NCBI RefSeq assembly: GCF_001434695.1
Contig: NZ_AZDI01000001.1
Coordinates: 33,043 to 57,042 of the forward strand
DNA: 24,000 nt
DNA from: Dellaglioa algida DSM 15638
GTDB taxonomy: Bacteria > Bacillota > Bacilli > Lactobacillales > Lactobacillaceae
Direction: 5' to 3'
Made by a program: the position numbers and the translations under genes. This document shows, piece by piece, positions 1 through 24,000 of the stretch; positions within the stretch are counted from its first letter, which is position 1, and each line of letters starts with the position of its first letter. The notes beneath the pieces are model-generated. The model was not told the origin of the DNA. It saw only the letters and a list, made by a program, of their open reading frames with translations, and did not search any database.

Positions 1-1
1 T

Positions 2-1246
2 CCTTATTATTTTGATGCTATCATTAGTGAAGCAATTAAAAATTACGGATTAACTGAATCTGATATTATGAACCGCGGCTATAAAATTTATACGGCAATG
101 GACCAAACGCATCAGGAGACGATGCAAACATCATTTGACAATTCAGAGTTATTTCCACTAGACGCCGATGATGGAACGAAAGCCCAGGGTGGTTCTGTCG
201 CAATTAATTCAAATACGGGTGGTGTTACGGCAATTGTTGGTGGTCGAGGTAAACATGTCTTCCGAGGATATAATCGAGCAACGCAGATTAATCGGCAGCC
301 TGGATCTACCTTGAAGCCAATTGCAGTTTATACACCGGCACTTGAGGATGGTTATTTTTACGATTCGGAATTAAAAGATAAAAAACAATCGTATGGCTCA
401 AATAATTATTCACCTAATAATTATGATAATCAATATGCAGGAAAAATTCCAATGTACCAAGCGTTGGCGCTTAGTAAAAATGCGCCAGCAGTTTGGTTAC
501 TAAATAAAATTGGCGTTGAAAAAGGGTATGATTCGGTTAAAAAGTTTGGCATACCAGTCAAAAATTCCGATAAAAATTTAGATTTAGCTTTAGGCGGATT
601 AACAACCGGGGTCTCACCATATGAAATGGCTAGTGCATACACTGCATTTGCTAATGGCGGTGTCCAAAAAAAGGCTCATTTTATCACTAAAATTGTCGAC
701 GCTTCTGGTAAAACGGTCGTTAATAATTCGGATGATGGTGAAACTAAGGTTATGAGCAGTAAGATAGCTAAATCAATGACAAGTATGATGATGGGTGTCT
801 TTGAATCTGGAGGAACTGGTGAGTCAGCCGCGCCGTCCGGATACACAATTGCCGGAAAAACTGGGAGTACTGAAGCAAAAAAAGGTTCTACAAATGGAAC
901 AAAGGATCAATGGGTTGTTGGATACACACCAGACGTAACTGTAGCAACATGGGTTGGGTTTGATACAACGGACGATACGCACTATTTGAAAAATTTAAGT
1001 GGAGATATTGTTAACTCATTATTTAAAAGTGAAATGACAGGAATCCTACCCAATACAGCTAAAACAAGTTTTTCAACAAAATCGGCTAATGAATTGGCGA
1101 ATAAAACAACTTCGAATGACGATGGAGAAAGTATTTTAGGGTCAGTTGAAAAGCAAACAGATGAAATAAAAAATAAATTATCAGATACTGCCAAAAAAGC
1201 CCAAAAATGGCTTAGCGATGGGTTTAAAGGTATGTTCGGAAATTAG
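2..1246 (+). CDS. Class A penicillin-binding protein, C-terminal transpeptidase portion (5' end lies upstream of the window)
   Basis: The frame is open to the window edge: PYYFDAIISEAIKNYGLTESDI precedes the first Met at 68. Three transpeptidase motifs are readable: STLK (nt 305-316), SKN (LALSKNAP) and KTGS (AGKTGSTE). The C-terminal tail is low-complexity and Ser/Thr/Lys-rich. Stop codon ends at 1246. Confidence 0.9.
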   Translation, partial: PYYFDAIISEAIKNYGLTESDIMNRGYKIYTAMDQTHQETMQTSFDNSELFPLDADDGTKAQGGSVAINSNTGGVTAIVGGRGKHVFRGYNRATQINRQPGSTLKPIAVYTPALEDGYFYDSELKDKKQSYGSNNYSPNNYDNQYAGKIPMYQALALSKNAPAVWLLNKIGVEKGYDSVKKFGIPVKNSDKNLDLALGGLTTGVSPYEMASAYTAFANGGVQKKAHFITKIVDASGKTVVNNSDDGETKVMSSKIAKSMTSMMMGVFESGGTGESAAPSGYTIAGKTGSTEAKKGSTNGTKDQWVVGYTPDVTVATWVGFDTTDDTHYLKNLSGDIVNSLFKSEMTGILPNTAKTSFSTKSANELANKTTSNDDGESILGSVEKQTDEIKNKLSDTAKKAQKWLSDGFKGMFGN

Positions 1247-1322
1247 AATAAATCAATGCAAATTATGCCTAAAAATGATACACTGATTAGGTTAATATAA
1301 ACTATTATTGGAGGAATCAGAC

Positions 1323-1667
1323 ATGGTTGTTAATATTTATGATACAGCGAACCAAATGGGGCAAGATCTTAGTAAAACAGAAGAATATAAGGCATTGAAA
1401 TTAGCTTATACAAAGATGCAAGAAGATGAAAAAGCGTATAAATTATTTAAGGAATTTCAAACAATTCAAATGTCGTTACAACAAAAGCAAATGAATGGTG
1501 AAGAAATGACGGATGAAGAACTTGAAAATGCGCATCAACTTTCAGAAAAAATTGGTGAGTTTGAAGCTATTAAAGATTTGATGGCCAAAGAACAAGTATT
1601 AAGTGAAGTTATGAATGAAGTCAATTCAATTATCACAAAACCAATACAAGACTTATACCGTAATTAA
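1323..1667 (+). CDS. yheA: UPF0342/YheA (YmcA-like) family small helical protein
   Basis: GGAGGA at 1310-1315 lies 7 nt before ATG 1323; the track start at 1308 is a TTG overlapping this RBS. The product is 114 aa, acidic and helical. It occupies the position yheA holds next to yhaO/N/M in B. subtilis. A strong terminator follows. Confidence 0.8.
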   Translation: MVVNIYDTANQMGQDLSKTEEYKALKLAYTKMQEDEKAYKLFKEFQTIQMSLQQKQMNGEEMTDEELENAHQLSEKIGEFEAIKDLMAKEQVLSEVMNEVNSIITKPIQDLYRN

Positions 1668-1678
1668 TTCAAATAAGA

Positions 1679-1724
1679 ATCCTGGGGGCAAAGCAGTCTA
1701 TGTTTTGTACCAGGATTTTTTTTA
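1679..1724 (+). terminator. Rho-independent terminator after yheA
   Basis: AATCCTGG (1679-1686) pairs with CCAGGATT (1710-1717), followed by a T-run to about 1724. Confidence 0.8.
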
Positions 1725-1739
1725 TAAAGGAGAAGAAAA

Positions 1740-2960
1740 ATGAAATTTATTCATGCGGCCGATTTACATCTAGATAGTCCATTTGGCGGATTGAAAAATG
1801 TACCCAAGCAATTAATGAATTCAATTTATCAATCAACATTTAAAGCGTTGAGCAATCTTGTGGACACGGCTATTAGCGAATCCGTTGATTTTGTCTGCCT
1901 GGTTGGTGATTTATATGATTCAGATGAAATGAGCATTGTGGCACAGACAACGTTAATTGAACAATGTGAACGACTTCAAAAGGCCGGCATAAATGTTTAC
2001 TTAAGTTTTGGTAATCATGATTTTTCCGATAATAGGCAAAATCATTTGACATTCCCTTCGAACGTAACGCTTTTTACAAGTGAAGTTGAAACAGTGACAC
2101 ATGTTTTGGGCAATGGTGATGAGGTTCAATTAACTGGGTTTAGTTACGCACATAGATGGGAACCATCAAAAATTGCAGACTACCCAGTTCGGGGAAACGA
2201 AAAATGGCATATTGGATTGATCCATGGATCAAATGAAGGGTCAAGTTCAACGGTCGATGAAAGTTATGCACCATTTACTATTAAAGAGTTGTTACAGAAA
2301 AATTATGATTACTGGGGACTGGGCCATATTCACGTACGACAGGTTTTAAGTGAAGTGCCACCAATTATCTATCCAGGGAATACGCAAGGCCGCCATCGTA
2401 AGGAATCGGGCGATAAAGGCTTTTATTTGGTGAATAGCAAAGGAAGTAAATTATCTCCTGAATTTGTGACTTCTTCTACAATTGATTGGGAAACGGTTAA
2501 CGTTTCTATGGCAACAATTAACTCACTATCAGATGCAATTGATAAAATTGATCTTGAATGCCAAAAATTTTCTGATAATAAAGCGTATTTAATGGTGATA
2601 CAATTAACCGATTTAGATGATTTTAGTGAGTTATTATTAAATCGAATTCAAAATGGGGATCTGCTAACAGCGTGGATTCAAAAACATTCATCAGATAATT
2701 ATTATTGGATTGTTAAAATGAAAATGTTGGTTAATGAGAAAATGATCTTTGAATCAATTGACCAGGAGTACTGGGAAAAAAGTGCGAAGCGTGTTTTTAC
2801 GAATGATAAAATGACTGAGCTAGCTGATAAATTATTACAAATTCCGGAACTAAATACGTACCTGTTAGGTAAGGAACACATAGAAGAATTACAGGAAAGT
2901 GCGAAAGCATTGCTTCATGAAAATCAAGCGATTGAGGGCCATGATAATGAAAATAACTAA
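1740..2960 (+). CDS. yhaO: Mre11/SbcD-type metallophosphoesterase DNA exonuclease (YhaO, also called SbcF)
   Basis: AAAGGAGAAG RBS at 1727-1736. Calcineurin-like phosphoesterase motifs are present: HAADLHLD, GDLYD, GNHD, GLGHIH. The stop overlaps the start of the next gene by 14 nt. Confidence 0.9.
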   Translation: MKFIHAADLHLDSPFGGLKNVPKQLMNSIYQSTFKALSNLVDTAISESVDFVCLVGDLYDSDEMSIVAQTTLIEQCERLQKAGINVYLSFGNHDFSDNRQNHLTFPSNVTLFTSEVETVTHVLGNGDEVQLTGFSYAHRWEPSKIADYPVRGNEKWHIGLIHGSNEGSSSTVDESYAPFTIKELLQKNYDYWGLGHIHVRQVLSEVPPIIYPGNTQGRHRKESGDKGFYLVNSKGSKLSPEFVTSSTIDWETVNVSMATINSLSDAIDKIDLECQKFSDNKAYLMVIQLTDLDDFSELLLNRIQNGDLLTAWIQKHSSDNYYWIVKMKMLVNEKMIFESIDQEYWEKSAKRVFTNDKMTELADKLLQIPELNTYLLGKEHIEELQESAKALLHENQAIEGHDNENN

Positions 2961-5637
2961 AGTTACAATTTATGGATTTGGAAAATGGCACGATAAGACA
3001 TTTGACTTCAGTCAGACGAATCAAGTTATATTTGGATTAAATGAGGCGGGCAAGTCAACATTAACAACATTTATGTTAAGTATGCTGTTTGGATTTGCTA
3101 CTGCTAAAAAGAAATATCAGCAGTATTTACCTAAAGATGCATCTACATATGGCGGAGAATTAGAGTTATTAGTAGACGGCGTTTCCTACAGATTGACAAG
3201 AACACAGGGGAAATCCGGTGGAAAAGTAACTATTATTAATAATCAGTCCGGTGCGAGAGTCGCAAGTAGTCAATTACAGGAGTGGTTAAAACCAGTGGAT
3301 GAAAATCTGTATAATCAAGTATTTTCATTTAATCAACAGGCGTTGAATCAAGTGTTTGATTTAACGAATGAAGATTTAAATGAATACTTAACGACTATGG
3401 GTGCGGTTGGCAGTCAAGAATGGTTAGAGTTAATTAAACAGATACAAAAAGATGCAGATCAAGTCTATAAGCCGGCTGGTCGAGTAACGGAGTTAAATAA
3501 GGAAATTGCAGCATACAACAATTTAGTTGATAAGATAGATCGGGCTAAACAGAAATTTCCGGAATACGTAACAACGCAGAAAAAACTAGATCAAAATAAT
3601 GAAGAGGTTAAAAAATTACAAGCGGCACAGCAAAAGGTGGCAACGGATAAACAACGTTATGAACAACTAAAACAAAATTGGCCAATTTATGCGCAGTCAA
3701 AAACATTAGCAAATGAGCTAGAAAAAGTTGATGGGAATGAAATGATTTCCGGCGATAATTATCAAACGATGCAAAATTTGTTAGGGAAACAAAAAGTGAA
3801 CGATGAAAGATTAAAATCAATTAATCACAGTGCAACAAGTGAACAAGAGAATTTAGCAGCTTTAAATTTGATCAATTTTTATGAAGATAATCAGGATGCT
3901 TTTGATACATTATTTGTTCGTTTGCCAGAGAACCAACAACGCTTAGACAAAACGTTATTGGAACAGACAAACTTAGATCAACTATTAGCTGAACAAGAAA
4001 GATTAACGATTCAATATCAAAACTCACAGGGAACCATGCCAACAGCGTTTAGTACGGATGATCTTAAAAAAATTGTCGAATTAGTTAAACTTGAAGAAAA
4101 TTATAAAGTAACTTTGCAAAAAGTTGAACAAAAACAATTTGCGAAAAAGCAGGACGTTCTAGAGTTAAATCAAAAAATCAATCAAGAAAATCAACCGAAA
4201 AAAAATAAATGGTCTATACAACAAATGATGATAATGGGTACAATAGATGTTGCAATTGTTCTAGGTATATTGATCTTTAATCCATCAAAATTAATCGGGT
4301 GGCTAGGAACAGTTATAGCAATTGTATATACCATATATGCATTTAAACAGCATAATTTAAAAGGTAATCCGAGTTCATCACAATTAACGCAAGCTCAAAC
4401 TGAGCTTCAGACTATTAGTGCAGAAATCAATGTAGAACAACTGAAAATAGATGAATTAACGGAACAATTGAGGCAGGTTGCGGATGAGTTATCTGATTAT
4501 CAGGCACAATATGGATTAACCAATTTTCCAAAAAACCAATGGATTCCGATGCAAAATGATTTAAATCGACTCGATTCTCTGATGAGCCAAGTTAATCAAA
4601 AATCGATCGAGATTGATAATCTACTAAATTTAATTAATATCTATCTGAATCAGGCAAATTTTGCCGATAGTTTTTTAGCTCTTAATAAAAATAATCTGGC
4701 AGACAGCTTAATTAGAATTAGAGATTTTAATGATAAATTAAAACCATTAATTACTGAATCGCAGTCGATTAAGAATAAAATGAGTTATCTAGATGAGCAA
4801 AAAAAATATGAAAATAAAACACACGATGATATTTCGAATCAAATTAATGAATTATTGGCGCAGTATCAGTTAACGGACGTTAATCAGTTTGAAAAAAATT
4901 ATGATTCACAAAAACAACTTATTCAAGATAAATCTAAGCTAGATACGATTAACGCCCAATTACCTCCAGAAGTTAGAGCAGTACTTGATACATATGAATC
5001 TGAAGAAATTTTGAACGAGCATCTTGTTGAATCCACAGAGCAAGCAGCTCAAATCCAAAATGATATTTTGGATTTAAATCAGACTATTATTGATCAAAAA
5101 ACAACGTTACAAACTTTGAAAGCAGAAGGTAATTATACAGAGCTCCGACAAGATTTGGCTGAAAAAGTAACTGTTTTGAGTGAACTGGCCGATAAATGGT
5201 TAACTCAAAAATTAACGATTAACTGGATTAATGCGGCGCTACAAGATTCGTCTGGTGTTAGAATGCCACAGATGATTAAATTAGCTAACCATTATTTTGA
5301 ATTATTAACACTAGGTCGTTTCAAACAAATAAATAATTCAATGGGATTATTAACCGTCGTTTCTTCTGATATGGTATCATTTGAAGTGGGAGAGTTATCA
5401 CAAGGGACAGCAGAACAGCTTTATATCGCGCTTAGGTTTGCTTTAGTGATGACAATTAATGAATCAATTGAATTACCACTTATTATTGATGATGGATTTG
5501 TTAATTTTGATGAAAATAGAAAAAATGCGGTTCTGCGACTCATACGAGAAATTAGTGAGACAGTTCAGATTATATATCTGACGGCCGATAATTCGGGACT
5601 CGCCGAATTTGATAATGATAAGATAATCAAACTATAG
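2947..5637 (+). CDS. yhaN: SMC/Rad50/SbcC-like ATPase (YhaN, also called SbcE) with long coiled coils and a central hydrophobic hairpin
   Basis: Start chosen at ATG 2947 (MKITKVTIYGFGKW) because GAGGG at 2934-2938 is 8 nt upstream; the track start 2899 and ATG 2941 lack a usable RBS. Motifs: Walker A GLNEAGKST, signature-like LSQGTAEQL, Walker B/D-loop LPLIIDDGFVNFD. About 700 aa of heptad-rich Q/E/K/L sequence lies between the two head halves. Two hydrophobic helices are encoded at nt 4216-4344. Confidence 0.88.
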   Translation: MKITKVTIYGFGKWHDKTFDFSQTNQVIFGLNEAGKSTLTTFMLSMLFGFATAKKKYQQYLPKDASTYGGELELLVDGVSYRLTRTQGKSGGKVTIINNQSGARVASSQLQEWLKPVDENLYNQVFSFNQQALNQVFDLTNEDLNEYLTTMGAVGSQEWLELIKQIQKDADQVYKPAGRVTELNKEIAAYNNLVDKIDRAKQKFPEYVTTQKKLDQNNEEVKKLQAAQQKVATDKQRYEQLKQNWPIYAQSKTLANELEKVDGNEMISGDNYQTMQNLLGKQKVNDERLKSINHSATSEQENLAALNLINFYEDNQDAFDTLFVRLPENQQRLDKTLLEQTNLDQLLAEQERLTIQYQNSQGTMPTAFSTDDLKKIVELVKLEENYKVTLQKVEQKQFAKKQDVLELNQKINQENQPKKNKWSIQQMMIMGTIDVAIVLGILIFNPSKLIGWLGTVIAIVYTIYAFKQHNLKGNPSSSQLTQAQTELQTISAEINVEQLKIDELTEQLRQVADELSDYQAQYGLTNFPKNQWIPMQNDLNRLDSLMSQVNQKSIEIDNLLNLINIYLNQANFADSFLALNKNNLADSLIRIRDFNDKLKPLITESQSIKNKMSYLDEQKKYENKTHDDISNQINELLAQYQLTDVNQFEKNYDSQKQLIQDKSKLDTINAQLPPEVRAVLDTYESEEILNEHLVESTEQAAQIQNDILDLNQTIIDQKTTLQTLKAEGNYTELRQDLAEKVTVLSELADKWLTQKLTINWINAALQDSSGVRMPQMIKLANHYFELLTLGRFKQINNSMGLLTVVSSDMVSFEVGELSQGTAEQLYIALRFALVMTINESIELPLIIDDGFVNFDENRKNAVLRLIREISETVQIIYLTADNSGLAEFDNDKIIKL

Positions 5638-5647
5638 GAGGATTGAC

Positions 5648-6622
5648 ATGGCACAAGAAAAAAAGATATTTGAATATAAAGTTGATGAAAACGTGGCACT
5701 ATTCGTTTTAATAAAAAGTGCAGAAGTTCGAAATACGAAGAATAACAAGCAATTTATTGCGTTTAATTTTGAGGATAGCTCTGGTCAAATTAGTGCTAAG
5801 CTTTGGGATGCAACACCAGAAGCAATTGAGCAATTTCAAACAGGTAAAGTAGCCTTCATTAAAGGAAAACGAGAGGTTTATCAAAATAATCCCCAGATGA
5901 AAATATATCATATCAGATTGACTGAAGAAGGCGAACCTAACGACCCAAGCCAGTTTGTTGTTAGCGCGCCAATGAAGAAAGACGATATGGAAGAAGAATT
6001 CAACAAGGTTATCTTCGAAATTACTAATCCAAACTGGAACAGGATCGTGAGATACTTAATAACTGAAAAACATGATGACTTTTTCAGTTATCCAGCGGCA
6101 AAGAAAAATCATCATGCGTTTTCCGGCGGATTAGCCTACCACACGCTTTCAATGCTTCGGTTAGCTAAATCTATCGTTGCCGAGTATGGGGATGTAATTA
6201 ATGCGCCATTATTGTATGCGGGTGTCATCTTACATGATTTAGGTAAAACAATTGAATTATCGGGTTCGGTCGCAACAACTTATACATTAGCCGGAAATTT
6301 AATTGGACATATTGTATTAATTGATGAAGAAATTGTTAAAGCGGCTGGTGAACTTAAAATTAATCTTGAATCTGAAGATATGATTCTATTACGCCACGTT
6401 GTACTTGCTCATCATGGTTTACTGGAATATGGGTCACCCGTGCAGCCGCATTTAATTGAGGCGGACGTTTTACATCAAATTGATAATCTAGATGCTTCAA
6501 TTCAAATGTTGAAGGGATCACTGGCTCATACTGAAGAGGGCGAGTTTTCTGAACGGATTTTTGGGATGGACGGTCGTAATTTTTATAAACCGCATCTCAC
6601 TAATGATGAACTAAATAATTAG
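5648..6622 (+). CDS. yhaM: 3'-5' exoribonuclease YhaM (N-terminal OB fold plus HD domain)
   Basis: GGAGG at 5637-5641 overlaps the yhaN stop codon. HD-domain motifs ILHDLGK and LAHHG are present, with an OB-fold-like N-terminus. Size and position match yhaM downstream of yhaO/yhaN. Confidence 0.9.
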   Translation: MAQEKKIFEYKVDENVALFVLIKSAEVRNTKNNKQFIAFNFEDSSGQISAKLWDATPEAIEQFQTGKVAFIKGKREVYQNNPQMKIYHIRLTEEGEPNDPSQFVVSAPMKKDDMEEEFNKVIFEITNPNWNRIVRYLITEKHDDFFSYPAAKKNHHAFSGGLAYHTLSMLRLAKSIVAEYGDVINAPLLYAGVILHDLGKTIELSGSVATTYTLAGNLIGHIVLIDEEIVKAAGELKINLESEDMILLRHVVLAHHGLLEYGSPVQPHLIEADVLHQIDNLDASIQMLKGSLAHTEEGEFSERIFGMDGRNFYKPHLTNDELNN

Positions 6623-6632
6623 ACCAACTAAA

Positions 6633-6678
6633 ATAGACTCAGTGAAAGGCAAATCTCCTTTCATTGAGTCTATTTTTT
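6633..6678 (+). terminator. Rho-independent terminator after yhaM
   Basis: A 17-bp stem forms between ATAGACTCAGTGAAAGG (6633-6649) and CCTTTCATTGAGTCTAT (6657-6673), followed by a T-run at 6673-6678. Confidence 0.85.
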
Positions 6679-6680
6679 GT

Positions 6681-6710
6681 AAAAAAAACATCAGATTTAA
6701 TCTGATGTTT
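6681..6710 (-). terminator. Rho-independent terminator after prsA (convergent with the yhaM terminator)
   Basis: Read on the - strand: AAACATCAGA, loop TTAAA, TCTGATGTTT, followed by a run of T. That run is the complement of the A-run at 6681-6688. Confidence 0.85.
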
Positions 6711-6718
6711 TAAATGAA

Positions 6719-7624
6719 TTATTTTGCAGATGATGAAGATGATGATAAGTAACTTGAAAGAACATCTTTTAAGTCTTTATCTTTAATTGACACGTTACCT
6801 TTTTTAAGAACTTTACCAACTATTTTTTGTAATTTAGTTGAGTCAGCCATAGTTTCAGTAACAATTTGTTCTTTTAAGTCAGAAGTATGGTCGGCTTTTT
6901 TACCTTTACCGGCATTCTTAACACTTAAGATAACATCGTAACCTGAGGCTGTCTTAACTGGAGTAGTCGTATATTTACCTTGCTTCAAGTCAAATGCAGC
7001 TTTTTTGAATTCTGCTGTTAATGTTGTATCAGTGTTGTTGAATGGAGATAACGTACCACCAGTACTTGCAGAAGTTGTATCAGTTGATTTTTCTTTAGCT
7101 AATGCAGTAAATTTATCAGTTAACTTCTTAGCAGTTTTTTGTTCATCAAGTTGTTTGATGATATCTTTGGCGTCTGATTCTTTAGCAACTTGAATGCGTT
7201 GAACAGTAATAGTTGGTTGGTAAGCTTCCCATTGTTTATTTACAGCTGAAGTACTTAAGTCACTATAATCTTTAACGGCAGCTTTTAAAAGCAAGTTAGA
7301 ACGTAATTCTGCTTTAAAACTTGTTTTTGTCATGCTGTTTTGTGATAAAACAGATGAAAAACTTGATCCGTATTGAGCTTTATAAGTATCATATTGTTTT
7401 GTAACTTCTTTATCGGAAACGTCTTTACCATATTCTTTTTCCAATACTTTGTTCAAAATCATTTGTTGTAAGATTGATGTACCACTTGACGTTTTCTTCA
7501 AGCTGTCATAGTAAGCACTTTCTGTAACTTTACCACCTGAGGTAGTTGCAACTGTTGAGTTCCCACACCCCGCTAATGTAAATGTTAATAATACGCCGGC
7601 TAAAGCAACAAGCCATTTTTTCAT
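6719..7624 (-). CDS. prsA: Foldase lipoprotein PrsA (parvulin-type peptidyl-prolyl isomerase)
   Basis: Lipoprotein signal [20 protein letters not shown] with lipobox LAGC. Central parvulin-like region. Length and architecture are typical of Bacilli PrsA. The C-terminus ends in [12 protein letters not shown]. Confidence 0.9.
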
Positions 7625-7683
7625 AACCTAACACATCCTATTTCTTAAATTTTTTGTCTTTTCAAAGAAAGACTAATATGCTT

Positions 7684-7692
7684 AATATAACA
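7684..7692 (-). promoter_or_regulatory. Candidate extended -10 promoter element for prsA
   Basis: The - strand reads TGTTATATT (TGn plus TATATT) about 60 nt upstream of the prsA ATG. Only a weak -35 (TTTCAT, 16-nt spacing) is present. Confidence 0.4.
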
Positions 7693-7757
7693 TAATTATC
7701 GTGTAATGAAAGTAATTGCACAAAAATTCACAAAAAAATCAAACTTTAAACCGCTTG

Positions 7758-8081
7758 TTATTGGTACTTTTCTAATTTTTTATTAATTTTACGCAAGTTT
7801 GGCTCAATTTCGTAACTAAACTCGTTGATACGATCATTAATGGCATCAATAATGGGTGCAGTTTCATCAATAACAGTATTTAAACGATTTGTCGCGTCTA
7901 ATAATTTTTTTGATGAGTTGGCAACGCGACTGATATCATTTTGATAGTCAGAAAAATCTTCTTTCGCCTTTGCTTTTTTTTCTGTGATAAAAGTACTAAG
8001 CTCATCCCTATGCGTGTAAGCATAGTAAGCTGATCCACCAATGATTGATAGTAAAGTGAAACGTTTAACCGTTTTTGACAT
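7758..8081 (-). CDS. Small membrane-anchored coiled-coil protein (YtxH/DUF948-like general-stress-type protein; family assignment tentative)
   Basis: 107 aa with an N-terminal hydrophobic helix (FTLLSIIGGSAYYAY) followed by a charged helical region. Its ATG overlaps the hit stop codon (TAATG on the - strand at 8079-8083), which indicates translational coupling. Confidence 0.75.
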   Translation of the reverse strand: MSKTVKRFTLLSIIGGSAYYAYTHRDELSTFITEKKAKAKEDFSDYQNDISRVANSSKKLLDATNRLNTVIDETAPIIDAINDRINEFSYEIEPNLRKINKKLEKYQ

Positions 8082-8512
8082 TATTTTTCTCCAATCATAT
8101 TTTTGATTGATGACATCATTGATTCAAGTTGATCTGGCGCATACTTTTTTGAATTGTCCTTGAATGATATCTTAAAGGTATCTTTTGTCGTGTATCTAGG
8201 AATTAAGTGGAAATGTGAGTGGAAAACAGATTGGTAGGCAATTGCGCCATTATTATTAATAATATTCATACCCTGAATATCTGGATTACTTGCCTTAATT
8301 GCGGATGCAATCATGGGTATTTTGGCGAATACAGCACTTGCAAGTGCTTGGTCGTATTCAAAGATGTCAGCAACATGTTTTTTCGGAATAACAAGTGTGT
8401 GCCCTGGTGTTGTTTGCGAAATATCAAGAAATACCTTAATATTTTCATCTTCATAAATGGTAAAACTAGGTATTTCATTAGCAACAATTTTACAAAAAAT
8501 ACAGTCAGTCAT
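8081..8512 (-). CDS. hit: HIT-family nucleotide hydrolase (Hit/HinT)
   Basis: Histidine triad HSHFHLIPR and N-terminal CIFCKI motif. Start moved to ATG 8512 (MTDCIFCKIV), with GAAAGAAGG 7 nt upstream; the track start 8530 is a TTG. It sits divergent to ecsA, as in B. subtilis. Confidence 0.9.
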   Translation of the reverse strand: MTDCIFCKIVANEIPSFTIYEDENIKVFLDISQTTPGHTLVIPKKHVADIFEYDQALASAVFAKIPMIASAIKASNPDIQGMNIINNNGAIAYQSVFHSHFHLIPRYTTKDTFKISFKDNSKKYAPDQLESMMSSIKNMIGEK

Positions 8513-8546
8513 ATGTTTACCTTCTTTCAATGTTAAGTATGAACAT

Positions 8547-8552
8547 ATTATA
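8547..8552 (-). promoter_or_regulatory. Candidate -10 box for the hit operon
   Basis: The - strand reads a perfect TATAAT about 35 nt upstream of the hit ATG. No convincing -35 was found. Confidence 0.35.
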
Positions 8553-8579
8553 CATCATGAATGATAATTCAGCATAATA

Positions 8580-8588
8580 TGATATAAT
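8580..8588 (+). promoter_or_regulatory. Candidate extended -10 promoter for ecsAB
   Basis: TGATATAAT (TGn plus TATAAT) lies about 38 nt upstream of the ecsA start, in the divergent hit/ecsA intergenic region. Confidence 0.5.
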
Positions 8589-8625
8589 TAGAGTCATAAA
8601 TAAAATGTAAATGGGGAATCGGCAA

Positions 8626-9363
8626 ATGACATTAGAAGTTAAAAATTTAGTGGGCGGTTACTCTCAAATACCAGTTTTAAAAGATATTTCTTTTGCAGTT
8701 AAACCTGGAAATGTAGTGGGTTTAATTGGACTAAATGGTGCTGGTAAATCAACCACAATCAATCATATAATTGGATTATTAACCCCACAAAAGGGCTCTA
8801 TTAAATTAAACGGAGTGACGTTAAGAGAAGACAGTCAGGCTTATAAATCACACCTGGCCTATATTCCGGAGACGCCAATATTGTATGAAGAGTTAACATT
8901 GAAAGAACATATAGAACTTTCGATAATGGCTTATGGCCTGGACAATGATCGAGCTTGGAAGAAAGCTAACGAGTTACTAAAAATATTTAGACTCGATAAT
9001 AAATTAGATTGGTTTCCGGCTAATTTCTCTAAGGGAATGAAGCAAAAAGTCATGATTGTTTGTGCTTTTTTAACGGAATCAGATTTTTATGTTATTGATG
9101 AACCATTTCTTGGCCTGGATCCTTTAGCGATTAATGATTTACTTGAGTTAATTGTTTCTGAGAAAGAACGCGGGGCGAGTGTTTTAATGTCAACTCATGT
9201 TTTGGCTACCGCTGAAAAGTATTGTGATTGGTTTATTTTGTTAAATAAAGGTGAAATTAAAACACAGGGAACTATGGTTGAATTGAGACAGGCATACAAT
9301 AAATCTGATGCTTCTTTGGACGAAATATATCTCGGTTTAACTAAGGACGAGGTAACGAGATGA
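8626..9363 (+). CDS. ecsA: ABC transporter ATP-binding protein EcsA
   Basis: Motifs: Walker A GLNGAGKST, signature variant FSKGMKQK, Walker B FYVIDEPFLGLD. ATG 8626 is preferred because GGGGA sits 8 nt upstream; ATG 8611 is an in-frame alternative without an RBS. An ATGA overlap links it to ecsB. Confidence 0.88.
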   Translation: MTLEVKNLVGGYSQIPVLKDISFAVKPGNVVGLIGLNGAGKSTTINHIIGLLTPQKGSIKLNGVTLREDSQAYKSHLAYIPETPILYEELTLKEHIELSIMAYGLDNDRAWKKANELLKIFRLDNKLDWFPANFSKGMKQKVMIVCAFLTESDFYVIDEPFLGLDPLAINDLLELIVSEKERGASVLMSTHVLATAEKYCDWFILLNKGEIKTQGTMVELRQAYNKSDASLDEIYLGLTKDEVTR

Positions 9364-10577
9364 AAGACTTATGGACTAATCGTTTAAAGAGTCATCAATT
9401 ATTATTATTAAAGTATTTAAGGTACGTCTTGAATGATCATTTTGTGGTTGCGATTATGTTCTTCGTTGGTGGATTAGGATTAGCATACTCTAACGGATTA
9501 AAAGTCATGCCAATTAATTTAATTTGGTATCGACCTGCTTTGATTGTTGGATTACTAGTCATTTTACAAATTGGTCGATTAAGTACTTTATTGAAAGAAG
9601 CAGATATTGTATTTCTATTACCACAGGAATACACATTAGGTACCTATCTAAAAAAAGCGAAACGATATTCAACAATTATGGCTAGTTTGATGCAACTCGT
9701 GTTTATCGTTCTTCTTATTCCTGTCATGATGATTGGTATGAAGATTACGTTGATGGATGTTATTTTTTTAATTTTTACGCAGCTCTGTTTAAAAAATAAT
9801 TGGCTGACAGTTTCTTTATTGGAAAAATATCAAAATAATCGATTTGGTAGATTAAATAAGACGCTAGTTACTGGGCTCTTACCAATTGTTATTTATTCGA
9901 TTGGCTTGTATGGTAGTTTTATTGTGAGTTTTATCATTGCTGTGTTGAGTAGCTTAATATTAAGCTATCTATCGGTTCAGGATTTTAAAGAGATTTTTGA
10001 TTGGAAAAAAGCCATTAGCTTTGAAGAGAATAGAATGCTGGGCATTTACCGCTTCTTTAATTTATTTACTGATGTACCAATGGTTAGGGGACAAGTTAAA
10101 AGGCGGGCATACCTTGATTTTATTTTAAATCGAGTGAGGAAAGATGACAAAAATGTGTACATGTTTTTATATGCACGAGGGTTCATTCGTGGTACTGAAT
10201 TTAGTGGCTTATTTATTCGATTAACATTAATTGGTGCACTAATTATCGCGTTTATACCGGTCGGATGGCTGGCAATTGCCTTTTTAGTTTTATTCATCTA
10301 TCTAATTGGCTTCCAACTATTACCATTTGCAAAGCATTATGACAATATTATTTTTACAAGATTGTATCCAAGGGGAAAAGACTTCCAAATTAAAAACTTT
10401 AAAAAATTTACTTTAGTCGTTTTAGGGATAAGCGCGTTATTTTTAAATATGGCACTTTACATTGGTACTGGACAATTAATGATGCTTGGCTACGGTATTT
10501 TGGCAAGTTTAATTGAAATAAGTTTGTTTACGAAATTTTACTTAGTTACTAGAGTAAAAAAAATCCTTGACGTATAA
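9360..10577 (+). CDS. ecsB: ABC transporter permease EcsB
   Basis: 405-aa polytopic membrane protein. It is start/stop coupled (ATGA) to ecsA. Size and position match EcsB. Confidence 0.85.
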   Translation: MKDLWTNRLKSHQLLLLKYLRYVLNDHFVVAIMFFVGGLGLAYSNGLKVMPINLIWYRPALIVGLLVILQIGRLSTLLKEADIVFLLPQEYTLGTYLKKAKRYSTIMASLMQLVFIVLLIPVMMIGMKITLMDVIFLIFTQLCLKNNWLTVSLLEKYQNNRFGRLNKTLVTGLLPIVIYSIGLYGSFIVSFIIAVLSSLILSYLSVQDFKEIFDWKKAISFEENRMLGIYRFFNLFTDVPMVRGQVKRRAYLDFILNRVRKDDKNVYMFLYARGFIRGTEFSGLFIRLTLIGALIIAFIPVGWLAIAFLVLFIYLIGFQLLPFAKHYDNIIFTRLYPRGKDFQIKNFKKFTLVVLGISALFLNMALYIGTGQLMMLGYGILASLIEISLFTKFYLVTRVKKILDV

Positions 10578-10595
10578 TGTCGATGTTTGTAATAT
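10567..10595 (+). promoter_or_regulatory. Candidate sigma-A promoter for ytmP-like/trmB, embedded in the ecsB 3' end
   Basis: TTGACG (10567-10572), 17 nt of spacer, then TAATAT (10590-10595). The ytmP-like ATG lies about 48 nt downstream and is preceded by AGAAGAGG. Confidence 0.5.
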
Positions 10596-10642
10596 AAAAC
10601 TATAGGGTCAGAGGTCAGTCGAGAAGAAGAGGTAGTAATAAG

Positions 10643-11431
10643 ATGGATTTCAACTTAGATCCCGGTTGGCAATTGTTACCAATTGGTGGAGATACGGGTA
10701 CCGCATACATGGGAACTAGAGCTCAAGAAAAGGTATTTCTAAAACGAAATATGTCACCTTTTTTAGCTGCATTATCGGTTGCTGGTATTACACCAAAATT
10801 AATTTGGACTAAACGTATCTCAAGTGGGGATACATTGACTGCTCAAGAATGGTTAAATGGGCGAAATCTGAATTCTGACGAAATGAGCCAGAAGATGGTT
10901 CCTGAATTATTATCTAAAATACATCGTTCAAAACAACTTAGAAGCATGTTGAGTCAGGTTGGTGGAGAAATAATTACGCCAAGTGGCCTTTTGGCAGATT
11001 ATTTTGATGATCTAAGTAGTGACTTAAAAAATCATCCTTTGTTAACTGATATTTTTCACCAATTAAATGAACAGCAACCTGGGTTATCAACCGATAATTA
11101 TACAGTTTGTCATGGTGATTTAAATCACAGAAATTGGTTGCGATCAGATACAAATCAATTATATTTAGTTGATTGGGAATCTGCAAAAATCGCCGATCCA
11201 GCCATGGATTTGAGTTTAGTGATGTCCGAGTATATTCCTAGTTCGCAATGGCGTGATTGGTTAAAATCATATCACGAATCTTTGGAAGATAATGATTTAC
11301 TGAACCGAATTAATTGGTACTATAAAATGGCAATCTTACAACGGATTAAAAAAGCACATGGACTTGGTCGATTCCATGAGATGAACCAAGCGCTTGTAGA
11401 ACTACAAAAATATAACGCAGAAATGAATTAA
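10643..11431 (+). CDS. Phosphotransferase (APH/choline-kinase fold) family protein, YtmP-like
   Basis: Kinase-fold catalytic motifs HGDLNHRNW and LVDWESAKIADPAMD. It lies immediately upstream of trmB, as ytmP does in B. subtilis. Confidence 0.85.
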   Translation: MDFNLDPGWQLLPIGGDTGTAYMGTRAQEKVFLKRNMSPFLAALSVAGITPKLIWTKRISSGDTLTAQEWLNGRNLNSDEMSQKMVPELLSKIHRSKQLRSMLSQVGGEIITPSGLLADYFDDLSSDLKNHPLLTDIFHQLNEQQPGLSTDNYTVCHGDLNHRNWLRSDTNQLYLVDWESAKIADPAMDLSLVMSEYIPSSQWRDWLKSYHESLEDNDLLNRINWYYKMAILQRIKKAHGLGRFHEMNQALVELQKYNAEMN

Positions 11432-11436
11432 AGAGA

Positions 11437-11480
11437 AGTGGGGCTAAAACGATTAAACCGTTCTAGCCCCACTTACTTTA
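11437..11480 (+). terminator. Terminator-like hairpin after the ytmP-like gene
   Basis: AGTGGGGCTAAAACG pairs with CGTTCTAGCCCCACT (15 bp, one mismatch). The T-tract is poor (TTACTTTATC), so it may be a leaky terminator or a processing hairpin. Confidence 0.55.
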
Positions 11481-11504
11481 TCAAATGAAATGAGGACATA
11501 TAAG

Positions 11505-12164
11505 TTGAGATTAAGAAATAAGGCATGGGCTGAACCACTGATTGCTGAACATCCAGAATTACTTGTGACGTCACCGAATCAGTTTAAAGGTAAATGGCAG
11601 TCAAGATTTGAAAAAAAACAACCTTTATTTATTGAGATAGGCATGGGCAAAGGTGGATTTATTATGGGGATGGCTGAAAAGTTTCCCGAATATAATTTTA
11701 TTGGTATTGAATTACAAACGACAATTGCGGCAATTACGTTAAAAAAACAAGTTGAAGCCAAGATTCCCAATTTACAATTAATATTAGGAAATGGTGATTC
11801 AGTTACCGAATTCTTTGATGATAACGAAGTTGATGGCGTCTATTTGAATTTTTCAGATCCATGGCCAAAAACGAGACAAGCCAAGCGCCGCCTCACACAT
11901 GGTAGCTTTTTAAAGGGATATGAACAAGTTATGAAAGCGGATGGTCATCTTGAATTTAAGACGGACAATCGAGGATTATTTGAGTATTCATTAGTTAGTT
12001 TAAATGAGTATGGAATGGCTTATGATCAGGTTTGGCTCGATTTACATGCAAGTATAGAGGCTGAAGATAATGTGATGACAGAATATGAAGAAAAGTTTAG
12101 TAAAAAGGGTCAACCAATCTATAAATTAGAGGCACACTTTATGCCGACTGGAAATCTGGAATAA
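11505..12164 (+). CDS. trmB: tRNA (guanine-N7)-methyltransferase TrmB
   Basis: SAM-binding EIGMGKGGF and the DPWPK motif. TTG 11505 (MRLRNKAW...) is preferred because GAGGA at 11492-11496 is 8 nt upstream and TrmB N-termini usually begin this way. The track ATG 11490 overlaps that RBS. Confidence 0.85.
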
Positions 12165-12182
12165 TAATTCCAGATTTTTTTG
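12152..12182 (+). terminator. Rho-independent terminator after trmB
   Basis: AAATCTGGAAT (12152-12162) pairs with ATTCCAGATTT (12167-12177), followed by a T-run. The left arm overlaps the stop codon. Confidence 0.85.
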
Positions 12183-12251
12183 TACTTATTATTTTCAATA
12201 ATAAAGAATGTGAACTAGATTAGTGGCCCAAATGGTAAAGAAGATACATTC

Positions 12252-12307
12252 TTAGCTTCTTTTATGGTAGTATTATATAATATAAATTAAGTAATACTAC
12301 GGTAGTA
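12252..12307 (+). promoter_or_regulatory. Candidate promoter of the M42 peptidase gene with an operator-like inverted repeat bracketing the -10 box
   Basis: TTAGCT (12252-12257), 18 nt of spacer, then a perfect TATAAT (12276-12281). A 9-bp inverted repeat, GTAGTATTA (12267-12275) and TAATACTAC (12292-12300), flanks the -10 box. GGTAGTA occurs as a direct repeat at 12266 and 12301. Confidence 0.45.
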
Positions 12308-12354
12308 AATAAAAATATAACCAATTTTTCAGACAAAATGAAAAGGGGATTTTA

Positions 12355-13437
12355 ATGATGAATGATAAAACGTTTAATTTAGTTAAGACAATGACAGAAC
12401 TTCAAGCAACAAGTGGGTTTGAAAATAATGTTCGGGATGTTATGCGCGAAAAAATGACACCGAATGTTGATGAAGTTGTCCAAGACGGTTTGGGTGGCAT
12501 TTTTGGTATTCGTAACAACGCAGATACAAATGCACCTAAAATTATGACTGCCGCTCATATGGATGAAGTTGGATTTATGCTTGCTGCAATTAATGATAAC
12601 GGTCTATTTTCAGTTCGTCCCCTTGGCGGATGGAACCCATTCGTTGTTTCTTCACAACGATTCACATTGACAACTCGATCAGGTCAAACATATCCAATCA
12701 TCTCATCTTCGGTATCACCACATTTATTACGTGGTGATAATCATCAAAATGCGACACCACAAATTAATGATATCTTATTTGATGGGGGCTTTGAATCAGC
12801 CGCTGAGGCAAGAGAATTTGGTATTGCACCTGGTGATTATATTGTGCCGGATGTTGAAACAATTAAAACGGCGAATGGCAAAAACATTATTAGTAAGGCT
12901 TGGGATAACCGCTACGGTTGTACAGCTGTATTAGAAACGCTTGAAAAATTAAAAGATACAACATTACCCAATACATTATTTGCTGGTGCCAATGTTCAAG
13001 AAGAAGTCGGCTTACGAGGTACACCGGGTGCAGTAAATATGTTAAAACCAGATTTGTTCTTTGCTGTTGATTGTTCTGCAGCAAATGATCTTGAAACAAC
13101 AAAGGGAACGTTTGGTCATCTTGGTGAGGGCACATTGATTAGAATTTACGATCCAAGATTAGTGACACTTCCAAGATTAAAAGAATTCTTGTTAGATACT
13201 GCTTCAGACAATAATATTCCATACCAATACTTTGTTTCTCAGGGTGGAACTGATGCCGGTGCTGCACAAACCGAAAATAATGGGATTCCAAGTTCCGTGA
13301 TTGGTGTTTGCGCGCGTTATATTCACACGCATCAAACAATGTTTTCAATCAGAGATTACGAAGCAGCGAAAGAATTGCTTGAAAAAACAATTTTAGGATT
13401 AGATCGTTCAACCGTTGATACAATTATTAAGGGGTAG
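12355..13437 (+). CDS. M42-family metallo-aminopeptidase (glutamyl aminopeptidase PepA / YtoP-like)
   Basis: M42 hallmarks: LQATSGFE near the N-terminus, metal-ligand region AAHMDEVGF, catalytic NVQEEVGLRG. AAGGGGA RBS upstream; ATG 12358 is an equally possible start. Confidence 0.88.
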   Translation: MMNDKTFNLVKTMTELQATSGFENNVRDVMREKMTPNVDEVVQDGLGGIFGIRNNADTNAPKIMTAAHMDEVGFMLAAINDNGLFSVRPLGGWNPFVVSSQRFTLTTRSGQTYPIISSSVSPHLLRGDNHQNATPQINDILFDGGFESAAEAREFGIAPGDYIVPDVETIKTANGKNIISKAWDNRYGCTAVLETLEKLKDTTLPNTLFAGANVQEEVGLRGTPGAVNMLKPDLFFAVDCSAANDLETTKGTFGHLGEGTLIRIYDPRLVTLPRLKEFLLDTASDNNIPYQYFVSQGGTDAGAAQTENNGIPSSVIGVCARYIHTHQTMFSIRDYEAAKELLEKTILGLDRSTVDTIIKG

Positions 13438-13442
13438 TAAGC

Positions 13443-13763
13443 TTGGAAAAATTAGAAGTTTTAGAAACCAATAAATTAAATGAATTGTTGGCAAATGGAA
13501 AGTCTTTATTTTACTTCACCGCAGGTTGGTGTCCAGATTGTAATTTTATTGAGCCAATGATGCCCGAGATTGAAGCAGAGTATACTGATTTCAATTTTTA
13601 CAAAGTTGATCGAGATGAACAGATTGAACTTTGCCAAGAATGGGGTATTTTTGGCATTCCAAGTTTTGTTGCATTTGAAAACGGAAATGAACTTGACCGT
13701 TATGTAAGTAAAGATCGTAAGACAAAGGAACAGATTGAAGCATTTATGAATAAATTAAACTAA
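13443..13763 (+). CDS. ytpP: Thioredoxin-like protein (YtpP-like), WCPDC active site
   Basis: The CxxC motif FTAGWCPDCNF is characteristic of YtpP-type thioredoxin-like proteins. TTG start at 13443 with GGGG 8 nt upstream. 106 aa. Confidence 0.85.
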   Translation: MEKLEVLETNKLNELLANGKSLFYFTAGWCPDCNFIEPMMPEIEAEYTDFNFYKVDRDEQIELCQEWGIFGIPSFVAFENGNELDRYVSKDRKTKEQIEAFMNKLN

Positions 13764-13778
13764 TTGGGGGTGATGGCC

Positions 13779-14237
13779 ATGTTTGAGCAAATTTATAAAA
13801 AAGTAATGGTAGGGATTGATGGCAGTGCACAATCTGAGCGTGCATTCAATCAAGCTGTCGATAGCACTTTGAAAAATGAAGCAAGTTTGTTAATCGTACA
13901 CGTTGTGGAACGCAGTGTTGATAATACATTTTCAGAGGACGAGGATGACGTTACGACTGAAGTTAGACGGTTAAATGATACATTGGCCGACTACAAACAA
14001 GTCGCGTTAGATAAGGGTGTCAATCATGTTGAAACGATATTGGCTTATGGGTCTCCTAAAGTGTTATTAAGTCGAGAAATACCAGAAGAAAAACATGTTG
14101 ATTTAATTATGGTTGGTCAAACTGGTGCTAATGCCGTTGAGCGATTTGTGAATGGGTCAACGACGGATGCAATTCTTAGAAATGCGTCTTGTGATGTTTT
14201 AGTCATCAGTGATAAAAAGAAGGGAATTAACAAATAA
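13779..14237 (+). CDS. Universal stress protein (UspA family, ATP-binding subtype)
   Basis: VMVGIDGS N-terminal motif and the G-x2-G-x9-G-S/T motif (GQTGANAVERFVNGST). ATG 13779 is preferred because GGGGG at 13766-13770 is 8 nt upstream. The track TTG 13764 and ATG 13773 are poorly spaced. Confidence 0.85.
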   Translation: MFEQIYKKVMVGIDGSAQSERAFNQAVDSTLKNEASLLIVHVVERSVDNTFSEDEDDVTTEVRRLNDTLADYKQVALDKGVNHVETILAYGSPKVLLSREIPEEKHVDLIMVGQTGANAVERFVNGSTTDAILRNASCDVLVISDKKKGINK

Positions 14238-14239
14238 AT

Positions 14240-14878
14240 ATGTTGATATCAAGTTATAATTTAAAAAATGTTGGTGATACATTAATGGTCGTTTTACGTG
14301 AAGACGTGGAACAACAAAGTTCAGAGTTAAAAAATAATGTTGTTCGTATTTTTGATGGAAAATCAAATATGACTTTAGGATTTAATTTTTTGAAAATTTC
14401 TGAAGCGTTACCCAATTTAATTGGTAACGGACAAGTTTTTTTAACTGAAAATCAGGTTGAAAAATTAAATGAATTAATCGCTTCTGCTGGATTTGATGAT
14501 AAACTGGTTCTTGATGAAGATCCTAAGTTTGTCGTTGGATATGTAGCAGAATCTACGGAACATCCTGATTCTGATCATTTACATGTCACAAAAATTCAAG
14601 TTAACAACAATGAGATGTTAGACATCGTTTGTGGTGCACCTAATATTGAACAAGGCCAACTTGTGGTTGTTGCTAAAGTTGGTGCGATGATGCCAACTGG
14701 TGCTATTATTTGGCCGGGTAAGTTACGTGGAATTGAAAGCTACGGGATGGTCAGTTCAGCTCAAGAATTGGGTATTCCAAATGCGCCCACCGCTCATGGT
14801 ATTCTAGTTTTAGATGATAAGACGAATCATGTTGGCGATGCGTTTGATTTCGAAAAGGTAGCTAGATTATTTGCATAA
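14240..14878 (+). CDS. ytpR: tRNA-binding-domain protein (YtpR / CsaA-Trbp111-like OB fold)
   Basis: The C-terminal OB-fold region (HPDSDHLHVTKIQV...CGAPNI...GIESYGM) is typical of the PheT/CsaA tRNA-binding domain. Size and position upstream of sftA match ytpR. Confidence 0.85.
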   Translation: MLISSYNLKNVGDTLMVVLREDVEQQSSELKNNVVRIFDGKSNMTLGFNFLKISEALPNLIGNGQVFLTENQVEKLNELIASAGFDDKLVLDEDPKFVVGYVAESTEHPDSDHLHVTKIQVNNNEMLDIVCGAPNIEQGQLVVVAKVGAMMPTGAIIWPGKLRGIESYGMVSSAQELGIPNAPTAHGILVLDDKTNHVGDAFDFEKVARLFA

Positions 14879-14890
14879 TATAGATTTATA

Positions 14891-14925
14891 AAAACTAATT
14901 GCAGTTATTGGCAATTAGTTTTTTA
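14891..14925 (+). terminator. Terminator-like hairpin after ytpR
   Basis: AAAACTAATTGC (14891-14902) pairs with GCAATTAGTTTT (14911-14922) around an 8-nt loop, followed by a T-run. An A-run precedes the hairpin. Confidence 0.7.
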
Positions 14926-14944
14926 CATAGTTAGGATGAAATTA

Positions 14945-17449
14945 ATGGAGCGTTATGATGGACCCGCATTTTATAAAAAAACAATAAAAGAAGAGAAAAC
15001 GACGCCTCGTAATGATGATCAATTTATCCGAAAAGAAGCTAAAACGGATAGTCAGAACGAGAAATCACAAATTAATCATTACTCTAGAGGGTTCAGACCA
15101 AAGCAAATACCCACATTCTTTACGAGTAAAAAACAAAATAAAAATGTTAAATATCGTCAACTTTTGGTTCAATTGACAAAAGCGAAAGATACTTATTTGT
15201 TGTTTGATGATCAAGCTGATAATTACTTTAGTGAAGGGACTGTTGAGTTACCACTTCATGCTGATTTAAGCACAACTGATGACGCAGCTAGTGAGAGTTT
15301 GGTATCACCAAATGAAGTTATACCGGTTGTTGAAAAAAGAGTGGTACAGAACGAGTTCTTGGCGAATATGACGCCAATACCTGAAGTTACGCCTATAGTA
15401 GATGTGACTCCAAAAATAGTTGCTAATAACAAACATGCATTAGCTAGGGGTCTATTTGAGATCACTAATTCTGAAAATGAAGCTCAAAAAGAGCTTGCTG
15501 TATTTAAAGATAAACCTGAAGTTTCATCACGAGAAGAACTTGCATCTGTTGGAACTGATTATCAAACTAAACAAGAAGTACAAGAAGTACAAGAAGTACA
15601 AGAAGTACAAGAAGTACAAGAAGTACAAGAAGTACAAGAAGTACAAGAAGTACAAGAAGTACAAGAAGTACAAGAAGTACAAGAAGTACAAGAAGTACAA
15701 GAAGTACAAGAAGTACAAGAAGTACAAGAAGTACAAGAAGTACAAGAAGTACAAGAAGTACAAGAAGTACAAGAAGTACAAGAAGTACAAGAAGTACAAG
15801 AAGTACAAGAAGTACAAGAAGTACAAGAAGTACAAGAAGTACAAGAAGTACAAGAAGTACAAGAAGTACAAGAAGTACAAGAAGTACAAGAAGTACAAGA
15901 AGTACAAGAAGTACAAGAAGTACAAGAAGTACAAGAAGTACAAGAAGTACAAGAAGTACAAGAAGTACAAGAAGTACAAGAAGGTTATTACGATGACCAG
16001 TCTGATGAAGAAATAGTAATTGCAGATGCGACTTATCAATTTCCATCCCTTGATTTATTACCAGATCCTATCTTAGAGAATGCTGGCGAATTAGATGAGT
16101 GGGTACTTTCTCAAATTGATGTATTGAATAATACATTAGAGGCGTTCCATGTGAACGCAGAAGTTGATGGATGGACAGTTGGACCTACTGTTACACAATT
16201 CGAAATTTCACTAGCTGCCGGTGTTAAGGTAAGTAAGATTACTAATCTTGTTGACGATTTGAAGTTGGCATTAGCCGCAAAGGATATTCGTGTGGAAGCG
16301 CCAATTCCTGGACGGAGCAGTGTCGGAATCGAAATTCCTAATTTGAAATCGAGACCGGTTCTCCTTTCTGAAGTATTGAGATCTGCAGTCTTTATGGAAA
16401 ATAAATCACCGCTAACGGTTGCCTTAGGTGTTGATTTATTTGGTGAAGCACAAGTAACTAATCTACAAAAAATGCCGCATGGATTGATTGCTGGAGCTAC
16501 AGGTTCCGGTAAATCAGTTTTTATTAATAGTTTGCTAGTTTCTATTCTATATAAAGCAACGCCTAATGAGGTTAAGCTTTTATTAATTGATCCTAAGGCA
16601 GTCGAGTTAGCACCATATCATGATATTCCACATCTATTGGCACCAGTTATTTCAGACGCAAAAGCAGCTTCAGCAGCATTGAAGTGGGCTGTTGATGAGA
16701 TGGAAGAACGTTATCAAAAATTAGCTGCTGCCGGTGCTAAAAATATTGGTAACTTTAATCAAAAAGCGGAAGCAAATGGTGATTTTGGCTTAAAAATGCC
16801 ATATATTTTAATTATTATTGATGAGTTAGCCGATTTAATGATGGTTGCTTCAAATGAAGTGCAGGATTATATCGCTAGAATCACGCAAAAAGCTAGGGCA
16901 GCAGGAATTCATTTGATTCTTGCGACGCAGCGTCCAAGCGTTGATGTTGTCACAGGAACGATTAAAAATAACATTCCAACCCGAATAGCATTTATGGTTT
17001 CTAGTCAAATTGATTCAAGAACAATCTTAGATACTGCTGGTGCTGAAAAATTACTGGGTCGAGGAGATATGCTATATCTCGGTAATGGATCGAGTCAAGC
17101 TGTTAGATTGCAGGGAACATACATTGAAGATGAAGTTGATTTAATTACGGATTTTGTCAGAACGCAAGGGAAACCAAGATACGCATTTAATCCGGATGGA
17201 TTGAAGAAAATGGCAGATCAAAATGAACAACAGGATGATTTGCTTCCAGGTATTTTAGATTTTATAGCACATGAACAGACGATTTCAATTTCTAAGTTAC
17301 AACGTGTTTTCTCAATAGGTTATAACAGGGCTGCGAATATTATTGATGAGCTTGAGAACCAACAACATATTTCGCATGCTAAGGGTTCAAAGCCACGAGA
17401 TGTCTATTTAAATGAAGATGAGCTCAGACGAATGAGAGAAGAATTTTAA
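14945..17449 (+). CDS. sftA: FtsK/SpoIIIE-family DNA translocase lacking transmembrane segments (SftA-type), with a (QEV)45 linker
   Basis: Motor motifs: PSLDLL motor entry (from about nt 16034), Walker A GATGSGKS, Walker B IIIDELADL, RPS motif ATQRPSVDV. The C-terminal winged-helix gamma domain reads ISKLQRVFSIGYNRAANIIDELE. No hydrophobic N-terminal helices are present. Its position between ytpR and murC equals B. subtilis sftA. ATG 14945 is preferred (AGGA 8 nt upstream) over ATG 14936, which overlaps the RBS. Confidence 0.9.
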   Translation: MERYDGPAFYKKTIKEEKTTPRNDDQFIRKEAKTDSQNEKSQINHYSRGFRPKQIPTFFTSKKQNKNVKYRQLLVQLTKAKDTYLLFDDQADNYFSEGTVELPLHADLSTTDDAASESLVSPNEVIPVVEKRVVQNEFLANMTPIPEVTPIVDVTPKIVANNKHALARGLFEITNSENEAQKELAVFKDKPEVSSREELASVGTDYQTKQEVQEVQEVQEVQEVQEVQEVQEVQEVQEVQEVQEVQEVQEVQEVQEVQEVQEVQEVQEVQEVQEVQEVQEVQEVQEVQEVQEVQEVQEVQEVQEVQEVQEVQEVQEVQEVQEVQEVQEVQEVQEVQEVQEVQEVQEGYYDDQSDEEIVIADATYQFPSLDLLPDPILENAGELDEWVLSQIDVLNNTLEAFHVNAEVDGWTVGPTVTQFEISLAAGVKVSKITNLVDDLKLALAAKDIRVEAPIPGRSSVGIEIPNLKSRPVLLSEVLRSAVFMENKSPLTVALGVDLFGEAQVTNLQKMPHGLIAGATGSGKSVFINSLLVSILYKATPNEVKLLLIDPKAVELAPYHDIPHLLAPVISDAKAASAALKWAVDEMEERYQKLAAAGAKNIGNFNQKAEANGDFGLKMPYILIIIDELADLMMVASNEVQDYIARITQKARAAGIHLILATQRPSVDVVTGTIKNNIPTRIAFMVSSQIDSRTILDTAGAEKLLGRGDMLYLGNGSSQAVRLQGTYIEDEVDLITDFVRTQGKPRYAFNPDGLKKMADQNEQQDDLLPGILDFIAHEQTISISKLQRVFSIGYNRAANIIDELENQQHISHAKGSKPRDVYLNEDELRRMREEF
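15572..15983 (+). repeat. Perfect tandem repeat: 9-bp unit CAAGAAGTA x45 plus a 7-nt partial copy, in frame within sftA
   Basis: Counted from the sequence: the first unit is 15572-15580 and the last full unit is 15968-15976, so 405 bp divided by 9 gives 45 units. No substitution is visible, and a partial CAAGAAG occupies 15977-15983. All six frames are open across the array. Confidence 0.97.
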
Positions 17450-17487
17450 CGACAATCTGAATATTAACTCATTTTAAGGATTATTTA

Positions 17488-17496
17488 TGGTAAAAT
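17488..17496 (+). promoter_or_regulatory. Candidate extended -10 promoter for murC
   Basis: TGGTAAAAT (TGn plus TAAAAT) lies about 34 nt upstream of the murC ATG. No good -35 was found. There is no terminator between sftA and murC. Confidence 0.4.
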
Positions 17497-17529
17497 TATG
17501 AATGAATAATGTTAGAAAAGAGGATAATA

Positions 17530-18861
17530 ATGAATAATCAAAAAGTATATTACTTTGTAGGAATAAAAGGCTCAGGGATGAGTTCTTTAGCCTTAATTTT
17601 ACACGATCAGGGCTTTAAAGTTGAAGGGTCTGATATTGATCAATATACGTTCACACAACGTGGATTAGAGTTGGCAGGAATTAAGGTCTATTCATTTGAT
17701 GAAAATAATATGCATGAAGGATTGACTGTAATCGCAGGTAACGCGTTTACCGCAGATCATCCTGAACTTAAAAAAGCGCGTGAAATGGGATTAGATATCG
17801 TTAGCTATCCTGAAATGTTGAGCTGTCTAATGGAAGGTTACACAAGTATTGGTGTAGCCGGATCACATGGTAAAACAAGTACAACGGGACTTCTTGCGCA
17901 TGTCCTTAGTGGTATTGCACCAACAAGTTACTTGATTGGTGATGGTACCGGTAAAGGGAAACCAGACGCAAGATTCTTTGTTTATGAAGCTGATGAATAT
18001 CGTCGTCATTTCGTTGCTTATCATCCCGATTATTCAATTATGACTAATATTGATTTTGATCATCCCGATTATTTTACCGGTATAGATGATGTTTTCGATG
18101 CCTTTGAAACTGTTGCAAAACAAACGAAAAAAGGTATTTTCGCTTGGGGAGATGACCCATTACTTCGCAAAATAAAAGCTGATGTACCAATTTATTACTA
18201 TGGAACAAAGGATTCTGATGATTTTCAAGCTCGTGATATTAAACGGACGACTAAGGGTTCAGAATTCGACGTTTTCTATCATGATGAACCTTTAGGTCAT
18301 TACCAAATCCCTATCTTTGGGGAACACAACATTTTGAATAGTTTAGCCGTTATCGCTGTTTCACATTTTGAAAAAGTTGATTTGGAAGAGATTGCAAAAG
18401 AATTATTAAGTTTTAAAGGTGTTAAACGTCGTTTTAGTGAAAAATATATTGGTGATATGACAATTATTGATGATTATGCACATCATCCATCAGAAATTAA
18501 AGCAACAATTGATGCCGCACGTCAAAAATATCCTGATAAAGAATTAATTGCTGTTTTCCAACCACATACTTTTAGTAGAACGATTGCGTTAATGGATGAT
18601 TTTGCGGTTAGTTTAAATCTTGCCGATAAAGTTTATTTAACTGACATTTTTAGCTCAGCTCGCGAAACGTCAGGAAATGTTTCCAGTGAAGATCTGGGTG
18701 CCAAAATTGTTAAGGGTGGTGATATTATTAAACTTGATAATATTTCGCCATTACTGGATTATAGTAACGCAGTGGTTATCTTCATGGGTGCCGGTGATGT
18801 TCAAAAATATGAATATGCTTACGAAGAGTTATTGAGTAATTTAAGTTTTAAAAATAATTAA
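17530..18861 (+). CDS. murC: UDP-N-acetylmuramate--L-alanine ligase MurC
   Basis: N-terminal [14 protein letters not shown] and Mur ligase P-loop [13 protein letters not shown]. Start moved to ATG 17530 (MNNQKVYYF), with AGAGGA 5 nt upstream; the track start 17509 lacks an RBS. Confidence 0.92.
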
Positions 18862-18873
18862 TGAATTCAGTAA

Positions 18874-18901
18874 GGAATGACGTAAAAGTCGTTTCTTTTT
18901 T
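18874..18901 (+). terminator. Probable rho-independent terminator after murC
   Basis: GGAATGAC pairs with GTCGTTTC (8 bp including two G-T wobbles) around a short loop, followed by TTTTTT. Confidence 0.5.
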
Positions 18902-18997
18902 ATTAGTTAATTCTTTTTTAAGAAAAGCGAAGATTCTTGATAATATTAAATAATTTGATACACTTGTGCTTATACAATGAACCAGGAGGAAAAAGAG

Positions 18998-19699
18998 ATG
19001 GATAATCAAAATAGAGTTATTATTAACGAAAATGATGGATTAAATAATTTTTTATCAAAACTATATGGGTATATGGCGCTTGCAGTTGGCGTTTCCGCCA
19101 TTACGTCGTTTCTAACCTTAACGGTCTTTCAAGAATCAGTTTTTGGGTTTATGGCTGAAAATCGCTGGTCAATCTGGGCGTTATTTATCGTTCAGTTGGT
19201 GGTTGTCTTAAATATTAATGTTAAGGCTTCAAGGGCACCTTTCGTAACCTTCGCTTTATTAATGGGTTATTCGGTACTTGAGGGCGTGACGCTTTCGTTA
19301 ATTATATCAATGTATTCGGTTGGGAACATTATTGCCGCGTTTGCTGCAAGCTCAGCCGTATTCGTTACAATGACTATTTTAGGAAATGTAACGAAACGAG
19401 ACTTAACCAAGTTGGGTACTCAAGCATTAGCTGCTTTAGTTGGGTTAATTGTCGCTTCGTTTGTTAATTTATTCTTACAAAGTGAACTGATTAACTACGT
19501 ATTCTCATATGTAGCAGTTATTATTTTCACTATTTTAACGGCTTGGGATACACAAAAATTAAGACAGATATTTTTACAACGTAACAGTGATATTTCAGTT
19601 CCTAATCTGGCAATGACGGGTGCATTAATGTTGTATCTTGATTTTATCAACCTATTCATTTCATTCTTGCGAATATTCGGTTACGGTGGTAGAGATTAG
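18998..19699 (+). CDS. BAX inhibitor-1 / YccA-family integral membrane protein
   Basis: About seven hydrophobic segments. N-terminal FLSKLYGYMALAVGVSAI and C-terminal LYLDFINLFISFLRIFG resemble the BI-1/YccA family. GGAGGA at 18985-18990 is 7 nt before ATG 18998; the track start 18977 precedes the RBS. Confidence 0.85.
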   Translation: MDNQNRVIINENDGLNNFLSKLYGYMALAVGVSAITSFLTLTVFQESVFGFMAENRWSIWALFIVQLVVVLNINVKASRAPFVTFALLMGYSVLEGVTLSLIISMYSVGNIIAAFAASSAVFVTMTILGNVTKRDLTKLGTQALAALVGLIVASFVNLFLQSELINYVFSYVAVIIFTILTAWDTQKLRQIFLQRNSDISVPNLAMTGALMLYLDFINLFISFLRIFGYGGRD

Positions 19700-19721
19700 T
19701 AATTAATAAAATAAGTCGTTT

Positions 19722-19760
19722 AAACCTCTAAGTTAGTCATTCATAACTTAGGGGTTTTTA
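19722..19760 (+). terminator. Rho-independent terminator after the BI-1-family gene
   Basis: AAACCTCTAAGTTA (19722-19735) pairs with TAACTTAGGGGTTT (19744-19757) with one G-T pair, followed by a T-run. Confidence 0.85.
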
Positions 19761-19807
19761 TTACTTTAGAGATATTGCGTGATAAATTATTAATCATGGC
19801 TGATGTT

Positions 19808-19816
19808 TGTTAAAAT
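19808..19816 (+). promoter_or_regulatory. Candidate extended -10 promoter for polA
   Basis: TGTTAAAAT (TGn plus TAAAAT) lies about 35 nt upstream of the polA ATG and downstream of the preceding terminator. Confidence 0.4.
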
Positions 19817-19850
19817 GGGGATAGAGATTTTAAAAGGAGACGGATATCAG

Positions 19851-22532
19851 ATGACGAATACTAATGAAAAACTATTATTAATTGACGGAAATAGCATTGC
19901 GTACCGTGCATTTTTTGCACTTTATCAATCTGTAGATCGATTTACGAATCAAGCAGGGTTACATACAAATGCGTTATATGGTTTCAATAATATGTTGAAT
20001 GTCATATTGGATACCGAAAAACCCACGCATGTTTTAGTTGCTTTTGATGCTGGAAAGACGACATTTAGAACAAAAAAATATGACAATTATAAGGCCGGAA
20101 GATCAAAAACGCCACCAGAATTAAAAGAACAAATGCCTTATTTCAAAGAATTATTGGCTGGATACGGAATTAAAACGTATGAACTAATTGATTTTGAGGC
20201 TGATGATATTATCGGAACAATGGCCAAAAAGGGTGAAGCAGCGGGGTATGATGTTACAGTTGTAACTGGAGATCGTGACCTGACACAGTTAACGACTGAT
20301 AAAGTAACTGTTTCAGTTACTAAAAAAGGTGTTAGCGAAATAGAAAAATTTACGCCGGCACATGTAATGGAAAAGTTTGGGTTAACACCGTTACAAATTA
20401 TTGATATGAAGGGGTTAGTTGGGGACACGTCTGATAACTATCCCGGTGTCACTAAAGTTGGTGAAAAAACAGCAATTAAGTTGTTAACTGAATATGGTTC
20501 AATGGAAAATCTTTACGATAATATTGATCAATTAAAGAAAAGTAAGATGAAGGAACATTTAATTGAAGATAAAGATCAGGCATTCATGAGTAAGGATTTA
20601 GCAAGAATTAGACAGGATGCACCTATTACAATTGATTTTCCTGATACAAAATGGGAAGGACAAGACCTAGATAAATTAGTTGCTTTCTATGAAGAAATGG
20701 ACTTTAAAAAGTTTTTAAGCCAGCTGAATTTAAATCCGACATCTGATAGTCTTGAACTAAATTTGTTCCCAGAACCCAAAAAGACGAATTATGTTACATT
20801 AACAACTGATAATTTGGATGACTTAAAGCAATTATCACAACCAATTTCATTTTATTTAGAGATGTTAGATGATAATTATCATACAGCGGATTTCGATGGA
20901 TTTGCTATTGGCGATGGCGAAAAATTCTTTGTGACTCAAGATGTTGCGTTATTAAAATCGGCTACTTTGGTTAATATTCTTTCGGATTCCTCAATTTCAA
21001 AGAATGTATTTAATTTTAAACGTAGTTATGTTGCTTTAAACCGTTTAGGGATTCAACTTGATGGAACTGGATTTGATCTTCTATTAGCCTCATATTTGTT
21101 AGATACAAGTGATAATAGTGATGATCTTAGCAAGGTTGCACAAAAACATGACTATTATGATGTTAAGACGGATGAGGAAGTATATGGAAAAGGTGTTAAG
21201 CGTGGAATTCCAGAAGACGAAGCTACTTTCTATAATCATATGGCATCGAAAGTCGAGGCTTTGCATCTTTTAAAAGCCCCATTGATGGCGGGATTGGCCG
21301 ACCATGAGCAACTTAATTTATATACAGATATGGAACTTCCACTATCACTTGTATTAGCCAAGATGGAAATCCAAGGAATTACCGTGGATGCGGATCGACT
21401 AAATACCATGCAAGGCGAGTTTTCAACTATTTTAACGGAGATGGAAACTAAAATATATGCCGAAGCGGGTGAAGAATTTAATATTAATTCACCAAAGCAG
21501 CTGGGTGTTATTTTATTCGAAAAATTGAAGTTACCAGTTGTTAAGAAAACTAAAACGGGTTACTCAACTGCTGTTGATGTTTTAGAACAACTTAGTACAG
21601 TAGCACCAATCGCGGACCTAATTTTAAAGTATCGACAAATTGCAAAAATTCAGTCGACTTATGTTGAAGGATTATTAAAAGTTAGACATGCCGATAAAAA
21701 AGTTCATACGAGATATTTACAGACATTAACGGCAACGGGACGGTTATCATCTGTTGATCCTAACTTACAAAATATACCGGTTCGCGTTCCCGAAGGTAAA
21801 AAAATTAGACAGGCGTTTGTCCCTGAACACAAGGGATGGAAAATATTCTCATCTGATTACTCGCAGATTGAATTACGTGTTTTGGCGCATATTGCCCATG
21901 ACGCTAACATGCAAGAAGCGTTTAGAGAGGGAATTGACATTCATGCCAATACTGCAATGAGAATCTTCGGATTAGACTCACCGGATGAAGTAACGCCAAA
22001 TATGCGTCGGACGTCTAAGGCCGTTAACTTTGGAATCGTTTATGGGATTAGTGATTTCGGGTTATCGAAAAATATTGGTATTACTAGAAAACAGGCACAA
22101 ACGTTCATTGATACTTATCTAAATGAATTCACAGGTGTCAGGGATTATATGGAAAATGTTGTACGCGAAGCTAAAGATAAAGGTTACGTTGAGACACTAT
22201 TTCATCGTCGTCGTTATTTACCAGATATTAATAGTCGAAACTTTAACTTACGTTCATTCGCAGAAAGAACAGCGATGAATACACCTATTCAGGGAAGTGC
22301 TGCTGATATTATTAAAGTGGCGATGATTAATATGAACAAAATGCTTGAAGAAGAACATTTACAAGCTAAAATGTTATTGCAAGTACATGATGAATTAATT
22401 TTTGAAGCGCCAGAAGAAGAAATTGCTATTTTACAAAAGAAAGTACCTGAAGTTATGGATGCCGCTGTTTCTTTAGAGGTTCCTCTAAAAGTTGAAAGTG
22501 CATTTGGCGATACTTGGTTTGATACTAAATAA
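19851..22532 (+). CDS. polA: DNA polymerase I
   Basis: The 5'-3' exonuclease N-terminus reads LLLIDGNSIAYRAFFAL. Polymerase motifs: A (DYSQIELRVLAH), B (RRTSKAVNFGIVYG), C (QVHDELIFE). Start at ATG 19851 after AAGGAGA at 19834-19840; the track extension from 19803 has no RBS. Confidence 0.93.
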   Translation: MTNTNEKLLLIDGNSIAYRAFFALYQSVDRFTNQAGLHTNALYGFNNMLNVILDTEKPTHVLVAFDAGKTTFRTKKYDNYKAGRSKTPPELKEQMPYFKELLAGYGIKTYELIDFEADDIIGTMAKKGEAAGYDVTVVTGDRDLTQLTTDKVTVSVTKKGVSEIEKFTPAHVMEKFGLTPLQIIDMKGLVGDTSDNYPGVTKVGEKTAIKLLTEYGSMENLYDNIDQLKKSKMKEHLIEDKDQAFMSKDLARIRQDAPITIDFPDTKWEGQDLDKLVAFYEEMDFKKFLSQLNLNPTSDSLELNLFPEPKKTNYVTLTTDNLDDLKQLSQPISFYLEMLDDNYHTADFDGFAIGDGEKFFVTQDVALLKSATLVNILSDSSISKNVFNFKRSYVALNRLGIQLDGTGFDLLLASYLLDTSDNSDDLSKVAQKHDYYDVKTDEEVYGKGVKRGIPEDEATFYNHMASKVEALHLLKAPLMAGLADHEQLNLYTDMELPLSLVLAKMEIQGITVDADRLNTMQGEFSTILTEMETKIYAEAGEEFNINSPKQLGVILFEKLKLPVVKKTKTGYSTAVDVLEQLSTVAPIADLILKYRQIAKIQSTYVEGLLKVRHADKKVHTRYLQTLTATGRLSSVDPNLQNIPVRVPEGKKIRQAFVPEHKGWKIFSSDYSQIELRVLAHIAHDANMQEAFREGIDIHANTAMRIFGLDSPDEVTPNMRRTSKAVNFGIVYGISDFGLSKNIGITRKQAQTFIDTYLNEFTGVRDYMENVVREAKDKGYVETLFHRRRYLPDINSRNFNLRSFAERTAMNTPIQGSAADIIKVAMINMNKMLEEEHLQAKMLLQVHDELIFEAPEEEIAILQKKVPEVMDAAVSLEVPLKVESAFGDTWFDTK

Positions 22533-22553
22533 AAGTGGTGAGGAGGAGATAGT

Positions 22554-23387
22554 ATGCCAGAGTTACCAGAAGTTGAAACGGTTCGAAGAGGTCTTAGTCA
22601 GTTAGTTATTGGCAAGACAATTAAATCCATAGACGTCTTGTGGCCCAAAATTATAAATGGGGATATCATTCCTTTCAAACATGAATTAGAAGGACGGAAA
22701 ATTGAATCAATTGATCGGTTGGGTAAATATTTACTTTTCCGGTTTGATAATCAAATGACAATGGTATCTCATCTTCGAATGGAAGGTAAATATTTCGTTC
22801 GCGCCACAGATGAACCAATTGAAAAACATTCACATGTCATCTTTCACTTAACCGATGGCCAAGACTTAAGATATAATGATGTTCGTAAATTTGGTCGAAT
22901 GCAGTTAATTCCGACCGGGCAAGAACGTGAGCTTTCGGGTCTTAAAAAATTAGGACCGGAACCGACTGAAAATGAATTTAAACTCAGCAATTTCAAGAAA
23001 TATCTAGCGCGGAAACATATGTCTATTAAGCCTGTGTTACTGAACCAGGAAGCAGTTGCCGGTCTGGGGAATATTTACGTTGATGAAGTATTATGGATGA
23101 GCAAAATAAATCCAGAACAACCAGCAAATTCAATTTCCGATAGTAAATTAAGCAGTTTACGTAAAAATATTATCCTTGAATTAGCTACTGCGGTTCAAGC
23201 TGGTGGGACAACAATCAGATCTTATACCGGCGCGTTTGGTGAGACTGGACTGTTTCAATTTGACTTAAATGTTTATGGCCAAACTGGTAAACCATGCCCT
23301 AGATGTGGGACACCCATAGTTAAAATAAAGGTGGCACAACGGGGAACCCATTATTGTCCGCACTGCCAACCACTGAGGAAAGTCTAA
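22554..23387 (+). CDS. mutM: Formamidopyrimidine-DNA glycosylase (Fpg/MutM)
   Basis: N-terminal MPELPEVETVRRGL carries the catalytic Pro2/Glu3. The C-terminal zinc finger is CPRCG-x16-CPHC. GAGGAGGAG RBS upstream. Confidence 0.93.
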   Translation: MPELPEVETVRRGLSQLVIGKTIKSIDVLWPKIINGDIIPFKHELEGRKIESIDRLGKYLLFRFDNQMTMVSHLRMEGKYFVRATDEPIEKHSHVIFHLTDGQDLRYNDVRKFGRMQLIPTGQERELSGLKKLGPEPTENEFKLSNFKKYLARKHMSIKPVLLNQEAVAGLGNIYVDEVLWMSKINPEQPANSISDSKLSSLRKNIILELATAVQAGGTTIRSYTGAFGETGLFQFDLNVYGQTGKPCPRCGTPIVKIKVAQRGTHYCPHCQPLRKV

Positions 23388-23389
23388 AT

Positions 23390-23989
23390 ATGACCTATAT
23401 ACTTGGATTGACTGGTGGGATTGCGACGGGTAAATCAACCGTTAGTCATATTTTTAAGAATTCAAATGTGCCTGTTATCGATGCAGATATTATCGCAAGG
23501 CAGGTTGTTGAGCCAAAATCGGAAACTTTGAAAATGATTATCAATGAATTTGGTGAGAAGTATCTCATGGAAAATGGCGCTTTAAATCGTAAAAAATTAG
23601 GGAAATTAGTTTTTAATGATGGTGCGGCGTTAGAAAAGTTAAACGGTGTTATTCATCCCGCTATTAGAAAAGAGATTTTAACGCAAATTCAGTTTCAAAA
23701 AAAATTAGGTAGTCCGGTAATCGTTTTAGACATGCCGTTGTTATTTGAACAGAATTATCAAATAATCTGTGACGCCGTTATGGTTGTTTTCGTACCTGAA
23801 ACAACCCAGTTAAAACGATTAATTAATCGAGATGGCTTGACTTCCGACGAGGCGCAATTAAGAATTAAGGCACAATGGCCAATTCAAAAGAAGAAAGATT
23901 TAGCTGATTTTGTGATTGATAATTCGACAACGGTTGCCGTCACGAGGGGTCAAGTGCTAAACTGGCTTAGTAATCAAAATAATGACTAA
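23390..23989 (+). CDS. coaE: Dephospho-CoA kinase CoaE
   Basis: P-loop GLTGGIATGKST lies immediately after the start. ATG 23390 follows GAGGAA (23375-23380) and sits 2 nt after the mutM stop. The track extension from 23354 overlaps mutM and is not needed. Confidence 0.9.
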   Translation: MTYILGLTGGIATGKSTVSHIFKNSNVPVIDADIIARQVVEPKSETLKMIINEFGEKYLMENGALNRKKLGKLVFNDGAALEKLNGVIHPAIRKEILTQIQFQKKLGSPVIVLDMPLLFEQNYQIICDAVMVVFVPETTQLKRLINRDGLTSDEAQLRIKAQWPIQKKKDLADFVIDNSTTVAVTRGQVLNWLSNQNND

Positions 23990-24000
23990 ATAAATGTAAA

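Follow-up and report, generated by a model that had tools for sequence, protein, structure and literature searches.

The 24,000-nt stretch of Dellaglioa algida DNA that we analyzed (hereafter, the window) carries a gene for an SftA-type DNA translocase between ytpR and murC, and the coding sequence of this gene contains a long tandem array of a single 9-bp unit. The relevant features, in window coordinates, are as follows:

14240..14878, forward strand: ytpR, the upstream synteny anchor, encoding a tRNA-binding protein with DUF4479 (Pfam DUF4479 and tRNA_bind; the exact protein is named YtpR family, from Dellaglioa algida)
14945..17449, forward strand: gene for an SftA-type DNA translocase (834 codons and a stop), likely starting at 14945, with 14936 as the first base of the mechanical ORF (ORF list, homologue N-termini)
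14945..15229, forward strand: conserved N-terminal module, approximately aa 1-95, with MERYDGPAFY..., an F-x-P...P motif and YLLFDD (alignment of Lactobacillaceae homologues)
15230..15571, forward strand: non-repetitive, poorly conserved part of the linker, P/E/V/T-rich, with PEV- and PKxV-like motifs (no conserved columns; AlphaFold pLDDT <50)
15572..15976, forward strand: probable VNTR, 45 identical CAAGAAGTA units, (QEV)45 (direct reading, TRF, translation, strain comparison)
15977..15985, forward strand: degenerate last unit; the window has CAAGAAGGT (QEG), other assemblies CAAGACAGT (QDS) (contig comparison)
16040..16342, forward strand: FtsK alpha domain, aa 369-469 (PF17854, E = 3.9e-29)
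16364..16942, forward strand: FtsK/SpoIIIE ATPase (beta) domain with the Walker A motif GATGSGKS (PF01580, E = 9.7e-66; PDB matches)
17228..17410, forward strand: FtsK gamma domain, winged-helix and DNA-sequence-reading (PF09397, E = 5.9e-21)
17530..18861, forward strand: murC, the downstream synteny anchor (three Mur ligase domains; sister contigs encode exactly the same 443-aa product)

The translocase most likely starts at the ATG at 14945, which would give a protein of 834 rather than 837 aa, since an AGGA lies 8 nt upstream (14933-14936), homologues begin MEHYDGPAF, and the gene calls of sister contigs use the corresponding base as start. The initial annotation had called the product an SftA/FtsK-type translocase with a motor starting near nt 16034, and both statements held. 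Pfam matches identify an alpha domain (FtsK_alpha from nt 16040), a beta ATPase domain and a gamma domain; members of the FtsK/SpoIIIE family are expected to have such an alpha domain, a RecA-like beta domain with Walker A/B motifs and a gamma winged-helix domain. Matches to the PDB FtsK motors 2IUS, 2IUT and 2IUU have E values between 7e-123 and 5e-111, and GATGSGKS is invariant in the homologue alignment. Over the first 365 aa, the highest Kyte-Doolittle mean of any 19 residues is 0.77, well under the usual threshold of ~1.6, and no hydrophobic segment was found, in keeping with the SftA subfamily, which is without a membrane-spanning N-terminal domain. The gene order ytpR-sftA-murC is as in Bacillus; among the orthologous loci listed, murC lies downstream in 79/80 and ytpR within 5 kb upstream in 26/80. 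These features support a soluble FtsK-family translocase of the SftA type.

In an alignment of 50 Lactobacillaceae homologues, the N-terminal module (M-E-x-Y-D-G-P-A-F-Y) has nearly invariant columns (M1, Y4, D5, G6, P7, A8, F9, F50, P52 and P56), and by analogy with Bacillus subtilis SftA we presume that it is the septum- and membrane-targeting part (PMC9320952). AlphaFold confidence over the module is low in a single-sequence model, and tblastn returned 0 matches to it in 80 orthologue loci of other Bacilli (among the matches listed). An exact-product look-up matched YtpR and the 443-aa MurC, with no match for the 837-aa translocase ORF or a 450-aa MurC ORF. Relatives from a whole-protein homology search are all ≤76% identical in the motor, and an N-terminal query of the protein collection returned one match from Dellaglioa, a partial protein. 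Allele lengths for Dellaglioa were read from contigs and not from protein records.

Direct reading of the sequence gives 45 uninterrupted, identical units at 15572-15976, with CAAGAAG directly 3′ of the 45th. TRF, run on the 24-kb window, reports head-to-tail copies of one unit at 15571-15983 (period 9, 45.9 copies, 100% matches, 0 indels, score 826), and this interval is an exact period-9 stretch of 413 nt. As the array is also the sole tandem repeat that TRF finds in the window, it cannot reasonably be put down to chance. The array lies in frame within the ORF at 14936-17449, between the N-terminal module and the motor, and reads (QEV)45 followed by QEG, so that the claimed run of 45 substitution-free in-frame QEV units in the linker is borne out by direct reading, TRF and translation alike. 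The claimed 7-nt partial copy at its end is present in the window, while all other assemblies have a 5-nt partial copy instead.

The unit contains the palindrome GTAC, from which we predict only 4-bp hairpins (-13 kcal/mol in total over 135 nt), too weak to act as a driver, so nothing beyond simple slippage is needed. Overlapping ORFs in other frames and strands (KKY, FLY and LLV repeats) are mechanical by-products of the repeat. Codon bias was rejected as the cause of the unit, GTA being only a minor Val codon here (17%). The unit is 9 bp long and all alleles seen are in frame with an intact motor ORF, unlike a phase-variable contingency locus, where a change in repeat number switches expression on or off through the reading frame or promoter spacing.

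Comparison of strains at the same locus, which had been proposed as a check on copy number against flanks, revealed length variation. Several alleles have the form QEV-PKV-(PEV)4-6-(QEV)4-10 and differ by 1-8 units: after PKV, L081 has 16 units (PEV6-QEV10), L083 has 15 (PEV4-(P/Q)EV2-QEV9), and L084 has 8 (PEV4-QEV4). The 10-kb flanks of these three loci contain 0, 0 and 3 differing positions, respectively. Copy number thus differs while the flanks are conserved in the PEV/QEV alleles. The counts in these three loci are probably reliable, since their exact-period stretches (48-102 nt) are below the collapse length of pure arrays in these assemblies (132 nt). The comparison supports a fast-evolving in-frame VNTR in which copy-number change outpaces point mutation. 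In L083, moreover, two units where the PEV block meets the QEV block have an N at the base that decides between Q and P, which hints at possible length heterogeneity within the culture.

The D. carnosa-type loci L102, L104 and L147 have ~95% flank identity to the window, yet carry the identical 9-bp unit at the same codon. That the unit is unchanged in a sister species despite ~5% flank divergence suggests homogenization. In some alleles, the variant unit PEV, which arises when CAA becomes CCA and Q becomes P, has also spread blockwise. Both observations agree with the earlier proposal that the purity of the array reflects continuing slippage and homogenization. A metagenome scan for the 3′ junction of the array gave no match, and a scan for four units gave 42 unrelated contigs, none from Dellaglioa.

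SftA of D. algida is a soluble septal translocase with an intrinsically disordered, strongly acidic linker, and we consider it probable that the array in this linker is a true minisatellite within the gene, that is, an in-frame VNTR. We propose that the three-codon unit is gained and lost through slippage during replication or through unequal recombination of sister strands. With a unit length divisible by 3, each such event leaves the reading frame intact, and the sequence shows that nothing changes but the length of the spacer that separates the conserved N-terminal module, presumed to be the targeting part, from the hexameric alpha/beta/gamma motor. Frequent gain and loss homogenize the array, leaving it free of substitutions across a species split and spreading variants (CAA to CCA) as blocks, as the comparison between loci shows. 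The linker would be a flexible, negatively charged tether and not a folded element, and most changes in its length are probably neutral or nearly so. Neutrality is what we infer; that two species have kept the array may also be due to selection.

To place the array in the context of its family, we surveyed 80 sftA orthologue loci of Bacilli obtained from a genome-contig scan (among the matches listed, with no Dellaglioa locus among them). Tandem repeats of at least three copies occur in the part encoding the N-terminus and linker in 35/80 of these listed loci, and all linker repeat periods in the 35 are divisible by 3. Repeat density in this region is ~24-fold above that in the rest of the same loci (Bacilli, among the matches listed). 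Examples include 15 bp × 8.5 in Lacticaseibacillus parakribbianus, 54 bp × 21 in Bacillus manliponensis and 27 bp × 21 in a Niallia sp. These repeats share with the D. algida array their position in the protein, a period divisible by 3 and E/Q/V/P/T-rich units, but among the matches listed they are mostly 70-96% pure with ≤21 copies, and the one other perfect array has 8.5 copies. The units are unrelated between orthologues, which means that the arrays arose independently.

The D. algida array is the longest and purest in the sample examined (among the matches listed), and the comparison of sequences makes it an extreme case of a repeat habit common in the sftA family. The uniqueness that the initial annotation had implied is therefore overstated in kind, given the ~24-fold enrichment among the matches listed and an established Salmonella MLVA locus (PMC2430564). 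Across the listed loci, the survey shows the sftA linker to be a family-wide hot spot for in-frame repeats, of which we found no earlier description in the literature. None of these findings on the array or on linker repeats overturns current understanding.

The linker itself tolerates wide variation. It has no conserved columns in the alignment of 50 Lactobacillaceae homologues, and homologue lengths span 607-978 aa while the motor stays the same size. The net charge of the D. algida linker is -62, of which the array contributes -45. Natural alleles hold 5-7 consecutive proline-containing units (PKV, PEV). Tolerance of such different lengths and of proline runs argues for a flexible tether over a folded element.

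The initial annotation had suggested that the VNTR could tune the reach between the N-terminus and the DNA pump. A selected array length could then set the reach of the motor from the Z-ring or membrane anchor, as a tuning knob or molecular ruler, with slippage supplying heritable, reversible variation in chromosome clearing, for example in a psychrotroph at low growth temperature. The array is kept at the same codon in two species, its place is precisely where the presumed targeting module ends and the motor has yet to begin, repeats in the linker are found again and again in the family, and from textbook rise-per-residue values its 135 residues would span ~20 nm as a helix and ~45-50 nm fully extended. 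However, orthologues vary very freely in the length and sequence of their linkers, relaxed constraint alone predicts recurrent repeats equally well, and swapping the Salmonella ftsK repeat allele had no phenotype in the assay used (PMC6137255). We regard selected length as unlikely. A more general form, in which SftA linkers are length-selected entropic tethers, with Dellaglioa as the extreme case, and in which in-frame minisatellites heritably, rapidly and reversibly adjust how far the DNA pump lies from its Z-ring anchor, strikes us as quite improbable; if true, subpopulations would differ in chromosome clearing, for example during slow growth in the cold.

We also explored the possibility that the repeat is real but that its length, and perhaps its purity, was made by assembly or polishing. 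The concern, raised in the initial annotation, is well founded, chiefly for short-read assemblies: the array exceeds common short-read lengths, and every short-read assembly fails at the locus. For pure-QEV alleles, short-read contigs end in the array, contain a 100-N gap, or, in three diverged strains, show exactly 14 copies, a number that fits collapse at k=127. GCA_030127535.1, which has 0 differences from the window over 15.3 kb of flank, has a 132-nt periodic stretch, the shortest array that a k=127 graph can emit, and two further strains with 85-148 differences per 10 kb show the same stretch. Short-read pure-QEV values (9, 14, and lower bounds of 15 or less) are thus lower bounds or possibly collapsed, which leaves 45, from one assembly, as the only real, though provisional, estimate of pure-QEV copy number.

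All other assemblies, even those with 100% identical flanks, read CAAGACAGT (QDS) where the window reads CAAGAAGGT (QEG), and the two junction bases are the sole differences in 15.3 kb between the window and L082/L090. The window and three short-read data sets, apparently from one and the same strain, disagree at 2 bases exactly at the 3′ junction of the array, where the window's version is the more repeat-like; the window's junction may be a consensus or polishing error at the repeat. On the other hand, short-read graphs independently need an array of at least ~127 nt in the identical-flank strain and in two others, and one contig extends to at least 15 units. Assembly errors normally add impurities or collapse repeats and do not yield 45 perfect in-frame units, and here the frame is kept and the ORF is intact. 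Because the identical-flank assembly stops at the k=127 minimum and others break or gap inside the array, we take the array to be long in the strain of the window too, and an artefactual length seems unlikely to us.

A structured spacer, in which (QEV)n folds into one long alpha-helix or into a coiled-coil rod and so keeps the motor a set distance away, also has little probability in our estimate: a single-sequence AlphaFold2 model of residues 1-470 does show the array as one continuous 145-residue helix (residues 203-347, pLDDT ~60-73), but the model was built without an alignment (pTM 0.21) by a method prone to helices for E/Q-rich repeats, the array consists only of Q, E and V and so lacks the Lys/Arg needed for i to i+4 salt bridges between the alternating acidic and basic residues of SAH/ER-K helices, its hydrophobic residues fall at every third position compared to the 3-4 heptad spacing of coiled coils, its charge is -45, and natural alleles swap 5-7 consecutive units for PKV/PEV. 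The predicted helix is nonetheless an observation that runs against a purely disordered tether.

With the array read as a genuine minisatellite, the locus offers a ready-made, highly discriminating typing marker for D. algida and D. carnosa, both chilled-meat spoilage organisms. It is equally a trap for short-read assemblies, which break here or silently give 14 copies. The alleles form a natural series, from 8 to at least 45 units and with and without proline, for asking whether SftA linker length matters.

Among known systems, titin PEVK-type low-complexity linkers, which act as entropic springs, resemble the D. algida linker in their short periodic units dominated by P, E, V, K and Q and, by analogy from composition, in a presumed role as a flexible charged spacer. 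The two are not homologous and occur in different proteins of different organisms; the resemblance is one of composition.

The closest known proteins are B. subtilis SftA (YtpS/YtpT) and the soluble 'FtsK' of Staphylococcus aureus, which consist of an N-terminal targeting part, a variable linker and a motor (PMC9320952, PMC5357621, PMC10233372). SftA is directed to the Z-ring by an amphipathic helix at its N-terminus together with a region that binds SepF/FtsA (PMC9320952). Like both, the D. algida protein is a soluble FtsK-family translocase with an alpha/beta/gamma motor and without transmembrane helices, its presumed targeting part, variable linker and motor are arranged in the same way, and its gene likewise lies between ytpR and murC. 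Its N-terminal module differs in having no tblastn similarity to Bacillus-type loci (among the matches listed), and its linker differs from both in containing a perfect 45-unit minisatellite. We know of no report of such a perfect minisatellite in model SftA/FtsK linkers.

The nearest precedent for the repeat is SENTR2, a VNTR in the ftsK linker of Salmonella Enteritidis and an established MLVA locus (PMC2430564), for which the allele swap mentioned above had no effect on egg-white survival, the one assay reported (PMC6137255). Both are in-frame tandem repeats in the linker of an FtsK-family protein, with a copy number that varies between isolates and serves, or could serve, for typing (PMC2430564, PMC6137255). 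SENTR2 has a 39-bp (or 42-bp) unit in ~9 imperfect copies within the Pro/Gln-rich linker of a membrane-anchored FtsK, whereas the D. algida array has a 9-bp unit in 45 perfect copies within the Glu/Gln/Val linker of a soluble SftA.

On direct reading of the window, positions 15572-15976 consist of 45 identical copies of CAAGAAGTA followed by CAAGAAG, and the exact period-9 run extends over 413 nt. Tandem Repeats Finder reported a single array across the 24-kb window (15571-15983, period 9, 45.9 copies, 100% matches, 0 indels, score 826). In ORF 14936-17449 the array is in frame and is translated as QEV x45, then QEG. The initial annotation had described a 45-copy in-frame (QEV)45 array, which these three readings confirm, and chance is not an issue as an explanation. 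Repeat ORFs encoding KKY, FLY and LLV, in other frames or on the other strand, were rejected as by-products of the repeat.

The protein has the following features.

Aa 210-344 (834-aa numbering): QEV array, within the linker
Aa 369-469 of ORF 14936-17449: FtsK_alpha, domain match
Aa 477-669 of ORF 14936-17449: FtsK_SpoIIIE, domain match
Aa 765-825 of ORF 14936-17449: FtsK_gamma, domain match

Its motor matches FtsK motor structures already determined for E. coli and P. aeruginosa (E down to 7e-123). A hydrophobic segment is absent from residues 1-365, where the Kyte-Doolittle 19-residue mean peaks at 0.77, and the protein is therefore a soluble, SftA-type paralogue. Across Lactobacillaceae homologues the N-terminal module (~95 residues) hardly varies; the linker (aa 96-363), which holds the array, is unconserved and has a net charge of -62. 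In B. subtilis SftA, residues 1 to 61-67 direct Z-ring targeting via SepF and FtsA, and membrane binding is through an amphipathic helix at the N-terminus (PMC9320952; PMC5357621). The gene order is M42 peptidase, thioredoxin, Usp, ytpR, sftA, murC, Bax1-I protein and polA, with murC also downstream of the sftA orthologue in 79 of the 80 loci listed from other Bacilli. Records of the exact YtpR protein carry the name Dellaglioa algida and include the type strain DSM 15638.

Homologue N-termini read MEHYDGPAF..., and an AGGA motif lies 8 nt 5′ of ATG 14945 (14933-14947 region). Judged from the sequence, the true start is probably ATG 14945, giving a product of 834 aa; ATG 14936, which overlaps the ribosome-binding site, is an unlikely start. 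Between ytpR and sftA (14891-14924), upstream of the AGGA and ATG 14945, there is a terminator-like hairpin (AAAACTAATTGC / GCAATTAGTTTT) with a T run after it.

To compare alleles, we gathered ~30 D. algida and D. carnosa contigs by exact matches to YtpR variants and MurC. They carry two allele types, pure QEV and a mixed form with the pattern QEV-PKV-(PEV)n-(QEV)m-QDS.

Unit counts in mixed PEV/QEV alleles of Dellaglioa contigs
L081: PEV 6, QEV 10, spanned
L083: PEV 4 plus 2 units with N at the Q/P base, QEV 9, spanned
L084: PEV 4, QEV 4, spanned
L101: PEV 5, QEV at least 6, contig ends

The 10-kb flanks of L081 and L083 are identical, and those of L084 differ at 3 positions. Since unit counts differ while the flanks show 0-3 differences, copy number outpaces point substitution; at the sequence level this comparison is direct evidence for a VNTR, in support of the initial annotation. 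The two N-containing units in L083 are successive (7387-7404, CNAGAAGTA) and lie at the PEV/QEV block boundary; heterogeneous reads from that isolate may explain the ambiguous bases. Upstream of ytpR the window carries an intact Usp (universal stress protein) gene (13764-14237, 152-157 aa); in L081 (5535-5998), L083, L085, L087 and L101 this gene is called as two pieces (37-39 and 110-116 aa), which suggests a frameshift or pseudogene in the mixed-allele lineage.

Pure QEV alleles are carried by the window's own lineage, by two further D. algida lineages (85-148 differences per 10 kb of flank) and by D. carnosa-type genomes whose flanks are ~95% identical. In all of these the repeat unit is identical and occupies the same codon position. 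At ~5% divergence, independently evolving units would be expected to vary from species to species and also along a single array, and none did. This absence indicates that the arrays undergo concerted evolution through frequent gain and loss of units, and the PEV block shows one A-to-C change spread by the same process. The homogenisation proposed earlier is supported. One D. carnosa-type contig (L147, GCA_007922695.1) has a YtpR labelled D. algida and flanks ~94.8% identical to the window, the D. carnosa level; the species name given to this assembly may be outdated.

The length of every pure allele in short-read assemblies is not resolved. Logan contigs (k=31) end after exactly 30 periodic bases (L088, L091, L095, L098, L100, L149), others end after 60-136 (L086, L094, L102, L104, L150), and a metagenome scaffold (L148) has 100 N within the array (4896-4995), a gap that caused the gene caller to split sftA into fragments. 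Exactly 14 units, a 132-nt periodic run, occur in three diverged strains (L082/L090, with the L082 array at 7333-7458; L092; L093) and in further places not itemised here. We interpret 132 nt as the shortest right-phase length emitted by a k=127 de Bruijn graph, so that 14-unit counts are collapsed lower bounds; the shared value seems to come from a longer array having collapsed, and not from a genuinely common copy number. The 9 pure units of L147 may be genuine or collapsed. Mixed-allele counts are probably reliable, because their exact-period runs (48-102 nt) are shorter than the 132-nt collapse length. Public short-read Dellaglioa assemblies probably under-report sftA length, and the array is a caution for assembling these genomes.

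Apart from copy number and two adjacent bases at the 3′ junction, the L082/L090 contig matches the window base for base across 7,332 bp of upstream and 8,024 bp of downstream sequence. The window therefore very likely represents the same strain, with an assembly method able to cross the whole array, which makes 45 the sole real estimate for a pure allele. At the 3′ junction (15982-15983) the window reads CAAGAAGGT (QEG) versus CAAGACAGT (QDS) in every other assembly, among them three data sets with flanks that otherwise match the window at 100% for 15 kb. Polishing or consensus calling may have gone wrong at the edge of the array, or the change may be very recent; the difference serves as a warning that the consensus sequence across the repeat may be inexact.

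Single-sequence AlphaFold2 of residues 1-470 predicted the array as one helix (203-347, pLDDT ~60-73, pTM 0.21). We give this model little weight because it was built without an alignment, basic residues that could stabilise a single helix are missing from the array, the spacing of one hydrophobic residue in every three does not suit a coiled coil, and natural alleles hold 5-7 consecutive proline-containing units. Hairpins in the DNA unit are weak and confined to 4 bp at GTAC, and simple replication slippage is therefore enough to account for the array. Among Val codons GTA is a minor one (17%), as fits a single amplified founder unit; this speaks against selection on codons. On the best-supported reading, the linker would be a polyanionic, flexible tether that drifts in length by in-frame slippage. 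The tuning of reach by the linker, put forward in the initial annotation, is a hypothesis.

A perfect tandem repeat of at least 12 residues occurs in only 1 of the 120 best protein homologues (VQEKP x4). At the DNA level, 35 of the 80 listed sftA loci of other Bacilli carry tandem repeats of at least 3 copies in the N-terminal/linker coding part, all with periods divisible by 3, up to 21 copies and 60-100% purity; repeat arrays reach 24x the density found in the other 783 kb of these loci. Measured from the motor match, they sit ~0.3-2.7 kb upstream, for the most part at locus positions 3000-5000, and the hot spot spans Bacillaceae, Listeria and Lactobacillaceae. Their units are unrelated, and the arrays therefore arose independently. 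Dellaglioa SftA proteins lacked Pfam records in the contig tables and gave no match in two protein searches, although their contigs are present; the collection searched may drop highly repetitive proteins or index them poorly.

Runs of at least 4 copies of the Dellaglioa 9-mer are also present in 42 metagenome contigs that are unrelated (maximum 14 units). In three unrelated contigs (L117, minus strand; L142; L118) a membrane protein (...ARLCKSFKEDGLLWIIGALFAFWP...) is preceded by (QEV)5-14 encoded by the identical 9-mer, and may represent another VNTR-bearing family; the 14 units seen in pure alleles recur here, in L117.

Among the loci sampled, the Dellaglioa array has the most copies and the highest purity, and it is useful as a typing marker, with moderate-to-low general interest. 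A repeat in the Salmonella Enteritidis ftsK linker is already an MLVA locus, SENTR2 (PMC2430564), with a unit of 39 bp x 9.3 compared to 9 bp x 45 in Dellaglioa. An 84-bp repeat indel in Salmonella Enteritidis ftsK, swapped between strains, left the tested phenotype unchanged (PMC6137255). Given SENTR2 and the 35 Bacilli loci, linker repeats are a known kind, and the earlier claim of uniqueness is to be softened: the Dellaglioa array is a new, extreme case of linker repeats already known in FtsK-family translocases.
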